Source: Kofleriaceae bacterium (GTDB lineage Bacteria; Myxococcota_A; Polyangia; Haliangiales; Haliangiaceae). Taken from it: DNA of 64,000 nucleotides. Positions 1 to 64,000 of this stretch are shown piece after piece. Position numbers and translations under genes: made by a program. The notes beneath the pieces are model-generated. The model saw only the letters and a program-made list of their open reading frames with translations. It was not told where the DNA came from and ran no database searches. Positions within the stretch are counted from its first letter, which is position 1; every line of letters starts with the position of its first letter. Where the stretch lies: positions 1 through 64,000 of the forward strand of contig JBKJLC010000084.1 in the NCBI GenBank assembly GCA_046597055.1, given 5' to 3'.

Positions 1-186
1 GCGCGCGCCGAGGGCAACACGACCTACCGGCTGGTCCGTCAGGTCACCGATGACGGCCGCGAGGAGGTCATCGTCAGCGGCCGGCGCGCGGTCGGGGTCG
101 GCGCCACCGCGGCGACGCCGGCGCCAGCCGGGGACGACGTGCCCGACCTCGAGGACGAGCCAGCCGTCGACGACGCGGTCGCCTGA
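1..186 (+). CDS. 3' end of an unknown protein, truncated by the window edge
   Basis: Frame 1 is open from base 1 (ARAEGNTTYRLVRQVTDDGREEVIVSG...DDAVA) to TGA at 184-186, with GC3-rich codons. Confidence 0.6.
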   Translation, partial: ARAEGNTTYRLVRQVTDDGREEVIVSGRRAVGVGATAATPAPAGDDVPDLEDEPAVDDAVA

Positions 187-210
187 CCGGCCCGGTGGGC
201 GCGCCGATGC

Positions 211-945
211 TCACGCGGCGCGGGCGCCCAGCGCGCTCGCCAGCGCCCGCAGGAGCGCGCCGCCGTCGCCGTGCCAGGCCGCGCCGTGCATGCACGCCAG
301 CGTGGTCGCGCCCAGCTCCGCCAGCCGCTCGAGCGGCCCGGCGGCCCGGGTCGTATACGAGTAGTAGTCCATCGCGGCCCGGAAGGCCTCGCTGGGGCCG
401 AGGATGTCGCGCTCGGTGACCGGCGGGTGCTCGGCGCCCGGCTGGGTGAACAGGTCGCCGCAGAACAGGGTGCGCGTCGACGACTCCCACAAGAAGCCGT
501 TGTCCCAGCCGTGCGGCACGTGAGGCGCGTCGACCCACGTGATCGTGCGCTGGCCGAGCGAGACCGACTCTCCATCGGCAAGCGCCCGCGGCGGCCGGTC
601 AGCCAGATCCTCGACCGACACCATCGCAGCGACCTGGCCACACAGCGGCCGGGCCGCAGGCGAACCGGCGAGCAGCTCGTTGAGCCCGCCGCACTCGTCG
701 GCCTCGACGTGCGCGAACCCGATCCAGCGCAGCCGCTCGGGCGGCAGCACCGCCGCGATCGCCTCGCGCACCAGTGGCGCCATCCGTCGCGGCCCGGTGT
801 GGAACAGCAGCGGCTCGTCGTCGACCACCAGGTACTGGTTGAAGCTGAAACCACCCGGCACCGCGGCGACCGGCGTGTGGATGCGATAGATGCCGTCGGC
901 GATCTCGTCGATGCGGGTACCGGCGCTGGAATTGGTGACGGTCAT
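211..945 (-). CDS. MBL-fold metallo-hydrolase, FprA/ODP-like diiron domain without flavodoxin domain
   Basis: FNQYLV, FHTG, HVEADECGG, PHVPHGWD, LFCGDLF and ACMHG motifs; GGGAGG upstream of ATG. Confidence 0.85.
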   Translation of the reverse strand: MTVTNSSAGTRIDEIADGIYRIHTPVAAVPGGFSFNQYLVVDDEPLLFHTGPRRMAPLVREAIAAVLPPERLRWIGFAHVEADECGGLNELLAGSPAARPLCGQVAAMVSVEDLADRPPRALADGESVSLGQRTITWVDAPHVPHGWDNGFLWESSTRTLFCGDLFTQPGAEHPPVTERDILGPSEAFRAAMDYYSYTTRAAGPLERLAELGATTLACMHGAAWHGDGGALLRALASALGARAA

Positions 946-998
946 CGGGGCCTCCCAGCCCGGGTGTACCGGGCGGGCCGCCGGACCGCCAGCCCCGG

Positions 999-2726
999 TC
1001 AGGGGTTCATCTCGTACGCGCCCTTGAGCGCGTGCACGTGGTCCGTCCAGATGTGCAGGTAGCGGCGCTCGTCGAAGACCGGCTTCTGGATGAGGCGCAG
1101 GCAGCAGGCCATCTGCGCCGGGGTGCTGCTCGGCTTGGCGTGGAGCTGGGTCGCGAACTTGGCGAAGTCGCGGACCAGGAAGTCGAAGATCTGGTCGACC
1201 AGGTCGGCCTCGATCCCGTAGATCTTGGCGTTCTCGGCGACCAGCTGGGCGTAGACGACCAGCGTGAACATCTCGCCGAGGGTCATCAGGAAGTCGAGGT
1301 CCTTGCGCTGGGCCTCGTCGGGGGTCGCGGTGGCGAGCAGCTCCTTCAGGATCGCGATCTGGCCGCGAAACACCTGCACGTTGGGCAGGTCGAAGGCGGC
1401 GAACGCCGGGTCATAGGCGTGAAACTGGATCTTGCCGAGCCCGCTGGCGCCGCCCTGATCGAACAGGAACGCGTCGTGGACCGCGTCGTCGCGGCGCGGC
1501 ACCGGCGGGTAGCTGCCCGCGTTGAAGAAGTAGTTCGGCATGAACTTCACGATCAGCGCGATGTTCACGTGGACGGTGCCCTCCAGCTTGGGCAGCGCGC
1601 GGATGTCGCGGGCCGCCATCTCGAAGAACATGTCCTTCTCGAAGCCCTTCGCGGCGATCACGTCCCACAGGAGGTTGATGACCTCCTCGCCCTGGGTGGT
1701 GACCTTCATCTTCATCACCGGATTGAACAGCAGGTAGCGGCGGTCGTCGGGCGACGCGGTCCGCATGTAGTCGGCGGCGCGCAGCGCGAACAGCTTCATC
1801 GCCACCAGCCGTGCGTAGGCGTCGGTGAACATCTGCTTCACGTGCGGAAAGTCCGTCACGTACATGTCGTAGAGGCGCCGGTTGGCGGCGTGGTTGATCG
1901 CCTCGTAGAGGGCATGCGTGCACATGCCGATCGACGCCCAGCCCAGGTTGTACTTGCCGATGTTGACGGTGTTGAGCGCGGAGTTCCAGGCCTGCTTGCC
2001 GCGCGACAGGATGTCGGCCTCGGCGACCGGATAGCTCTCGAGCGCGTACTCGGCGACGTACGACTGGCTGGCGACGACGTTCTTCACCAGCCGGTACTGC
2101 GGGTGCTGGGTGTCGACCGCGAAGAAGACGTAGTCGTCGGGGTCGGCCTTGCCGGCCGCCTGTTCGGGGCTGGCGGCGATCTTGCCGAAGGTCGACAGCA
2201 TCGCAGCCTTGTTGCCGTTGCCGATGTAGTACTTCGACCCGCTGGCGAGGTAGCCACCGCCCTCGGCCGGCGTGAGCACCATGTCGGTCGAGTAGATGTC
2301 GGCGCCGTGAGCGCGCTCCGACAGCCCGAACCCGAAGATGCCGCCGGCGGCGAGGTGCGCGGCCGCCTTCGCCTTCAGTGCCTCGTTGGGGCTCATCCAG
2401 ATCGGCCCGAGGCCGAGGATCGTGACCTGCCACGTGTACCAGTAGCAGAGGCCGTAGAAGCCGAGGATCTCGTTGAGCTCGCAGTTGCGCCACGTGTCCC
2501 AGCGGGCGTCGTCGTCGCCGAGGCCGGCCGGCGTGAGCAGGGTCGCGAACACCTTCTCCCGCTTCACGAACTCGAGGAAGTCGGCGTACCAGGTGCGGGC
2601 GAGGTCGTCCTCCTTGAGCTTCGCCTTGCCCCTCTGCTCGAAGAACTCGATCGTCTTGAGCATGATCTCGCGCGAGCGCGCGTCGGGGTACGGACGATTG
2701 TGCTGGTGAGGATTGAGCAGGATCAT
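999..2726 (-). CDS. acyl-CoA dehydrogenase family protein
   Basis: FGLSERAHGAD, GSKYYIGNG, RDIRALPKLEGT motifs; start MILLNP preceded by AAGGAG; the longer ORF upstream is probably non-coding. Confidence 0.9.
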   Translation of the reverse strand: MILLNPHQHNRPYPDARSREIMLKTIEFFEQRGKAKLKEDDLARTWYADFLEFVKREKVFATLLTPAGLGDDDARWDTWRNCELNEILGFYGLCYWYTWQVTILGLGPIWMSPNEALKAKAAAHLAAGGIFGFGLSERAHGADIYSTDMVLTPAEGGGYLASGSKYYIGNGNKAAMLSTFGKIAASPEQAAGKADPDDYVFFAVDTQHPQYRLVKNVVASQSYVAEYALESYPVAEADILSRGKQAWNSALNTVNIGKYNLGWASIGMCTHALYEAINHAANRRLYDMYVTDFPHVKQMFTDAYARLVAMKLFALRAADYMRTASPDDRRYLLFNPVMKMKVTTQGEEVINLLWDVIAAKGFEKDMFFEMAARDIRALPKLEGTVHVNIALIVKFMPNYFFNAGSYPPVPRRDDAVHDAFLFDQGGASGLGKIQFHAYDPAFAAFDLPNVQVFRGQIAILKELLATATPDEAQRKDLDFLMTLGEMFTLVVYAQLVAENAKIYGIEADLVDQIFDFLVRDFAKFATQLHAKPSSTPAQMACCLRLIQKPVFDERRYLHIWTDHVHALKGAYEMNP

Positions 2727-3094
2727 CGACGGCTCCTTGGGCAGACCGCGCGACCGTTCGCGCGACCGCCCGGGTATCGCATGATTTCCGGGCTCACCAG
2801 CGCGCGCGAGGGGCGCGACTGCGCCGGCAACCGGGCGCGGTCCGCGGCTGTGAACGGTGGTCGGCTCGACGCGCAAGGGGTGCCACCGAGGTCGCTCGAC
2901 GGCCGCGGGCACCGCCGATCTCATCACGTCGGTGACGCGCGTCGCGGCGCGAGCGTCACGTGGAGCGGCCATTGCCGGACTGGCAGTGCGCCTGTCGCCA
3001 TCGACATCCGGGCCTCTTGACTTCACCGGTCGCGCCGGCAGGCAAGTGAGTGGGCGTCGGCGCGCGACTCGCGCGGACCTCGCGAGGTGCAGAC

Positions 3095-3578
3095 ATGGGT
3101 GGACCGGGACCAGGCGCGCGCCTTGGTGCCTACCTGCTCGTGAGCGAGCTGGGCAGCGGCGGGATGGGCAAGGTGTTCCTTGCCGAGCACGCGGCCCTCG
3201 GTCGCAGGGTCGCGATCGCCGCGCTGATGCAGCGTGCGTCGACCGCGCTGCAGGAGGACCAGGTCGCGCGCGCTCGAGCTGTGTGAGGCCGCCCTCGCGC
3301 TTGATCCCAGGAGCGTCATGCCGCTCATGGCATGCATCCTGGCCGCCTGTCGACTCGGCGCGATCGACCGCGCGCGGGGCTACCTGGGCCGGCTGCCGGC
3401 GGATCGCCACCGGCTGCTCGAGCGGCGGTGTCCGGCGCTGGTCGCCCCGCGGCCCACCGCGGAGACCGGGCGCATCGAAGCGCGGCAACGCCTCGCGCCC
3501 GCGGAGTCGCGGGCGACCACCAGGACGGCCGGATCAGCAGCGCAGGACGAAGCCGATCGGCCGCGAGATGATCGATGA
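3095..3578 (+). pseudogene. degenerate Ser/Thr kinase-TPR remnant with internal deletion and frameshift
   Basis: GAGGT SD + ATG, kinase subdomain I-II ([29 protein letters not shown]) runs into a helical segment; TPR-like sequence ([13 protein letters not shown]) continues in another frame after a CG run near 3265-3273. Confidence 0.65.
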
Positions 3579-4795
3579 TGCCGGCGATGGCGCTCGAGCT
3601 CCGAACGATCACCGATGACGAGGTCCCCGGCTTTCGCGAGGCCCTGATGACGGTCTTCGGCGGCGACGCCGAAGACGACGAGGGTGGGGCCGACCGTTTC
3701 CGCGCGCTGGTCGACCCATCGCAAGCGTGGGCCGCGGTCGATGGCGGCCACATCGTCGCCACCGCGGCGACGTTCAACCTGGCGATCGGGATTCCTGGCG
3801 GGACGCTGCCGATCGCCGGGCTGACCATGGTGACGGTGCGGCCGACCCACCGTCGGCGCGGCCTCCTGCGCGAGCTGATCCGCGTTCATCTCGACGACGC
3901 CCGCGGGCGGGGCCTGGCGGTCAGCGGGCTGTGGGCCTCGGAGGCCTCGATCTACGGCCGGTTCGGCTACGGGGTCGCGGCCCACCACGACGAGCTGGCG
4001 GTCGACGCCGCCCAGACGATGACGGTCGCCGGCAACCGCGAGCTCGACCGCATCGAGTGGATCGATGAGGCCGGCGCGCGCGCCGAGCTGCCGGCGATCT
4101 ACGCCGCGGCCACCTCCGACCGGCCGGGGGCCCTGCGCCGCACCGAGCCGTGGTGGCGCGAGCGCCGGTTCCTCGAGGCACCGTTCATGCGCCATGGCGC
4201 CAGCCGGCGCCGTCACGTGATCGCGCGCCGCGGCGCCGAGGCAGTCGGCTATCTCGGGTACCGCCAGCGCGGCGAGTTCGAGCAGGGGCTGCCCACCGGC
4301 AAGACCGAGATCAACGAGCTGATCGCGCTCGACCCGCGGGCCGAGGCCACGCTGTGGCGGTTCGCGCTCGGCATGGACCTGTTCCCGAGCGTGTCGTGGT
4401 GGTGCGCACCGACCGACTCGACGCTGCCGTGGATCGTCGACAATCCGCGCCGGGTCCGCCGCAGCCGCGTCGACAACCTGTGGCTGCGGATCGACGACGT
4501 CGGCGCGGCGCTCGCCGCCCGCCGCTACGCCGGCGACGGCACCGTGCGGTTCGCGCTCGACGACACCACCTCCTGGGAGCTGGTGGTCGAGGCCGGGGTC
4601 GGCCGCTGTGCGCCGACCGCGCGCGCGCCCGAGCTCCAGCTGGCGCGCACCACCCTGGGCGCCCTGTACCTCGGCAGCACCGCGGCCACCGAGCTCGCGC
4701 GCGCCGACCTGGTCCACGGCGATGCCGCCGCGATCGCCACCGCTGATCGCCTTTTCGGCTGGCCGGTCGCGGCGTGGTGTCCGGAGATCTTCTGA
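3575..4795 (+). CDS. Eis-like GNAT N-acetyltransferase with SCP2-like C-terminus
   Basis: VTVRPTHRRRGLL, LWASEASIYGRFGYG, DNLWLRIDDV and terminal CPEIF, typical of the Eis family. Confidence 0.9.
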   Translation: MMPAMALELRTITDDEVPGFREALMTVFGGDAEDDEGGADRFRALVDPSQAWAAVDGGHIVATAATFNLAIGIPGGTLPIAGLTMVTVRPTHRRRGLLRELIRVHLDDARGRGLAVSGLWASEASIYGRFGYGVAAHHDELAVDAAQTMTVAGNRELDRIEWIDEAGARAELPAIYAAATSDRPGALRRTEPWWRERRFLEAPFMRHGASRRRHVIARRGAEAVGYLGYRQRGEFEQGLPTGKTEINELIALDPRAEATLWRFALGMDLFPSVSWWCAPTDSTLPWIVDNPRRVRRSRVDNLWLRIDDVGAALAARRYAGDGTVRFALDDTTSWELVVEAGVGRCAPTARAPELQLARTTLGALYLGSTAATELARADLVHGDAAAIATADRLFGWPVAAWCPEIF

Positions 4796-4801
4796 CCGCG
4801 G

Positions 4802-5974
4802 CTACTGCGGCCGCGGCCAGTCGTTCCACGGCCGCGGTGGCCGGGCGCCCTCGAGCTGGAGGAACAGCGCGGTCAGCGCCATGCGCTCGTCGGCGGTGAG
4901 CGCCGGCGCGTGGACGTCGAACAGCGCGTCCAGGCTCGGCACCGCGCCGTCGTGACCGTAGGGCGCGGTCTTCATCACGTGGCGCAGCGACGGCGTGCGG
5001 AACCCGCCGATCGCGGCGTCGTCGCGGACTGGCGCGGGGCCCGGCTGGTCGGCAAAGGGCCCGGCCGCGTTGAACACGCTGGCGGCCACGACTCGGGCGC
5101 CGTCAGCGCGGCCAGCGTCCGCGACCGCATCGGGCAGCGACGGCAGCTGGCCGGCGTGGAAGCGACCGTCGGTCAGCATGGGCCCGCCATGACAACCGCT
5201 GCACCCGGCGGTGACGAAGGTGGCCAGGCCGCGCTGGGCGATCGTGGGGACCGCCTGATCGTCGCCGTCGAGGTAGGCGTCGAGCGGGGCATCGCCGGCG
5301 GCGGCGCGGCGCATGTACGCCTCGAGCGCCTTGCCGACGTTGGCGGCGACCAGGTTCACCGCGTGCTGCTGCGCCGCTGGCAGCGTGTCCCAGGTCGGGT
5401 CGCCCGGCTTGCCGCGCGCCGGCAGCACCGAAAGATCGGGCAGGGGCCCGAACACCGCCTGGTACCGCGTGCGCAGGTCGGGGTCGCCGCCGATCCGGTG
5501 CGCGACCTCGAGGCGGGTGAAGTCCATCTCGAGCGGATGCTCGAAGGCGAGCAGGGGCTGCGACCACAGCGAGTCGGCGCGGCCGTCCCACATGAGCACC
5601 GGCAGCCGGGCGGCGTCGAGGATGGTCGGCGCGTTGCGCGCGCCCCGGCCCACGCCGATCGAGACCGGCCCGCGGTCGCGGAACGCCAGCTCGGGCTGGT
5701 GACAGGTGACGCAGCGGACATCACCGGTGCGCGCGAAGCCGGGCGCGAAGAAGATCGTGATGCCGAGCTCGGCGGCGGCCGGGTCGTCGGCGTGGGCGTT
5801 GCCCGGCGACGGCGGCAGGCTCGCCGGCAGCCGCAGCGCGGTCACCGCAGCGCACCCGTCGTCGTCGAGCGCGGCGCACGGGCCGGGGTCGGCGACGTCG
5901 CTGCACGCGGCGGCCGCCAGCGCGGCGGTGGCGACCAGGACGGCGCCCGCGCGGCTCAGCGGCTGGCGTAGCAC
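4802..5974 (-). CDS. diheme cytochrome c peroxidase (bCcP/MauG family), lipoprotein
   Basis: Two heme motifs CVTCH and CSGCH, RNAPTI, MWDGRADSLWSQ, FRTPSLR, APYGHDG; lipobox AAAC; GTG start with GAGGAGG overlapping the upstream gene. Confidence 0.88.
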   Translation of the reverse strand: MLRQPLSRAGAVLVATAALAAAACSDVADPGPCAALDDDGCAAVTALRLPASLPPSPGNAHADDPAAAELGITIFFAPGFARTGDVRCVTCHQPELAFRDRGPVSIGVGRGARNAPTILDAARLPVLMWDGRADSLWSQPLLAFEHPLEMDFTRLEVAHRIGGDPDLRTRYQAVFGPLPDLSVLPARGKPGDPTWDTLPAAQQHAVNLVAANVGKALEAYMRRAAAGDAPLDAYLDGDDQAVPTIAQRGLATFVTAGCSGCHGGPMLTDGRFHAGQLPSLPDAVADAGRADGARVVAASVFNAAGPFADQPGPAPVRDDAAIGGFRTPSLRHVMKTAPYGHDGAVPSLDALFDVHAPALTADERMALTALFLQLEGARPPRPWNDWPRPQ

Positions 5975-7914
5975 TGACCCTCCTCGAAGCCCGCGGGCAG
6001 GGCGGCGTGCTCGCGCACGCCGAAGTTGTCGAAGCTGCGCTGGTCGATGAACGGCAGGTTCTTCAGGTACTGGTACTGCCCGGTCATCACGAAGTCGTTG
6101 CGGAAGAAGCCCGAGCGCTCCGCCGACGAGTGGTAGAGCACGTGGCCCACGCCGATCTCGGCCTCGGCCATGGTCAGGCGGCGATCCGGGAAGTCGTTGC
6201 ACAGCTTCTGCTGGCCGTTGGCGTAGAGCACGACCCGGCCGCGGTTGAAGAAGATGTCGATGCGGGTGCGCTGCTCGATGAACATCTCGTCGTCGAGCAT
6301 CACGCCGTTGATCTGGTGGTTCGCGTCCCAGGTCCGGTACCAGGTGCCCTGGGTCGCCGGCGAGTCGAACTGCTGGTCGGGCGCCTCGATGGTGACGGTG
6401 CGGGTGGTGCCGATGTCGCGCCCCGCGTCGAACCCGGGCACCGCGCGGTTGGTGACCACGCGGATGTCGGTCTCGGCGCGCGGGGTCGCGCCGCCCTCGA
6501 TGTCGTAGTACGAGCCGTTGCGCGGGACCAGCTGCAGGCAGTTCCAGCCGCCGAAGCTGATGGTGCCGCCGTCGGGATCCATGAAGCCCGATCCGTAGAC
6601 GATGGCCTTGTGCTTGGCGAGCGCGCCGTCGGCGGCGAACTCGGGGCCGGTGCCGAGGGTCTGGCCGGGCTCGGCCGCGCCGCAGGCGTGGAAGATCCAG
6701 TAGCGGCGCTGGGTGGCGTTGGTCGGCACCTCGACGGTGACGTGCACGTAGCCGTCGTCGGTCGCCGGCAGCGCGAAGGTCCGCCGCGGGATCATGACGT
6801 TCGAGCCCATGATGTCCTGGCCGCCGTCGGCGAACACCGAGCGCAGCGTGCCGCGCGCCACGTACATCTGGCTGGCGTCCGAGCTGTGGTTGTAGAAGTT
6901 GAGCTTCGACGACTGCGACAGGTTGGTGCCCGACACGTTCGCGTCGGGCGCGACGAGGGTGCCGGCGCCGTTGGCGATCACCTTGCGCGGCTGATCGCTC
7001 GCGTCCGCGAAGTCCTCGAAGAAGTCGCCGGCGGTGAAGCCGGGCGGCAGCGTGGCGGTGCCGGTCGGGGTCACCCGGACCACCGCGCGGGCCAGGACCC
7101 CCGGGGCCCGGGCCGGCGCCGGCAGCCCGATCGCCTTCCACGGCGACTGCCCGCTGGCCGGCGGCACCGCGCCATGCCCGTTGACGATCAGGCTGCCGTA
7201 GTCGGCGCGGATCTCGGCCTCGGTCCGGATCGGGAACGTGGCCGGGCAGGTCTCCCAGCGCACGATCTGGCCGTTGACCAGCGCGTCGCGGACCGGCTGG
7301 CCCTCGTTCACGCAGGTGAGGTCGGTGTGGCGCACGCCCTCGGCGCCCGGGAACGGGCACAGCGCGTCGATCGCCTCGACCACGATGTCGGTGGCCGCGG
7401 TCAGGCCGTCGAGCTGGACGATGCGCAGCACCTCCTTGGTGGTCGGCGGCGTGCGGTAGCCCTCGGGGCTGTTGCAGGGCGGGATGAAGAAGTTGGGGCC
7501 GAAGTCGAGGGCCTCGTGCTCGTCGCACAGGTTGTGCTGGCGCAGCCCCGCGCAGTGGACGATCGCGCCGTCGACCTGGGTGCCGCCGCCGACCGGCCGC
7601 ACGGTGACGCCCGCCGTCAGCGCGTAGACGCGGTAGTCCTGGACGCCCGCGACCACCGGCAGGAACAGGCGCGCGCTGTCGCGGTTCGGCAGGTAGCGGA
7701 TCTCGCCGACCATCGCCGGCGCCGACGGCAGCGAGTCGGGCGGCGTCACCGCCGGCGCGACCACCGACGTGCCCGGCGCGATGTCGCCGGGGGTCGGCAT
7801 GGCGCCTCCATCGGGGACATCGTCGACCGGTTCGCCGCAGGCCACCAGCAGCGTGACGAGGGCGAGGCCGCGCGTGGCGCGCGGAGCGAGGCAGCGGAGG
7901 GAACGAAGGGGCAT
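5956..7914 (-). CDS. unknown 652-aa Cys-containing lipoprotein with probable beta-rich domains
   Basis: Long GC3-biased ORF, lipobox LVAC, overlaps start of the peroxidase gene; no family recognised. Confidence 0.8.
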   Translation of the reverse strand: MPLRSLRCLAPRATRGLALVTLLVACGEPVDDVPDGGAMPTPGDIAPGTSVVAPAVTPPDSLPSAPAMVGEIRYLPNRDSARLFLPVVAGVQDYRVYALTAGVTVRPVGGGTQVDGAIVHCAGLRQHNLCDEHEALDFGPNFFIPPCNSPEGYRTPPTTKEVLRIVQLDGLTAATDIVVEAIDALCPFPGAEGVRHTDLTCVNEGQPVRDALVNGQIVRWETCPATFPIRTEAEIRADYGSLIVNGHGAVPPASGQSPWKAIGLPAPARAPGVLARAVVRVTPTGTATLPPGFTAGDFFEDFADASDQPRKVIANGAGTLVAPDANVSGTNLSQSSKLNFYNHSSDASQMYVARGTLRSVFADGGQDIMGSNVMIPRRTFALPATDDGYVHVTVEVPTNATQRRYWIFHACGAAEPGQTLGTGPEFAADGALAKHKAIVYGSGFMDPDGGTISFGGWNCLQLVPRNGSYYDIEGGATPRAETDIRVVTNRAVPGFDAGRDIGTTRTVTIEAPDQQFDSPATQGTWYRTWDANHQINGVMLDDEMFIEQRTRIDIFFNRGRVVLYANGQQKLCNDFPDRRLTMAEAEIGVGHVLYHSSAERSGFFRNDFVMTGQYQYLKNLPFIDQRSFDNFGVREHAALPAGFEEGQCYASR

Positions 7915-7926
7915 GGCGGTCCCCTG

Positions 7927-7942
7927 TGCAGCGGTCGTGCCG
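7927..7942 (-). promoter_or_regulatory. putative sigma54 -24/-12 promoter
   Basis: Minus strand CGGCAC-GACCG-CTGCA (GG-N10-GC), 13 nt before ATG 7914. Confidence 0.5.
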
Positions 7943-8048
7943 CCGCAGCCCTGCGGGACTGCTTACCCGGGTCGTCCCAGGTGTTGGCTGCCGTCCACAC
8001 CCGGGCGCGACACCCGAGGACCACGAGCCACGCACCGACGTGTGGGCG

Positions 8049-8642
8049 CTACCGGGCGGCGCGCAGCATGCGGACGTCGACCACGGCGGGCCCGGTCGGG
8101 CTGGCGCCACCGCTCGGGTCGGCCGGCGCCTTGCGGAACACCACGCCGACCACCTCGACCTGCTGGCCGCCGAAGCGCGCGACCTCGGCCTCGGGCCGGC
8201 GCGCGTCCTTGTGGTGCACCGGCAGGAGGCTCACCGACGTGCCGTCGGCGAGCTCGAGCGCGACGTGGCCGCCATGGACCGGCGAGAGCCCCGGCTTCAT
8301 GCGCACGTCGCGCTCCACGTAGGTGCCGACCACCCGGGCCTGGGCGCCGTCGTGGGTGATGAGATCGGCGCTGCTGGCGACCGTGGGCAGCGCGTCGCTG
8401 CCGGCCAGCTCCTCGGGGTAGCTCTTCTCGGAGCGCGGCCGCGCGGTCGCGGCGGCGTCGCCGTCCGGCGCGCGGGTCTTGATGGGGGCGGTGGGCCCTG
8501 ATCCCGATGTGGTCATCTCGGTCCTCCTGGGGGCGATCGCCGTGGGCTCCCGGTCGGAAGGCACCTGGGCGGTCTTGCTACCGTTGCATGCCGCCGCGGC
8601 GACGGCGAGCGCCGCCAGCAACCAGGACGATGGGGGGCGCAT
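8049..8642 (-). CDS. lipoprotein, candidate immunity protein (possible OB-like C-terminal domain)
   Basis: MRPPSSWLLAALAVAAAAC lipobox, low-complexity linker, compact beta domain; 13 nt downstream of the DUF4157 gene. Confidence 0.7.
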   Translation of the reverse strand: MRPPSSWLLAALAVAAAACNGSKTAQVPSDREPTAIAPRRTEMTTSGSGPTAPIKTRAPDGDAAATARPRSEKSYPEELAGSDALPTVASSADLITHDGAQARVVGTYVERDVRMKPGLSPVHGGHVALELADGTSVSLLPVHHKDARRPEAEVARFGGQQVEVVGVVFRKAPADPSGGASPTGPAVVDVRMLRAAR

Positions 8643-8655
8643 GCGAGGCGGGCGA

Positions 8656-10182
8656 TCAGTCGTTGGTCGCGACCATGGAGGTCGGCGCGTCGCCGTGTTG
8701 CTTGTGGACGTCACGGTGCTCCTCGTGGAAGGACTGGCCCTTCTTGCCGACACCGTACATCTGAAACACCCACTCTTTGTTCTCGACCTCGTAATCCGAG
8801 ACCGAGTAGTTCTCGAGCGTCATCGTGTCGCCACCCGACTTCATGACGACGCCGGCCCAGTGAAAGTTCCAGGTGCCGACGTCGGCCGGCTTGCCCTTGT
8901 GCTCGTCGCCGCCGGTGCTCATGTGGAACGCCTCGCCGATGTTGGGGTCGGCGTAGACGTTGATGCCGGCCTCCTTGTCGAACCCGTCCTTGGCGTCGGG
9001 GGCCAGCTTCTCGTACTCGGCGCGCGACAGCCGGTCGAGCTGGTCGGCGAGGCGGGCCATCTGCCCGGCGAGCACGGTCTTGGCGTCGTCGTCGGCCTCG
9101 GCCGCCCACTGGCCTTTGACGGTGTTGTATTCGGCGAGCTTGGTGGTGAGCGTCGCGGTGTCGAGCTTGCTCTCGTAGGTCGACTTCCAGAACTCCCACC
9201 ACGAGTTCTCGGTGGTGAAGAGGTCGATCATCATCTTCACCTTCTGGATCTCCATCCAGTCGCGGCCCGAGCCCTTCTTGGTCTCGCCGTCCTTCTGGTA
9301 CTTCGCCTGGGAGCCGCCGCCGCCCATGCCGCTGCCGCCGTCCATGCCCGAGACCGTGTGCGCCGAACGGCCGCAGTCGGCCCACAGCTCCATCTCGACA
9401 TCCTTGGTCTTGTTCTTCTTGTTGACCGGCACCACGTCGACGAGCTCGTGCTCGAGGCCACCGGCGTCGGCGAACTTGCCGGTGAGGCCGCCGCTCTCGA
9501 GCGTGATCGTCGAGGTCTGCGCGAACAGCTGGGCCGCCGCGTCGGCGATCAGCTGGGGCGTGGCGTAGGCGGTCTGGCCGCCGACCGCCGACGACTGGTG
9601 CACGGCGATCTTGCCGTCGTCGGTGACCCGCCACTCGTCGTTGGGCTTGTGGTAGCGCTGCACGGTGCCGGCCGCGTCCGCGATCGCGCCGGGAGCGGGC
9701 AGGACGTCGTGGGCCGACTCACCGGCGACCGCGCGCTCGGCGGCGGCATCGGCCGCCTGCTCGTGGCGATCGCCAGGCGCGCCGACCGCGCTCTGCAGCT
9801 GCACGCCCTGCGACTGCTGGACGACGTGGGCCGCCTCGTGGGCCGCGAGCTGCAGCGACGGATCCGGCGACGCGAACGCGATCTGCGAGCCCTGGGTGTA
9901 GGCCTCGGCTTCCAGCTGGCCGGCCGCGGCGGTGGCCGACGAGTCGGTGTACGCGCGCACGCCCGACAGGTCGACGCCGTAGCTCGACTCGATCGCCGCC
10001 CGGTGCGGCAGCTCGCTGGCAGTGCCGGCGAAGCCCTGGCCGGCGGTCTCGATGACGCCGGGATGCGCCATCCCGCCGCCCTTGCGCTGGATCACCGGCG
10101 ACGCGACCTCCGGGAGGCTCCGCTTCTGCACGGTCTCGCGGTCGGTCTCGCTGGATCCAGGGGCGCGGGCGCTGCGGTTCAT
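8656..10182 (-). CDS. DUF4157 (eCIS core) protein with unknown C-terminal toxin-like domain
   Basis: IESSYGVDLSGVRAYTD, AEAYTQG, LAAHEAAHVVQQ, EQAADAAA and VQR signatures of DUF4157, then a lysine-rich ~330-aa domain. Confidence 0.88.
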   Translation of the reverse strand: MNRSARAPGSSETDRETVQKRSLPEVASPVIQRKGGGMAHPGVIETAGQGFAGTASELPHRAAIESSYGVDLSGVRAYTDSSATAAAGQLEAEAYTQGSQIAFASPDPSLQLAAHEAAHVVQQSQGVQLQSAVGAPGDRHEQAADAAAERAVAGESAHDVLPAPGAIADAAGTVQRYHKPNDEWRVTDDGKIAVHQSSAVGGQTAYATPQLIADAAAQLFAQTSTITLESGGLTGKFADAGGLEHELVDVVPVNKKNKTKDVEMELWADCGRSAHTVSGMDGGSGMGGGGSQAKYQKDGETKKGSGRDWMEIQKVKMMIDLFTTENSWWEFWKSTYESKLDTATLTTKLAEYNTVKGQWAAEADDDAKTVLAGQMARLADQLDRLSRAEYEKLAPDAKDGFDKEAGINVYADPNIGEAFHMSTGGDEHKGKPADVGTWNFHWAGVVMKSGGDTMTLENYSVSDYEVENKEWVFQMYGVGKKGQSFHEEHRDVHKQHGDAPTSMVATND

Positions 10183-10275
10183 CCGAGATACCTCTACGCC
10201 ATTGTACGAGGCGACCGCCGTGAAGGTTCCCTGGCGCCGGTTGCAAAGAACGGCCGGGACGGACGGCGCCCCGGT

Positions 10276-11346
10276 TCAGCGGTGTGGGATGTACTGGGAG
10301 ACGCGGGCCTCGTTGGTCCGGTACGCCTGGTTGTCGCGGAGGTGATCGGCGACCACCTTCTGCGCGCGGGCAAAGGCGCGCTCGTCGTCGCCCGGGTTCT
10401 GCCAGCCGGTCGAACCGCCGCGGTGGAAGTGCAGGGTGCCGTCGATGCCGAAGTGATTGAAGGCCTCGTTGAGCCGGCGGACACACTCGGGGAGGCTGGT
10501 GCGCCGGTTGAGGTACTTCTTCTCGTCCTGGTTCGTGAAGCTCTGGAACCGACCGCAGTCCGACTTGCAGGAACGCTTGAGGAAGTCGATGTTCATGTTG
10601 AACACGCAGACGTTCTGCGAGCCGTCGGTGGCCCCGTCCTTGGTCCAGTCGTACGGGAGCTGGCCGCTGCCATCGACCGCGAAGCTGTGGCTCTCCTGCA
10701 TGGCCATGGCGACCGCGAGGTCGGCCCGGCACAGCCCCTCGGCCCGGCGCCGCTCGGCCTCGGCGGCCGACAGTCCGGCCAGCCCCTGGGTGGCGACCGC
10801 GTACATCTGCTGCCAGATCTCGCGCTTCACGCCACCGCGCGCGCCGGCGTCGTTGTAGATGCCGCAGCTGCCGTTGACCGCGCAGCTGCCGTCGACGTAC
10901 TGGCAGGCGCCCGCCAGGCTCCCGCCGCCACCGCCGCCGGTCGGCATCCGGCACGAGACGCGCGTGTCGGGCTCCCAGCCCCAGCCGTCACCATCGGGAT
11001 CGGTCGCGCGCGACGAGCAGGTGGGGATGGTCGGCGTGGCGACCCGCATCTGGCACGAGCGCGCAGGCTCCCAGCCCCAGCCGTCGCGTTCGGGATCGGT
11101 CGCCGCCGACGAGCAGGTCGGATAGCTGCCGTCGCCGCGGCCGCTGCCGGCCACCACGCAGGTGCGGGCGGGCTCCCAGCCCCAGCCGTCGCGGTCGGGA
11201 TCGGTCGCGGCCGGGGAGCACCCCGCCGCCGCGATCGTCTCGAGGTCGTCGCCCTCGTCGAGCTCGCCGACGTCGCAGCTCGCGAGCAGGAGCGCGGCGC
11301 ACGGAAGTAGCAGTCCGAAGATGCTGTGGCTGGTTGTAGGTCGCAC
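10276..11346 (-). CDS. lipoprotein with three CBM10-like repeats and a divergent GH134-like (lysozyme-fold beta-mannanase) domain
   Basis: Lipobox LASC; three CSxxATDPxxDGWGWEP..C repeats; catalytic region AMAMQES..YDWTKDG..NVCVFNMN..FGIDGTLHFHRGGSTG..NP..YRTNEAR resembles GH134 as I recall it. Confidence 0.7.
   Translation of the reverse strand: MRPTTSHSIFGLLLPCAALLLASCDVGELDEGDDLETIAAAGCSPAATDPDRDGWGWEPARTCVVAGSGRGDGSYPTCSSAATDPERDGWGWEPARSCQMRVATPTIPTCSSRATDPDGDGWGWEPDTRVSCRMPTGGGGGGSLAGACQYVDGSCAVNGSCGIYNDAGARGGVKREIWQQMYAVATQGLAGLSAAEAERRRAEGLCRADLAVAMAMQESHSFAVDGSGQLPYDWTKDGATDGSQNVCVFNMNIDFLKRSCKSDCGRFQSFTNQDEKKYLNRRTSLPECVRRLNEAFNHFGIDGTLHFHRGGSTGWQNPGDDERAFARAQKVVADHLRDNQAYRTNEARVSQYIPHR
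10951..11224 (-). repeat. three intragenic repeats encoding CBM10-like modules
   Basis: Recurring GGCTCCCAGCCCCAGCCGTC..GGGATCGGTCGC on the + strand near 10970, 11066 and 11171. Confidence 0.85.
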
Positions 11347-11359
11347 GTGGCGATGTCCG

Positions 11360-11375
11360 TGCAGGTGAGGTGCCA
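11360..11375 (-). promoter_or_regulatory. putative sigma54 -24/-12 promoter
   Basis: Minus strand TGGCAC-CTCAC-CTGCA, 14 nt before GTG 11346. Confidence 0.55.
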
Positions 11376-11552
11376 CTGTCCGGACGCGCGCGGCCCAGCA
11401 CGTACGCCCTGGAGATGATTGCGGTATGGCCGCAGCCCCCGGGCTCGCTCGCGCCGCGCGGATGGAGGCTTCCCACCCCGCACCCCGGGTGCCGAAATGG
11501 GGCCCGACCCGTGCCGCGCTCGCCGCGACCGTGTGATGAATGGCGCCGGCGC

Positions 11553-12915
11553 ATGTCCGAGCCCACGGTCCAGGTCCGCTTCGTCGCCGGCACGCTCGAG
11601 CTGCTCGGCGTCAAGCCGGCCGCCGGCCTGACCCTGCCGGGCTGCGCGTGGGACGACCGGACCGCGTGCTACCGGGCGCCGGCGGTCGCGTATGCCGGGC
11701 TGGTGCGCGCGCTCATCCAGCAGAAGGTCCGGTACCAGGACGAGGCGCGCCGCTACGGCGAGCTGACCGAGGGCGCGCGGGTCCACCGCGAGCCGCGGCC
11801 ATACCAGGCCGAGGCGATCGAGGCCTGGCAGCAGCACCGCGGTCGCGGCGTGGTGGTGTTGCCGACCGGCGCCGGTAAGTCGCAGGTCGCGCAGATGGCG
11901 ATCGATCTGCGGCGGCGCGACACGCTGGTGGTGGCGCCGACGCTCGATCTCGTGCGGCAGTGGCACGACCTGCTGCGCGCGACCTTCGGCGGCGAGATCG
12001 GCGTGGTCGGCGGGGGCGATCACGAGGTGCGGCCCCTGACGGTGACCACCTACGACTCGGCGTACCTGTACATGGAGCACCTCGGTTCGCGGTTCGGCAT
12101 GGTCGTGTTCGACGAGTGTCACCACCTGCCGAGCGGCAGCTACGCGATGGCGGCGCGGATGGCGCTGGCGCCGTTCCGGCTGGGCCTGACCGCGACCCCC
12201 GAGCGCACCGACGGCCGCGACGCGCTCCTCACCGAGCTGATCGGCCCGATCGTCTTCCGCAAGGAGATCGTCGAGCTGTCGGGCGACTACCTGGCGGCCT
12301 ACGACACCGAACGGATCGTGGTCGACCTGGCCCCGGCCGAGCGCGCCGAGTACGAGGCGGAGCGCGCGATCTACCGCGACTTCGTCGCCAGCCAGGGCAT
12401 CCGGCTCGGTTCGCCCGAGGGCTGGGCGCAGTTCATCATGCGGTCGTCGCGCAGCCTCGAGGGCCGCCGCGCCATGCAGGGCTTCCGCCGCCAGCGCGCG
12501 CTGGCGCTGTGCGCCCCGGCCAAGCTCGACTACGTCGAGCACCTGCTGAGCCGCCACCGCGACGAGCGCGCGCTGATCTTCACCCAGGACAACGCGACCT
12601 GTTACGAGGTCGCCCGCCGCTTCCTGGTACCGGCGATCACCCACCAGACCAAGATGCGCGAGCGCAGCGAGCTGCTGAAGGGGCTGGCCGCCGGCCGCTA
12701 CGGCGCGCTGGTGACGTCGAAGGTGCTCAACGAGGGGGTCGACATCCCCGAGGCCAGCGTCGCGATCGTGCTGTCGGGCTCGGGCTCGGTCCGCGAGCAC
12801 GTCCAGCGGCTCGGCCGCATCCTGCGCCAGGGCGACGGCAAGCACGCCATCCTCTACGAGCTGGTGACCGGCGACACCGGCGAGACCTACACCAGCGAGC
12901 GGCGGAGGGAGCACG

Positions 12916-12929
<14 letters not shown>
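11553..12929 (+). CDS. XPB/Rad25-like SF2 DEAH helicase
   Basis: PRPYQ, LPTGAGKS, FDECHH, GLTATP, LNEGVDIP, QRLGRILR. Confidence 0.92.
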
Positions 12930-14316
<1,387 letters not shown>

Positions 14317-14444
14317 CCCTCCATCCCCGTTCGTTTCGAGAGGGTTGACCAGCATGGCCGGCGCGATCGCGGTTCTTCCCCGTTTGTCCTGAGCGCAGCC
14401 CGGCGCGGAGCGACCGGCGCGGCTGGCCGCACGTCGCGGCGCCG

Positions 14445-16502
<2,058 letters not shown>

Positions 16503-16623
16503 GTGGAGGGCGAGTCTCCCACAAGTCGCGATCGCGCTCGTGGTCGTCCGCGGCTTGCCGCCATCCTCCCGGCCGGGCTGTCATGGACGGTCCCGGGGCC
16601 GCGGCGCGGCGGCTACTCGTCGG

Positions 16624-18249
16624 CTACTCGTCGGTCGCGCGCAGGCAGTACGTCAGGCCCATCACGGTGTCGTTGGCCTCGCGGCGCAGCGCGCCGCGCT
16701 CGCAGTGGACCACCGTGAACCGGTGCGTCGCGGCCAGCCGGTCGAGGTAGCCGCGCGCGTGGGTGAACCGGCCGGTCGGTGGCAGCCCGATGTCGGCGGT
16801 CTCGTCGTGCTCGACGGTGAACACGAACAGGCCGCCGGACCCGAGCCGGCGTCGGGTGGCGGCGAACACCGGCTGCAGGTCGCCGAGGTAGATGAGCACG
16901 TCGGTCGCGGTGATCAGGTCGTAGCGGGGCTGGCCGGTCGGGCCCTCGAGGAACCCGACCAGCTCGGCCACGGTCAGCTGGTCGTACACGCCCTTGGCGC
17001 GCGCGAGGGCGATCATCTTCGGTGACAGATCGACGCCGTCGAGTCGGTCGACCAGCGGGCGCAGCTGGACGCCGGCCAGGCCGGTGCCGCAGCCGAGATC
17101 GAGGCACGCGGCGAAGCGCTGGCCGCCTGGACGCGCGTTCGCGACCAGCGCCCCGACTCGCTCCGGGGCGCGGTAGCCGAGCTGCCCGACCAGGTGCTGG
17201 TCGAAGCGCTCCGACAGGCGGTCGAACTCGTCGACGACGTAGGCGGGCGGACAGCCGGCGGTGAGCTCGCCGCGCAGGGCCGTGATCAGGTGACCGACCC
17301 GCGGGTTGCCCGGGTCGACCTCGCGCAGCTGCTGGTAGACGCCGAGCAGCTCGTCGTTGCGCCCGAGGTCGATGAGCATGCGCGCCAGGTTGTTCAGCGC
17401 CTCGAGCCGGCGCGGATCGTGGGCGATCGCCGCGCGGTAGGCGGCGGCCGCGCCCGGCAGATCGTCGAGCGCCTCGGCGGCGAGCCCGCAGTTGAAGTGG
17501 GCCTCGAACCGCTCGGGCGCGAGGGTCCGGGCCCGATCGTGGGCGCCGGCGGCGGCTTCGTGGCGGCCGAGCCCGGTCAGCGCCGCGCCCCGCACGCCAT
17601 GGGCGACCGGATCGTCGGGGTGGCGGGCGCAGGCCTGCTCGGCGGTGGCGAGCGCCGCGGCCGGCTGCCCGGCGCGGAGCAGCAGCCGCGCGACCTGCAG
17701 CTGCGCCGCCAGCGGATCGGGATCGAGCTCGACCGCACGTCGGTAGGCAGCCACCGCGTCGTCGACCCGGCCCTGCGCCGCGAGCGCCAGACCGAGCCCC
17801 TCCTCGATGTGGGCCAGGCCGGGCGTGACGGCGAGCGCGGCGCGGAACGCGGCCTCGGCCCCGGCGTGGTCGCCGGTGGCGCACAGCTGGGCGCCGAGGT
17901 TGTAGTGCGCGCCGCCGCGGTCAGGCGCCGCGGTAACGGCGGCGCGGAAGGCGGCGATCGCGTCGTCGGTGCGGCCCTGGCGATGGCAAACCGTGCCGAG
18001 GTTGTCGAGGGCGAGCGCCCAGCCCGGGCGCGCCACCAGCGCCGCGCCGTACGCGCGCGCGGCCTCGTCGAGCTGGCCGGCCTCGGCCAGCGCGGCGCCC
18101 AGGTTGAACTGGAGCACGGCGAGCTGCGAGGTCACCGCCGCGACCATCGCCCGGTACGCGTCGGCGGCCTCGCCGTGGTGGCCGAGCGCCTGCTGCTCGA
18201 GCGCGCGCTGGTGCAGCGCCTCGAAGCTGTCGCCGGGATCATCCGCCAT
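16624..18249 (-). CDS. TPR-repeat protein with C-terminal class I SAM methyltransferase (COG4976-like)
   Basis: Multiple TPRs; YVVDEFD..FDQHL..LGYRAP, LDLGCGTG, GVDLS, DVLIYLGDL, GRFTH. Confidence 0.9.
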   Translation of the reverse strand: MADDPGDSFEALHQRALEQQALGHHGEAADAYRAMVAAVTSQLAVLQFNLGAALAEAGQLDEAARAYGAALVARPGWALALDNLGTVCHRQGRTDDAIAAFRAAVTAAPDRGGAHYNLGAQLCATGDHAGAEAAFRAALAVTPGLAHIEEGLGLALAAQGRVDDAVAAYRRAVELDPDPLAAQLQVARLLLRAGQPAAALATAEQACARHPDDPVAHGVRGAALTGLGRHEAAAGAHDRARTLAPERFEAHFNCGLAAEALDDLPGAAAAYRAAIAHDPRRLEALNNLARMLIDLGRNDELLGVYQQLREVDPGNPRVGHLITALRGELTAGCPPAYVVDEFDRLSERFDQHLVGQLGYRAPERVGALVANARPGGQRFAACLDLGCGTGLAGVQLRPLVDRLDGVDLSPKMIALARAKGVYDQLTVAELVGFLEGPTGQPRYDLITATDVLIYLGDLQPVFAATRRRLGSGGLFVFTVEHDETADIGLPPTGRFTHARGYLDRLAATHRFTVVHCERGALRREANDTVMGLTYCLRATDE

Positions 18250-18359
18250 CGCGAGAGGATACGCAGGAGCCGCCCGCGCGGGTTGCCGCGACGCCAACCG
18301 AGGTTGCCGCCGCGGCATTTGTTGCGGTCCGCGCCGGGCCCGGATGGTACGGAGAAGGC

Positions 18360-18779
18360 ATGGATGACCACGCGGACCAGACGATCGGGCGGTGGTTGAC
18401 CGCGTTCATCGCCCAGCACGGTGGCGTCGCCGGTTCGGTGCACCTCCGCGAGGCCGACGAACTCCAGCTGGTCGCCGCCCACAACCTCCCGCCGCGGGTC
18501 CAGGAGCTCACCGCCCGGATCCCGCGCGGCAAGGGCATGGCCGGGCTCGCGCTCGAGCGCGCGCAGCCGGTGCAGACCTGCAACCTGCAGGCAGATCGGT
18601 CGGGCGACGTCCAGCCGGGCGCGCGGGCGGTCGCGGCCAGCGCGGCGATCGCGCTCCCGGTGACCGATGCGGCCGGGCAGGTCCGGGCGGTGGTCGGGAT
18701 CGCGTTCGCCGACGAGCGCGAGCTGGTCGGTGCCGAGCTCGAGCGGCTCACGACCGGCGCGCAGCAGCTGCCCGGCTGA
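18360..18779 (+). CDS. standalone GAF domain protein
   Basis: LQLVAAHNLP, IPRGKGMAG, ALPV..VVGIAF; GGAG upstream. Confidence 0.85.
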   Translation: MDDHADQTIGRWLTAFIAQHGGVAGSVHLREADELQLVAAHNLPPRVQELTARIPRGKGMAGLALERAQPVQTCNLQADRSGDVQPGARAVAASAAIALPVTDAAGQVRAVVGIAFADERELVGAELERLTTGAQQLPG

Positions 18780-18902
18780 AGTCCACCGGCGTCTCTCGAC
18801 GAGCGCCGCCGCGCTGGCTGCGAGTTTCTTGCGCGGCGCCTGCCGGCGACGTGACCGGCGTCGGCTTCCGCGCCGCTCCCGCGCGCAGTATGCTGCGCCG
18901 CA

Positions 18903-20075
18903 ATGACGTCTTTCGGGGTCTGGCTCGTCGGCGCCGCCGGCAACGTGGGCGCGTGCACGCTGGCCGGCTGGGCCGGGTTGCGAGCCGGGCGGCTGCCGGC
19001 GACCGGGCTCATCACCGTCGGCGAGCCGCTGGGTGCCCTGCCACTCGGGTCGTTCGACGACGTGCCGTTCGGGGGCCACGAGCTGGGCACGCGCTCGCTC
19101 GCCGACGCGACCCGCGCGCTGGTCGCCGAGGGCATCTTGCCCGCGGCCGTGGTCGACGCGCCGGCGGTGACCGCCGCGGTCGCCGCGGCCCAGGACCAGC
19201 TGTGCCGGGGTGTGGCCGGATCCGGAGGCTGGGACGAGCTGCAGCGCGTCCGTGCCGAGCTGGCCGGCTTTCGCGATCAGCACCGGCTCGAGCGGGTGAT
19301 CGTGCTGAACGTCGCCTCGACCGAGGCCGACGCCGTCGGCGAGCCGCTGCCCGCCGATCCTGACGCGCTGTTCGCCGCGCTGCGGGCCGGCCGCCGGCTG
19401 CCGTCGAGCTCGATCTACGCCGCGGCCGCGCTCGACCTCGGCCTCGGCTACGTGAACTTCACGCCGTCGACCGGCAGCGACCTGCCGGCGCTGCACGCGC
19501 TGGCGCTCGCGCGCGGCGCGGTCCACACCGGTGCCGACGGCAAGACCGGCCAGACCCTGCTGAAGACCGTGCTGGCGCCGATGTTCGCGACCCGGCGGCT
19601 GCGGGTGCAGAGCTGGGTGAGCCACAACATCCTCGGCAACGAGGACGGCCGCGCGCTCGACGACCCCGGCCGACGCGCCGCCAAGCAGCGCTCGAAGGGC
19701 GCGTCGCTCGGCGCGATCCTCGGCTACACGCCGGAGAGCCGGGTCGGCATCGACTACGTCCCGAGCTACGGCGACTGGAAGGTCGCGTGGGACCGGATCG
19801 TGTTCGAGGGCTTCGGCGGGGCGCAGATGACGCTCGAGCTGACCTGGCGTGGCAGCGACACCGCCCTGGCGGCACCGCTGTGCATCGACCTGATCCGGCT
19901 GGTCGAGCTGGCCCAGCGCCGGGGCGAGCGCGGCGTGCTGGATCATCTCGGCCTGTTCTTCAAGGATCCGATGACGCGCGGCGGGGCCGACGCCGTCGAG
20001 CACCGGCTCGAGCGGCAGTGGCAGGCGCTCCTGGGGCACCTGTTGCCCGGCGCGAGCGCGGGCGGTGCGACGTGA
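18903..20075 (+). CDS. ino1: myo-inositol-1-phosphate synthase family
   Basis: GVWLVGAAGNV, NVASTE, VNFTPS, DGKTGQTLLK, NILGNEDG, DYVPSYGDWK, DTALAAPL. Confidence 0.9.
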   Translation: MTSFGVWLVGAAGNVGACTLAGWAGLRAGRLPATGLITVGEPLGALPLGSFDDVPFGGHELGTRSLADATRALVAEGILPAAVVDAPAVTAAVAAAQDQLCRGVAGSGGWDELQRVRAELAGFRDQHRLERVIVLNVASTEADAVGEPLPADPDALFAALRAGRRLPSSSIYAAAALDLGLGYVNFTPSTGSDLPALHALALARGAVHTGADGKTGQTLLKTVLAPMFATRRLRVQSWVSHNILGNEDGRALDDPGRRAAKQRSKGASLGAILGYTPESRVGIDYVPSYGDWKVAWDRIVFEGFGGAQMTLELTWRGSDTALAAPLCIDLIRLVELAQRRGERGVLDHLGLFFKDPMTRGGADAVEHRLERQWQALLGHLLPGASAGGAT

Positions 20076-20962
20076 ACGTCGGCGCGCTGCTGCGGCTGGT
20101 GCGTCCGCCCAACGTGTTCACCGCGTTCGCGGACGCCCTGGCCGGGCTGCTGGTGCTGCGCGGGCTGGGGCTGGCGGTGCCCGATCGCGCGTGCGCGGTC
20201 GTGCTGGCGTCGGGCTGCCTCTACCTCGCCGGCATCGTGCTCAATGACGTCTTCGACCGGAAGATCGACGCCCTCGAGCGTCCGACCCGGCCGATCCCGA
20301 GTGGCGAGATCCGCGCCGGGTTCGCCGCCGTGCTCGGCTTCGGCCTCATGGCCACCGGCGTGCTGATCGCGGCGTGGATCGGCCGCTCGCCGGGGATCGT
20401 GGCGGCCGCGCTGGCCGGCTCGATCCTGCTCTACGACGCCGGCCTCAAGCACACCAAGCTCGGCCCGCTGGTCATGGGCTCGTGCCGCGGGCTCGACCTC
20501 GCGCTCGCGATCTCGACCGGCCTCTCGCTGGAGTCGAGCTGGCCGGCGATCGCGATCGCCGGGCCATTGGTCCTGGCGCTCTACATCACCGGGCTCACCT
20601 ACATCTCGCGCGACGAGGTCGACGGCAACACCACCCGGCGCGCGCGCACCGGGCTCACGTTCCTGGCCGGACTGGCGGTCGCGGTCGTGGTCGCGCTGAT
20701 CGCGTGCCCGTGCCTGCCGCGGACCGCGTGGGCCTGGCCGTGGGTGGCGCTCGCCATCTTCCTGGGCTGGCGCAACTGGGCGCCGGTGTGGCGCAGCCAC
20801 GACGGTCCCTCGACCGGACGGGCGATCGGCGGCGGCATCATCCTCATCCCCGTGATCGACGCGGCGATCGCGGCGGTCGCCGGCAGCCCGTTCGCGGCGG
20901 TCGCGGTCGCCGGCCTGCTGGTGCCGGCGCTGGTCCTCAAGCAGTTCTTCTCGCCGACATGA
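20072..20962 (+). CDS. eboC: UbiA family prenyltransferase, EboC-like
   Basis: LVRPPNVFTA, LNDVFDRKIDALERPTRPIPSG, YD..LK, MGSCRG; multi-TM; GTGA overlap with ino1. Confidence 0.85.
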   Translation: MNVGALLRLVRPPNVFTAFADALAGLLVLRGLGLAVPDRACAVVLASGCLYLAGIVLNDVFDRKIDALERPTRPIPSGEIRAGFAAVLGFGLMATGVLIAAWIGRSPGIVAAALAGSILLYDAGLKHTKLGPLVMGSCRGLDLALAISTGLSLESSWPAIAIAGPLVLALYITGLTYISRDEVDGNTTRRARTGLTFLAGLAVAVVVALIACPCLPRTAWAWPWVALAIFLGWRNWAPVWRSHDGPSTGRAIGGGIILIPVIDAAIAAVAGSPFAAVAVAGLLVPALVLKQFFSPT

Positions 20963-21807
20963 CCGGCGCGATGCAGCTCGGCTACAACACCAACGGCTTC
21001 GCGCACCACCGCCTGCTCGACGCCCTCGCGGTGATCGCGGAGATCGGCTATCGCGCGGTGGGCCTCACGCTCGACGTCCACCACCTCGACCCGTTCTCGG
21101 CCCGCCACACCGAGGAGCTCGACGACGTCGGCGCGGCCTGCCGCGACCTCGGCCTGGTGCCCGTGATCGAGACCGGCGCCCGGTTCCTGCTCGATCCTCG
21201 CCGCAAGCACCGGCCCACGCTGCTGTCGGCCGACCCGCGCGAGCGCGCGACCCGGATCGACTTCCTGACCATGGCGATCGACGTCGCGGCGGCGGTCGGC
21301 GCGTCGGTGGTGTCGCTGTGGTCGGGCTCGCCCGACGAGGGCGACGCCGCCGCGCCGGCGGCGCTCGACGACCGCCTCGCCGCCGGCCTGCGCGAGGTCT
21401 GCGCGCGGGCGCGCGACGCCGGCATCGTGGTCGGCTTCGAGCCCGAGCCCGGCATGTACCTCGAGGACATGGCCGGCTTCGCGCGGGTGCGGGCGCTGGT
21501 CGAGGACCCGGCGCTGAAGCTGACCCTCGATGTCGGCCACGCCCACATGACCGAGGACGCGGGCGCGGACGCCACCGTGCGCACGTGGGCTGCCGAGATC
21601 GTCAATGTCCACGTCGAGGGCATGCGCCGCACGCTGCATGACCATCTGGTGCCGTGGGAGGGCGACCTCGACGTGCGCGCCGTGCTGCGGACGCTGGGTG
21701 ACGTCGGGTATGCGGGGCCCGCGTGCTTCGAGCTGTCGCGGCATTCGCATGATGCAGCGCGGATCGCCCGGCGCGCGTTCGAGTACGTGACGGCTGCGCC
21801 GGCGTAG
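20959..21807 (+). CDS. sugar phosphate isomerase/epimerase (xylose isomerase-like TIM barrel)
   Basis: GYNTNGF, IETGARFLLDP, FEPEPGM, LDVGH, HDHL..GDLD; ATGA overlap. Confidence 0.88.
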   Translation: MTGAMQLGYNTNGFAHHRLLDALAVIAEIGYRAVGLTLDVHHLDPFSARHTEELDDVGAACRDLGLVPVIETGARFLLDPRRKHRPTLLSADPRERATRIDFLTMAIDVAAAVGASVVSLWSGSPDEGDAAAPAALDDRLAAGLREVCARARDAGIVVGFEPEPGMYLEDMAGFARVRALVEDPALKLTLDVGHAHMTEDAGADATVRTWAAEIVNVHVEGMRRTLHDHLVPWEGDLDVRAVLRTLGDVGYAGPACFELSRHSHDAARIARRAFEYVTAAPA

Positions 21808-21865
21808 CCGAGTCGGTCGTACTGCTGGCGATCCGGGGTCGCGGGCCTGGTGCGGGGACGGGGTC

Positions 21866-22078
21866 GGGGTCGTCGCGGCAGGGCCTGTGGACGCTGGCGC
21901 CGCCGTGGCCAGCCGCGCCTTCGAGGCGAGGACGTTGCCGCGGAAGGGTGCGGGGCGCGCCTGCCCACCGCGGCTTGGATTGCTGCGCCTTCGAGTCGCG
22001 GGGGGCGGCCAGCGGCGAAGGTGGGCGCACCAATCCACAGCGCCCACAGTCCGGTGACTGCCCCTGATCTGTAAAAAC
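21866..22078 (-). repeat. left copy of a ~213-bp structured inverted repeat flanking the HNH gene
   Basis: Reverse complement aligns to 23644-23856 at roughly 85% by manual alignment. Confidence 0.92.
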
Positions 22079-22184
22079 AACAGAGCGCAGAGCTGTCACA
22101 GCGCACGACGGCGCCGACACGGCGAACGTGTTGATCTGCACTCCCGTGCAGGGGATCGTGAGTGTCAGACTGCCATGCTAGTCA

Positions 22185-23462
22185 ATGGTGATGCTCGCCG
22201 AGATGATGGTGTTGGGGGATCGGATTGCGGAGCAGGCGGCGCACCTGGACGCGGCCCTGTTTCGATTGCTGACCGATCTGCGGCAGTTCGATGCGGCCGG
22301 CGGCTGGTACCAGGCGGGCGCGCGCTCGTGCGCACACTGGCTGTCGTGGCGGGTCGGCTGGGATCTCGGGACGGCGCGGGAGCACGTGCGGGTGGCGCGG
22401 CGGCTGGGCGAGTTGCCCAACGTCGGGGCGGAGCTGGAGAAGGGCGCGCTGTCGTACTCGAAGGTCCGTGCGATCACGCGGGTGGCCACGCCGGCCACCG
22501 AAGACTGCCTGGTGCTCTTCGCGCGCAAGACGACCGCGGCACAGCTGGAGAAGATCTGCCGCCAGTACGGGACGGTGCGGCGGCTCGCCGAGAAGGGCGC
22601 GGAGGGCGATCGAGCCCGGCGTCACGTCGGCCGCCGCGATCTGTCGGACGGCATGGTCCGCATCGAAGCGGTCCTGCATCCCGACGAGGCCGCCGTGCTG
22701 TGGGCGGCGATCGAGCGCAGCGCCCGGGACGCTTCCGCGGAAACGTCGGGTACGACCGCCCGGTTCGATCGCGCGGATGGCCTGGTGGCGATGGGGCAAG
22801 CCGTCGTGCGGGGGGAGCGCCCCGAGCGGTCGCCGGTGGAGGTCATCATGACCGTGCCGCGGGAAGCGCTCGCGCTCGACGCGGCCCCGAGCGAGAACCC
22901 GGCCGACCAGCTCGGCTGTCTGACCGACGGTGGACACGTCTCGCCGGAAGGGGCGCGCCGGCTGTGCTGTGACGCCGGCGTGGTCGAGGTCGTCACCGAC
23001 GAGGCGGGGCAGCCCCTGTCGGTCGGTCGCAAGACCCGCACGATCCCGGCGCCGATCAAGCGCGCGCTCCTCCTCCGCGATCAGGGCTGCCGGTTCCCGG
23101 GCTGCACCGATCGCCGGTTCCTCGACGGCCACCACATCCAGCACTGGGCCGACGGGGGCGAGACCTCGCTCGATAACCTCGTGACCGCGTGCAGCCGTCA
23201 TCATCGGTTCGTTCACGAGCACGGCTACCGCGTCGAGCTGCGTGATGGCTTGCCGGTCTTCTTCAATCCGCATGGCGTCGAGGTCCACGCCACCCCGCCG
23301 CGTCCGTCCCTCGGACTGCTGTCCTGGGACTACCTCCGCGAGCTCAATCGCGACCAGGACATCACGGCGCAGACGGGCCAGTGCGAGTGGGACGGGCTCC
23401 CGGTCAACTATGGCTACGTCCTGCAAGACCTGCACTACTACGCCACGCACGACACGCCGTGA
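22185..23462 (+). CDS. DUF222 (13E12-repeat family) HNH endonuclease
   Basis: GARSCAHWLSWR, AREHVRVAR, LSYSKVRAITR, ARRLCCDA, RDQGCRFPGC, HHIQHWADGGETSLDNLVTACSRHHRFVH. Confidence 0.92.
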   Translation: MVMLAEMMVLGDRIAEQAAHLDAALFRLLTDLRQFDAAGGWYQAGARSCAHWLSWRVGWDLGTAREHVRVARRLGELPNVGAELEKGALSYSKVRAITRVATPATEDCLVLFARKTTAAQLEKICRQYGTVRRLAEKGAEGDRARRHVGRRDLSDGMVRIEAVLHPDEAAVLWAAIERSARDASAETSGTTARFDRADGLVAMGQAVVRGERPERSPVEVIMTVPREALALDAAPSENPADQLGCLTDGGHVSPEGARRLCCDAGVVEVVTDEAGQPLSVGRKTRTIPAPIKRALLLRDQGCRFPGCTDRRFLDGHHIQHWADGGETSLDNLVTACSRHHRFVHEHGYRVELRDGLPVFFNPHGVEVHATPPRPSLGLLSWDYLRELNRDQDITAQTGQCEWDGLPVNYGYVLQDLHYYATHDTP

Positions 23463-23480
23463 TCGTCGGCCGTCGGTCCG

Positions 23481-23524
23481 TCGGTCGGTCGGTCGGTCGG
23501 TCGGTCGGTCGGTCGGTCGGTCGG
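23481..23524 (+). repeat. (TCGG)11 microsatellite
   Basis: Eleven perfect TCGG units with degenerate units on both sides, starting 18 nt after the HNH stop. Confidence 0.95.
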
Positions 23525-23643
23525 TCGTGGTCGTCGGACGTCGGTCGCAGCTCCCGGTCGCCGGCGTGGCGGGCCGCGCAAGAGCGCGCTGGTGGTTGGC
23601 CGCTCTGGTTCGATCCAGCACGGCTCTGGTGCTGGTTCGGAAA

Positions 23644-23856
23644 GTTTTTGAAGATCAGGGGTAGTCGCGGCCTGTGGGCTCTGTGGATTGGCGCGCCCAT
23701 CACGCTGCTGCCCACCGCCGGCGCCCCGAAGGCGCGGCAATCCAAGCCGCGGTGGGCAGGCGCGCCCCATCACGCTTCCGCGGAAACCTCCCTCGCCTCG
23801 AAGGCGCGGCTGTCCACGGCGGCGTCAGAGTCCACAGGCCCTGCCGCGACGAGCCC
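23644..23856 (+). repeat. right copy of the ~213-bp structured inverted repeat (candidate ncRNA or ssDNA structure)
   Basis: Stems GGCCTGTGGGCTCTG/CAGAGTCCACAGGCC, GGATTGGCGCGCC/GGCGCGGCAATCC and AGCCGCG/CGCGGCT; compensatory changes relative to the left copy. Confidence 0.92.
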
Positions 23857-23932
23857 TTCGACGTTCACCGCCCGCCTCACACGGGCTGTGAGGGCCAGGC
23901 CGCGTCACGCGGGCCGCGCGGCGCACGCCGCG

Positions 23933-23948
23933 TGGCACAGGCTGTGCT
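23933..23948 (+). promoter_or_regulatory. putative sigma54 -24/-12 promoter
   Basis: TGGCAC-AGGCT-GTGCT, 13 nt before ATG 23961. Confidence 0.5.
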
Positions 23949-23960
23949 TCGACTGGCATC

Positions 23961-24512
23961 ATGCCGCCCATGCACCGCCCGTCGCCCTCGCTGTTGCCGC
24001 TTCTGCTGGTGCTCCTGCCGCTCCTTGCCTGTGACCCCGAGCTTCACCGCATGGCCGTCGCCGCCGAGCGGGTCCCGTGCACCGGCGTGGGCAACCAGAT
24101 GTGTCTACTCGTCACCGATCTCGACCAGGCCGCCGCCACGCCGACGCTCTTCTACGACGGCATCGCGGGCTACCAGCATCAGTGGGGCCGCGCGGTCGAG
24201 ATCGACTATACGCTCGAGTCGATCGACGACCCGCCGGCGGATGGCTCGAGCCAGCGCCGGACGGCCGAGCGCGTCGAGGTGGTCAGCACCGCGGCCGCGG
24301 GTGCCACGTTCACCACGCGCTTTCCGGTCTCGTCCCAGCCCTGGTTCGAGCTCGGCGCGACGGGCGTGGTGCTGATCGATGGCACGCCGGTGGTCAGTCC
24401 CGACGAGCTGCGCGCGCGGGTAGTCGGCCCGCTCGAGCAGGCGCTCGAGGTCGTGATGGCGTACGACGGCGCCGGTGGCCTGGCGCTCCGGTCCGCCACG
24501 AGCGTGCCCTGA
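23961..24512 (+). CDS. DUF4377-like lipoprotein
   Basis: Lipobox LLAC; VPCTGVGNQMCLLV, FYDGIAGY, PPADGSS. Confidence 0.78.
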   Translation: MPPMHRPSPSLLPLLLVLLPLLACDPELHRMAVAAERVPCTGVGNQMCLLVTDLDQAAATPTLFYDGIAGYQHQWGRAVEIDYTLESIDDPPADGSSQRRTAERVEVVSTAAAGATFTTRFPVSSQPWFELGATGVVLIDGTPVVSPDELRARVVGPLEQALEVVMAYDGAGGLALRSATSVP

Positions 24513-24534
24513 CCGAGCACCGTCGCGCGGGCGG

Positions 24535-25905
24535 CTACCGCCGCATCAGGTCGAGGATGAAGCGCTTCACGTCGGTGGCGGCGAACCGGTCGCGGCGCTG
24601 TGAGCCCTCGCTGCAGAGGAGGACCGGGCCCTCGCCGTCGCGCGCGGGCAGCCGGCCGTGTGAGCCCCTGACCCCGCTGGCCTCGATCGGGATCACGTCC
24701 ATCGTGTAGCGGAGGCCGATCGCCTTCTGGGCCAGCCGGAGCGCGGCGCGCACCTTGGCGGTGGGGCCGTCGAACAGCAGCTCGGCCGGATCGTAGCCGG
24801 GCTTGCGGTGGATCTCGACGGTCGGCGCGAAGTCGGGGGCGCGGGCGTCGTCGAGCCAGTAGTAGTAGGTGAACCAGGCCTCGGGATCGGCGACCAGCAC
24901 CAGATCGCCGGCGCGTGGGTGGTCGAGGCCGGCGGCGCGCTTGCCATCGTCTCCCAGAACCTCGGCGACCCCGGGCAGGCCGGTGAGCGCCTCGCGGGCG
25001 CGCGGCAACACCGAGGGATCCGACACGTAGACATGGGCGATCTGGTGATCGGCGACCGCGAAGGCCTTCGACGCGAAGGTGTCGAGCAGCTCGCCGGCCG
25101 GGTTGGTCACGACCTCGAGCAGGCCGGCCTCGCGCAGGCGGCGGTTGACGTGAACCGGGCGATGGACGTCGGTGAGGCCGTACTCCGAGAGGACGACGAC
25201 CTTGGCGCCGGCGGCGCGCACGTGATCGATGAGCGCGCCGGCGACCTGATCGATCGCGGCGGCGGCGGCCTGGGCCTCGAGCCCGCGCGAGCCGAACCGC
25301 TGCAGGTCGTAGTCGAGGTGCGGCAGGTAGACCAGGGTCAGGCTGGGCTGGTGCTGGTCGAAGACGAAGCGGGCGGCCTCGGCGATCCAGCGCGAGCTCG
25401 GCAGGCCGGCCCGCGGCCCCCAGAAGTCGAACAGCGGGAACTCGCCGAGGCGGGTCGCCAGGCGCTCGCCGAGCGAGGCCGGCTGGGTGTAGACGCCCGG
25501 CGACTTGCGTCCGTCGGCGTGGTAGACGGGCCGCGGCGTGACCAGCCAGTCGGTCGACGCGCCCATCGCGTACCACCAGAACAGGTTGGCCACCGTGACG
25601 TCGCTGCCCAGCTCGCGGCGGGCCGCGGTCCACAGCTTGTCGCCGCCGACCAGGCGGTTCGACTGTCGCCACAGCCAGATCTCCGACTGGTCGCGGAAGA
25701 ACCAGCCGTTGCCGACGATGCCGTGCTCGCGCGGCATCGCGCCGGTGAGCAGGGTCGACTGGGCCGAGCAGGTCACCGCCGGCAACACGGTGCCGAGTGG
25801 CGCGCAGAAGCCGGCCGCACCGAGCGCCGACAGGCGGGGCATGTGGAGCAGGAGATCGGGGGTCAGCCCGACCACGTCGATCACGACGACCTGGTTGACA
25901 GTCAT
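24535..25905 (-). CDS. eboF: alkaline phosphatase/nucleotide pyrophosphatase family, EboF-like
   Basis: VIDVVGL, PAVTCSAQ, HGIVGNGW, NLFWWY, YLPHLDY, VADHQIAH, HRKPGYDP, GSHGR. Confidence 0.88.
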   Translation of the reverse strand: MTVNQVVVIDVVGLTPDLLLHMPRLSALGAAGFCAPLGTVLPAVTCSAQSTLLTGAMPREHGIVGNGWFFRDQSEIWLWRQSNRLVGGDKLWTAARRELGSDVTVANLFWWYAMGASTDWLVTPRPVYHADGRKSPGVYTQPASLGERLATRLGEFPLFDFWGPRAGLPSSRWIAEAARFVFDQHQPSLTLVYLPHLDYDLQRFGSRGLEAQAAAAAIDQVAGALIDHVRAAGAKVVVLSEYGLTDVHRPVHVNRRLREAGLLEVVTNPAGELLDTFASKAFAVADHQIAHVYVSDPSVLPRAREALTGLPGVAEVLGDDGKRAAGLDHPRAGDLVLVADPEAWFTYYYWLDDARAPDFAPTVEIHRKPGYDPAELLFDGPTAKVRAALRLAQKAIGLRYTMDVIPIEASGVRGSHGRLPARDGEGPVLLCSEGSQRRDRFAATDVKRFILDLMRR

Positions 25906-27032
25906 GGCGTGGCTCCGAGGGTGGCGAGCTGCGCGAGGGTCCAGGCCAGCTCGCGGGTGATGCCGTCGACCAGGCCGGCGTCGTCGTGCGGGCGTCGACC
26001 GTCGGGCAGCACGCTCCAGGTGTAGGTCTCGACCTCGAGGTGGGGCAGGTCGGCGGTCGACGAGGCCAGCGCGGCGGCCAGCACCGGAGCGATCGCGCCC
26101 TGGGTGGTGGTGAACGCGCCGAGGTCCGGCTCGTGGACGGGGACGTGGAAGTGGACCCGCCACGGCGCGCTGCGATCGAGGGTGGCCAGGGCGTCGGGCA
26201 GATCCATGGTGCCGCCGCCCGTGGTCCGCACCTGGTGCAGGAAGCGAGGCTCGTCGAAGTCGGCCAGCGCGGCGCGCTGGGACGCGAGGTCGGGGCGCGG
26301 CACCACCAGCGCGCTCGAGATCTGGATCTTGGCGCAGCGCACGCCGGCGGCGCCGAGCGCATCGAACGCCATGGTCGGGTCCTCGCCGACCACCGCGGCG
26401 TGGCAACAGTCGAGGCACACGCCGAGCAGGTCGCCGCCGGCGTCGCCGAGGAACCGGGCCAGCTGGTCGGCGCGCTCGAAGCCGGCGCCGGGCTCGGGCT
26501 CGACCGCGAGCTCGATCCGCCGGCCGGTGCGGAGGGTGATCGCGCCGAGGGCGTCGGCGGCGATGCGCAGGCCGTCACGCGCGCGCGCGTGATCGACGGT
26601 GGCGGGTCCGAGCGGCACGGTCGAGATCGAGCCGATCGCGACGTCGTCGGGCAGGAGCTCGGCGAGGATCGCGGCGAGGTCGACGGTGTACGCGACCCGG
26701 GCCGGGTCGGCCCAGGTCGGCTCGAACACGCGCTCCTTGACCCGCGGCGCGTGGAAGCCGCCGTAGGGAAAGCCGTTCAGGGTGAAGACGTAGAGGCCCT
26801 CGCCGTCGAGCGCCGCGCGCAGGGCGGTCCGCGCCGCGGGATGGCGCAGCTCGGCCGCGGCCGGCTGTGCGATCCACAGACCGACGCCCATGCGGGTGAC
26901 GCCGAGGCGGGCGCGCACCGGCCCGCAGATGCGCCGGAGCTGGTCGATCAGGGCGGCGACGGTCTCGCCGGGCAGGACGTTGTAGCAGTAGCCGAGCTGG
27001 AGTGTCCGGCCGTCGGACAGACGCAGGCGCAT
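25902..27032 (-). CDS. eboE: EboE metabolite traffic protein (TIM barrel)
   Basis: YCYNVLPGE, FTLNGFPYGGFH, VKERVFEPTW, EPEPG, DCCH, EPRFLHQ, WRVHFHVP, HLEVETYTW. Confidence 0.9.
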   Translation of the reverse strand: MRLRLSDGRTLQLGYCYNVLPGETVAALIDQLRRICGPVRARLGVTRMGVGLWIAQPAAAELRHPAARTALRAALDGEGLYVFTLNGFPYGGFHAPRVKERVFEPTWADPARVAYTVDLAAILAELLPDDVAIGSISTVPLGPATVDHARARDGLRIAADALGAITLRTGRRIELAVEPEPGAGFERADQLARFLGDAGGDLLGVCLDCCHAAVVGEDPTMAFDALGAAGVRCAKIQISSALVVPRPDLASQRAALADFDEPRFLHQVRTTGGGTMDLPDALATLDRSAPWRVHFHVPVHEPDLGAFTTTQGAIAPVLAAALASSTADLPHLEVETYTWSVLPDGRRPHDDAGLVDGITRELAWTLAQLATLGATP

Positions 27033-27041
27033 GGGCGCGGG

Positions 27042-27911
27042 TCAGCCGCCCTGGCCACGGAGGATGCTGTTGCCCTGGAACAGCTCGCCGTCGAGGACCG
27101 GCCGGGCGTCGAGGTCGGACGCGGCCAGCCGACCCGACTGGGCGAAGAACGCGATCGGGTTGTCCCAGACCACCTGGTCGACCTGGTGCGCCGGGAACCC
27201 GCCGCGCTTCATGCCGGCGGCGGTGCGCGCGACCTTGAGCGGGTCGCTCTTGCCCCAGTCGCACGCGCTGTTGAGGATCATGCGGCCGGTGCCCCACTTC
27301 TGGAGGATCGAGACCATCCGGCCCTCGTCCATCTTGGTCTCGGGGTAGATCGAGAAGCCCATCCAGCAGCCGGTGTCGGCGCACAGCCCGACCGTCTCCT
27401 CGTTGTTGTGGTCGACGAGGGCGCGCTCCATCGGGAACCCGACGTCGCGCAGGACCGCGAGCGTGCGCTCGACGCCCTTCTTCTTGTCGCGATGCGGGGT
27501 GTGGATCAGCGCGGGCAACCCGTGGGTGCGCGCCAGCTCGAGCTGCTGCGCGAAGTACGTCTCCTCGCGATCGGTCATGTCGTCGAAGCCGATCTCGCCG
27601 ACCGCGAGCACGCCGTCCTTCGCGAGGTAGCGCGGCATCGCCTCGATCACCCCGGCGTTGACCCGATCGTCGTTGGCCTCCTTGGGGTTGAGCGCGATCG
27701 CGCAGAAGTGATGGATGCCGAACTGGGCAGCGCGGTAGCGCTCCCAGCCGAGCAGGGCGTCGAAGTAGTCGAGGAAGGTCCCGACGTGCGTGCGCGGCTG
27801 GCCGAGCCAGAACGCGGGTTCGAGGATGGCCTCGACCCCGGCGAGCGCCATGTTCTCGTAGTCGTCCGTGATCCGGGAGTACATGTGGGCGTGCGGCTCG
27901 AAGATACGCAT
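27042..27911 (-). CDS. eboB: TatD family hydrolase, EboB-like
   Basis: PHAHMYSRITDDY, EPAFWLGQPRT, LNPKEAN, GEIG, IHTPHRDK, DHNNE, NSACDWG. Confidence 0.9.
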   Translation of the reverse strand: MRIFEPHAHMYSRITDDYENMALAGVEAILEPAFWLGQPRTHVGTFLDYFDALLGWERYRAAQFGIHHFCAIALNPKEANDDRVNAGVIEAMPRYLAKDGVLAVGEIGFDDMTDREETYFAQQLELARTHGLPALIHTPHRDKKKGVERTLAVLRDVGFPMERALVDHNNEETVGLCADTGCWMGFSIYPETKMDEGRMVSILQKWGTGRMILNSACDWGKSDPLKVARTAAGMKRGGFPAHQVDQVVWDNPIAFFAQSGRLAASDLDARPVLDGELFQGNSILRGQGG

Positions 27912-27928
27912 CGGGGCTCCCAGGATAG

Positions 27929-28795
27929 CTACTCGACGAGGGCGTGACGCAAGGCGGCGGCGACAGCAAGCGACGGCTCGCGCGCGGCGCGATCGATCAG
28001 GAACGGTCGCACCCGTGGATCGCTGGTGACCAGCAGTCCGAGCGCGGCGGCCGCGGCGGCCCGCTGCTCGTCGCTCGGATGCTCGAGGTACCCGAGCAGC
28101 TTGGCGGCCAGGCCCGGCGGCGGGAACCGGGCCGCGACCGCCCACAGCGCGGTCGGCACCACCCGACCGGCGGCCTCGCGCTCGAGGGCGAAGTCGACCA
28201 GGCTCTGCGCGAGCTCGGCATCGACCCGCTCGGCGAGGCCGGCGATCCGCGCCATCGCCATGCCGCCGAACACGACCTTGAGGACCGCCTTGCGCCACTC
28301 GTGCTGGGGCAGGTGTCGCGACGCGTACGGGTTGTCGAGCAGCGCGGCCTCGAAGATCTCGCCCTGGCTGATCCGCATCGCATCGAGGATGATCGCGAGC
28401 CCGGTGGCGTCGTGGTCGGCGCCTGGCAGCAGCGACAGCGCGCGCAGGGCGCCGGTGCGCTCCCGGGCATCGCCGTGCCGGTACAGCTCGCAGGCGCGCG
28501 CGAGCGCGTTGGCCGGAGCGCGCCGGGCCGCGGCCAGCAGCAGCCGCACCCGCGCGGCGTCGTCGACGCGCCACGCCGCCAGCGGGATCCGCGCGCCGTC
28601 GGCGGTGACCAGCTCGGCGCCGGGCGCGTCGAGCCCGCCGCGCCCGACCTGACGACCGACCGCCGGAAACGCGACCGCGAGGTCGAGGGCCCCGCTGGCG
28701 ACCCCGGCCGCGGTGTCCTCCAGCCAGACCTGCCCCTCGGGCCGGGCGCGCGTGCGGAGCAGGTCGGCGAGAACGCGGTCCGGAGCCTCAGCCAT
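27929..28795 (-). CDS. eboA: EboA domain protein with C-terminal HEAT-like repeat
   Basis: WRVDDAARVRLL, GDARERTGALRAL, NPYASRHL..WRKAVLK, EREAAGR. Confidence 0.85.
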   Translation of the reverse strand: MAEAPDRVLADLLRTRARPEGQVWLEDTAAGVASGALDLAVAFPAVGRQVGRGGLDAPGAELVTADGARIPLAAWRVDDAARVRLLLAAARRAPANALARACELYRHGDARERTGALRALSLLPGADHDATGLAIILDAMRISQGEIFEAALLDNPYASRHLPQHEWRKAVLKVVFGGMAMARIAGLAERVDAELAQSLVDFALEREAAGRVVPTALWAVAARFPPPGLAAKLLGYLEHPSDEQRAAAAAALGLLVTSDPRVRPFLIDRAAREPSLAVAAALRHALVE

Positions 28796-28971
28796 CCCAG
28801 CCGGGTACCGCGGGGGCGGACCCCCGTCAAGGTCGGCTACCGCGCGTGTCCCCGCGCCGCGGGCTCGTGGATCCTGCCAACCTGCGCGCATCCAAGCTGC
28901 TGCTGATCTGACCCGAGGTCAGCGGCCGGGCGGCCACCGGTCGCGGCGGGGTGGGTCTGGTACGCTGCCGC

Positions 28972-29685
28972 ATGGACACCGGGGTCGACGTGCTCGAGGT
29001 CGAGTTGCAGCGCGCCCTCGCCGCCGCACCGGAGCGGCTCGATCTGGTCGCGCTGGCGATCGCTCGCCTGGACGACGCGCGCGTCGATGACGAGCAGGTG
29101 CTCGGCCAGCTGGATCGCTGGGGCGCCGCGGTGCGCGCCGCGGTCCGGGCGCCGCGGCCGAGCGGGCTCGAGGCGCTGGCGGTCGTGCTCGGCGGGGAGA
29201 ACGGCCTGCGGGGTGACGACGCCGAGTACGACGAGCCCGCGAACAGCTTCCTGCCGCGCGTGCTCGAGCGCCGGCGCGGGCTGCCCATCGCGCTGTCGGT
29301 CGTCTACCTCGAGGTGGCGCGCCGCGCCGGCATTCCGCTGTTCGGCCTGGCCTTGCCCGGGCACTTCGTGGTCGCCCAGGAGGCCGACCCCGGCGCGCTC
29401 GTCGTGCTCGATCCGTTCGCCGGTGGCCAGGTGATGAGCCACGGCGAGCTGCAGACGACCCTCGCCCGGGTCGGTGCCTCGCTGCGGCCGGCCATGCTCG
29501 AGCCCGCGTCCGCGCACACGATCGCCTGCCGCATGCTGCGCAACCTGGTCGGCAGCTACCAGCGCCGGGCGCGCTGGGACATGGTGCGAGCCGCCGCGGC
29601 GCTCCTGCGCGCGATCGAGCCCGGCGACCCCACCGCGCGCCACGCGATGGACGATGCGGCGCCGTCCGACGACGACCTCAACTGA
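28972..29685 (+). CDS. SirB1/YchA transglutaminase-like protein
   Basis: YDEPANSFLPRVLERRRGLPIALSVVY, LPGHFVV, DPF.GG, RMLRNL. Confidence 0.88.
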   Translation: MDTGVDVLEVELQRALAAAPERLDLVALAIARLDDARVDDEQVLGQLDRWGAAVRAAVRAPRPSGLEALAVVLGGENGLRGDDAEYDEPANSFLPRVLERRRGLPIALSVVYLEVARRAGIPLFGLALPGHFVVAQEADPGALVVLDPFAGGQVMSHGELQTTLARVGASLRPAMLEPASAHTIACRMLRNLVGSYQRRARWDMVRAAAALLRAIEPGDPTARHAMDDAAPSDDDLN

Positions 29686-29693
29686 GAGACCCC

Positions 29694-30494
29694 ATGGTCA
29701 TCCCCGACTTCGTGCCCGGCATCACGGCGCCGTCCACCACGGGCCGTCAGTTCATCGTGCGCGACCACCGGCTGCTGGTGGTCCGCCACGATCAGCGGCC
29801 GACGCTGCCGGTCGGCCCGGTCGACGATCGCTGGCTCTACCTCGGACAGCACGGCGAGACGGCCTGCTTCGCGCTCGGCCTGGCCGCCGACGAGCCGCTG
29901 CCAGGCGACGGTGAGCTGGTCGCCCTGCGGGGCCTGTTCGGGGCCTTGCCCGACCACGACTTCGCGATCGCTGCCCGGGCGCTCGGGCTGACGACCTGGG
30001 ACGCCGACCACCGCTTCTGCGGGCGGTGCGGAGGCCCGACCGCGCGGTCGACCCTCGAGCGCGCGCGGGTGTGCGCCCGGTGCACGCTCAGCCACTTTCC
30101 CCGGGTGTCGCCGGCGGTGATCGCGCTGGTCGAGCGGGACGGCCACGCGCTGCTCGCGCGCAACGCGCGGTTCCCCCACGCCTTCCACAGCTGCCTGGCC
30201 GGGTTCGTCGAGGTCGGCGAGACGCTCGAGGCGACCGTCGCGCGCGAGGTCCACGAGGAGGTCGGCATCCAGGTCGCGGACATCCGCTACGCCGGCAGCC
30301 AGCCGTGGCCGTTCACCAGCTCGCTGATGATCGGCTTCACCGCCCAGTACGCCGGGGGCGAGCTCACCCCCGACGGCGACGAGATCGTCGAGGCCGGCTG
30401 GTTCGCGCCCGATGCGCTGCCGCCGCTGCCAGGCGCCATCAGCATCGCGCGCCAGCTGATCGACGGGTTCGTCGCCCGCCACCGCCGGACCTGA
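29694..30494 (+). CDS. nudC: NAD(+) diphosphatase
   Basis: FCGRCG..CARC zinc site, Nudix box AGFVEVGETLE..REVHEEVG, SQPWPF. Confidence 0.93.
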   Translation: MVIPDFVPGITAPSTTGRQFIVRDHRLLVVRHDQRPTLPVGPVDDRWLYLGQHGETACFALGLAADEPLPGDGELVALRGLFGALPDHDFAIAARALGLTTWDADHRFCGRCGGPTARSTLERARVCARCTLSHFPRVSPAVIALVERDGHALLARNARFPHAFHSCLAGFVEVGETLEATVAREVHEEVGIQVADIRYAGSQPWPFTSSLMIGFTAQYAGGELTPDGDEIVEAGWFAPDALPPLPGAISIARQLIDGFVARHRRT

Positions 30495-30562
30495 TCGGCG
30501 GCCAGCGGTGCCCGGCGCCGAGTCAGCCGGCTGCGACCCGGACCCGTGCAGTAGACTGCGGC

Positions 30563-31270
30563 GTGCTCGGCGCCGACGAGGTCGCGGTCTTCTTCGCCCG
30601 GCCCGAGGCGCTCGCCGAGCCCGATCGGCGGGCGGCCGCGCTGGCGATCCTGACGCCGGCCGAGCTGCCGCGGCTCGCGCGGTTCCGCTTCGACCGCGAC
30701 CGCGACGTGGCCCTGGCGTCGCGCGCGCTGCAGCGGCGCGCGCTGTCGCGGTGTGCCCCGGTCGCGCCCGCGGCGTGGCGGTTCGCCACCACCGCGCACG
30801 GCCGCCCGGAGATCGTGGCGCCGGCCTCGCGGCTCCGCTTCAACGTCGCCAACACCCACGGCCTGGTCGCGTGCGCGGTCACGCTCGATCGCGAGCTCGG
30901 CCTCGACGTCGAGGCCGTGCGGGCCGACGCGCCGGCCGAGATCGTCGACAGCCACTTCGCGCCGAGCGAGCAGGCGGCGCTCTGGGCGCTGCCGGCCGAC
31001 CAGCAGGCGCGCCGCTTCGTCGCGCTGTGGACGCTCAAGGAGGCCTACGTGAAGGCGCGCGGCGTCGGCCTCGAGCTCCCGCTCGATCGGTTCTGGTACC
31101 AGCTCGACGCCGGCCCGCCCCGCCTCACGATCGCGCCCGAGCTACGCGACGACGCGGCGACCTGGCAGATCGCGCTGTGGTCGCCGACCGCGGACCACGT
31201 CGCCGCGCTGTGCGTGCGGCGGCCGGCCGGGCCCCCGCTGGCGATCGGGCATCACTGGGACGCCGGTTGA
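30563..31270 (+). CDS. Sfp-type 4'-phosphopantetheinyl transferase
   Basis: HGRP, FNVANT, LGLDVE, WTLKEAYVKARGVGL; start approximate. Confidence 0.88.
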   Translation: MLGADEVAVFFARPEALAEPDRRAAALAILTPAELPRLARFRFDRDRDVALASRALQRRALSRCAPVAPAAWRFATTAHGRPEIVAPASRLRFNVANTHGLVACAVTLDRELGLDVEAVRADAPAEIVDSHFAPSEQAALWALPADQQARRFVALWTLKEAYVKARGVGLELPLDRFWYQLDAGPPRLTIAPELRDDAATWQIALWSPTADHVAALCVRRPAGPPLAIGHHWDAG

Positions 31271-31287
31271 TCCGGTGTCGGTTCCGA

Positions 31288-32010
31288 TCAGGCGAGGTTG
31301 TGATAGACGTTCTGGACGTCGTCGTCTTCCTCGAGCGTGGCGACCAGCTTGAGCACCTCGTTGGCCTTCTCCTCCGGGAGCTCGACCAGGGTCGCCGGCA
31401 CGTACTCGAACTCGGACGAGATGATCTCGAGGCCGCGGGCCTCGACCGCGGCCATGAGGCTGCCGAAGTCGGTGAACGCGCAGCGGATGACGATCTGCGG
31501 CTCGCCCTTCTCGCTCTGGCCGTCGCCGAGCTCCTGCAGGCCGTGGTCGATGAGGTCGAGCTCGAGCGCCTCGAGGTCGAGGCCGTCGGGCGCGAGCCGG
31601 AGCACGCCCATGCGCTGGAACAGGAAGCCGACGCTGCCGGTGCTGCCGAAATTGCCGCCGTGATCGCGGAAGTGCATCCGCACGTTGGCCACGGTCCGGG
31701 TCACGTTGTCGGTCGCGCACTCGACCAGGAGCGCGATGCCGTGGGGCGCGTAGCCCTCGTAGACCACGACGTCGTAGTCGGCGGCGCCCTGGCCGCTCGC
31801 CTTCTTGATCGCGGCGTCGAGCTTCTCCTTCGGCATGTTGGAGGCGCGCGCGTTCTGCAGGATCCGGCGCAGCGAGGGATTGCCGTCCGGGTGGGGCCCG
31901 CCCGCCTTCACGGCGATCGTGATGTCCTTGCCGATCTTGGCGAACAGCTTTCCGACCCGGGCACCGCGGGCAAAGATGGTGGACTTGCGTTTTTCGAAGG
32001 CTCGCCCCAT
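31288..32010 (-). CDS. yebC: YebC/PmpR family protein
   Basis: [43 protein letters not shown]. Confidence 0.95.
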
Positions 32011-32118
32011 GGCCGGCGCACTCTAGGCCGCGCGGCGGCGTCCGTCACGGGCTTGGGCACCCAAGGTGCCGGGGCCGACCTCGAGGCCGCGGGCGGCTGA
32101 TCGGCTAGGGTTGCCGCC

Positions 32119-32997
32119 GTGCGCATCGCGACCTGGAACGTGAACTCGCTGAAGGCCCGGATCGACAAGGTCTGGTGGTGGCTCGACCGCGCGCAGCCCG
32201 ACGTGCTGCTCATGCAGGAGACCAAGCTCGGCGACCACGATGCGCCGCACGAGGCGTTCCGCGCCCACGGCTACCAGCTGGCCCACCACGGCGAGGGCCG
32301 CTGGAACGGCGTCGCGATCGCCAGCAAGTGCGGCCTCGACCAGGTCGTGACCCACTTCGGTCAGCCGCTGGCCGCGGTCGCCGGCCCCGGCACCGGCGAC
32401 GACCAGCCCGCGGCCGAAGCCCGCATGATCGCGGCGGTGTGCGGCGGGGTCCGGGTGGTCAGCCTGTACGCCCCCAACGGCCGGGCGGTCGGGACCGTCC
32501 ACTACCAGGCCAAGCTCGCCTGGTACGACCGGCTGGCGCGCTGGCTTGGCGAGGCGAACGACCCGGCGGCGCCGCTCTTGCTCGGCGGCGACTACAACGT
32601 CGCGCCCGGCGACGGCGACGTGTGGGATGCGACCGCATGCCATGGCGGTACCCACGTTTCGCAGCCCGAGCGCGACGGGTTCGCCCGCCTGCTGCAGTGG
32701 GGCCTGGTCGATGGCTACCGGCGCCACGCCGACCCGTCGGGCCGCTTCACCTGGTGGGACTACCGGGCCGGCTGCTTCCAGAAGAATTTCGGCATGCGCA
32801 TCGACCACCTGCTGGTCACCGCCAGCGTGGCGGCTCGCAGCCGCTGGGCCGAGATCGATCGCGAGGCGCGCAAGGGCAAGCCGATCCCGTCGGACCACGC
32901 CCCGGTCCTGATCGATCTCGACGAGCCCGGGGTGCCGCTCGACGCGGGCTGGGCCGGCGCCGCCGCGCGCCGCGCCGCCCGCCGCGCCGCCCGCTGA
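32119..32997 (+). CDS. xth: exodeoxyribonuclease III
   Basis: ATWNVNS, QETK, YAPNG, GDYN, FTWWDYR, RIDH, SDHAP. Confidence 0.95.
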   Translation: MRIATWNVNSLKARIDKVWWWLDRAQPDVLLMQETKLGDHDAPHEAFRAHGYQLAHHGEGRWNGVAIASKCGLDQVVTHFGQPLAAVAGPGTGDDQPAAEARMIAAVCGGVRVVSLYAPNGRAVGTVHYQAKLAWYDRLARWLGEANDPAAPLLLGGDYNVAPGDGDVWDATACHGGTHVSQPERDGFARLLQWGLVDGYRRHADPSGRFTWWDYRAGCFQKNFGMRIDHLLVTASVAARSRWAEIDREARKGKPIPSDHAPVLIDLDEPGVPLDAGWAGAAARRAARRAAR

Positions 32998-33007
32998 GGT
33001 CGGCTCG

Positions 33008-33796
33008 TCAGGTCTTGAGGCGGTAGCCGGTCCGGAACATCCAGCCGATCACGACGACGCAGGCGACCAGGAAGCCGAGCGTGATCGCCAGGCTGACGCC
33101 GACCGAGACGTCGGCGGTCTCGTAGAAGCTCCAGCGCAGCCCGCTGATCAGGTAGACGATCGGGTTGAACAGCGTGATCGTGCGCCAGGTCGGCGACAGC
33201 ATGTCGACCGAGTAGAATGCGCCGCCGAGGAACGTCAGCGGCGTCACCACCAGCATCGGGACGATCTGCAGCTGCTCGAAGCCCTTGGCCCAGATCCCGA
33301 TGATGAAGCCGAACAGGCTGAACGTCGTGGCGGTGAGGATCATGAACGCCGCCATCCACACCGGGTGCATGATCCGGATCGGCACGAACAGCGCGGCGGT
33401 CGCCAGGATGATCAGCCCGAGGATGATCGACTTGGTCGCGGCCGCGCCCACGTACGCGATCACGATCTCCAGGTAGGAGACGGGCGCCGACAGCAGCTCG
33501 TAGATGGTGCCGGTGAACTTGGGGAAGTAGATCCCGAACGAGGCGTTCGACAGGCTCTGGGTGAACAGCGACAGCATGATGAGCCCGGGCACGATGAACG
33601 CGCCGTAGGGCACGTCGTTCACCTCGGCCATCCGGCTCCCGATCGCGGCCCCGAACACCACGAAATAGAGCGCGGTGCTGATCACCGGCGCGACCAGGCT
33701 CTGCCACAGGGTGCGGCCGAACCGGGCCATCTCGAACCGGTAGATCGCCCACACCGAGTGACGGTTGAACGCGATGCTGGGCTTGGTCGTGGTCAC
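33008..33796 (-). CDS. yadH: ABC-2 permease, YadH-like
   Basis: [38 protein letters not shown]. Confidence 0.88.
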
Positions 33797-34716
33797 GCGC
33801 GGTCACTCACCAGGCTGAGGAAGATGTCTTCGAGCGAGCTCTGATGGGTGTTCAGGTCCTTGAACCCGATCCCGAGCTCGCTCGTGCGCTTCAGCAGCGC
33901 CGCGATGCCGTGCTCCTCGTTCACGTCGTACGTGTACTCCAGCTCGTTGCCGCTGGCCCTGAGCGTGAGCGGCCAGGTCGCCAGCTCGGCCGGGATCGCG
34001 GTCAACGGCTCCTGCAGCGTGAGGCGCAGCTGCTTCTTGCCGAGCTTCTTCATCAGGGTCGCCTTGTCCTCGGTCAAGATCAGCTCGCCCTTGCGGAGCA
34101 CGCCGATCCGGTCGGCCATCTCCTCGGCCTCGTCGATGTAGTGGGTCGTCAGGATGATGGTCACGCCGCGCTCGCGCAGGCGTCGGACCAGCGCCCACAT
34201 GTCGCGGCGCAGCTCGACGCCGACGCCGGCGGTCGGCTCGTCGAGGAACAGGATCTCGGGCTCGTGCGACAGCGCCTTCGCGATCATCACGCGCCGCTTC
34301 ATGCCGCCCGACAGCGTCATGATCTTCTCCTGGCGCTTGTCCCACAGCGACAGGTCGCGCAGCACCTGCTCGAGGTAGGCCCGGCTCGGCGCCTTCCCGA
34401 ACAGGCCGCGGCTGAAGCTGACCGTCGCCCACACCGTCTCGAACGCGTCGGTGGACAGCTCCTGCGGCACCAGGCCGATCTTGCGGCGGGCCGCGCGGTA
34501 GTCGGCGACGATGTCGTGGCCGTCGGCGGTCACGCTGCCCGAGGTCGCGGTGACGATGCCGCACACGATGCTGATCAGGGTGGTCTTGCCGGCGCCGTTG
34601 GGCCCGAGCAGGCCGAAGATCTCGCCCTTGCGGATCTCGAGGTTGATGTTCTTGAGCGCCTGGAGGCCGGACGCGTACGTCTTGGTCAGGTTCGCGATCG
34701 CGACGATCGGGGGCAC
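33793..34716 (-). CDS. yadG: ABC transporter ATP-binding protein, YadG-like
   Basis: [25 protein letters not shown]. Confidence 0.9.
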
Positions 34717-34871
34717 CGCGCGACCTTAGCGTACGCCGCCGGCGGGGGTCGCCGGCCGGCCCCGGTCAACCGGTCAGGTGAGAAACCGGCCAGCCCCGGG
34801 CGTGCCCTGCGTCATCGCTACCCGATCCATCCTGCGAATCTGGCCCCGCATCGTGGTAGCCATCGCGGTCC

Positions 34872-36902
34872 ATGCCGCACCCGTTTCCGTACTTCGGCCA
34901 GGGGAGCGCGCTCGCCGACGAGCTCTCGCCGCTCGTCGTCTTCGTGTCCGAGGTCCCCGCCGCCGAGCTGGCCCGGGTGGCCGCGACCGCGCCCGCGCCG
35001 GTGCGGGACTCGATCCAGACCGGGCCGCGCTGGCTCCAGCTCAAGGGCAGCGACCACTACCTGGCCGACGCCCGGCGCTGGGTGCGCGACGCCAACCTCA
35101 GCGGCGCGCGCTCGGACGACAAGGCGTTCACCGCGATCGCCGAGGCGCTCGAGCGCTGGATCCTGGAGCTGCACCAGACCCACCCGGTCGCGCTGTTCTT
35201 CGTCGACTCGATGGAGGAGGGCAGCAGCACCTCCGGTGCCTGGCACGCGTGGTCGATCGAGCACTACGGCGACCTGGTCCGGCCGGTGGTCGCCCGACTG
35301 CGCGCCGACGGTGCCCGCGATCACGCGAGCTGGATCGCGACCAACTTCCTGAAGTTCGGGGCGGTCCCGGGCGCGGAGGACCTCCGCGCGATGGCCGACG
35401 ACGATGGCCCGGCGACGATCGGGAACATCAACCGCCGGTGCATCTCGATCATGCACCTCACCCGCACCCAGGGCGACGGCGTGCTCGCGGAGCTGGGGCC
35501 GTACGCCGAACTCGGCTACTGGGCCTGCGCGGCGGTGCCCGAGCTGGTGTCCGATCCGGCCCGGTTCCCGGCCCACCTGGCGGCGCTGGCGCAGGCGTGT
35601 CCGGGCAAGCACCCGGACGTGCTGCAGCAGCTCCTGGTCGACGCGGCCACGCGGCTGGTCGCCGACGGCTTTCCGTTGATCGTGACGCTCGAGCACTTCC
35701 CCGGGCGCAAGGCGCGGCCGCGTCGCGAGCTGGTCGCGGTCGCGCTCGAGATCGTCGCGGTCGCGGCGGCGCTGGCGCCGCTGACCTGGCCGCAGGTCGA
35801 CGCGCTGGTGAGCACGGTGCGGTCGCTGGGCGCCGAGCGCGAGCTGGCGCGGGTGGTGCTCGCGTCGACGCTGGCGGCCGCGACGCCGCTCACCCGCCCG
35901 GCCATCCTCAAGTGGGGGCGGGCGCTGCTCGCGCAGGCGACCGCGCGGGGTGACGTCGAGGCGACGGCGTGGCTGACCGCGGTGCCGAGCCTCTACCTCG
36001 TGCCCGAGGTGATCGAGCTGCCGGTCGAAGGCGCGACCCATCCCCACCTGGCGCGGTTGAACGCCGCGCGGCTCGAGGTGAGCTACCGCGGGTCGGCCGA
36101 GCCGCAGCTCGTGCAGGTGCAGATCGTGGGCGCGCCGCACCCCGGCCGCGCGCCCGGCTATGCCCGCGCCATGGCCAACCTGGTCGATCTGATGAACAGC
36201 GGCGTCGCCGGCGGCGGTCGGTTCGCGCCCGAGCTGGGCGAGGCCGAGATCGTCGAGGGTCGCGAGCAAGGCGACGGCCCCGACTTCGCGTGGACCCTCC
36301 GCCTGCGGGCGATCGACGCCGGCTTCGTGGCGGTGGCGCTCCACCTGCTCGGCGACTCCTGGAACCCCATCGGCCAGGCCCGCGAGGTCCGCTACTGCCC
36401 GAAACACGTGCGCATCGTCGGCGAGCTGGCGCTCGACGACTCGGGCGACGCGGTGCGGACCGACGACGTCCTGTGCGCGCTGATCGATCCGTCCCCGGCC
36501 TACCGCGCTTGGCCGGAGCTGCCGTTCCCGGTCAAGGAGGCCAAGAAGGCCAAGACCGCGCGCTTCTCGCTCAAGCTCGCCGCGATCGACCCCGAGCGCA
36601 AGGCGGCCTTCGAGCAGCATGTCCACATGCTGGGCGCGATGTTCGATGCCCACCCGCAGAGCGGCACCGGCAACCGGCGCGGCCCCACCGCGGTCGGCAA
36701 GACCCAGCTGGGCGTGCCGTTCGCGGAGCTGACGTTGCCAGCCGAGCTCGCGCGTGGGCCGCTGCTCAACATGGCGCGCCACTTTCATGTCCGGGTGGCG
36801 CCGGTGAGCTGGGTCGAGGTCGCGCTCGGCGAGCCGGCGGCGGCGGTGGTGGTGGAAGGAAGCGGTAACGAGGGTGAGGAGCCGGTAACGCCGCCGTCTT
36901 GA
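34872..36902 (+). CDS. hypothetical protein (676 aa)
   Basis: Long GC3-biased ORF filling the gap between yadG and GST; no family recognised. Confidence 0.72.
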
Positions 36903-36959
36903 CGGGCAACCTGCGTTCGAAGGCGCGGCGCGGGGCCGCCGAGCGCTTATCCTCCCGCG

Positions 36960-37592
36960 ATGATCACTCTCCACTTCGCCCCGAGCACGGCCAGCCTGGT
37001 CGTGCACTGGCTGCTGATCGAGCTCGCGATCCCGCACGAGCTGCACGCGGTCGACCTCGAGGCCGGCGAGCACAAGACGCCCGCCTATCTCGCGCTCAAC
37101 CCGTCGGGCGTGGTGCCGACGCTGGTGGTCGACGGGACCCCGATCTGCGAGGCCGCGGCGATCGTGATGCACCTCGCCGACGTTCACCTCGGCGCCGGCC
37201 TGGCGCCCGCGGCCGGCACCGCGCCGCGCGCGCAGTACTACCGATGGATGTGCTTCATGGCGAACACGCTGCAGCCGGCCTATCGCGCCTGGTTCTATCC
37301 GTCCGAGCCGGCCGGTGACGCCAACGTCGATGCGGTGAAGGCGCAGGCCCGGCAGCGCATCGAGCGCGCGTGGGACCTGGTCGAGGCCCACCTCGCGAGC
37401 GGCGGGCCCTACCTGCTGGGCGAGACGCTCACCAGCCCTGACTTCATGCTGACGATGCTCATGCGATGGTCGCGCAACATGCCGCGGCCCGCGCACACCT
37501 GGCCCGCGCTGGCGGCGCACGCGCAGCGCATGAAGGCGCGGCCGGGGTTCCAGGAGACCTACCGGCGCGAGGGCATCACCGACTGGACCTGA
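36960..37592 (+). CDS. glutathione S-transferase
   Basis: YLALNPSGVVPTL, EAAAI, LQPAY, YLLGE..PD. Confidence 0.92.
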   Translation: MITLHFAPSTASLVVHWLLIELAIPHELHAVDLEAGEHKTPAYLALNPSGVVPTLVVDGTPICEAAAIVMHLADVHLGAGLAPAAGTAPRAQYYRWMCFMANTLQPAYRAWFYPSEPAGDANVDAVKAQARQRIERAWDLVEAHLASGGPYLLGETLTSPDFMLTMLMRWSRNMPRPAHTWPALAAHAQRMKARPGFQETYRREGITDWT

Positions 37593-37627
37593 CCGGTCGG
37601 CGCGGCCGGCGGGCGGGTCGAGTCAGC

Positions 37628-37960
37628 TCAGTCGGCGCGGCCGCAGTCGTCGGCGCCGGCGGCGTGGGCCGAGCACGCGTTCTCGTACTCGCGGCCGTCG
37701 CTGCCGGTCACCGGCGCGTCGATCTCGGCGCACACGCGCGGCCGGCCGCGGCAGACGCCGCCGCGGTCGGCGATGCCGCAGCTGTCGTCCTCGTAGTCGC
37801 AGTACTCGGCGTCGGTGCAGGTCTGGCCAGCGAAGCCGCCGCAGGACGCGCGGCTGCCGGGATTGCCGGCCCCGTCGTCGTCGTCGTCGTCGTCGAGGTC
37901 GAGCACGCAGGCGCTGGTGGTGAGGGAAACCAGCACGGCGAGGAGAAGGGAAGGACGCAT
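37628..37960 (-). CDS. small Kazal-like Cys-rich lipoprotein
   Basis: Lipobox TSAC; CGGFAG..C..YC..CGIADRGGVC..CAEIDAPVTGSDGREYENAC. Confidence 0.82.
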   Translation of the reverse strand: MRPSLLLAVLVSLTTSACVLDLDDDDDDDGAGNPGSRASCGGFAGQTCTDAEYCDYEDDSCGIADRGGVCRGRPRVCAEIDAPVTGSDGREYENACSAHAAGADDCGRAD

Positions 37961-37974
37961 ATCCCACGGGGATT

Positions 37975-37990
37975 AGCAGGTCACGTGCCG
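37975..37990 (-). promoter_or_regulatory. putative sigma54 -24/-12 promoter
   Basis: Minus strand CGGCAC-GTGAC-CTGCT, 15 nt before ATG 37960. Confidence 0.5.
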
Positions 37991-38081
37991 ACCTCGTCGC
38001 CGAAGCGAGACGCCGACTTGCGGGCCGAACGCCTCAGTTTTTCGCCGCGCCTGCGACCGGCGCGTGCCATACGCTGGGCCG

Positions 38082-38702
38082 ATGCAGCACGACCCGCGGA
38101 CCAGCCGGATCGTCGAGCCCCTGTTCCGGATGTGGAGCCGGATCTACGACCTCGGCGTGTTCCAGGCCTACTACGGACGGATCCACGATCGGATCCTGCG
38201 CCGGGCGCCCGGGCCGTTCGCGTCGGTGCTCGACGTCGGCTGCGGGACCGGCGAGCTGCTGGTCAAGCTGCGCAAGCGCTGGCCGGCGGCGCGGCTGGTC
38301 GGGCTCGACTTCTCGGCCGAGATGCTGGCGCGCGCGGAGGCCAAGTTGATCGGCGGCGCGGTCGAGCTGGTCCAGGGCAGCGTCTACCAGCTGCCGTTCG
38401 CCGACGGCGAGCTCGAGCTCGTGACCAACACGCTGTCGTCGCACTTCTATCAGGACCTGCCGGCCGCGGCGGCCGAGCTGGTCCGGGTGACCGCGCCCGG
38501 CGGCACCGTGGTGATGGCCAGCCTCGGCAACGGGCCCGTGCGCCACGTGCCGGGTCCGCTCGGTCGGGAGATCAACCTGGGCCAGACCGTCCATCGCTCA
38601 CCCGCTCAACAGCGGCGCGTGCTCGAGGCGGCCGGGCTCGAGGTCGCGCGGATCGAGTCGCTGTTCCCGATGGCCTGGCTGTACGTGGCGCGCCGGCCCT
38701 GA
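38082..38702 (+). CDS. class I SAM-dependent methyltransferase
   Basis: VLDVGCGTG, GLDFSAEML, LPFADG, APGG. Confidence 0.88.
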   Translation: MQHDPRTSRIVEPLFRMWSRIYDLGVFQAYYGRIHDRILRRAPGPFASVLDVGCGTGELLVKLRKRWPAARLVGLDFSAEMLARAEAKLIGGAVELVQGSVYQLPFADGELELVTNTLSSHFYQDLPAAAAELVRVTAPGGTVVMASLGNGPVRHVPGPLGREINLGQTVHRSPAQQRRVLEAAGLEVARIESLFPMAWLYVARRP

Positions 38703-38740
38703 GCCCGCATCGCGCGGCGAGGCGCTCGGCGCCCCGGCCG

Positions 38741-41700
38741 TCAGCGGTGGGCGGCCAGCCAGGCCTCGATGGTCGCGTGGCGGCGCCGGTCCTCGACATC
38801 CGGCCCCAGCGCGGCGGCGGCGGCGCGGATCACGACGAGCTGGGCAGCGCGATCGGTGCCGAGCTGGTGGCGCGCCCGCGCGATCAGGAACCGGACCCAC
38901 GCCTTGGCCGGCTCCGAGACCGCGACCTTGTCGCCTGCCATCAGCGCGAGCGCGCGCTCGCCGAGGGTGACGACCTCGGCGTGGCGGCCGAGGCGTCCGG
39001 CGGCGTCGGCCAGGTCGATCAGGACCATCGCGGTGCGCGGATGCTCGCGGCCGAGCAGACGCTCGAACCGGCGCAGATTTTCGGCGAGCAGCCGGTAGGC
39101 CTCGGCGGCGTTGCCCTCGGCCAGGTACGTCATCGCCACGTGCTGGCCGATCTGGGCGACCTGCTCGTTGTCGGCGCCGTTGCGCGCGACGCTGATCGCG
39201 TGCGCGCGCGTGAACAGCGTGCGGGCCTCGCCGAAGCGGCCGGCCACGGTCAGCGTCTCGCCCAGGCCGGTCAGGGTCCACGCCACGTCGGGATGATCGG
39301 CCCCGAGCACGCGCTCCTGGATGGCGAGCGCCCGCGTGAAGTAGGTCGCGGCCTCGTCGGGCTCACCCTGGGCGACCAGCGCGGCGCCGAGGTTGGTCAG
39401 GCCGTCGGCGACGTAGGAGTGGTCGGGCCCGAGCGCGGACTCGTCGATGGCGAGCGCGCGCCGGTACACGGCCTCGGCCTCGGCGTGCTTACGCTGGTAC
39501 GACAGCACGCCACCCAGGTTGACCAGCGCGGTCGACAGCTGGGGATGCCCGGACCCGAGCGAGCGCTCGTAGACGGCGAGCGCTCGGCCCAGCACCTCCT
39601 CGGCGCGGACGTACTCGCCGCGCTTCATGAGCACCAACCCGAGCGTGACGAGGGTGCCACCGGTCCGGTGGTCGCTGTCGCCGTAGAGCGCCTCGTGGGC
39701 GCGGACCGCCTCCTCGAGATCGCGGCGGGCGGCGTCGAAATTGGTGCGCTTGAGCTCGACCAGGCCACGCCGGGTGATTAGCGCGGCATGCAGCGGCGGC
39801 TGATCGACGGCCGCGACGAAGCCGACCGCGACCTCGGCCGCCTGCACGTAAGCAGTCGCGCGCTCGAGCCGGTTCTCGTGCTCGTTGGCCACCAGCACCA
39901 GATCGATCCAGGCGCGCGCCGCCAGCCGGTGATCGCCGGCGCGGGCGGCGACCCGGAGGGCCTCGTGCAGCGTGATCTCGGCGGCGGCGTAGGCGCCGGT
40001 GCGCTCCTCGAGGCGGCCGCGCAGCCAGAGCGCGCCCGCGAGCACGTCCGGAGCGTCGAGGCCGCGCGCCTCGTCGACCGCGCGCGCGGCCAGCGTCAGG
40101 CCCGCGGCGTAGGTGCCGGTGTCGACCGCGACCTCGGCGCGATCCATCGCGTGCTCGACGCTCGCCAGCCGGGTCCGGTCCGCCGGTGCCAGCGGGCGCG
40201 CGGTGGCCCCGGCCAGCTGCTCGCGGCGCGAGCAGTCGGCGACGTCGCCGACCGCGGTCACCGCCTGCACCGTGCGGTCGATCAGCTCGGGGCCGGGGCG
40301 GTCGCCGAGCGCCGCGACCAGCCCGGTCATCTGGTCGAGCTTGCGATCGAGGCAGCTCATCCGCTGATCGAGGAGCGCGGTCGACTGCTCGCCGCGGACA
40401 TGGGTCGCCTCGCAGGCGTCGACCCGCATCGCCTGCCAGGCGCTGGCCCAGCGGTCGAGCAGCGGCTCGGCGCGGGCCAGCACGTCACGGGCGTAGCTGC
40501 GCTCGGAGGCGGCGAACGCGGCGCGCACGCGGGTCCGGGCCGGGTCGCCCCAGACCTCGGCCAGCCGCGGCTCGGCGAGGCGGCAGCGGGGGCCGGTGCC
40601 CGGCGAGCGCAGCAGGCCGAACAGCGCGAGGCCGGCCAGGCCGACGCCCGCCACCCCGACCAGCGCCCGCCGACGCGCGACCCGTGGATCGCGCCGGAGC
40701 TCGGCGAGCAGCGCCTCCATGGTCGGGAACCGATCGGCCGGTTCGCTGGCCAGCCCACGCATCACCGCGCGGCGCCAGCGCGCCGGCACGCCCGGGCGCG
40801 GCGGCGGCATGCGCAGGTTGCCGGCCAGCACGTTCCAGCGCAGCTCGCGCAGGTCGGCACCCTCGAACGGCCGGGCATCGAACAGCCCCTCGTACAGGGT
40901 GACGCAGAAGCTGAACTGGTCCGAGCGCGCGTCGACGGTACCGTTGCGGTGCTGCTCGGGCGCCATGTAGCGGGGCGTCCCGACCGCGGCGCCATCGATG
41001 GTCAGCCGCGCCGACCGCGGGCGGCTCGGCGCGCTGCTCGAGCCGATCGCCGGCAGCGGGGTCAGCTCCACCGGCGACGTCGCCTCGTCGTCGGCGGTCC
41101 GAGCGGCGGAGCTCGACAGGTCGCTCGACGGACGGGCCAACCCGAAGTCGAGCACGCGCGCGCGACCGTCGAGGGCGACCACCACGTTCTCGGGCTTGAA
41201 GTCGCGATGGACCAGGCCCGCACGGTGGGCCGCGGCCAGCCCCTCGCCAGCGCCGAGCAGCACCGCGACGATGGCGCGGCTGTCGCCGAGGTGCGCGGGT
41301 AGCCACTGGCGGAGGGTCTGGCCCTCGACCAGCTCCATCGCGACGAACAGGTCGTCGCCGAGCAGGCCGACGTCGTGGACCGCGACCACGTTGGGGTGCG
41401 AGAGCTGGGCGAGCGCCTGGGCCTCGCGCATCAGGCGCTCGCGCGCGGTCCCGGCCTCGGGGCCGGCCCGGACCCGCACCCGCTTGAGCGCGACATTGCG
41501 ATCGAGGTGCGGATCGTGCGCTTTCCAAACCACCCCCATCCCGCCCCGACCCAGGATCTCGACGACGACGTAGCGGCCGATCTGGGTCCCGGGCGCGACC
41601 CGATTGGCCTCGCTCGGCGAGCGCCGGCGCGCGGGTCTGGCCGGCCCCGCCGAGGCTCGACTGGCGGTACGGGTCGCCAGGTCGGCCTCGCCCAGGTGCG

Positions 41701-41848
41701 CGTGGACCGCGTCGTTGGTGGCGTCTTCGTCGATCGGGTCGGCGCCCGGGGCGCCCCGCCCCTCGGCGGCGGCGCTCGGCGGCGCGGGCGACTCGTCGGG
41801 ATTGGCCACCGCCACGAGCGTATCACCGCGGTCGCTGGCGCGACGCAA
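38741..41848 (-). CDS. Ser/Thr protein kinase with TM segment and TPR repeats
   Basis: LGRGGMGVV, VALK, HRDFKPEN, DFG, YMAPE; long-TPR C-terminus; start uncertain. Confidence 0.92.
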   Translation of the reverse strand: MRRASDRGDTLVAVANPDESPAPPSAAAEGRGAPGADPIDEDATNDAVHAHLGEADLATRTASRASAGPARPARRRSPSEANRVAPGTQIGRYVVVEILGRGGMGVVWKAHDPHLDRNVALKRVRVRAGPEAGTARERLMREAQALAQLSHPNVVAVHDVGLLGDDLFVAMELVEGQTLRQWLPAHLGDSRAIVAVLLGAGEGLAAAHRAGLVHRDFKPENVVVALDGRARVLDFGLARPSSDLSSSAARTADDEATSPVELTPLPAIGSSSAPSRPRSARLTIDGAAVGTPRYMAPEQHRNGTVDARSDQFSFCVTLYEGLFDARPFEGADLRELRWNVLAGNLRMPPPRPGVPARWRRAVMRGLASEPADRFPTMEALLAELRRDPRVARRRALVGVAGVGLAGLALFGLLRSPGTGPRCRLAEPRLAEVWGDPARTRVRAAFAASERSYARDVLARAEPLLDRWASAWQAMRVDACEATHVRGEQSTALLDQRMSCLDRKLDQMTGLVAALGDRPGPELIDRTVQAVTAVGDVADCSRREQLAGATARPLAPADRTRLASVEHAMDRAEVAVDTGTYAAGLTLAARAVDEARGLDAPDVLAGALWLRGRLEERTGAYAAAEITLHEALRVAARAGDHRLAARAWIDLVLVANEHENRLERATAYVQAAEVAVGFVAAVDQPPLHAALITRRGLVELKRTNFDAARRDLEEAVRAHEALYGDSDHRTGGTLVTLGLVLMKRGEYVRAEEVLGRALAVYERSLGSGHPQLSTALVNLGGVLSYQRKHAEAEAVYRRALAIDESALGPDHSYVADGLTNLGAALVAQGEPDEAATYFTRALAIQERVLGADHPDVAWTLTGLGETLTVAGRFGEARTLFTRAHAISVARNGADNEQVAQIGQHVAMTYLAEGNAAEAYRLLAENLRRFERLLGREHPRTAMVLIDLADAAGRLGRHAEVVTLGERALALMAGDKVAVSEPAKAWVRFLIARARHQLGTDRAAQLVVIRAAAAALGPDVEDRRRHATIEAWLAAHR

Positions 41849-41899
41849 CCGGTTCGTCGGGGCTACTGCCAGGTGCGCGGGTAGACCCGGGCCTGGCCG

Positions 41900-42496
41900 T
41901 CACGGCGCGTCGAGCGCCGCGCGCACCTCGTCGGGCGTCGCGCCGGCCCAGCGGGTGACCTGGTTGGCCACGGTCGCGAGCGTGCGCGGATCCATCCGGT
42001 CGCAGCACAGGATGCCGTGCAGGTGATCGACCTCGTGCTGCAGGATGCGCGCGTACCAGCCGGTCGCGTCGATCGCGACCGGGCGGCCGTCGCCGTCGAG
42101 CGCCTCGACGTGGACCTGGCGCGCGCGCGGCACCGCCATGACGAACCCGGCGAGGCTGAGGCAGCCCTCGAACGCGTCGATCGTCTCGGTGCCGACCACG
42201 GTCAGCCGCGGGTTGACCAGCACGTGGAACGGCACGATCGCGCGCTGGCGAGCGGCCAGCTGCGCCGCCGACAGGTTGGCCTGGCGCTCCTCGACGTCCT
42301 CGATGACGACCAGCGCGAGCCCCTCGCCGACCTGCGGCGCGGCCAGCCCGACCCCGGGCGCGGCGCGCATGGTGTCGCGCATGCGCTCGATCAGCGTGCG
42401 CGTGGCGTCGGTGGCGAGCTCGGTCAGGTCGAGCGCGCGCGCGCGGCGGCGCAGCACCGGCGCGCCGGCCTGGACGATCTCGAGGAGGGATCCCAT
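41900..42496 (-). CDS. def: peptide deformylase
   Basis: GVGLAAPQ, EGCLS, QHEVDHL. Confidence 0.95.
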   Translation of the reverse strand: MGSLLEIVQAGAPVLRRRARALDLTELATDATRTLIERMRDTMRAAPGVGLAAPQVGEGLALVVIEDVEERQANLSAAQLAARQRAIVPFHVLVNPRLTVVGTETIDAFEGCLSLAGFVMAVPRARQVHVEALDGDGRPVAIDATGWYARILQHEVDHLHGILCCDRMDPRTLATVANQVTRWAGATPDEVRAALDAP

Positions 42497-42505
42497 GCCG
42501 GCAGC

Positions 42506-44017
42506 TTACAGCCCGTACAGCGCGCCGTACTTGCCGCGCAGGTAGTCGAGGTAGGGCGCGGCCGACAGCGGCCGGCCGGTCGCCGCCAGCACCAGCTCGT
42601 CGGCCGAGCGGGCGCGGCCGTGGACGTGGATGTTCCGGGCCAGCCAGGTGCGCAGCGTGTCGAAGCGTCCCGCCTCGATCTCCTGCGGGATCTCCGGGTG
42701 GGCCGCCAGCGCGGCCTGGTAGAACTGCGCGCTCATCAGGTTGCCGAGCGCGTACGACTGGAACGCGCCGCCGACGAAGCCGTCGTACCAGTGCACGTCT
42801 TGCAGGCAGCCGTCGGCGTCGGTGGTCGGGGCGACCCCGAGGTCGGTGCGGGCGCGCTCGCGCCAGGCCTCGGGTAGGTCGGCGACCGCGAGCCGGCCCT
42901 CGAGCAGCTCGACCTCGAAGTCGAACCGCATGATCACGTGCAGACAGTAGGTGACCTCGTCGGCCGCGGTCCGGACCAGCGAGCGCTCGACCCGGTTGAT
43001 CGCGCGGTAGAACGCGTCGAGCGAGACCCCGCCCAGCTGGGCCGGGAACGTGGCCCGGAGCTGCGGGTACTGCCCGGTCCAGAACGCCAGGCTGCGCCCG
43101 ACCAGGTTCTCCCACAGCCGCGACTGGCTCTCGTGCACGCCGGCCGAGGTGCCGTCGGCCAGGGGGGTCGCCTCGAACGCGCGGTCGATGTGCTGCTCGT
43201 AGAGGGCGTGCCCGGCCTCGTGGAGCGTGGAGAACAGCGCCTCGGACAGGTCGTCGATGCGGACCCGGGTCGTGATCCGGACGTCCCCGAGCGAGAACTT
43301 GGTCATGAACGGGTGGTGGGTCTTGTCCTGGCGGCCCCGGGTCAGGTCGTAGCCGAACTTCGCGGCCATGGCGGCGCCGAACGCGAGCTGGTCGGGCTCG
43401 GGGAACGTCTGGTGCAGGCACGCGTCCTCGGCGGGCGCGGCCCGGGTGATCGCGTCGACCAGCGGGACCAGCTCGGCGCGCAGCGCGGCGAACAGCGTCC
43501 GCACGCTCGACGTGCGTACGTCGGGATCGGCGAGATCGATCAGCGGATCGGCGACGTGCTCGAACGGCGCGAAGAAGCCGGCGTACTCGCGGCTCATCTC
43601 CACCGTCCTGGCGAGCAGCGTCGCGACCGCGGCGAAGTCGTTGGCGGGCCGGGCCCGGGTCCAGCGCTCGTACAGCTCGGCTCGGTGGTTGGCGAACGCG
43701 CTGACAAAGGCGGCCGGCACCTTGGTCGCGCGGTCGACGTCGCGCCGGGCCACCCGCACCAGCCGGGCCGCGAACGAGTCGTCGCCGGCGCGCTCGGCGG
43801 TCGGGGTCAGCCGATCCAGCAGGCGCGCGAGGCCCGGGTCGGTCAAGCGGTCGTGGGCGAGCCGCTCGAGCGTCGCGAGCTGCCGGCCCCGGGCGGCGTT
43901 GCCGCCCTCGGGCATGTACGTCGCCTGGTCCCAGCGCAGCACCGCGGCGGCGGCCTGTAAGTCGTTGTGCTCTGCCAGCCGGGCCCGGAGGTCATCGAAG
44001 TCGGGATCCATCGCCAC
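42506..44017 (-). CDS. carboxypeptidase M32 (Taq type)
   Basis: WDQATYMP, HPF, DVRITT, HEAGHALYEQ, HESQS, GCLQDVHW. Confidence 0.95.
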   Translation of the reverse strand: MAMDPDFDDLRARLAEHNDLQAAAAVLRWDQATYMPEGGNAARGRQLATLERLAHDRLTDPGLARLLDRLTPTAERAGDDSFAARLVRVARRDVDRATKVPAAFVSAFANHRAELYERWTRARPANDFAAVATLLARTVEMSREYAGFFAPFEHVADPLIDLADPDVRTSSVRTLFAALRAELVPLVDAITRAAPAEDACLHQTFPEPDQLAFGAAMAAKFGYDLTRGRQDKTHHPFMTKFSLGDVRITTRVRIDDLSEALFSTLHEAGHALYEQHIDRAFEATPLADGTSAGVHESQSRLWENLVGRSLAFWTGQYPQLRATFPAQLGGVSLDAFYRAINRVERSLVRTAADEVTYCLHVIMRFDFEVELLEGRLAVADLPEAWRERARTDLGVAPTTDADGCLQDVHWYDGFVGGAFQSYALGNLMSAQFYQAALAAHPEIPQEIEAGRFDTLRTWLARNIHVHGRARSADELVLAATGRPLSAAPYLDYLRGKYGALYGL

Positions 44018-44064
44018 GCAGCTTGCCCTGCCCGGCGCCGGCTGTCCTCGGTTACCATCGGACG

Positions 44065-44859
44065 ATGCTGGGCGAGGCTGCCGTTGCGAGTGAGCTGCAG
44101 ATCCGCGGGCTGATTGCCGCCCGCGATGCCTTCATCGTCTACCAGCCGATCGTCGAGCTGACGTCGCGCACCATCTTCGCCTACGAGGCGCTCGCGCGGA
44201 CCCGGTCGAAGGACTTCGACGGCCCGCTCAGCCTGTTCGCGGCCTCGGTCGCGCACGGGTGCACGGGCGAGCTGGGCCGGATGCTGCGCGAGATGTCGGT
44301 CGAAGGCTGCCCGGATGTCCCGCTGTTCGTGAACATCCACCCGGCCGAGCTCAACGAGGGCTACCTGGTCCAGCCCAACGATCCGATCTTCCACCACTCG
44401 AGCGACGTCCATCTCGAGATCACCGAGAGCGTGCCGCTGTCGCATTTCGCGCTGTGCCAGACGATCCTGCACGAGGTGCGCGGGCGCGGCGTGTCGCTGG
44501 TGGTCGACGACCTCGGCGCCGGCTACTCCAACCTCAAGTACATCGCCGATCTGCACCCGCAGTTCGTGAAGCTCGATCGCGGGCTGATCATGGGGCTGGT
44601 CAAGGACTCGCGGGTGTTCATGCTGGTTGCCGGGATCGTGGAGATGTGCCGGAAGCTGGGGGCCCGGGTGGTGGCCGAGGGCATCGAGACCGTCGAGGAG
44701 CTCGAGTCGATCGTCGCGGCCGGTGCCCACTTCGGCCAGGGCTACTTGCTGGCGCGGCCGGCGTTTCCGCCGCCGCCGATCACGTGGCCCGGCGATCCGT
44801 CGGTGGCCCCGGTCCCCAAGCTCCGGCCCACCCTGAACCGGTCCCGGCTGCCCCGGTGA
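44065..44859 (+). CDS. standalone EAL domain c-di-GMP phosphodiesterase
   Basis: YQPIV, YEALAR, LEITE, DDLGAGYSNL, VKLDR, AEGIET, QGY. Confidence 0.9.
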   Translation: MLGEAAVASELQIRGLIAARDAFIVYQPIVELTSRTIFAYEALARTRSKDFDGPLSLFAASVAHGCTGELGRMLREMSVEGCPDVPLFVNIHPAELNEGYLVQPNDPIFHHSSDVHLEITESVPLSHFALCQTILHEVRGRGVSLVVDDLGAGYSNLKYIADLHPQFVKLDRGLIMGLVKDSRVFMLVAGIVEMCRKLGARVVAEGIETVEELESIVAAGAHFGQGYLLARPAFPPPPITWPGDPSVAPVPKLRPTLNRSRLPR

Positions 44860-45002
44860 CCTGAACGGCCGACCCGCCGATCGGCCGGTGAGCGAGGCTC
44901 CCGATCGGCGGACCGCCGGTGCGACAGAAAGACGGCCCGGGGCGCTTGCGCGCGCGGGGCCGCCGGTTGACACCAGATGTTCATCTCACCAAGGGAGACA
45001 CC

Positions 45003-46454
45003 GTGGACCGCAAGGCTCGCTCCGACGCCCCCTCACTGCGCTCGTTCCTCGAGCTCACCTACGACGAGCTCGAGGAGAAGAACCTCGAGGCCAAGCTGCA
45101 GCGCCTCGACCGAGTCAAGATCGACAAGGTGCGTGAGGCGCGCAGCAAGTACTTGACCGACGAGAAGCGGATCAAGGCGGTCACCGTGTGCTTCACCGAC
45201 CTCGAGGGTCGGCTGCACATGCTCGACTATGACAAGAAGTTCCTGCTCGGCAGCGCCGACAACCTGACGTTCGACGGCAGCTCGATCCGCGGCTTCTCGG
45301 CCCAGCAGGAGTCGGACCTCCGCCTCGGCATCGACTGGGGCGCGTTCTACTGGCTGCCATCCGACGTGTTCGGGCCCGGCAAGGTGCTGGTGTTCGGCGA
45401 GGTGCTCGAGCGCGACGGCACCCCGTACGCCGGCGACCTGCGCGGCCGGCTCAAGGCCTACGCCCAGCAGATCTTCGACAAGGACGGCACCGTCTGCAAC
45501 GCCGCCCACGAGATCGAGGGCTTCCTGTTCCGCGGCCGCGACGCCGAGCGCCGCTTCCACGAGACCCGGCAGTTCGACTTCATCTCGACCGGCGGCTACT
45601 ACCACGCGCTGCCCGGCGACGCGCTCCGCCAGTTCATCGACCGCTCGGCCGAGGCCCAGCGCGCGATGGGCTTCGAGAACGAGAAGGACCACCCCGAGGT
45701 GGCGCCGTCGCAGTTCGAGATGAACTTCAAGTACGCCGACGCGGTGGTCGCCGCCGACCAGGTCCAGCTCTACAAGCTGCTGGCGCGCCAGGTCGCCAGC
45801 CAGCTCGACATGACCGCGTCGTTCCTGCCCAAGCCGGTCGCCGGCGTCAACGGCAACGGCATGCACACCAACCTGTCGCTGGCGCGGAAGGGGAACAACC
45901 TCTTCCACGACGCCGCGGGCAAGGAAGGCCTGTCGCAGCCGGGCTGGGACATCATCGCGCGCATCCTGACCTCGGCGCCCGACATCTGTCTGGCGCTGAA
46001 CTCGTCGGTCAACGCGTATCGCCGCCTCGATCCGCACTTCGAGGCGCCCAACCAGATCAAGGCGTCGGCGATCGACCGCGGCGCGATGGTCCGGATCCCG
46101 CTGGGCAACAAGAACTCGGCGCGCATCGAGGTCCGCAGCGTGGCGCCTGACGCCAACCCGTACATGTCGGTCTACTCGATCCTGCGCACCGGCCTCGAGG
46201 GGCCGCTCGACAAGGACGTCAGCGACCCCGCGCGCACCCGCTACCTGCCCGACAACATCGACGACGCGATCCGGCTGTTCCGCAGCAGCAAGCTGTGCAC
46301 CGAGCTGTTCGGCGAGGTGGTGCAGACCCGGTTCGCCGACCTCAAGGCGGCCTCGGCCGACCGGTGCCCGCGCGCGCTGGGCTCGACGGTGAAGACCAAC
46401 GAGGTCCAGTTCCACCACGAGATCACGAACCAGTACCTCTGGAACCAGTTCTGA
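45003..46454 (+). CDS. glnA: glutamine synthetase (GSI-like)
   Basis: FTDLEG, FDGSSIRGF, HPEVAPSQFE, FLPKP..NGNGMH, NAYRRL, RIEVR..PDANPY; GTG start after AAGGGAG. Confidence 0.9.
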   Translation: MDRKARSDAPSLRSFLELTYDELEEKNLEAKLQRLDRVKIDKVREARSKYLTDEKRIKAVTVCFTDLEGRLHMLDYDKKFLLGSADNLTFDGSSIRGFSAQQESDLRLGIDWGAFYWLPSDVFGPGKVLVFGEVLERDGTPYAGDLRGRLKAYAQQIFDKDGTVCNAAHEIEGFLFRGRDAERRFHETRQFDFISTGGYYHALPGDALRQFIDRSAEAQRAMGFENEKDHPEVAPSQFEMNFKYADAVVAADQVQLYKLLARQVASQLDMTASFLPKPVAGVNGNGMHTNLSLARKGNNLFHDAAGKEGLSQPGWDIIARILTSAPDICLALNSSVNAYRRLDPHFEAPNQIKASAIDRGAMVRIPLGNKNSARIEVRSVAPDANPYMSVYSILRTGLEGPLDKDVSDPARTRYLPDNIDDAIRLFRSSKLCTELFGEVVQTRFADLKAASADRCPRALGSTVKTNEVQFHHEITNQYLWNQF

Positions 46455-46586
46455 TCCGGCGCGCGGTCGGAGCCCGGCCGCCGCCGCGCTGACGAGCGCC
46501 GGTCGCGACCACCCGCGCGCGCTGCGGCCGCCGTAGGCAGGGCCATCTTGCGCCGCGCGGCAGCCGCAAGCTATCAACGCGGCTCC

Positions 46587-48062
46587 ATGTCTCTCGCCGT
46601 CAGGGTCGCGCGCGGCGCGGTCTGGACCATCCTGTCCGCCGTCGGCGGCCGTGCGCTCGGCGTGATCGGCACGCTGATCATCACGCGCTTTCTCGCACCG
46701 TCCATCATCGGTGAGGTCGGCTCGGCGATGATCATCGTGCTGACGGTCAACTGGCTGACCAACTTCGGCTTCGGTCAGTACGTGATCGTCCGCGGCCGCA
46801 CCGAGCCGGGCCCCGAGGTCGTCTGGCACGCCAACGTCGCCAGCATCGGGCTCGCCTGGATCGGGCTCACCCTTGTCGCGCTGTTCGCCGATCCAGTCGC
46901 GTGGCTGGTCGACTCGGACAAAGTGGGCCAGTACATCCCGCTGCTCGCGCTCACCCTCGGCATCCGCCGGGTCGCGGCGATCCCCGAGAAGCTGCTCGTC
47001 CGCTCGATGCACTTCCGCGCGATCAGCCTCGCCCACGGGTTCGGCGAGGTGGCCTATGCCGGCGTGACGGTCGCCTTCGCCGCCGGCGGCTTCGGCGGCA
47101 TGTCGGTCGTCTACGGCAACCTTGCCCAGTACTCGCTCGTCACGGTCATCATCCTCGCCGCCACCGGCCGCGGCTGGCTCGTCCGGACGCCGCTGCGGAT
47201 GGCGCGCTTCCGCGACATGTTCCGCTTCGGCTGGCCTCTGGCGATGGAGGCGATCGCCGGCAACGCCTCGCGCTACTGGGGCAGCCTCGCCGTGCGCCGC
47301 CTGTTCGACGCCCACGTCACCGGCCTGTTCAACCTCGCCTACAGCCTCGCCGACATCCCGGCCATCTACGTCGGCGAGCAGATCGGCATGGTGCTCCTGC
47401 CGTCCTTGGCCCAGCTCGAGCCCGAGCGGCGACCGCGCGCGCTCGAGCGCTCGACCGCGCTCCTGTCGCTGATCATCTTCCCGATGGCAGTCGGGCTCGG
47501 CGTCGTGTCCGAGCCGCTGATCGCGCTGGTGATGTCGGACGAGTGGCAGGGCGTCGCGCCCCTGCTCACCATCCTCGTCGTGCTCTCGGTGTTCCGGCCG
47601 GTCGCGTGGGTCGTGTCGTCCTACCTGCTGACACAGGAGCGCAACCGGCCCCTCATGTTCCTCGAGCTCGGCAAGGCGGCAGTCCTGCTCGGCGCCATGG
47701 TCGCGCTGTCACCGCTCGGGATCGAGTGGACGGCGGTCGCGGTCGGGATCGCGTTCGGCCTGCACGCGATGGCCAGCGTGTGGCTGGTGCTGCGCGACGG
47801 GCCGCACTCGCTGGTGTTGCTCGGCGGCTTCCTGCGGCCGCTCGTCGCCTGCGCGGCAATGGCCGGCGCGGTGCTCGGAGCGCGCGCGCTCCTGGCCAGG
47901 CTCTTCGAGTTGCACGCCGGGATCCATCTGGCGATCGAGATCGTGGTCGGCGGCGGCATCTATATCGCGGTCGCGCTCGTCGTGTGCCGCGAGACGGCGC
48001 GCGACCTGTTCGGGCTGATGAGGGACGTCATGCGCGGGGCGTCGCCAGCCTCGCCGCGTTGA
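46587..48062 (+). CDS. oligosaccharide flippase (Wzx/PST family)
   Basis: VARGAVW start, many TM helices, FRFGWP, FNLAYSL. Confidence 0.85.
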   Translation: MSLAVRVARGAVWTILSAVGGRALGVIGTLIITRFLAPSIIGEVGSAMIIVLTVNWLTNFGFGQYVIVRGRTEPGPEVVWHANVASIGLAWIGLTLVALFADPVAWLVDSDKVGQYIPLLALTLGIRRVAAIPEKLLVRSMHFRAISLAHGFGEVAYAGVTVAFAAGGFGGMSVVYGNLAQYSLVTVIILAATGRGWLVRTPLRMARFRDMFRFGWPLAMEAIAGNASRYWGSLAVRRLFDAHVTGLFNLAYSLADIPAIYVGEQIGMVLLPSLAQLEPERRPRALERSTALLSLIIFPMAVGLGVVSEPLIALVMSDEWQGVAPLLTILVVLSVFRPVAWVVSSYLLTQERNRPLMFLELGKAAVLLGAMVALSPLGIEWTAVAVGIAFGLHAMASVWLVLRDGPHSLVLLGGFLRPLVACAAMAGAVLGARALLARLFELHAGIHLAIEIVVGGGIYIAVALVVCRETARDLFGLMRDVMRGASPASPR

Positions 48063-48105
48063 CGGGCGACGCTGGGTCTGGTTTGATACCTCGGGGGGGT
48101 TACCG

Positions 48106-49146
48106 TTGCCCACAGTTCAATCCAGCCGGCCCCTGCGGGTCGGTATCGTCGGGTGCGGCGCGATCGCGCGCGAGGCGCACCTTCCGGTGCTCGCCGAAGC
48201 CTGCGGGCTCGAGGTCACCGTGCTCTGCGACCGCGACCGCGGCAACGCCACGCTGGCCGCGCGTGAGAGCGGCGTCGACGCCGCGATCACCACGGAGGTC
48301 GCCGAGCTCGCCGGCAAGGTCGACGCCGCCATCGTGGCCGTCCCGCCGCGATTTCACGCGCCCATCGCGATCCAGCTCATGGAGATGGGGATCGATGTCC
48401 TGTGCGAGAAACCTCTCGCGATCACGGTCGCCGACGGCCGGAAGATGGACGAGACCGCTCGCCGGACCGGGCGGGTGCTCGCGGTCGCGCTCATGATGCG
48501 GTTCTTCCCGCACAACCGGTGGCTCGCGGATCTGGTGGAAGACGGCGAGGTCGGCGACGTGCGCGAGGTCATCGTCGAGGACGGCGCGCCGCTCGACTGG
48601 CCGATGATGAGCAACGGCTACTTCGACCGTAACGCGACCGGTGGCGGCGTCCTCTTCGACAGCGGGGTGCATCTCCTCGACCGGGTGCTCTGGCTGTTCG
48701 GCGATCTCGATGAGCTCGCATACGAGGACGATTCATTCGGCGGCTTCGAGAGCAACGCGAGGCTTTCGGGCGTCCTTCGCATCGGCGGGCGACCGGTGCC
48801 GACGCGTATGGAGTTCAGCTGGTCGCACCGGCTGCGCCGCAGTATCCGGGTGGTCGGCGAGCGCGGGACGCTCGAGGCCTCGACCTCCGATCCACGGCAC
48901 CTGACCCTCCACCGGACGACGCGCCGCGGTCCGATGGAGATGCAGATCCGCTGCGCCGAGCGGTGGGACGCGCGCAGTCACTACCGGGCGCAACTCGCCG
49001 ACTTCATCGGCGCGATCCGCGAGCGGCGCGCGCCGTTCGTGACCGCCGAATCGGCCCTGCGGTCGCTCGCGGTCATCGAGGCCGCGTACGCGCGGCGAAC
49101 GACGATGGCGCAGCCCTGGCTGGGATCGATGGGGGGGTCGGCGTGA
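48106..49146 (+). CDS. Gfo/Idh/MocA oxidoreductase
   Basis: GIVGCGAIA, CEKP, GGGVLFDSGVH. Confidence 0.9.
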   Translation: MPTVQSSRPLRVGIVGCGAIAREAHLPVLAEACGLEVTVLCDRDRGNATLAARESGVDAAITTEVAELAGKVDAAIVAVPPRFHAPIAIQLMEMGIDVLCEKPLAITVADGRKMDETARRTGRVLAVALMMRFFPHNRWLADLVEDGEVGDVREVIVEDGAPLDWPMMSNGYFDRNATGGGVLFDSGVHLLDRVLWLFGDLDELAYEDDSFGGFESNARLSGVLRIGGRPVPTRMEFSWSHRLRRSIRVVGERGTLEASTSDPRHLTLHRTTRRGPMEMQIRCAERWDARSHYRAQLADFIGAIRERRAPFVTAESALRSLAVIEAAYARRTTMAQPWLGSMGGSA

Positions 49147-50291
49147 AGCCCGCCCGGATCCTGGTCACCGGCGCCACCGGGTTCATCGGCTCGCGCCTCT
49201 GCGAGCTCCTGTCACTCGAGTACCGCATCCCCTATCGGGCGCTCGTTCGCAATTTCTCGCGCGCCACGCGGATCGCCCGGTTGGACACCGAGTTGGTGGC
49301 CGGCGACCTGCTCGACGTCCGCAGCCTGGAGCGGGCCGTGGAGGGCTGCGACGCCGTCGTCAACCTGGCCCACGCCGAAGACAAGACCGCCGAGCAGGAG
49401 ACGGCGCACCTGGTCGACGCCTGCGCGCGCGCCCGGGTCCGGCGCCTGGTCCACATGAGCTCGATGGCGGTGCATGGGCCGTCGCCGAAACTGCCAGTGG
49501 TCACCGAGCGCACCGCGTCGATCGAGCGGTGGGGCGAGGGCTACTCCGACGCCAAGGCCGCCGCCGAGGCCGTCGTCACGGCGGCGGGGAAGCGGGGGAC
49601 GCTCGAGACCGTCGTCCTCCGCCCGACGATCGTCTACGGTCCCTACAGTTTCTTCGTCACGCCGATCGTTCAGGACGCGCGGCAGGGGAAGATCAGCCTG
49701 ATCGACGGCGGCCGGGGCCTCTGCAACGCGGTGTACGTCGACGACGTCTGCGATGCGGTCATGGCGGCGCTCGACCGCGACGAGGCGGTCGGCGCCGCCT
49801 TCTTGATCAACGGCGATACCCGCATCACGTGGGGGGACTTCATCACCGCGTTCGCCGGCATGGTCGACGGCGCCAAGACCGTCTACGACCACTCGCTCGA
49901 GGAGATCGCCGCCTACTGGGAAGCGCAGCGTCCCCGCGCGCGCGACAGCGCCACCGCCGCCGTCCGGCTCGCCGTCTCGCCGGCCCTCCACGCCCAGCTC
50001 GCCACCATCCCGCCGGTCGGCAAGCTGATCCGCGCAACCAAGGAGCTGGTCTCCGGTCGGCTCACGGCGGAGCAGAAGATGTCGCTCAAGCTCTTCCTGG
50101 GGGGACGACGCGCGCCGGCTGTCGTCCCGCCGATGCGGATGCCCAACGAGGGCCGGGTCGTGCGCGAGGCGTACCGATCGTGGGTGTCGAACGATCTGGC
50201 CAAGGCCCGGCTCGGCTGGGTGCCGGCCCGTTCGTTCGCGGTAGGCGTCCAGCGCACGGGCGAGTGGATGCGGTTCGCGCGCCTCACGTGA
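49143..50291 (+). CDS. NAD-dependent epimerase/dehydratase
   Basis: TGATGFIG, SSMAV, YSDAK, RPTIVYGP, YVDD; GTGA overlap. Confidence 0.9.
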   Translation: MKPARILVTGATGFIGSRLCELLSLEYRIPYRALVRNFSRATRIARLDTELVAGDLLDVRSLERAVEGCDAVVNLAHAEDKTAEQETAHLVDACARARVRRLVHMSSMAVHGPSPKLPVVTERTASIERWGEGYSDAKAAAEAVVTAAGKRGTLETVVLRPTIVYGPYSFFVTPIVQDARQGKISLIDGGRGLCNAVYVDDVCDAVMAALDRDEAVGAAFLINGDTRITWGDFITAFAGMVDGAKTVYDHSLEEIAAYWEAQRPRARDSATAAVRLAVSPALHAQLATIPPVGKLIRATKELVSGRLTAEQKMSLKLFLGGRRAPAVVPPMRMPNEGRVVREAYRSWVSNDLAKARLGWVPARSFAVGVQRTGEWMRFARLT

Positions 50292-50357
50292 TCGCTCCTG
50301 GACGCGTGCCGATGACCGCATCTCTCTATTTGCGCGTGGCGCTAAGATGATCCGCGG

Positions 50358-54146
<3,789 letters not shown>

Positions 54147-54159
54147 TTCGGCGCCGGCG

Positions 54160-55338
54160 TCAGGGCGCGTCCGGATCGTGGCCGCGGGTCTCCCAGCTGC
54201 TCGAGTCGAGCGTGAACAGGGCGAGCGGCACGAACAGCCCGCTCGTGATCGGCATGACCAGCGCGTGCGGGAGATACGCGAGCGCGCCGACCCGCTCGTG
54301 CGCGGGCCAGGCCCGGACCCGCCAGCGGTAGTACAGGCCGTAGAGCCCGAGGAAGCCCAGGTGGACCAGCACCACCTGGACCAGCCGGTCGGCGGCCAGC
54401 GCCCGGAACAAGCCGATCGGGTAGAGGACCAGCACCAAGGCCGCCGCGAAGTAGCTGATCGCGACCAGCGGGGTCAGCTTCCACACGTGGCTGCAGCCCG
54501 CGACGTAGTCGACGATGACCGCCCGCCGCCAGCGCAGCTGCTGCGAGAAGTAGGCGGACAGGGTCGCCGGCACCAACGTCCGGCACCGCGCGTCCAGGGT
54601 GGTCGTGGTGTGGTAGCCGGCCTTCACGATCTGCCGGGTCAGGTAGCGATCCTCGCCGTACTTGATCGGGACGCCGAGGATCGCGCGGTCGTCGAGGACC
54701 GGCAACAGCTCGACCAGGACCGAGCGCCGGTACGCGGCCAGGCAGCCCGACACCGACATGACGTGGCGGTACGTGCGTTCGACGTTCTTGCTGACGTAGT
54801 ACGCGTACCAGTACTTCATCACCTGCATCCGCGTCAGCCAGTTGTCGTGCTTGTTGCGGACGTCGACCCAGCCGCCGACCGCGGCCACGGTCGGTCCGGT
54901 GAAGCGGCGCACCAGCTGCCGGATCGCCTCGGGGTCGACGATCACGTCGGAGTCGATCGACACGATGATCTCGCTGTCCGACAACCGGACGACCTGGTTG
55001 ATCGAGGCCCGCTTGCCGACGTTGTGGGGATTGCGCAGCACGGTCAGGCGGTCGTCGTGGCGCGCGACCGCGCAGGCGTGCTGGTGGCTGTCGTCGGCCG
55101 AGCGATCGTCGACGCACACCACGCGCAGCCGGTCGCGCGGGTAGCTCGAGGCCAGCACGCTGCGCAGGGTGTCCGCGATCGCGGCGCCCTCGTTGAACAA
55201 CGGGACCACCACGGTCACGGTCGGCAGGTAGTCGTCGACGGTGGCCTCGACCGGCGGGCGCGCGGTCCGCATCACGGTCCCCAGGTACCGGTTCACGAGC
55301 TGCACCAGGGCCAGCAGCTGGATCAGGACGCGCAGCAC
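54160..55338 (-). CDS. GT2 processive glycosyltransferase (hyaluronan synthase/NodC-like)
   Basis: DDRSAD, GKR, IDSD, SGCLAAYR, GEDRYLT, QQLRW; C-terminal TMs. Confidence 0.88.
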   Translation of the reverse strand: MLRVLIQLLALVQLVNRYLGTVMRTARPPVEATVDDYLPTVTVVVPLFNEGAAIADTLRSVLASSYPRDRLRVVCVDDRSADDSHQHACAVARHDDRLTVLRNPHNVGKRASINQVVRLSDSEIIVSIDSDVIVDPEAIRQLVRRFTGPTVAAVGGWVDVRNKHDNWLTRMQVMKYWYAYYVSKNVERTYRHVMSVSGCLAAYRRSVLVELLPVLDDRAILGVPIKYGEDRYLTRQIVKAGYHTTTTLDARCRTLVPATLSAYFSQQLRWRRAVIVDYVAGCSHVWKLTPLVAISYFAAALVLVLYPIGLFRALAADRLVQVVLVHLGFLGLYGLYYRWRVRAWPAHERVGALAYLPHALVMPITSGLFVPLALFTLDSSSWETRGHDPDAP

Positions 55339-55508
55339 GGGGTGGCCAGGGACCTCGCGTCGAACGATAGGGGCCGGGTCGACGCGCGGTCAAGGCGCTT
55401 GCCCGCCACGGAGGCGGGTTGCCGGTCGACGTGACCAGGGCCGCGATCACCGGCAACCTCGCGCGGCGCCGCCGGCGGGCTTGCTCGCGCCGCGACGCCG
55501 GGCGCACG

Positions 55509-56657
55509 ATGGCGCGGGTGAGCGGATCGGGCGCGACGACCTCGAGGACCGGCCGGGTGCTGCTGGTCGAGGAGGGCTGGCACTCGACGATGTACCTGGC
55601 GCGCGCGCTCGAGGACGCCGGGCATGCGGTCACCGTGCTGACCGCCAACGGCAGCACCGCCTCGTGCCGGCGCCGTTCGGTGCGCTGGATCTCGGGGCCG
55701 CCGCTCGCGAGCCCGGGGTTCCCGGCGCACCTCGCGGGCGTCATGGCCGGCGCGCGGTTCGCGCACGTGCTGCCGCTGACCGAGCCGGCGATGGCGCGGC
55801 TGTGGGACGCGCCCGGGCCGTGGAGCGACCGGCTGCATCCGGTCACCGCGGCCTGGCAGCGGCACCTGCTGCGGGACAAGCACGCGCTGGTCGAGCACAT
55901 GGCCGCGCGCGGGATCGACGTGCCCGCCCACCGCCGGCTCGACGCCCAGCCCGACCTCGGCGCGGCGGTGCGGGCACTCGGTCTGCCGCTGGTGATCAAG
56001 GGCGACCGCGGCTCGGCGGGGCGGATGGTGCGGATCGTCGACACCATGGCGGCGCTGGAGCTGGCGGTGCGGCGCGCGCGTACGCTCGGCGGCGCGTGGA
56101 TCCTGCAGGAGCTGATCGCGGGTCCGACCTACCTGTTCGGTGGGCTGTTCCACGACGGGCGGCCGCTGCGGATCTACGCGGCGCGCAAGGTCGAGCAGCA
56201 ACCGCCGCGGACCGGCGGCGCCAGCCGCCTCCGCTCCACCGACGATCCGGGCCTGATCGACGTCGGGCTGCGCACGCTGCGCGAGCTGCGCTGGACCGGC
56301 TTCGCCAGCGCCGATCTCATGCGCCGGCCCGACGGCCGCCACGTGCTGCTCGAGGTCAACCCGCGGTTGTGGGGCTCGCTCGCCGGCGCGGCCTCGGCCG
56401 GGGTCGACCTGTTCACGCCCTTCGCCGCGGTGCTCGCCGGCCAGGTGCCGCCGGCCCAGCTCGGGTTCGCCGCCGACGACGACTGCCTGATCTTCCCGCG
56501 CTACCTCGGCGCCGCCAGCCATCGCAACCTGGCCGGGGCCCGGCGGGCGCTCGGCCACCTGCGCGGCGATCAGGGCCGCGACTGGCGCGATCCGGTGTTC
56601 GTGGTGCACATCCTGCGGCGGCTGTTCCACCTGCGGCAGCAGTCCCAGCGGTTCTGA
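55509..56657 (+). CDS. ATP-grasp domain protein
   Basis: DK, LPLVIK, LQELIAG, LLEVNPRLWGS..GVD. Confidence 0.82.
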   Translation: MARVSGSGATTSRTGRVLLVEEGWHSTMYLARALEDAGHAVTVLTANGSTASCRRRSVRWISGPPLASPGFPAHLAGVMAGARFAHVLPLTEPAMARLWDAPGPWSDRLHPVTAAWQRHLLRDKHALVEHMAARGIDVPAHRRLDAQPDLGAAVRALGLPLVIKGDRGSAGRMVRIVDTMAALELAVRRARTLGGAWILQELIAGPTYLFGGLFHDGRPLRIYAARKVEQQPPRTGGASRLRSTDDPGLIDVGLRTLRELRWTGFASADLMRRPDGRHVLLEVNPRLWGSLAGAASAGVDLFTPFAAVLAGQVPPAQLGFAADDDCLIFPRYLGAASHRNLAGARRALGHLRGDQGRDWRDPVFVVHILRRLFHLRQQSQRF

Positions 56658-56706
56658 CCCCACGGCGGGTGGCCGCCCGGGCGCGGGTTCCTTGCTATCG
56701 TGGGCC

Positions 56707-57744
56707 GTGGCTCAGGTCCCCGCATCGTCGGCCGGCGCGGCGCGCGCGCTCGCCCTGGTCGAGTCGCTCCAGGCCGGCTTCGCCGCCGCGCTCGCGGCCG
56801 AGACCGCGGCGGTCGGCTCGCCCACGCCGTTCGCGCCGGTCGGGTGGCTGCGCGACGACGGCCGGCACGGCGGTGGGGTCCGGCTCGGCGCCGGCGGCAC
56901 CGCGGCGCTCGACCGCGCGTCGATCAACGTGTCGCAGGTCCACTACGATGACGAGCCGGCCCGGGCCCTGAGCTCGGCCACCGCGCTGTCGACGATCATC
57001 CACCCGGCGTCGCCGCACGCGCCCTCGGTGCACATCCACCTCAGCTGGACCGAGCTGCGCGCCGGGCGCGCGTACTGGCGGATGATGGCCGATCTCAACC
57101 CGGCGATCCCCGATGACGCCCAGACCGCGACCTTCGCGGCGGCGCTGCGCGCGGCCGCGCCCGCGCTCGACGCGCAGGCCCATGCCCAGGGCGATCGCTA
57201 CTTCTGGATCCCCGCGCTCGGCCGCCATCGGGGCGTCACCCACTTCTATCTCGAGGATCACGCGACTGGCGAGGCCGCGGCCGACGCGGCGCTGGCCCGG
57301 CGCGTGGGCGAGGCGGCCACCACCACCTACGCGCGGCTGCTGGGCGCGGCGCTGCGCCGGGCCACGCCGGTCACCGCCGACGATCGGGCGCGCCAGCTCG
57401 CGTACCACACGCTGTACCTGTTCCAGGTGCTCACGCTCGATCGCGGCACCACGTCGGGCCTGCTGATCCACGATCAGAACGACGCCGGCATCCTGGGGTC
57501 GTTGCCGTCGCACGTCGACCGCGGGCTGCTCGCGGGGTGGCGCGACCGGCTGGCCGCGCCGCAAGATGCGCTGCTCGACGCGATCGTGGCGGTGCTGCCC
57601 GACGCGCACCCGGCGCCGGTCGGCGAGGCGACCAAGGTCGCGCTGGCAGGAGCGCTGCGCGCGCACTACCGCGCGCACCCCGAGGCGATCGCGCTGCAGG
57701 CCTCGGGCGGCGTCGCGGTGCCCACGGTCGCGAACCACCGCTGA
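56707..57744 (+). CDS. hemF: oxygen-dependent coproporphyrinogen III oxidase, divergent type
   Basis: WLR..GGG, RASINVSQVH, IIHP..PHAPSVH, ADLNP, DRYFWIP, DRGT..GL, SLP. Confidence 0.78.
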   Translation: MAQVPASSAGAARALALVESLQAGFAAALAAETAAVGSPTPFAPVGWLRDDGRHGGGVRLGAGGTAALDRASINVSQVHYDDEPARALSSATALSTIIHPASPHAPSVHIHLSWTELRAGRAYWRMMADLNPAIPDDAQTATFAAALRAAAPALDAQAHAQGDRYFWIPALGRHRGVTHFYLEDHATGEAAADAALARRVGEAATTTYARLLGAALRRATPVTADDRARQLAYHTLYLFQVLTLDRGTTSGLLIHDQNDAGILGSLPSHVDRGLLAGWRDRLAAPQDALLDAIVAVLPDAHPAPVGEATKVALAGALRAHYRAHPEAIALQASGGVAVPTVANHR

Positions 57745-57844
57745 CGCGCGGAGCGCCGTCGGCGAGCCCGCGTGAGGATGCGAGGTCGGCGCGGCCTTGC
57801 CAGGCTGGGCGCGCCGGAGTATCCCGCACGGGGAGGCCGTATCC

Positions 57845-59281
57845 ATGGCGCAGACTGCTCAGCAACGGACGATCGAGACCGTCGAGAACGAGGCCCAGCG
57901 GGTCTTCAAGCTCCAGCGTGAGGCCTACCTCCGCCATCCTTATCCGAGCTACGACGAGCGGCTCGACAACCTGCACAAGCTCGACCGCCTGCTGGTCGAC
58001 AACCGCGCCGCGATCGCCGCGGCGATCAGCGCCGACTTCGGCAATCGCTCGATCGAAGAGTCGATGATGGCCGAGGTCTTCACCTCGGTCGACGGCCTGC
58101 GCGACGTGGCCAAGCACCTCAAGTCGTGGATGGCGCCCGAGAAGCGCGGCATCTCGCTGCTGTTCGCCACCGGCAAGAACCGGGTGATCCCGATGCCCAA
58201 GGGCGTCGTCGGCATCGTGTCACCCTGGAACTATCCGCTGTTCCTCACGATGAGCCCGCTGACCAGCGTGCTGGCCGCGGGCAACCGCGCCATGATCAAG
58301 ATGGCGTCGAATTCGCAGCACCTGTGCCGGCTGCTCGCCGCGAAGGTCCAGGAGGTGTTCGCCGAGGACGTGCTGGCGATCCTCCCCGGCGTGAAGGGGC
58401 AGGACTTCTCGTCGCTGCCCTACGACCACCTGATCTTCACCGGGTCGGCCGACGCCGGCCGCACCGTCATGCGCGCGGCGGCCGAGAACCTCACGCCGGT
58501 GACGCTCGAGCTCGGCGGCAAGTCGCCGACGATCATCGCCGACGACTTCGACGTCGAGGAGGCGGCGGCGCGCATCCTCTACGCCAAGTGCCTCAACGCC
58601 GGGCAGACCTGCCTGGCGCCCGACTACCTGCTCATCCCCGAGTGGAAGCGCGACGCCTTCGTCGCCGCGGCCCGGCGCATCATGCCGACGCGCTACCCCG
58701 ACACCGACTCGCCGCAGTACACGTCGGTCATCGACGACAAGGCGTACCGGCGGCTGCGCGCCACCCTCGACGACGCCCAGCAGAAGGGCGCCGAGCTGGT
58801 GCCGCTCATCCCGTCGGCGACGTTCAACGACGCGCTGCGCAAGATCCCGCCGCACCTGGTCCTCGGCGTCACCGATGACATGAAGGTGATGCAGGACGAG
58901 ATCTTCGGGCCGCTGCTGCCGGTCAAGACCTACCAGACCCTCGACGAGGCGATCGCCTACGTGAACGGGAAGGATCGCCCGCTCGGGCTGTACCTGTTCA
59001 CCAACGACAAGGCGACCGAGCAGCGGGTCCTGTACTCGACGATCTCGGGCGGCGTCACCATCAACAACTGCATGCTGCACGTCGCGCAGCACGACCTGCC
59101 GTTCGGCGGCGTCGGTGCCAGCGGCATGGGCCAGTACCACGCGCGCGAGGGCTTCCTCGAGTTCTCGAAGCTGCGCCCGGTCTTCACTAACCCCCGGCTC
59201 CCGATCCTCGACATGTTCTACCCGCCGTACACGAAGAAGCACCAGAAGGTCCTCGACTTCCTGGTCCGCTTCAAGCGCTGA
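57845..59281 (+). CDS. calB: coniferyl-aldehyde dehydrogenase-like ALDH
   Basis: PWNYP, FTGS, LELGGKSP, NAGQTCLAPDY, EIFGP, PFGGVGASGMG; GGAGG SD. Confidence 0.88.
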   Translation: MAQTAQQRTIETVENEAQRVFKLQREAYLRHPYPSYDERLDNLHKLDRLLVDNRAAIAAAISADFGNRSIEESMMAEVFTSVDGLRDVAKHLKSWMAPEKRGISLLFATGKNRVIPMPKGVVGIVSPWNYPLFLTMSPLTSVLAAGNRAMIKMASNSQHLCRLLAAKVQEVFAEDVLAILPGVKGQDFSSLPYDHLIFTGSADAGRTVMRAAAENLTPVTLELGGKSPTIIADDFDVEEAAARILYAKCLNAGQTCLAPDYLLIPEWKRDAFVAAARRIMPTRYPDTDSPQYTSVIDDKAYRRLRATLDDAQQKGAELVPLIPSATFNDALRKIPPHLVLGVTDDMKVMQDEIFGPLLPVKTYQTLDEAIAYVNGKDRPLGLYLFTNDKATEQRVLYSTISGGVTINNCMLHVAQHDLPFGGVGASGMGQYHAREGFLEFSKLRPVFTNPRLPILDMFYPPYTKKHQKVLDFLVRFKR

Positions 59282-59296
59282 CCGGCGGTCGGGGCC

Positions 59297-61948
59297 TCAC
59301 GGTCCGCGGGTGTCGTCGGACGTCACGGTGACGACGGTCGCGTGTCGGCCCGCGATGCCCGCGGTCGCGTGCAGCCAGGCGACCAGCTCGGCGGCCGAGG
59401 CGGGGCGCGCCGGGCTGCACGCGGCGCGCAGCGCGTCGCGCAGCGCGCTTGCGGTGGCGAAGCGGTCGTCGGGGTCGACCTCGAGCGCGCGGGCGACCAC
59501 CGTCACCAGCGCCGGCGGCGCGCCGGCCGCCAGCACCTCCAGCGCCGCCCGCGGCGAGATGCGGTCGTCGAGCGGCGCCGCGCCCAGGCACTCGAGCAAC
59601 AACACCGCCGTGCTGTAGAGGTCGGAGCGGGCGTCGAGCTCCTGCGCGTGGGCCTGCTCCGGCGACATGTAAAGGGGTGTGCCGCGGACCACGCCGGTCC
59701 GGGTCAGGTCGACCCGGGCGGCGCTGCGCGCGATGCCGAAGTCGACCAGCTTCACCTCGCCGGCGACGCTGACCAGGACGTTGCTCGGCGTGATGTCGCG
59801 GTGCACCACCCGCAGCCAGTGCCCGTGCAGGTCGCACGCGGCGTGCGCGTAGGCGAGCGCGTCGAGCAGCGGGACCACGATCGCGAGGACGATCGGCAGC
59901 GGCATCGGGCCGCCACCGCGCCGCAGCAGCGCGCGCAGCGGCTCGCCATCGACGTACTCCATCGCGATGAAGTAGCCGCTCTGGTGGCGGCCGACCTCGA
60001 TGATCTGCGCGATGCCGGGATGGTGCAGGGCCGCGGCGATCCGGGCCTCGTGCAGGAACATCGCGACGTGCTCTGCGTCCTCGGCGACCCGCGGCAGCGG
60101 GCGCTTGAGCGCGACCCGCCGCTCGAACCCACCGGGCCCGATCTGCCAGGCCAGGTGGACCTCGGCGTTGCCGCCGACGCCGAGGCGGCGCTCGACCCGG
60201 TAGGCTCCGACCGAGCCCTCGCCGTGCTGGCGCTCGAGCGCGGTGCCGATCTGGGCCGCGACCGTGCCGACGAAGCCCTGCTCGGCCTCGTCGTAGCGGA
60301 GCCCCGACCGGCGGACGCCGACGCCGACGAAGCCGCTGACCACGCCGTGCATCCGGACCGGGGCGACCAGCGCGAGGTGGCGCTCGCCGAGCGGGCTCTG
60401 CGCGGCGGCCGGCATCGGGGTTGCCGTGAACGCGCCCAGCCCCCACACCCGGTCGACCCGGATCGCGGCGGCCAGGGGCCCGTCGCGCAGCAGCGGCTCG
60501 CGGTTGGGGCCGGGCGCGCCCCAGCCCTCGTGCCGGTGATAGGCCTCGCCCGTCGACGCCAGCAGCCACAGCTCGAGGTGCTCGGCGTGGAGCACCTGGA
60601 GCGCGCCGTGGGCGGCGGCCAGGGCGGCGGCGCTGTCGCCGGCCGAGACCAGGCGGGCCAGCTCGGACAGGGTGCGGCGCGACTCGACCTGATCGACCTG
60701 CGCCCGCAGGAAGCGGCGATCGAGCCGCCGGCGCAGGGCCCGGTAGATCGGCGCCATCGCGAGCGCGGCGGCCGCGGTGATCGCGATCCGCACCAGCGGC
60801 GACGCCGGCAAGTTGTTCTCGAACGCCAGCGGGACGGCGATCAGGCCGACCACGCAGGCGACCGCGATCGCGCCGATCGCGAGCAGGTAGTTGACCAAGG
60901 CCGCGGTGAGCCGGTCGGCGCCGAGCGCGTTGTAGCGCAGCACGGCGGTGGCCGTCATCGCCGGATAGACCAGCACCGGCACCGCGTTGAGGTGGATCAG
61001 CCACTTCTGGTACGGCACGCCCAGCATCGTGCGGCCCAGGAACAGCAGCAGCGGCAGCCACAGCCCGATCGACATCCCGATCAGCAGCGTGCGGTAGTGC
61101 GACGCGAGCGTGCGGTCGCGGCGCCGGGCGGCGAGCCAGCCATGGAGCAGGACCACGGTCAGGACCGCGCCCACCACCAGCGACCACAGGCTGCCCCACA
61201 GCCAGTGGCTCATCGCCGCCGGCGGCTCCAGCGTGAGGCCGATGACGGTGAGCCCCACCGCCGGCAGGTAACCGAGCGCGATGCCGATCCGGGCCCATCG
61301 CCCGCGGCGCGCGGTCGGCACCTCGAAGGCGAGCAGGTGCAGCCCGAGGCTGCCCGAGAAGGCGAACGAGGCGTGGAGCATGTGGGCCAGGAGCGTGGGC
61401 GCCCGGCTGGCCGCGACCATCGCCAGCAGCATCACCGCGAGGCTGGTGGTGAAGGCGAGGAACAGCCAGCTGACCCGCGCGCCCGGGCGGAGCAGGAAGC
61501 ACAGGGCACCCAGGGCCACGCACAGCGCCCCGGCCAGGACCCGGCCGGCCAGCGCGAACGCGTGCAGGGGCGGCAGCGGCAGGACCCGCACCGGGATGGT
61601 GACCTCGCCGGCACCGCGGCGGACCGTGATCGTGGGCGGGCCCCACAGCGGGGCCTCGGTCAGCAGTGGCCACAGGTAGCCGCCGGGACCGCGCACGCCG
61701 GCGACCGCGACCACCCGATCCCCGGGTGCGACGTCGGGCCAGCGCGCATCGGCGCGCGTGACCCGGGTCCGGTCGAGCTCGAGCCCCGCGGTGTCGATCC
61801 GGCGCGTCGCCAGCGCGAGCGCGACCGAGAACGCGACCAGAACGACCCCGGCGAGCACCAGCGCCAGCGCCACGCCGACCCAGGGCGTGCGCAGCAGCCG
61901 CCGGCTCAGGGAGGCGGTCTCGAGCGTCGACCGTCCAGTGGGTTGCAT
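59297..61948 (-). CDS. membrane receptor Ser/Thr kinase: PDZ-like, multi-TM, GAF-like and kinase domains
   Basis: PGDRVVAVAG..ITVRR PDZ-like segment, about 8-9 TMs, GAF-like region, VALK, HRDITPSN, DFG, YMSPE. Confidence 0.85.
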   Translation of the reverse strand: MQPTGRSTLETASLSRRLLRTPWVGVALALVLAGVVLVAFSVALALATRRIDTAGLELDRTRVTRADARWPDVAPGDRVVAVAGVRGPGGYLWPLLTEAPLWGPPTITVRRGAGEVTIPVRVLPLPPLHAFALAGRVLAGALCVALGALCFLLRPGARVSWLFLAFTTSLAVMLLAMVAASRAPTLLAHMLHASFAFSGSLGLHLLAFEVPTARRGRWARIGIALGYLPAVGLTVIGLTLEPPAAMSHWLWGSLWSLVVGAVLTVVLLHGWLAARRRDRTLASHYRTLLIGMSIGLWLPLLLFLGRTMLGVPYQKWLIHLNAVPVLVYPAMTATAVLRYNALGADRLTAALVNYLLAIGAIAVACVVGLIAVPLAFENNLPASPLVRIAITAAAALAMAPIYRALRRRLDRRFLRAQVDQVESRRTLSELARLVSAGDSAAALAAAHGALQVLHAEHLELWLLASTGEAYHRHEGWGAPGPNREPLLRDGPLAAAIRVDRVWGLGAFTATPMPAAAQSPLGERHLALVAPVRMHGVVSGFVGVGVRRSGLRYDEAEQGFVGTVAAQIGTALERQHGEGSVGAYRVERRLGVGGNAEVHLAWQIGPGGFERRVALKRPLPRVAEDAEHVAMFLHEARIAAALHHPGIAQIIEVGRHQSGYFIAMEYVDGEPLRALLRRGGGPMPLPIVLAIVVPLLDALAYAHAACDLHGHWLRVVHRDITPSNVLVSVAGEVKLVDFGIARSAARVDLTRTGVVRGTPLYMSPEQAHAQELDARSDLYSTAVLLLECLGAAPLDDRISPRAALEVLAAGAPPALVTVVARALEVDPDDRFATASALRDALRAACSPARPASAAELVAWLHATAGIAGRHATVVTVTSDDTRGP

Positions 61949-62082
61949 CGGGGACAGCCGGCCATGTCACCCGGTCGACCCGGTCGCCGCAAGCCGGGCC
62001 TTCTTACAGCTTCCAACGCGCGTGAGCCAAGGTTCTGCGACGCCGGGTCCGCGCCGACGCTCGCACCGAAACCGACGCCGCG

Positions 62083-62514
62083 TCAGCGGCCGGGGATCGG
62101 GGGCGGCTGCCGCAGCTTGCGCAGGTGTTCGCGCAGATCCTCGACCTCGTAGTCGAGCGTGAGGTCGGCGACCGCGACATCGGGCATCCCGAGCGCGCCG
62201 GCCAGCTCGCCGAGGTAGGTGTCCTCGTCGAGATCGATCTCCTCGTCGGCGTCGTGGACCGCGGCGACCAGCTCGACCAGCTTGCGCTTGTCCTGGTCGC
62301 TGTCCGCCGCGAACCGCGCGGCGGTACCGACCAGGTCGAACCGCGTGGGCTCGAACCCGCGCACCCGCGCGTCCACCTCGGGCGGGAGCTCGTCGGCCGC
62401 GAGCAGCCGGGCGAGGAGCTGACGGATCACCCGCTCCTCCTCGCTGCGGAGCTCCTTGTCGGCATGCGCGGCGCCCATCAGCAGGTCGACGATCTCGAGA
62501 ATCCGGTCAGTCAT
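62083..62514 (-). CDS. TerB family protein
   Basis: LLMGAAHADKEL..EE and AVHDADEEIDLDE..L..LA duplicated TerB motifs. Confidence 0.85.
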   Translation of the reverse strand: MTDRILEIVDLLMGAAHADKELRSEEERVIRQLLARLLAADELPPEVDARVRGFEPTRFDLVGTAARFAADSDQDKRKLVELVAAVHDADEEIDLDEDTYLGELAGALGMPDVAVADLTLDYEVEDLREHLRKLRQPPPIPGR

Positions 62515-62813
62515 GATGAACCCCTAGCGTAGAGCATCATGCGGCGAGGAACAGGGCCCTTCAGAAGCGGCCCCGCCAGGGGCACCTGCGCGTGATCTGC
62601 GAGGGCGCGGCCAATCCTCGCGCGGCCAGCGGATGCGAGCCAGCGCAGAAGCGTGCTGGCGCTGGCAACCAGGGATGAGGCTCGGGTCACCGCCACAGGG
62701 TAGGCGCGGCCCCCGCGGTGCTGACCGGGAAAGGCAGGCAACCCGTGGCGCCGGCACGCGTCGCCAGCACATTCTTACCCAGGCACCATCGGCTGCGTGA
62801 TAGACGACGGCCA

Positions 62814-63968
62814 ATGCGGCATAGCTTGGTGGTCGTGATGACGGGCGCGGCGCTCGCTGGCGCGTCCTGCTCGTCCCGTGCGGCGCAGGTCCCCCTCGCC
62901 CCCCCGGTCGAGGCGGCGCCCGACACGGCGGCACTCGACACCTTCTTCGCGACCCAGTTCCCTGCTGACGAACCTGGGGGGGCGGTGCTTGTCGCCAAGC
63001 AGGGCAAGGTCGTCTTCGCACGCGGGTACGGCCTCGCCGACCTGGTCACCCGCGAGCCGGTGACCACGCGAACGCTGTTCAACCTCGGTTCGCTGTCGAA
63101 GACATTCGTTGCGAACGCGCTACTCATCTTGCAGGAGCGCGGCCGGCTCTCGGTCGATGACCCGCTCGCAAAGTACTTCCCCGATTTCAAGCATCCCGAT
63201 CTAGCCCGCAAGATCCAGATCCGACATCTCCTGACCCATACCTCCGGCCTCCCGGACAACCGTGAGGTCGCGGCGAATCGCGAGTTCTATCTCACGGCCA
63301 AGGACGCTGAGAACTGGGCCCCGGTCACCCAGGCCGATGCGCTCGAGTTCGAACCCGGGAGTCGCTTTGCCTACTCCAATCCCGCGTTCGACGCGCTGGC
63401 GCTGATCGTCGAGCAAGTGAGCGGCAAGCCCTGGCAGGTGTTCGTCCGTGACGAAATCTTCCTCCCTGCTGGCATGCCGACCAGCACGATCACCGATGGA
63501 CCTCATCCAGCGACCGGCGTGGCCCACGGCTACTACCGGGCGGGCGATCGATGGCTGGAGCTCGACTACGGCGAAACCCCGACCTTCGCGGCCGCTGGCA
63601 ATGGTGGCGTGTGGAGCTCGGTGGAGGAGCTGGCCCGATACGAGTGGGCGCTCGAGCACGCCACGTTCCTGCGACCGACCACGGTCGCCGATTCACGAGC
63701 CGTCAAGACCTTCGCCGGCTGGACGAGCGACGTGCCGCCGCAGGTCGGCTGGTCGTGGTTCGTCAAGGCTGTCGGCGAGCTCCGGACAGTCGGCCACACA
63801 GGTTCGCAGGGCGGATTTCAGACCAACTACTTCGTCGTCCCCGACAAGGACGTCCTCGTGGTCTTTCTGACCAACTCGCCGCGTGATTTCGACGGGATCA
63901 CGAACGAGCTCCAGCGTTGGCTGACCGCGGCGAACTGGCTCGATGCCGACGCCGTCGGGAAGCAGTGA
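62814..63968 (+). CDS. serine hydrolase, beta-lactamase class C-like lipoprotein
   Basis: GSLSK (SxxK), LLTHTSG, YSN, HTG; lipobox GASC. Confidence 0.92.
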   Translation: MRHSLVVVMTGAALAGASCSSRAAQVPLAPPVEAAPDTAALDTFFATQFPADEPGGAVLVAKQGKVVFARGYGLADLVTREPVTTRTLFNLGSLSKTFVANALLILQERGRLSVDDPLAKYFPDFKHPDLARKIQIRHLLTHTSGLPDNREVAANREFYLTAKDAENWAPVTQADALEFEPGSRFAYSNPAFDALALIVEQVSGKPWQVFVRDEIFLPAGMPTSTITDGPHPATGVAHGYYRAGDRWLELDYGETPTFAAAGNGGVWSSVEELARYEWALEHATFLRPTTVADSRAVKTFAGWTSDVPPQVGWSWFVKAVGELRTVGHTGSQGGFQTNYFVVPDKDVLVVFLTNSPRDFDGITNELQRWLTAANWLDADAVGKQ

Positions 63969-64000
63969 CGATCACCGCTTCTTGTACGTGAACATGATCG

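Follow-up and report, generated by a model that had tools for sequence, protein, structure and literature searches.

Genes of the 13E12 type, in which a DUF222 region is joined to an HNH nuclease domain, are abundant and induced by DNA damage, and the literature searched gave neither a substrate for their products nor a mechanism for their mobility. The window analysed here, a stretch of 64,000 nucleotides from a Kofleriaceae bacterium (contig C208 of the 8.4-Mb genome that was searched, in 303 contigs), holds one such gene enclosed by two long inverted repeats, and the question that it raises is what these repeats are and what moves the DNA that they bracket. The original prediction had taken them for the cis-acting ends, or the non-coding RNA partners, of an element driven by the HNH protein. 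The repeats are instead copies of an uncatalogued DNA element, folding as a Y and here called the Y-element, which accompanies mobile genes of several unrelated kinds. The features of the locus are the following:

21808..24534, no strand: whole insertion, between convergent isomerase (PF01261) and phosphodiesterase (PF01663) genes
21866..22078, minus strand: left Y-element, 5' AT-rich end toward the HNH gene (alignment, fold, covariation)
22163..22184, plus strand: candidate DNA-damage promoter TGTCAG-N10-TA, directly 5' of the HNH start codon
22185..23462, plus strand: DUF222-HNH (13E12-type) gene, 425 aa (PF02720 and PF01844)
23480..23527, plus strand: (GTCG)n microsatellite, between the arms and 5' of the right Y-element
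23644..23856, plus strand: right Y-element (alignment, fold, covariation)
23961..24512, plus strand: DUF4377 gene, outside the repeats and within the DNA missing from relatives here

The reverse complement of 21866-22078 aligns with 23644-23856 at 86.5% identity over 215 columns (E about 1e-64), in agreement with the roughly 85% noted at first, and the two halves of this pair are the first two of the 2838 inverted pairs listed for the window. The arms enclose a single gene, the DUF222-HNH gene, plus the microsatellite. Their extent of ~213 bp, as first noted, is that of the alignment, but the right copy reaches further inward, with a 5' leader of about 40 nt beyond 23644, from about 23605, that is common to other copies. 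As had been noted, no target-site duplication is present, the longest word common to the outer flanks being 5 nt, and no transposase lies between the arms or adjoins them at this locus; in trans, however, a Y1 transposase is linked to the same repeat family. A DDE insertion sequence or MITE was considered and rejected, the arms being 213 nt long and internally folded, with no target-site duplication.

Among the five relatives having the isomerase gene, the 3' ends of the isomerase and phosphodiesterase genes abut in three, with nothing between them, and in the other two the isomerase gene has unrelated neighbours; none of the five has the HNH gene or the repeat. The adjacency in three relatives indicates that 21808-24534, including the DUF4377 gene, is a 2.7-kb insertion. 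Among the joints listed for four sequencing runs, none is an empty-site or inversion joint of the window locus.

Each arm folds into three helices that meet at a three-way junction with 0, 1 and 2 unpaired nucleotides:

22038-22051 with 21882-21896, minus strand: P1 of the left element
22024-22037 with 21976-21989, minus strand: P2 of the left element
21954-21974 with 21899-21919, minus strand: P3 of the left element
23669-23683 with 23826-23840, plus strand: P1 of the right element
23684-23697 with 23731-23744, plus strand: P2 of the right element
23746-23766 with 23803-23823, plus strand: P3 of the right element

That the repeats are structured is borne out by strong, non-random covariation: in an alignment of 28 copies 89.6% of the cells pair, and 109 cells have changed on both sides compared with 38 in shuffles, while controls in which the pairing is slid pair at 34-45%, figures that overstate the contrast because the structure was derived from the same 28 sequences, many of which are kin. 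The same junction was later found in copies outside this alignment. Its bases are invariant, and loops, arm length and arm number vary; variants with extra arms and the same junction were observed beside IS21-type ends (L295:3018-3227 and L310:1495-1650). One strand is favoured in folding, with z of -5.49 on the minus strand and -1.03 on the other for the left arm folded as DNA, and of -5.24 and -3.94 on the other strand for the right arm folded as RNA. Searches in Rfam gave no relevant match for the window, the long copies or the compact copies. Among the 23 hairpin loops of compact copies, seven have the C(GNA)G triloop and none is of the UUCG or GNRA kind; GNA triloops are specific to DNA. 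No conserved GTAG foot stands at the base of the stem in the 28-row alignment and truncated copies end at differing places, so that no cleavage site is legible. A cluster of DnaA boxes was rejected as the main feature, since the window copies differ from the box consensus at 2 positions and many copies have no box within 2 mismatches.

A profile search of the source genome found 16 Y-element copies, 14 of which adjoin a nuclease gene, solo copies being rare. For seven of them (type A) the distance to a DUF222-HNH gene, or to half of one, is 104-178 bp. The other nine (type B) comprise seven that directly precede a Y1 HUH gene, themselves mostly preceded by a microsatellite other than (GTCG)n, one that a contig end interrupts and one truncated solo copy. 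The multicopy Y1 protein matches PF01797 above cut-off, has intact HUH and tyrosine motifs and the motif YxxNNW, and scores too low for the NCBIfam models of REP transposases and of IS200 (NF047646, 35.8 bits against a cut-off of 80); all seven Y1 genes with assembled upstream DNA carry a co-directional Y-element upstream.

The DUF222-HNH gene is multicopy, as expected, with seven tblastn matches in the genome (two whole genes and five halves at contig ends), and the expected tie between repeats and HNH genes holds locally: six of the seven genes or gene halves have a Y-element, the exception being an 86%-identical gene on C262. Compared within their end class, the five halves at contig ends show 98-99% identity, and read depth over the HNH gene and right arm is about 3-5 times that of the flanks (two runs, one study), which indicates that a young HNH subfamily has spread together with its repeats. 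The right ends of three young HNH copies have as much as several hundred bases in common past the repeat, and this shared DNA stops at different points; thus, the repeat does not mark a sharp boundary of the moving unit. Two other studies yielded contigs that match the left arm and portions of the HNH gene at about 95% identity, suggesting that the window's own HNH copy is stable.

Some further observations concern the same genome. Three of the young HNH copies (C86:561-904 and the ends of C236 and C146) carry pieces of a gene that is intact at C224:14588-14900 and that we take to be universal-stress-protein-like, each fragment ending differently. At C4:395-620 an element stops at a microhomology of 7 nt, where it joins the beginning of a multicopy gene, presumably encoding a four-helix-bundle-like protein (compared: C112 and C185). 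An unrelated, abundant REP-like repeat family is spread over many contigs (C193, C26 and C245; upstream on C205), its top 18-mers having at most 88 copies.

The distribution of the Y-element elsewhere comes from BLAST, patterns and scans of selected loci and is a lower bound. In relatives the element is found at 15 of 68 Y1 loci (six genomes) and at only 5 of 128 HNH loci, that is, 3 of the 48 from related genomes, all in genome G037, and 2 of the 80 metagenomic ones, which are near-identical to each other; the search profile included some of these copies, and model R1 found those of G006, G008 and G016 independently. Back-to-back doublets with spacers of ~100-130 nt and the window's polarity occur beside Y1 genes or between ordinary genes with no nuclease gene, the gene-less kind being represented by L033 and by doublets in G005, G006 and G016. 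In G009, where Y1 paralogues share 89-93% identity, the element may precede the gene, follow it or do both, in most cases co-directionally. In G037 it mostly adjoins HNH-type genes and a partial copy stands at one of three Y1 loci; the G037 ORF beside L284 and L300 was not confirmed as DUF222-like, and related copies bear the label HNH2 from tblastn matches to the HNH domain. In a tree built from 49 copies, three changes are needed for the HNH label, two of them forced by starred branches, and four for the Y1 label. The two window arms are sisters on this tree (99/79, not starred), a placement that suggests local homogenisation of the arms. A Y1 gene with the element at L070, whose 2.6-kb contig bears the title Vicinamibacterales, falls among the G009 copies and is either a recent transfer or a case of mis-binning.

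In the phylum of a Vicinamibacterales genome the junction pattern was found in 8 of 121 genomes, the reversed control giving 5 singletons; two of those pattern matches are due to chance, and seven of the remaining loci score 21-63 bits with model R1. One setting of the compact copies is the interior of an IS21 element with istA, istB and matching ends; others follow a further istB or are close to transposases of the rve type and of ISL3. Those in IS21 are 100-200 bp inside the ends and point inward. A close homologue of the source-genome Y1 protein was found in none of the five genomes with DDE-linked compact copies, and PF01797 has no match in one single-contig genome carrying compact copies. 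The window's own phylum gave one non-self pattern match in 300 genomes and, with a stricter compact pattern, none in 401; the viral contigs scanned gave no Y-element match and the plasmid searches no meaningful one. As a separate observation, G702 (L335-L345), a genome of 3.5 Mb, holds at least 40 near-identical copies of a 108-bp repeat unrelated to the Y-element. Ends specific to HNH genes, as originally proposed, do not agree with a repeat that is also found beside Y1 genes, inside DDE elements and as gene-less doublets. Two observations had been named in advance as telling against that proposal, repeats occurring apart from HNH genes and HNH loci lacking such flanks, and both are largely what we found.

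The protein between the arms is an ordinary member of the 13E12 family as judged from its domains, matching PF02720 (DUF222, 75.6 bits) and then PF01844 (HNH, 32.2 bits), both above cut-off, with HNH and zinc-ligand residues invariant in 83 homologues. For its predicted structure (pLDDT 89.5), Foldseek gave no match at E<=0.001, and neither it nor a wide fold search gave a RuvC-like match. The wide search aligned residues of about 265-369 with HNH domains of the McrA, TagI and IscB types (Z 6.5-6.7), and residues 20-169 with the ParB DNA-binding domain (Z 5.8, rmsd 6.8) and with Spo0J (Z 4.9, rmsd 2.7). The ParB, Spo0J and KorB matches of the N-terminal part, at Z 4.2-5.8, are below the tool's reliable range; the modelled DUF222 region weakly resembles the ParB DNA-binding domain; no ParB CTPase domain was detected in the protein.

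The motif TGTCAG-N10-TA precedes all four assembled HNH starts in the genome, and many homologues, and occurs 19 times genome-wide compared with 5 for the reversed control. It resembles the PafBC/RecA-NDp consensus, and from this promoter-like motif the HNH gene is probably damage-inducible through its own promoter. A PafBC promoter motif is named in the available part of PMC8223512, and induction of 13E12 genes by DNA damage is reported in that of PMC13157036. The homologues fall into groups with different upstream motifs:

L134, L136, L138, L144, L158: example loci of the first promoter-motif group, with SOS boxes
L011, L014, L109, L110: example loci of the second group, with TGTCAG-N10-TA

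The SOS boxes follow the LexA-type consensus, and the two groups suggest, at the level of motifs, that the 13E12-type family may be under damage control by different regulators. No single repeat word stands out as enriched around HNH genes. Long flanking inverted repeats were found at only one of 64 other HNH loci, L137, where a DUF222-HNH gene is bracketed by an inverted repeat of ~160 bp, 78% identical (1968-2126 and 3840-3995) and unrelated in sequence to that of the window; one copy of this L137-type repeat stands upstream of two related genes (L121 and L124). Downstream of a close HNH homologue (75%) at L002/L099 come small ORFs of low GC content and a 136-bp duplicate of the HNH gene's own middle part, palindrome included.

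This palindrome links the HNH gene and the repeats of the window, a match that emerged while the loops were being screened for guide-like targets:

22729..22744, no strand: palindrome within the open reading frame of the HNH gene, TTCCGCGGAA being its core; candidate site for binding by the DUF222 region
23772..23787, plus strand: matches the palindrome stretch of the gene at 16/16 positions; loop of P3, right element
21931..21946, minus strand: matches the same stretch at 15/16 positions; loop of P3, left element

The core occurs in 34 of 107 distinct HNH genes, compared with 0-1 for ten control words, and gives 67 matches in 39 of 108 HNH loci, often several per locus, and none in the 68 Y1 loci (the HNH loci scanned include L002-L030, L097-L176 and L247-L266). 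Its outer pairs co-vary, with 54, 61 and 52 of 67 staying paired, and its position varies within HNH genes, 15 occurrences being upstream. In the source genome it occurs six times, four of them in HNH loci and one in the right arm; intact or near-intact copies are limited, among the repeats, to the two window arms, those of the three youngest right ends being decayed and C205 having none. The 14-bp palindrome matches 10 of 14 positions both of parS and of the NBS consensus as given in the accessible part of PMC7383237.

Which agent moves the unit can be weighed from these data, bearing in mind that the readings considered are not fully exclusive. The one that we prefer, tentatively and at somewhat less than even confidence, is a REPIN-like module of single-stranded DNA that the Y1 HUH enzyme would move in trans and in which the HNH gene would be cargo. 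Each repeat would act as a folded single-stranded three-way junction, which the Y1 enzyme, encoded elsewhere, would recognise on one strand; by cutting and rejoining DNA near the junction it would cause the element and adjoining DNA to be copied or repositioned. Such recognition and cleavage are modelled on the behaviour of TnpA-REP as described in the portions of PMC6006769 and PMC8266576 at hand. Two elements back to back would form a REPIN-like doublet and, in the window, the DUF222-HNH gene with its own promoter would ride in the spacer of the doublet; the HNH-linked copies may have become a subfamily of their own, taking up the palindrome of the HNH family in a tolerant loop, and the HNH protein may also bind these copies because of the palindrome in their loop. 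The position of the element upstream of every Y1 gene whose 5' flank is assembled here and at part of the Y1 loci in relatives argues for the Y1 enzyme, as do the gene-less and Y1-side doublets of the window's polarity, the invariant junction bases with variable arms, the DNA-type triloops of compact copies, and the ragged outer ends with no target-site duplication; furthermore, strand-specific cutting and rejoining would be expected to give the varied, mostly co-directional placement seen around the G009 paralogues. Against it stand 53 of 68 Y1 loci without the element, the scarcity of solo copies, unlike classical REPs, the lack of a GTAG foot, the preference of G037 copies for HNH-type genes and the absence of an empty-site or inversion joint among those listed. 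Moreover, the DDE-linked copies in genomes with no close Y1 homologue or PF01797 match indicate that the Y1 enzyme is not the only keeper of the Y-element. These copies are better explained if a host factor uses the element as a general accessory signal (for example in priming, replication restart or protection of single-stranded intermediates), the element being kept as a helper near the ends of unrelated mobile elements with no single mover and the HNH unit carrying two; the contact of nearly all source-genome copies with a nuclease gene agrees with this. We nevertheless consider a host signal unlikely, since the element is dispensable, being missing from most Y1 and HNH loci, its DnaA-box likeness is not kept across copies, and gene-less doublets together with shifts around close Y1 paralogues suggest a mobility of its own.

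The palindrome is the basis for a further explanation, that the DUF222-HNH protein itself drives the unit: its ParB-like helical domain would bind both the palindrome of the HNH gene itself and those in the loops of the repeats, after DNA damage the HNH domain would nick nearby, and repair would copy the gene between or beside Y-elements. The enrichment of the core in HNH genes, its absence from Y1 loci, its co-varying outer pairs, the weak ParB alignment and the independent HNH-Y associations in G037 and L111 are in favour; we hold this explanation to be distinctly doubtful, as the right ends that spread most recently hold decayed palindromes, C205 has none, 123 of 128 HNH loci and the C262 paralogue are without the repeat, the ParB fold match is not in the reliable range, and DNA shared past the repeats misfits homing with the repeats as homology arms. 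If the repeats were instead structured RNAs, serving the nuclease as guide, scaffold or regulator, the covariation and the G-U-compatible pairs would suit them equally, and the closest folds of the HNH domain include those of McrA and IscB. This is the least supported explanation and a very improbable one: orientation to the partner gene varies, the left arm is upstream of the HNH gene and antisense to it, DNA-type triloops prevail in compact copies, the predicted model has no RuvC-like match, and guide-like targets are unconvincing, 4 of 12 loops beating their 10 shuffles by 2-6 bits, with three modest excess matches. The predicted RNA partner thus gained no positive evidence.

A bolder combination, which we regard as a rather remote conjecture, is that the Y-junction is a portable single-stranded DNA signal used by many mobile elements and that DUF222-HNH proteins are ParB-derived, site-specific nucleases recognising the parS-like palindrome of their own genes and of the junction loops, the two together making a self-mobilising, damage-triggered element; if true, this would be mobility that depends on no classical transposase and no guide RNA, and would account for the spread of the widespread 13E12 genes. 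Two leads are testable, the parS-like palindrome as a likely binding site of DUF222 and the Y1 HUH enzyme as a likely mover. In the literature searched, which includes few subscription journals, no description of the Y-junction element or of the DUF222 palindrome was found. A set of 224 motifs that may bear on the novelty of the Y-element is reportedly contained for the most part in Rfam. These motifs are described in PMC5737381, which, in the part available, presents single-stranded DNA motifs more complex than a hairpin as rare; a branched element of three-way-junction form, found across two phyla and common to HUH, HNH and DDE elements, would be among these rare cases.

Several known systems resemble parts of the unit. 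Mycobacterium tuberculosis REP13E12 (PMC13157036, in part) shares the DUF222 and HNH domains, the multicopy state and the reported induction by DNA damage, which the damage-type motifs of the homologues here parallel; flanking Y-elements and an internal parS-like palindrome were not found in the available description, and the window copy is in a Kofleriaceae-like myxobacterium. In the Ssn GIY-YIG nucleases, organised as NTS-ssnA-NTS (PMC11893778, accessible portion), a nuclease gene is likewise bracketed by structured repeats that are found elsewhere too, but the present enzyme is HNH rather than GIY-YIG and the repeat is far longer, branched, low in copy number and shared with other enzymes. 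ParB-parS and Noc-NBS, so far as PMC7383237 was available, are similar in the geometry of the 14-bp palindrome, in the matched consensus positions and, weakly, in fold, although the HNH-gene palindrome has a different central four bases and is a candidate site only. OMEGA/IscB was rejected, NF040563 giving 23.2 bits over the HNH part only against a cut-off of 175, and the IscB fold matching only residues 289-358. Like IS200/IS605 elements carrying TnpB or IscB (PMC6006769, in part), the unit has a passenger nuclease, possibly moved in trans by a Y1 enzyme, and no target duplication; unlike them, its ends are long inverted homologues rather than distinct left and right hairpins, and it has no RuvC domain or evidence of a guide RNA.

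REP/REPIN-RAYT systems, as described in the parts of PMC6006769 and PMC8266576 consulted, are alike in having structured repeats, variable in number and orientation, around a Y1 HUH gene, with inverted doublets, strand asymmetry and conserved stem mismatches. They differ in that their repeat is a hairpin of 20-40 nt, compared with a three-way junction of about 180-200 nt with no GT[AG]G foot, and in the class 2 motif YxxxNP, whereas the Y1 protein here is multicopy with its own motif. The 16 copies of the source genome are few and nearly all beside mobile genes, not dispersed among ordinary genes, and the Y-element is also shared with HNH and DDE elements. The repeat therefore departs from classical REPs in two defining respects and, in part, works like one.

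Follow-up and report, generated by a model that had tools for sequence, protein, structure and literature searches.

A palindromic word kept in frame in DUF222-HNH nuclease genes, its copies in flanking REP-like modules, and a candidate ParB/KorB-like reader

A DUF222-HNH gene between two inverted REP-like modules

The stretch of DNA analyzed here (64,000 nt, hereafter the window) carries a DUF222-HNH nuclease gene flanked by two inverted copies of a structured repeat (Table 1). The host of this palindrome-bearing gene is a soil myxobacterium. Within the gene product, a match to Pfam PF02720 (DUF222; E 5.7e-21, 75.6 bits against a cut-off of 24.4) is followed by a match to PF01844 (HNH; E 1.2e-07, 32.2 bits against a cut-off of 21.4), and the HNH and zinc residues D299, C302, C307, H316, H317, N331, C336, H339 and H340 are invariant in the window protein and 43 aligned relatives. 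The full-length structural model has a pLDDT of 86.8 and yielded nothing at E ≤ 0.001 in a Foldseek search; when PDB sequences were searched using the family profile, HNH-domain matches alone were returned, at E 0.02 or worse. The gene is multi-copy in this genome, with complete genes on contigs C208 and C262 and five contig ends (C86, C236, C146, C205 and C4) that break inside further copies. No promoters or terminators were found in a scan of positions 21800-24000.

Table 1. Features of the DUF222-HNH locus, with window coordinates and, for palindromic sites, weight-matrix scores
Feature	Position	Strand	Details
2.7-kb block	21798..24539		both modules, HNH gene, (GGTC)n run, DUF4377 ORF
Left Y-shaped REP-like module	21866..22078	-	inverted, 87% identical to right module
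Left flank site ACGTTGCCGCGGAAGGGT (reverse complement ACCCTTCCGCGGCAACGT)	21932..21949		same loop as right flank site, in inverted left repeat; about 235 nt upstream of ATG; score 18.4, genome rank 5
DUF222-HNH nuclease gene	22185..23462	+	425 aa
In-gene site 1 ACGCTTCCGCGGAAACGT	22729..22746		core TTCCGCGGAA at 22733-22742; in frame D-A-S-A-E-T; score 25.7, top match of whole genome
Decayed site 2 ACGTCTCGCCGGAAGGGG	22936..22953		peptide H-V-S-P-E-G; start of helix before RRLCCDA; score <10
Right Y-shaped REP-like module	23644..23856	+	fold z-score -4.56; 15-copy alignment
Right flank site ACGCTTCCGCGGAAACCT	23772..23789		arm 2 apical loop, right repeat; 310 nt past stop codon; score 23.5, genome rank 2

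The flanking modules each consist of an outer stem with two arms, in which the stems are conserved and the loops variable. They are about 70% homologous to a subfamily of repeats adjoining Y1_Tnp genes in this genome; the gene beside this subfamily matches Pfam PF01797 (E 1.2e-07, 32.3 bits against a cut-off of 23), and in a second genome, G009, a Y1_Tnp match was found by tblastn in all seven loci that hold its nine repeat copies. In the window, the two modules flank the HNH gene and no transposase. Like REP/REPIN sequences and their RAYT transposases, then, the 200-bp repeats are structured, multi-copy and have relatives beside Y1_Tnp genes. The HNH cassette lies between two module copies in inverted orientation, a likeness to the inverted halves of a REPIN. 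In contrast to classical REPs, the modules are far larger (about 200 bp), three-armed and enclose a 1.6-kb cargo. A head-to-head module pair in G009, with a 186-nt spacer, showed no likeness to the inner flanks of the window gene, and the only Rfam match between 21500 and 24200 (E up to 1) was a spurious miRNA on the (GGTC)n run.

The 200-bp repeat had no BLAST match in 80 related HNH loci and is therefore not a family-wide partner of the gene. Our search of these loci for flanking inverted repeats, in which the flanks of eight were too short, turned up a single long pair, in L031 (232 nt, 87.5%), while L046 and L052 have short pairs. The 2.7-kb block is absent from three genomes of the same genus (L082, L084 and L085), in which two convergent neighbor genes abut at this position, showing that the cassette in its entirety was inserted recently. 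Public sequencing runs were uninformative on excision or inversion, with no joints in X1-X3 (one study; 66-77% of the stretch, in short contigs) and two weak ones in X4 (another study, with a low share of the stretch).

The original prediction described a palindromic site within the gene that recurs in the loops of both repeats, and all of its coordinates and letters were reproduced. The word ACGCTTCCGCGGAAAC is found at both 22729-22744 and 23772-23787, and the left copy at 21931-21946 (reverse complement CTTCCGCGGCAACGTC) agrees with gene positions 22732-22747 at 15 of 16 nt. RNA folding, DNA folding and alignment all place the flank copies within the repeat's second arm, in its apical loop of roughly 33-36 nt. 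By repeat search, the match between gene and right copy extends to 19 nt (95% identity) and that between gene and left copy, inverted, to 28 nt (86%). With up to two mismatches, the 16-mer has four matches in the window, including the palindrome's own minus-strand overlap, against 0.01 expected; the 10-nt core has two against 0.04 expected, a count of at least two being seen in 0 of 100 shuffles. Across the genome (8,376,746 bases) there are six exact copies of the core, which by our own arithmetic is about the number expected from base composition, and four of the six are within or next to one of the two complete DUF222-HNH genes.

Using a weight matrix derived from 91 sites of other genomes only, with the reversed genome as null (maximum score 17.3), we found that the five highest-scoring positions in the 8.4-Mb genome are the gene site, then the right loop, then two sites in the paralog and, in fifth place, the left loop, all above this null. 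The enrichment at HNH loci thus holds genome-wide, and within the window the three sites are the only matches scoring at least 10. The in-gene site corresponds to residues 181-187, where the model has a linker of low confidence (pLDDT block 61). Site 2 of the window gene, decayed here, is intact in the C262 paralog by pairwise alignment (ACGTTTCCGCGGAAGGGG, score 19.5). The palindrome thus does not show the tens to hundreds of dispersed, mostly intergenic copies of a REP in a RAYT system: just five matrix matches exceed the null, every one of them at an HNH locus. Unlike a REP, the palindrome is not itself what is dispersed, and it is missing from the transposase-linked modules.

Selection on the word acts on DNA

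The suggestion that the SAET-like peptide is constrained by DNA sequence was put to a comparison set of 82 related ORFs, which represent at least four phyla, and codon choice, synonymous shuffles and palindrome variants all support it. Synonymous positions do not vary freely: Ser-Ala-Glu tripeptides are encoded by TCC-GCG-GAA in 65 of 112 cases, against 3.3% expected from codon usage in the same 82 ORFs, and the preceding nucleotide is T in 86 of 112, compared with 13.8% overall. The core TTCCGCGGAA occurs 63 times in these ORFs, against 0.72 (maximum 4) in 200 within-ORF shuffles of synonymous codons, and perfect 14-nt palindromes occur 94 times against 26.4 ± 5.6. The density is likewise concentrated at the genes: the ORFs (120.8 kb) hold 63 copies and the flanking DNA (272.7 kb) holds five, where about 0.3 would be expected by our own arithmetic. 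Neither of the two outcomes named as refuting the original prediction was therefore seen.

The 63 ORF copies are read as x-S-A-E-x in 59 cases and, in another frame, as A-L-P-R-K-R in four. At loci that lack the 10-mer, other palindromes (ACGTTCCCGCGGGAACGT, ACGTTACCGCGGTAACTT, ACGTTTCTGCAGAAACGT, ACGTTTCAGCTGAAACGT and CGTCTCCGCGGAGACG) occupy the same frame, altering the peptide to VSAET, VPAGT or VTAVT. An exact 10-mer within such an ORF is present in 33 of 53 assemblies (a hand tally of record names), and a single gene can hold as many as six copies of the word. The consensus of 95 sites, ACGTTTCCG-CGGAAACGT, is mirror-symmetric over 18 bp. Together, these findings show that selection acts on the DNA of the word and not on the peptide, and that its location is mostly either a disordered linker or one fixed later position in the protein.

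A predicted ParB/KorB-like domain as candidate reader

The N-terminal 150 residues of the window protein were modeled with a pLDDT of 94.2. The four best of 48,161 chains compared with this model were a ParB, a Spo0J and two KorB structures. The closest, the ParB DNA-binding domain in complex with parS (6s6h_B), has a modest Z of 8.5 (rmsd 3.5, 111 residues aligned), followed by Spo0J 1vz0 (7.8), KorB 8qa8 (6.2) and 1r71 (5.9) and then by an unrelated chain at 5.2, in a range (Z under about 13) where helical domains may share only a common arrangement. The top nine Foldseek matches are likewise all ParB or Noc, but at E of only 0.09-0.5. In the predicted fold, the region matching ParB-type DNA-binding domains comprises residues 20-150, and the structural matches extend only over ParB's DNA-binding portion (chain residues 141-253); Pfam found no ParB N-terminal (ParB/Srx CTP-binding) domain in the window protein. 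The predicted likeness to ParB thus appears to be one of fold, at the level of the DNA-binding domain and short of family membership.

The word itself resembles the sites bound by these proteins. In excerpts of PMC7383237, parS is given as TGTTTCAC-GTGAAACA and the Noc-binding site NBS as TATTTCCC-GGGAAATA; the family consensus CGTTTCCG-CGGAAACG agrees with each at 10 of 16 positions, and TTTC stands at the same offset from the center in all three. No covariation of site variants with residues 44-128 was seen by eye, because LSYSKVRAxTR, the putative recognition helix, hardly varies.

ParB-parS, Noc-NBS and KorB-OB, whose sites are palindromes of 13-16 bp, are thus the known systems that best match the predicted N-terminal fold. 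As with parS and NBS, the DUF222-HNH site is a perfect dyad of 16-18 bp, and as with parS, sites occur inside genes and in short arrays: a parS lies within the B. subtilis spo0J gene, and sopC of the F plasmid is an array of 43-bp units. Several features set DUF222-HNH proteins apart from the ParB family, however. No CTPase domain was found in the window protein, there is no partition ATPase partner, the predicted DNA-binding domain is fused to an HNH nuclease, and the site is kept in frame in the protein's own gene across phyla.

We therefore consider it likely, at a probability of roughly 55%, that the word, kept in frame against codon usage in at least four phyla, is a docking site for the protein's own predicted ParB/KorB-like domain. 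Among the possibilities first raised for the site (binding, cleavage or pairing), the predicted fold and the likeness to parS and NBS favor binding of duplex DNA by this domain. A duplex target is suggested over a hairpin because the symmetry runs through the center, with CGCG, TGCA and AGCT variants, and because the in-gene site folds no more stably as single-stranded DNA than its shuffles (z +1.41). Two copies of the N-terminal domain would occupy the two half-sites, as ParB does on parS, and docking would hold the HNH domain at the locus that encodes it. There the protein might act as an autorepressor, in the manner of KorB, or else nick DNA; in the latter case, repair could transfer the gene or the word from one paralog to another and into DNA nearby.

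Recognition of the word as a single-stranded hairpin is an alternative that we regard as improbable. Such a hairpin, in DNA or RNA, could serve a Y1 (RAYT/IS200-like) transposase, another hairpin-specific enzyme or an mRNA control structure; in the mRNA version, it would control translation or decay of the nuclease. Compensatory changes in the outer arms (GTT..AAC, GAT..ATC, GCT..AGC and TCT..AGA) are consistent with this, but mirror-image change of the two halves is equally expected if two identical protein subunits read the site. The flank copies do lie at the arm tip of a REP-like module with relatives adjoining Y1_Tnp genes, and decayed modules on C236, C86 and C146 have lost the word and kept a small hairpin in its place (for example, CGCTTC-CCA-GAAGCG). 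The word is nonetheless absent from transposase-associated modules both in this genome and in G009, and is not dispersed here, at six copies. Furthermore, its symmetry is held through the center, where a loop could vary freely, and its CCG-CGG core stays constant across phyla, in 83-88 of 95 sites; the folding result for the in-gene site also argues against a hairpin.

Copies in flanking DNA and the REP13E12 family

The word recurs in the flanking DNA of a minority of loci, about one in eight. Flank sites scoring at least 18 were found at 6 of 80 loci and at none of the reversed controls, as well as at 6 of 15 same-genus loci, five of which duplicate loci of the 80. For 6 of 50 loci, the flanks contain the exact 12-nt core of the locus's own site, compared with 0.045 in controls. 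At four loci (the window, L031, L027 and L013), gene site and flank copy have odd imperfections in common: TTCCGAGGAA is present in both gene and flank of L031, and 24 nt are identical in L013. Two further loci, L120 and L125, carry ordered arrays of sites upstream of the gene. In the window, the two flank copies are not mutually independent, because the repeats containing them are inverted copies of one another, and they look like copies of the site within the gene. In this genome, the remaining five HNH-flanking modules lack the site, indicating that flank sites are dispensable for persistence of the cassette.

These window copies could be functionless by-products, left when a patch of the gene entered the module loop by short-tract gene conversion and now decaying, though we find this doubtful. 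The left and right flank sites differ at three positions, and each time one of them equals the gene site, so that their common ancestor can have been 18/18 identical to it; the two sites would since have drifted by one and two changes. Absence of the site from the other five modules also fits such an origin. On the other hand, flank sites in other genomes are far above chance, and the ordered upstream arrays of L120 and L125 are not expected from accidental patches. This explanation is limited to the flank copies and is compatible with docking at the in-gene site. Finally, use of the word as a landing site for other mobile elements (integrase attachment or group II intron homing), with no role for the nuclease, is highly improbable: excerpts of PMC13061034 describe a putative prophage attachment site in M. 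tuberculosis REP13E12 regions, but 0 of the 82 ORFs is interrupted at a site, and neither the up to six repeats per gene nor the link to one gene family across phyla would be explained.

DUF222-HNH genes resemble free-standing HNH homing genes in being selfish-looking, multi-copy and present or absent among close relatives. A homing gene, however, interrupts or adjoins its target, which is lost in its own copy, whereas the DUF222-HNH gene holds its site intact. If the palindrome is taken to be the recognition site, homing into an empty allele that carries it is not supported, as the best matrix scores at the three empty loci are 4.3-7.4. In two of these relatives, the best score (4.3-5.9) falls at the junction itself; in the third, the junction scores about 0. 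We gave no weight to a CCGCGG at the junction in two relatives, because this hexamer occurs 19,569 times in the genome.

Docking at the word would also allow a more far-reaching and, in our judgment, speculative and rather unlikely scenario, in which the DUF222-HNH protein is a self-addressed nuclease. It would dock on its parS-like word and nick there, and break repair would copy the gene between paralogs and seed fresh words in nearby DNA. Here, these would have landed in module loops of the REP-like type, and the Y1 transposase of the modules could then move the whole cassette.

The REP13E12 (13E12-repeat) family of Mycobacterium tuberculosis has the same two Pfam domains as the window gene and is also multi-copy. 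According to excerpts of a 2026 preprint (PMC13061034), REP13E12 is among the most frequent sites of gene conversion in this species, with 87 events in 10 of 14 genes, which fits a nuclease acting on its own paralogs; the same excerpts state that these regions "lack defined biological function". In the literature searched on these genes, mostly in the form of abstracts, no palindrome or DNA-binding domain is mentioned, and the pairing of gene and palindrome was not found.

DUF222-HNH genes, REP13E12 and its relatives among them, are common, multi-copy and without known function, and an in-gene cognate word together with a predicted ParB-like reader makes this gap experimentally approachable. 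If our reading is correct, these genes would clearly illustrate, in nature, how a DNA signal can constrain a coding sequence, with the peptide x-S-A-E-x (VPAGT and others elsewhere) largely a by-product of that signal. The window further shows that REP-like modules, which belong to a different mobile system, can receive the word in their loops. Should the self-addressed scenario hold as well, DUF222-HNH genes would represent a selfish element of an undescribed kind, riding on a second mobile system.

The palindrome in the window and the genome

The original prediction held that a palindromic word inside the HNH gene recurs in the loops of both flanking repeats. The sequence bears out both the 16-nt identity with the right copy and the 15/16 match on the left. 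In a repeat search of the window, the match between gene and right copy grows to 19 nt at 95%, and that between gene and left copy to 28 nt at 86%.

Coordinates of the DUF222-HNH gene, its palindromic site and the flanking copies in the window
Feature	Position	Strand	Description
DUF222-HNH gene	22185-23462	+	425 aa; DUF222 (PF02720, E 5.7e-21) and HNH (PF01844, E 1.2e-07)
In-gene site	22729-22744		ACGCTTCCGCGGAAAC; frame gives D-A-S-A-E-T; within the DUF222-HNH gene
Right flank copy	23772-23787		Same ACGCTTCCGCGGAAAC
Left flank copy	21931-21946		Reverse complement is a 15/16 match to 22732-22747
Left module	21866-22078		Inverted copy of the right module; 87% identical
Right module	23644-23856		Inverted copy of the left module; 87% identical

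The 10-mer core, TTCCGCGGAA, is present in two copies in the window, against 0.04 expected, and in six copies in the 8,376,746 bases of the genome, four of which belong to the two complete DUF222-HNH genes or their immediate surroundings, one gene being that of the window (contig C208) and the other a paralog on contig C262. Using a weight matrix trained on 91 in-ORF sites from other genomes only, we scanned the whole genome. The top five matches were the site in the gene (25.7), the one in the right loop (23.5), two in the C262 paralog (19.8 and 19.5) and, in fifth place, that of the left loop (18.4); the reversed genome peaked at 17.3. The remaining two exact 10-mers score below 12.7, as their outer arms fit poorly. 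All three window sites are among these top matches and are the only ones scoring at least 10 in the 64-kb window; the flank copies are members of one site family with the gene's.

Conservation of the palindrome across DUF222-HNH genes

We examined 80 loci with relatives of 33-75% identity (Myxococcota, Binatia, Gammaproteobacteria, Actinomycetota and one Gemmatimonadota record), and an ORF set of 82 that includes two from the window's own genome. Within the ORF, the exact 10-mer is found at 38/80 loci and an in-frame 16-nt palindrome at 48/80; per assembly, the exact 10-mer is in the ORF in 33/53, by a hand tally of record names. The 82 ORFs contain 63 copies of TTCCGCGGAA in 120,795 bases, and 5 more lie in 272,739 bases of flank; the motif is enriched at HNH loci. 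Copies per gene reach six (locus L080), with in-frame spacing of 36-69 nt. Arrays of three to six in-frame palindromes per gene occur in Actinomycetota (L080:2549-2804, L069:1010-1310, L075:2570-2675), spaced 36-195 nt apart, mostly 45-51, and encode repeated D-S-A-E-S or D-S-A-E-A peptides.

Of the 63 10-mers, 59 are read as x-S-A-E-x and 4 in another frame, as A-L-P-R-K-R. Ser-Ala-Glu occurs 112 times in the 82 ORFs, against 21 predicted by composition; 65 of these tripeptides are encoded by TCC-GCG-GAA (3.3% expected from codon usage), and the base immediately 5′ is T in 86 (13.8% overall). Within-ORF shuffling of synonymous codons, which preserves both the protein and codon usage, yielded 0.72 10-mers (maximum 4 in 200 shuffles) versus the 63 observed, and 26.4 +/- 5.6 perfect 14-nt palindromes versus 94. 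Synonymous positions at the motif are thus not free to vary.

The 10-mers in a different frame are L054:3094, L061:2878 and L062:3148 (A-L-P-R-K-R) and L060:2563 (F-P-R-K); three of the four genes have it close to the C-terminus. They show the DNA word to be kept regardless of how it is read. Beyond the core, the sites change mirror-wise: GTT..AAC (V..T), GAT..ATC (D..S), GCT..AGC (A..A) and TCT..AGA (S..E). Where a locus lacks the 10-mer, other palindromes occupy this region in the same frame and alter the peptide, including ACGTTCCCGCGGGAACGT (VPAGT), ACGTTACCGCGGTAACTT (VTAVT), ATGTTGCCGCGGCAACGT (VAAAT), ACGTTTCTGCAGAAACGT, ACGTTTCAGCTGAAACGT and CGTCTCCGCGGAGACG. The codon bias, the shuffles, the mirror changes and these peptide-altering alternatives together show that the conserved entity is the palindrome (consensus of 95 sites, ACGTTTCCG-CGGAAACGT), with the peptide as its consequence. 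The suspicion that the SAET-like peptide is constrained by DNA sequence is upheld.

Flanking modules and apparent copying of the site

Each flanking repeat consists of an outer stem and two arms (RNA fold z -4.56; DNA fold of arm 2), and an alignment of 15 genome copies shows conserved stems and variable loops of ~33 nt. In either module, the palindrome sits in arm 2, at its apical loop. A second subfamily, ~70% identical (contigs C119, C48, C285, C144, C259, C167 and others), lies directly upstream of a 250-330-aa ORF matching Y1_Tnp, an IS200-like transposase (Pfam E 1.2e-07, 32.3 bits, cut-off 23). The same-genus genome G009 has nine repeat copies in seven loci, all seven with a Y1_Tnp match (tblastn); no HNH gene or palindrome was found in these seven. 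The association of the second subfamily and the G009 copies with Y1_Tnp genes indicates that the window's flanking repeats are REP-like modules belonging to a single-strand-DNA transposase system, with the HNH cassette between two inverted copies. At L090:1501-1975 (G009, its contig C48), two such modules face each other head to head with 186 nt between them, directly upstream of a Y1_Tnp gene; their mutual orientation is that seen around the HNH gene of the window, but they enclose no cargo.

Five further copies of the window's subfamily adjoin HNH gene fragments at contig ends (3′ side on C86, C236 and C146; 5′ side on C205 and C4), so the repeat-gene-repeat unit is multi-copy and the assembly breaks within it. 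The palindrome is absent from these five modules, and the flank sites are therefore dispensable for persistence; three retain only a small hairpin at that spot, which fits a structural role of the loop in a REP-like module. On C205 and C4, the stretch between module and gene holds a near-palindrome some 100 nt ahead of the HNH start (GTCTCCCGCGGAGAC and GTCTTCCGCCGAGAC, respectively), which resembles the site variant GTCTCCGCGGAGAC of locus L020.

A 2.7-kb block lies between a sugar-phosphate isomerase-like gene ending near 21797 and a convergent gene ending near 24540; it comprises the HNH gene with its two modules, a (GGTC)n run and a DUF4377 ORF. In three same-genus genomes (L082, L084, L085) the block is absent and the two convergent neighbours abut; judged from this comparison, the block is an insertion. 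No palindrome of this kind was found at these empty junctions, where the best matrix score was 4.3-5.9 in two of the three and ~0 in the third. The (GGTC)n/(CGGT)n microsatellite (23464-23531, ~15 units) starts two bases past the HNH stop codon and is missing from the C262 paralog. The DUF4377 ORF (23961-24512, 183 aa, Pfam E 7e-12) has a signal- or lipoprotein-like start and may be insertion cargo or a separate gain.

Flank sites scoring at least 18 are found at 6/80 loci (8 sites in 264.7 kb; 0 in reversed controls) and at 6/15 same-genus loci; five of these 15 duplicate loci of the 80, so that 4 of the 10 new loci carry them. A locus's own exact 12-nt core recurs in its flanks at 6/50 loci, versus a mean of 0.045 with cores swapped between loci. 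Besides the window, only L031 has long flanking inverted repeats, with one site per side just inside them. In the same-genus genome G012, two HNH genes have two or three copies of the site upstream, arranged in tandem units of 157-210 nt (L120:449-833, L125:2410-2623) that resemble an operator or centromere-like array.

Unusual imperfections of a gene's site recur in its own flank copies: TTCCGAGGAA in both copies of L031, ..AACTT in both of L027 and 24 identical bases in L013. In the window, the left and right flank sites differ at three positions, at each of which one equals the gene's site, so their ancestor can match it at 18/18, even at position 4, where the C departs from the consensus. 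The shared imperfections point to copying between gene and flank rather than independent convergence.

The C262 paralog resembles the window locus only over the ORF and 25 nt, so any cis site travelling with the gene must lie inside it. This 25-nt leader, TGTCAGACTGCCATGCTAGTCAATGG (22160-22184), directly 5′ of the ATG, is the sole non-coding stretch common to both; the copies on C205 and C4 (5′ side) keep it as well, and it possibly holds the gene's start signals. A second site in the window gene (22936-22953) is decayed, while its counterpart in the paralog is intact. Right past the first site, the linkers of the two genes diverge, with a 9-nt indel. A contig from the public sequencing run X3 tracks the gene to 22742, where the 10-mer ends, and from there runs into a different linker; this branch is a further paralog or strain variant diverging exactly at the site.

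A candidate reader and possible roles

Residues 1-150, folded alone (pLDDT 94.2), were compared with 48,161 representative chains. The best match was the ParB DNA-binding domain on parS (6s6h_B; Z 8.5, rmsd 3.5, 111 aligned), followed by Spo0J (1vz0; Z 7.8, rmsd 2.4, 90 aligned), KorB (8qa8; Z 6.2) and KorB on operator DNA (1r71; Z 5.9). The best unrelated chain came directly below these four (Z 5.2), and P1 ParB and SopB scored Z 3.9. The nine best Foldseek matches are all ParB or Noc, yet at E 0.09-0.5; such fold scores are modest, and helical domains can reach them by chance arrangement. We infer that the sites are read by the protein's own predicted ParB/KorB-like domain. The consensus, written as CGTTTCCG-CGGAAACG, matches 10/16 to each of parS (TGTTTCAC-GTGAAACA) and NBS (TATTTCCC-GGGAAATA), both as given in PMC7383237, with TTTC at equal offset. 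Against this reading, the DUF222-HNH protein, unlike ParB, has no N-terminal CTPase domain that Pfam detects, and the putative recognition helix is invariant and shows no covariation with site variants; the lack of the site in the five other HNH-flanking modules of the genome also counts against it. Because mirror symmetry is continuous across the site centre (CGCG, TGCA, AGCT) and the in-gene site as a single strand folds no better than shuffles (z +1.41, DNA fold), we favour a duplex site bound by a pair of identical subunits rather than a hairpin.

In the full-length model (pLDDT 86.8), the first in-gene site corresponds to residues 181-187, in a low-confidence linker past helix 166-185. 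Among 43 in-frame palindromes mapped in 43 aligned relatives, 22 fall at residues 165-215, 5 at 216-245, 8 at 246-262 (the start of the helix preceding the conserved RRLxCDA) and 3 at the very C-terminal end; of the remaining 5, 1 lies before residue 165 and 4 at 263-399.

The literature searched on DUF222, DUF222-HNH and REP13E12, mostly at the level of titles and abstracts, describes no palindrome in these genes and no ParB-like domain; going by titles and abstracts, TTCCGCGGAA appears there as primers or unrelated sites. Two roles may be considered. The protein could repress its own gene, a potentially dangerous one, by acting at the sites within and upstream of it, much as KorB represses from its operators. 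Alternatively, the tethered HNH domain could nick its own locus, after which repair would copy the gene or the word from one paralog to another and into DNA close by. Such nicking and repair would fit the flank copies that look derived from the gene, the linker divergence past the site, the start of the X3 branch, the restriction of the similarity with the paralog to the ORF and 25 nt, and gene conversion at the REP13E12 loci of M. tuberculosis, which a 2026 preprint places among the most frequent sites of such events (87 in 10/14 genes; PMC13061034).

What the first reader, a model, noticed from the sequence alone, without database searches (positions are those of the whole stretch)
23664..23850. 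Compensatory base changes indicate a conserved fold in the two flanking repeats
Seen: the closing stem reads GGGCTCTG/CAGAGTCC in the right copy and GGGCGCTG/CAGCGTCC in the left (T-A to G-C). The second stem reads GGATTGGCGCGCC/GGCGCGGCAATCC versus GGATTGGTGCGCC/GGCGCAGCAATCC (C-G to T-A). A third stem, AGCCGCG/CGCGGCT, is invariant, and most differences fall in loops. In the right copy, loop CTGCCCACCGC (23708-23718) is exactly complementary to GCGGTGGGCAG (23749-23759), a possible pseudoknot that is degenerate in the left copy. Inference: selection acts on a ~190-nt single-stranded structure. I cannot match it to an RNA family I know.
Basis: partly seen in the sequence, partly recalled or inferred. 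Interest (0 to 1): 0.85.

Follow-up and report, generated by a model that had tools for sequence, protein, structure and literature searches.

The report
Y-shaped repeat tied to RayT transposases
The two repeats flanking this gene are copies of a roughly 200-base element that folds into a conserved three-armed hairpin and travels with single-strand-DNA transposase genes in soil myxobacteria, so it is most likely an oversized, unusual relative of bacterial REP elements and not a new RNA gene.

Summary
The window holds a 1,991-bp composite (21866-23856). A DUF222+HNH endonuclease gene sits between two inverted copies, 87% identical, of a ~215-nt repeat.

Each copy folds into a three-way junction: closing stem P1 and hairpins P2 and P3. 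In 44 distinct copies from 6 genomes of the genus, plus two other public MAG records (L050, L053), 93.5% of stem cells pair. 32 of 46 pairs show double (compensatory) changes, and 0 of 500 shuffles reach this.

No Rfam family matches. The proposed pseudoknot is not conserved.

The element is not specific to the HNH gene. In this genome and its relatives it lies on the same strand as, and 70-280 nt upstream or about 50 nt downstream of, multi-copy RayT-like (Y1 HUH, IS200/REP-type) transposase genes. It usually occurs as head-to-head doublets, and GTGG tags mark all three helices.

Best reading (about 0.55): it is a REP/REPIN-like, single-strand-DNA recognition structure of a RayT system. Here the doublet carries a selfish HNH gene in its centre. 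A structured RNA is not excluded (about 0.2). I rate it a new variant of a known kind.

The parts
21866..22081 (-). Left arm: structured repeat (three-way junction), read on the minus strand. Its 5' AT-rich end (GTTTTTACAGATCAGGGG) faces the HNH gene.
   Evidence: 87% identical to the right arm. Covariance-model hit 21860-22081, 193.7 bits. Folds as the same junction, z -3.03.
22082..22162 (.). Spacer between the left arm and the HNH gene unit.
   Evidence: Not shared with the repeat-less HNH copy on contig C262. Homology to C262 starts at 22163.
22163..23465 (+). HNH gene unit. The ORF 22185-23462 encodes a 425-aa DUF222 + HNH endonuclease, of the REP13E12-like selfish gene family.
   Evidence: Pfam DUF222 E 5.7e-21 and HNH E 1.2e-7. 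A second full copy on C262 (86% aa) has no flanking repeats, and its homology is limited to 22163-23465.
23472..23547 (.). (GTCG)20 microsatellite between the HNH stop codon and the right-arm leader.
   Evidence: Tandem Repeats Finder. Absent from the three other right arms.
23548..23643 (+). Leader of the right arm. It includes an imperfect hairpin (about 23599-23624).
   Evidence: Homologous leaders precede the other A-type right arms and the RayT-associated copies.
23644..23661 (+). AT-rich conserved motif GTTTTTGAAGATCAGGGG at the 5' foot of the fold. It is a candidate nick or recognition site (inference).
   Evidence: Conserved A/T run plus GATC(A/T)GG in copies across the genus.
23664..23851 (+). 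Right-arm folded core. Outer stem 23664-23671 / 23844-23851. P1 23671-23683 / 23826-23838. P2 23684-23697 / 23731-23744. Junction TCCAAGC 23741-23747. P3 about 23747-23767 / 23803-23822.
   Evidence: MFE and centroid folds. Consensus structure and pair counts. Model hit 23641-23862, 201.3 bits.

Best explanation
The repeat is a REP/REPIN-like cis element of a RayT-type (Y1 HUH, IS200/REP-family) single-strand-DNA transposase system found in Kofleriaceae-like myxobacteria.

When the DNA is single-stranded, the strand that runs in the same direction as the neighbouring rayT gene folds into a Y-shaped three-way junction. The junction has a closing stem P1 and two related hairpins P2 and P3. Each helix carries a GTGG tag.

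Inference: the RayT-like enzyme recognises this structure and nicks nearby. Candidate sites are the invariant single-stranded TCCAAGC junction and the AT-rich GTTTTT..GATCAGGG motif at the foot.

The elements usually sit as head-to-head doublets next to rayT genes. In this window a selfish DUF222-HNH endonuclease gene lies in the centre of such a doublet. That produces the 'two flanking repeats'.

Shown: the fold, its covariation, its strand bias, its linkage to rayT genes and to HNH genes, and its multi-copy state.

Inferred: that it acts as DNA and not RNA, that RayT binds and cuts it, and that the composite moves.
For: 1. Fold under constraint. 44 distinct copies: 93.5% of cells paired, 32 of 46 pairs with double changes, 0 of 500 shuffles as good. 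A structure-blind alignment gives the same junction. The same MFE appears with DNA parameters, z -6.07 and -6.62.

2. Linkage to RayT.
- The neighbouring 241-aa ORF matches Pfam Y1_Tnp (E 3.2e-8, above cutoff).
- It matches NCBIfam REP_Tyr_transpos (E 6.6e-9, below cutoff).
- Its homologues are named 'REP element-mobilizing transposase RayT' by JGI.
- H93, H95 and Y161 are invariant in 25 homologues.
- Of 45 copies tabulated, 16 have a RayT-like ORF within 300 nt on the same strand. In 11 the element is upstream of the ORF and in 5 it is about 50 nt downstream. Two have one on the opposite strand.
- 7 of 20 further rayT loci from other genomes carry the element upstream on the same strand, 6 of them as a head-to-head doublet.

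3. REP-type tags. GT[AG]G is present at P1 in 38 of 44 copies, at the P2 foot in 37 of 44 and at P3 in 40 of 44. The canonical REP signature is a 5' GT[AG]G at the hairpin foot (PMC6006769, section 12).

4. Not part of the rayT mRNA leader. A sigma-70-like promoter with extended -10 lies between the element and the ATG: TTGACG-16-TATTAT, 10 of 12 matches, 0.0 expected by chance. No promoter-like or terminator-like site flanks the window copies.

5. Strand-specific. G.U 83 versus A.C 16 in stems.

6. The copies flank the HNH gene in both orientations. At most one of them can therefore be sense to that gene's transcript.

7. A minimal 144-nt version in another lineage keeps the junctions and caps both hairpins with C-GCA-G triloops. 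That GNA triloops are especially stable in DNA is recalled from memory, not tested here.
Against: - No experiment or read data show single-stranded DNA, cleavage or movement.
- Copy number is low: 16 copies against at least 10 rayT-like genes in this genome. Classical REPs number in the tens to hundreds with a single rayT.
- At about 200 nt with three helices, the element is roughly ten times the size of a REP.
- In this genome no matching structure was found downstream of the rayT genes. Homology ends at the stop codon. So an IS200-type left-end plus right-end pair is not demonstrated.
- No rayT gene lies next to the window's own two arms.
- A conserved G.U pair (34 of 44 copies) and conserved junction nucleotides would suit an RNA equally well.
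- The covariation tests do not correct for phylogeny, and R-scape was not run.
- Hairpin-templated repair could yield compensated changes without selection for function.
Confidence: 0.55

Rival explanations
1. It is a structured non-coding RNA. One option is a 3'-UTR or stand-alone RNA acting with the neighbouring HNH or RayT protein, as a guide, scaffold, stabiliser or regulator.
For: - Deep covariation, a conserved G.U pair (34 of 44 copies) and conserved junction sequences.
- Clear strand preference, G.U 83 versus A.C 16.
- In one relative the element sits about 50 nt after the rayT stop codon on the coding strand in 5 loci. In the window the right arm sits 182 nt after the HNH stop. It could therefore be co-transcribed.
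Against: - No Rfam match even at E up to 10.
- No promoter-like or terminator-like site around the window copies.
- The rayT promoter lies downstream of the element.
- The left arm is antisense to the HNH gene, and the head-to-head doublets put one copy antisense to the adjacent rayT gene.
- The neighbouring enzyme family acts on single-stranded DNA hairpins (established knowledge; PMC6006769 abstract).
- The HNH protein lacks what defines RNA-guided IscB: 23 bits against a cutoff of 175.
Confidence: 0.2
2. The repeats are the terminal inverted repeats, or the preferred homing target, of the DUF222-HNH (REP13E12-like) element itself. On this view the RayT linkage is secondary.
For: - The HNH gene is flanked by the element in at least 4 composites in this genome: the window plus 3 right-arm and 2 left-arm contig ends.
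- HNH or DUF222-like genes adjoin the element's leader side in two other genomes of the genus.
- In a 59% GC lineage, a 43%-identical HNH homologue is flanked by a minimal copy plus an inverted 45-nt partial copy.
Against: - Only 2 of 80 metagenomic loci encoding HNH relatives carry the element, and those two are the same element at 99.5% identity.
- The closest relatives (71-75% identity) have none.
- A full HNH copy in this genome (C262) has no repeats.
- Most copies of the element have no HNH gene nearby, but many have a rayT gene.
Confidence: 0.12
3. It is a decayed or domesticated palindromic repeat with a host-level role of the sort proposed for REP/BIME elements. Examples are a transcription insulator, an mRNA 3' protection structure, or a binding site for a nucleoid protein or gyrase. 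No current mobility is implied.
For: - Copies within a genome are 70-90% identical, not near-identical. This suggests old duplications kept by purifying selection.
- The window's arms and the copies beside rayT genes lie between genes. The rest were not checked.
Against: - The tight, strand-specific linkage to multi-copy rayT genes is not needed for such roles.
- Units of element plus rayT share sharp homology boundaries.
- Many copies sit at contig breaks, as mobile repeats typically do.
Confidence: 0.08

Closest known systems
REP / REPIN elements with their RAYT (TnpA_REP) genes, in 'REPtron' arrangements
   Same: - Palindromic, structure-conserving repeats located next to a Y1 HUH rayT-type gene.
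- GT[AG]G tags on the hairpins.
- Inverted doublets comparable to REPINs.
- A strand-specific fold.
   Different: - About 200 nt with three helices, instead of a 20-40-nt hairpin.
- About one element per rayT gene, not tens to hundreds per single rayT.
- rayT itself is multi-copy, 2-25 per genome in 14 of 17 genomes.
- The GTGG tags lie mostly inside stems.
- NCBIfam REP_Tyr_transpos score is 35.8, below the cutoff of 80.
IS200/IS605-family insertion sequences (IS608, ISDra2), whose subterminal hairpins are recognised on one DNA strand
   Same: - Y1 HUH transposase (Pfam Y1_Tnp).
- Multi-copy gene-plus-structure units with sharp homology boundaries.
- The structure lies on the same strand as the gene.
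- Weak profile match to ISDra2 TnpA around the HUH motif (E 0.11).
   Different: - A large three-way junction instead of a simple imperfect hairpin.
- No second (right-end) structure in this genome.
- Head-to-head doublets are not an IS200/IS605 feature.
- NCBIfam IS200 score is 23.2, below the cutoff of 55.
Parvovirus / AAV inverted terminal repeats: T-shaped hairpins nicked by an HUH Rep protein (recalled from memory, not tested here)
   Same: - A three-armed fold made of two small palindromes enclosed by a larger one.
- A non-palindromic inner segment next to the stem.
- Copies flank a gene in inverted orientation.
- Association with an HUH-superfamily nuclease.
   Different: - Chromosomal and bacterial.
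- The HUH gene lies outside the doublet, not between the repeats.
- No helicase domain and no evidence of a linear replicon.
REP13E12 / DUF222-HNH repeated elements of mycobacteria
   Same: The cargo gene has the same domain pair (DUF222 + HNH). It is multi-copy and behaves as a selfish unit. PMC10589994 (passage read) lists 'REP13E12/HNH endonuclease/DUF222' among repetitive elements.
   Different: I found no report, and recall none, that those elements carry structured inverted repeats. Most relatives of this HNH gene lack the element.
HEARO / IscB omega-RNA (HNH-endonuclease-associated RNA)
   Same: A structured element next to an HNH-domain gene on a mobile unit.
   Different: - No Rfam hit.
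- The protein has no RuvC domain, and guided_IscB scores 23 bits against a cutoff of 175.
- The element is mainly linked to rayT, not to HNH.

Membership tests
REP/REPIN-RAYT system | Located beside a rayT (Y1 HUH tyrosine transposase) gene | tested here: met
   16 of 45 tabulated copies have a RayT-like ORF within 300 nt on the same strand. 7 of 20 further rayT loci carry the element upstream. The window's own two arms have no rayT next to them.
REP/REPIN-RAYT system | 5' GT[AG]G tetranucleotide at the foot of the hairpin | tested here: inconclusive
   GT[AG]G is present at P1 in 38 of 44 copies, at the P2 foot in 37 of 44 and at P3 in 40 of 44. It lies largely within stems, paired to CCAC, and is not an unpaired foot.
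REP/REPIN-RAYT system | Short (20-40 nt) imperfect palindrome | tested here: not met
   The fold is a ~190-nt three-helix junction. The minimal variant is still about 110-144 nt.
REP/REPIN-RAYT system | High copy number, far exceeding a single-copy rayT | tested here: not met
   16 copies against rayT-like hits on 12 contigs in this genome. Relatives carry 2-25 rayT copies per genome.
REP/REPIN-RAYT system | Inverted doublets (REPINs) | tested here: met
   14 head-to-head doublets in 5 related genomes, plus the window pair.
REP/REPIN-RAYT system | Cleavage and binding of the folded ssDNA by its RayT | not testable with these tools
   Needs biochemistry.
IS200/IS605 insertion sequence | Y1 HUH transposase with HUH and Tyr motifs | tested here: met
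   Pfam Y1_Tnp at 34.2 bits, above the cutoff of 23. H93, H95 and Y161 invariant in 25 homologues. The NCBIfam IS200 model is below cutoff.
IS200/IS605 insertion sequence | Subterminal hairpins at both ends on the same strand | tested here: inconclusive
   In this genome there is one structure upstream only, and homology stops at the stop codon. In a relative the element is found upstream in some loci, downstream in others, and on both sides in one locus, where the upstream copy is a half.
IS200/IS605 insertion sequence | Insertion 3' of a specific tetra- or pentanucleotide, with no target duplication | not tested
   No empty sites could be found. The only orthologue of the flanking gene in the genus is 33% identical. 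No duplication is evident at the window composite's ends (read).
Any Rfam RNA family | Covariance-model match | tested here: not met
   cmscan of 21500-24200 at E up to 10 gave 3 weak, unrelated hits. The best was mir-341 on the microsatellite, 25 bits against a gathering score of 90.
IscB/HEARO RNA-guided system | IscB-type protein (RuvC + bridge helix + HNH) with adjacent omega-RNA | tested here: not met
   guided_IscB scores 23.2 bits against a cutoff of 175, over the HNH region only. No HEARO hit.

The most novel reading that the evidence does not exclude
The element is a bacterial counterpart of parvoviral T-shaped terminal hairpins. On this reading a Y1 HUH nuclease nicks at the foot or junction of a three-armed DNA hairpin. 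Doublets of such hairpins then bound segments, here an HNH gene, that are copied or moved by a hairpin-primed or single-strand mechanism distinct from the peel-and-paste of IS200/IS605.

An alternative novel reading is that the fold is an RNA partner used by the DUF222-HNH or RayT proteins.
Probability: 0.12. Interest if true: 0.85.

Novelty: new variant of a known kind. Interest (0 to 1): 0.55.

Why it matters
REP elements and their RayT enzymes are a well-studied example of domesticated single-strand-DNA transposition. They are known as short hairpins in huge copy numbers served by a single enzyme gene.

Here the same kind of enzyme gene is itself multi-copy. It is paired roughly one-to-one with a large three-armed structure whose helices have co-varied across a genus. 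That structure forms doublets that can enclose a selfish nuclease gene.

If the enzyme does recognise a three-way junction, the range of substrates known for Y1 HUH nucleases widens. It would also offer a tractable system between insertion sequences and REPINs.

For RNA-motif hunters it is a caution. Covariation as strong as in a bona fide RNA can belong to a DNA-level element.

Tried and rejected
- Rfam scan at permissive threshold: nothing relevant.
- Earlier notes of this scan, by place and by sequence: nothing.
- Sequencing runs: no RNA holder listed. Laying contigs of 4 DNA runs on 20800-24900 gave only short unitigs and no informative joint across the element.
- Empty-site comparison: the only orthologue of the downstream DUF4377 gene in 17 genomes of the genus is 33% identical, so no insertion boundaries could be defined.
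- Plasmid and phage collections, blastn 'distant' mode with the whole composite: no match.
- PDB search with the single RayT-like protein: no hit at E up to 0.01. The profile search gave only E 0.11 to ISDra2 TnpA.
- Covariance-model searches over many genomes at once failed with machine errors. Only the own genome and five handles were answered, so distribution beyond the genus rests on one exact-pattern scan.
- Pseudoknot between the P2 loop and P3: rejected as a conserved feature, 2 of 43 copies.
- The inverted 160-nt flanks of another HNH homologue (L147) are not unusually structured, z 0.06 and -0.97.
- Self-cleaving ribozyme: no Rfam ribozyme family hit.
- Integron attC-like site: considered and set aside. 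Copies are inverted, not direct, and no tyrosine recombinase (integrase) was among the genes checked with Pfam next to the arms. A specific search for one was not made.
- Literature: searches for RAYT + Myxococc (36 papers, none of the 10 listed relevant by title or abstract) and for 13E12 + HNH + repeat (0 papers) found no description of this element. Myxobacterial and related terms are absent from PMC6006769.

Full report
**Observation.** The window region 21866-23856 is a 1,991-bp composite. Two ~215-nt repeats in inverted orientation (21866-22078 and 23644-23856) are 87% identical. Between them lies one ORF (22185-23462, + strand, 425 aa) with Pfam DUF222 (E 5.7e-21) and HNH (E 1.2e-7).

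Between the two arms there are 5 differences in 92 paired columns. Four of them form the two compensated pairs. The 118 unpaired columns hold 28 differences.

Each arm folds far better than shuffled sequence:
- right arm z -5.13
- left arm z -3.03
- right arm with DNA parameters z -6.07

The predicted fold is a three-way junction. It has a closing stem P1, hairpin P2 and a longer hairpin P3. P2 and P3 resemble each other in sequence (direct repeat D19).

The 11-nt loop-to-stem complementarity is exact here, but only 2 of 43 copies have 9 nt or more.

**A dispersed family.** In the window's genome (a MAG of 8.38 Mb in 303 contigs), nhmmer finds 16 copies, 12 of them full length. The covariance model finds 15.

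They fall into two subfamilies whose stems differ by compensated blocks. Examples are GGATTGG/CCAATCC versus GGAAAGG/CCTTTCC in P2, and GCCGCGGTGGGCAG versus GCGCCTGTGGGGAG with matching 3' strands in P3.

- Subfamily A is the HNH-associated one. It comprises the two window arms plus three right arms (C86, C236, C146) and two left arms (C4, C205). These five all sit at contig ends that break inside an HNH gene copy. That implies at least four composites.
- A further full HNH copy on C262 (86% aa identity) has no repeat. Its homology to the window is limited to 22163-23465. So the gene and the repeats are separable.
- Subfamily B copies lie 84-222 nt upstream of a 241-aa ORF, on the same strand.

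**The neighbouring gene of subfamily B.** The 241-aa ORF matches Pfam Y1_Tnp (E 3.2e-8, above cutoff). It also matches NCBIfam REP_Tyr_transpos (E 6.6e-9, below cutoff). At least 2,586 database proteins match it at E up to 1e-5, and many are named 'REP element-mobilizing transposase RayT' by JGI. In 25 aligned homologues, H93, H95 (the HUH motif) and Y161 are invariant. A profile search of the PDB gives only a weak match to ISDra2 TnpA across the HUH region (E 0.11).

The gene is multi-copy. It gives hits on 12 contigs in this genome, and 2-25 matches per genome in 14 of 17 genomes of the genus.

A sigma-70-like promoter with extended -10 lies between the element and the ATG. It reads TTGACG-16-TATTAT with 10 of 12 matches, against 0.0 expected by chance. 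The element is therefore not in the 5' leader of a transcript started there.

**Fold conservation.** A model built from 12 copies recovered full-length copies in five related genomes: 10, 12, 1, 12 and 3 matches. It also recovered copies beside rayT genes in two further genomes.

On 44 distinct copies aligned to the model:
- 93.5% of cells pair, versus 79.6% for shuffles
- 32 of 46 pairs show changes on both sides
- covariation score is 0.313 versus 0.089, with 0 of 500 shuffles reaching it
- sliding the partners by 1-3 columns gives at most 0.039

That alignment is fitted to the model. As a check, I aligned 37 copies from other genomes with MAFFT alone and folded them de novo. The same P1/P2/P3 junction appeared, and 29 of 53 pairs were compensated.

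Limits: these tests do not correct for phylogeny, and R-scape was not available.

**Strand.** In stems, G.U outnumbers A.C by 83 to 16, and by 78 to 23 in the independent alignment. One G.U in P1 is present in 34 of 44 copies. The folding strand is therefore the modelled one, the same sense as the adjacent rayT gene.

**Arrangement.** Of 45 copies tabulated:
- 16 have a RayT-like ORF within 300 nt on the same strand. In 11 the element is upstream of the ORF. In 5, all from one genome, it lies 44-65 nt after the stop codon.
- 2 have one on the opposite strand.
- 6 have the HNH gene within 200 nt.

In the genome where the element is found on both sides of rayT genes, upstream-type copies are preceded by remnants of a rayT 3' end. 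One locus has a half element upstream and a full one downstream.

In well-assembled relatives, 7 of 20 rayT loci have the element 110-260 nt upstream. In 6 of these 7 a second, antisense copy lies head-to-head about 115 nt away. Two loci have divergent rayT genes on both sides of the doublet. Counting all relatives, 14 doublets were seen, and all have their 5' ends facing each other.

The window composite is such a doublet with the HNH gene unit in its centre.

**REP-like marks.** GT[AG]G occurs at P1 in 38 of 44 copies, at the P2 foot in 37 of 44 and in P3 in 40 of 44. The complement C[TC]AC occurs on the 3' strands in 33 and 34 of 44. PMC6006769 (section 12, read in full) gives a 5' GT[AG]G at the hairpin foot as the canonical REP signature. 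It also describes 'double-foot' long REPs and REPtron arrangements.

**HNH link.** DUF222-like or HNH genes also adjoin the element's leader side in two other genomes of the genus:
- 35% identity over 112 aa, E 2e-11
- HNH domain, E 1e-9

Among 80 metagenomic loci encoding relatives of the HNH protein, only 2 carry the element, and these two are the same element at 99.5% identity. That lineage has 59% GC. Its copy is a minimal 144-nt version with triloop-capped P2 and P3 and the same junction sequences (z -6.62 as DNA). It lies just downstream of the gene, and an identical inverted 45-nt partial copy lies upstream.

The nearest HNH relatives (71-75% identity) lack the element. Of 44 loci with both flanks available, 2 have inverted flank similarity.

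The link therefore recurs but is not a property of the HNH family as a whole.

**Distribution.** An exact-pattern scan of one genome per species found 10 loci:
- 7 in one MAG titled Kofleriaceae bacterium
- 1 in a MAG titled Myxococcales bacterium
- 1 in a MAG titled Proteobacteria bacterium
- 1 on a 2.6-kb contig of a MAG titled Vicinamibacterales

No match was found in the plasmid or phage collections.

**Interpretation.** The most economical reading is a REP/REPIN-like cis element of a RayT-type system that acts as folded single-stranded DNA. Supporting it:
- the enzyme family's known substrates are hairpins on single-stranded DNA
- the GTGG tags
- the doublets
- the strand-specific linkage to rayT
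- the position upstream of the rayT promoter
- the lack of its own promoter or terminator signals
- the use of both orientations around the HNH gene

Against full membership in REP:
- its size and three-helix architecture
- the ratio of about 1:1 to a multi-copy rayT
- the absence of a demonstrated second end

An RNA role remains possible because nothing here measures transcription. No RNA run holds the sequence; that is reported only as tried. The HNH gene is best seen as a selfish passenger or homing gene lodged in the doublet centre.

The resemblance to parvoviral T-shaped terminal repeats nicked by an HUH Rep protein is recalled from memory and untested. So are the IS608 cleavage motifs and the stability of GNA triloops in DNA.

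**Papers, and what was seen of each.**
- PMC6006769: abstract, outline, section 12, and a term search.
- PMC5581495: passages by term search.
- PMC10589994: two passages.
- PMC3116915, PMC3337134, PMC8266576, PMC3733652, PMC3479197: search listing with the start of the abstract only.

Noticed in passing
window 23472-23547: A (GTCG)20 microsatellite lies between the HNH stop codon and the right-arm leader. It is present only in this copy of the composite. Rfam's only near-hit in the region, mir-341, falls on it and is spurious.
   Followed up: partly
own genome: C119, C144, C48, C285, C259, C146, C100, upstream of subfamily-B copies: Hexanucleotide arrays of variable length, (GGCAGC)n or (GCAGCG)n, directly precede the leader of 7 RayT-associated copies. 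Why microsatellites sit at this boundary is unexplained.
   Followed up: no
own genome C146:31016-31190 and C259:28264-28381; L049 (oriented) 1353-1467: Three of four truncated copies break at or within about 10 nt of the single-stranded TCCAAGC junction between P2 and P3. This hints at a break or recombination site there. The numbers are too small to test.
   Followed up: partly
L121 2395-2538 (- strand) and L172: A minimal 144-nt version of the junction occurs in a 59% GC metagenomic lineage. Both hairpins are capped by C-GCA-G triloops. It sits next to a 43%-identical HNH homologue, and an identical inverted 45-nt partial copy lies upstream.
   Followed up: partly
L096 (G016:C13) and L099 (G006:C51): Divergent rayT-like genes sit on both sides of a head-to-head doublet, forming a palindromic locus of about 2.3 kb.
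   Followed up: partly
own genome C262:19036-20313: A full-length DUF222-HNH copy (86% aa identity) has no flanking structured repeats. Homology starts 22 nt before the ATG and ends at the stop codon.
   Followed up: yes
L050 (2,585-bp contig of a MAG titled Vicinamibacterales): This contig carries the element plus a rayT-like gene typical of the Kofleriaceae-like genomes. It is probably a mis-binned contig.
   Followed up: no
own genome C86:563-1300, C236, C146 downstream of the right arms: The three other right arms share about 100-300 nt of further homology beyond the arm, and the window copy lacks it. Either the composite is longer there, or these copies lie in a duplicated context.
   Followed up: partly
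L008 1340-1367 (- strand); L010 1374-1401 (- strand): The rayT-like genes have a near-consensus extended -10 promoter ending about 14 nt (L008) to 40 nt (L010) before the ATG, so the mRNA leader is short.
   Followed up: partly
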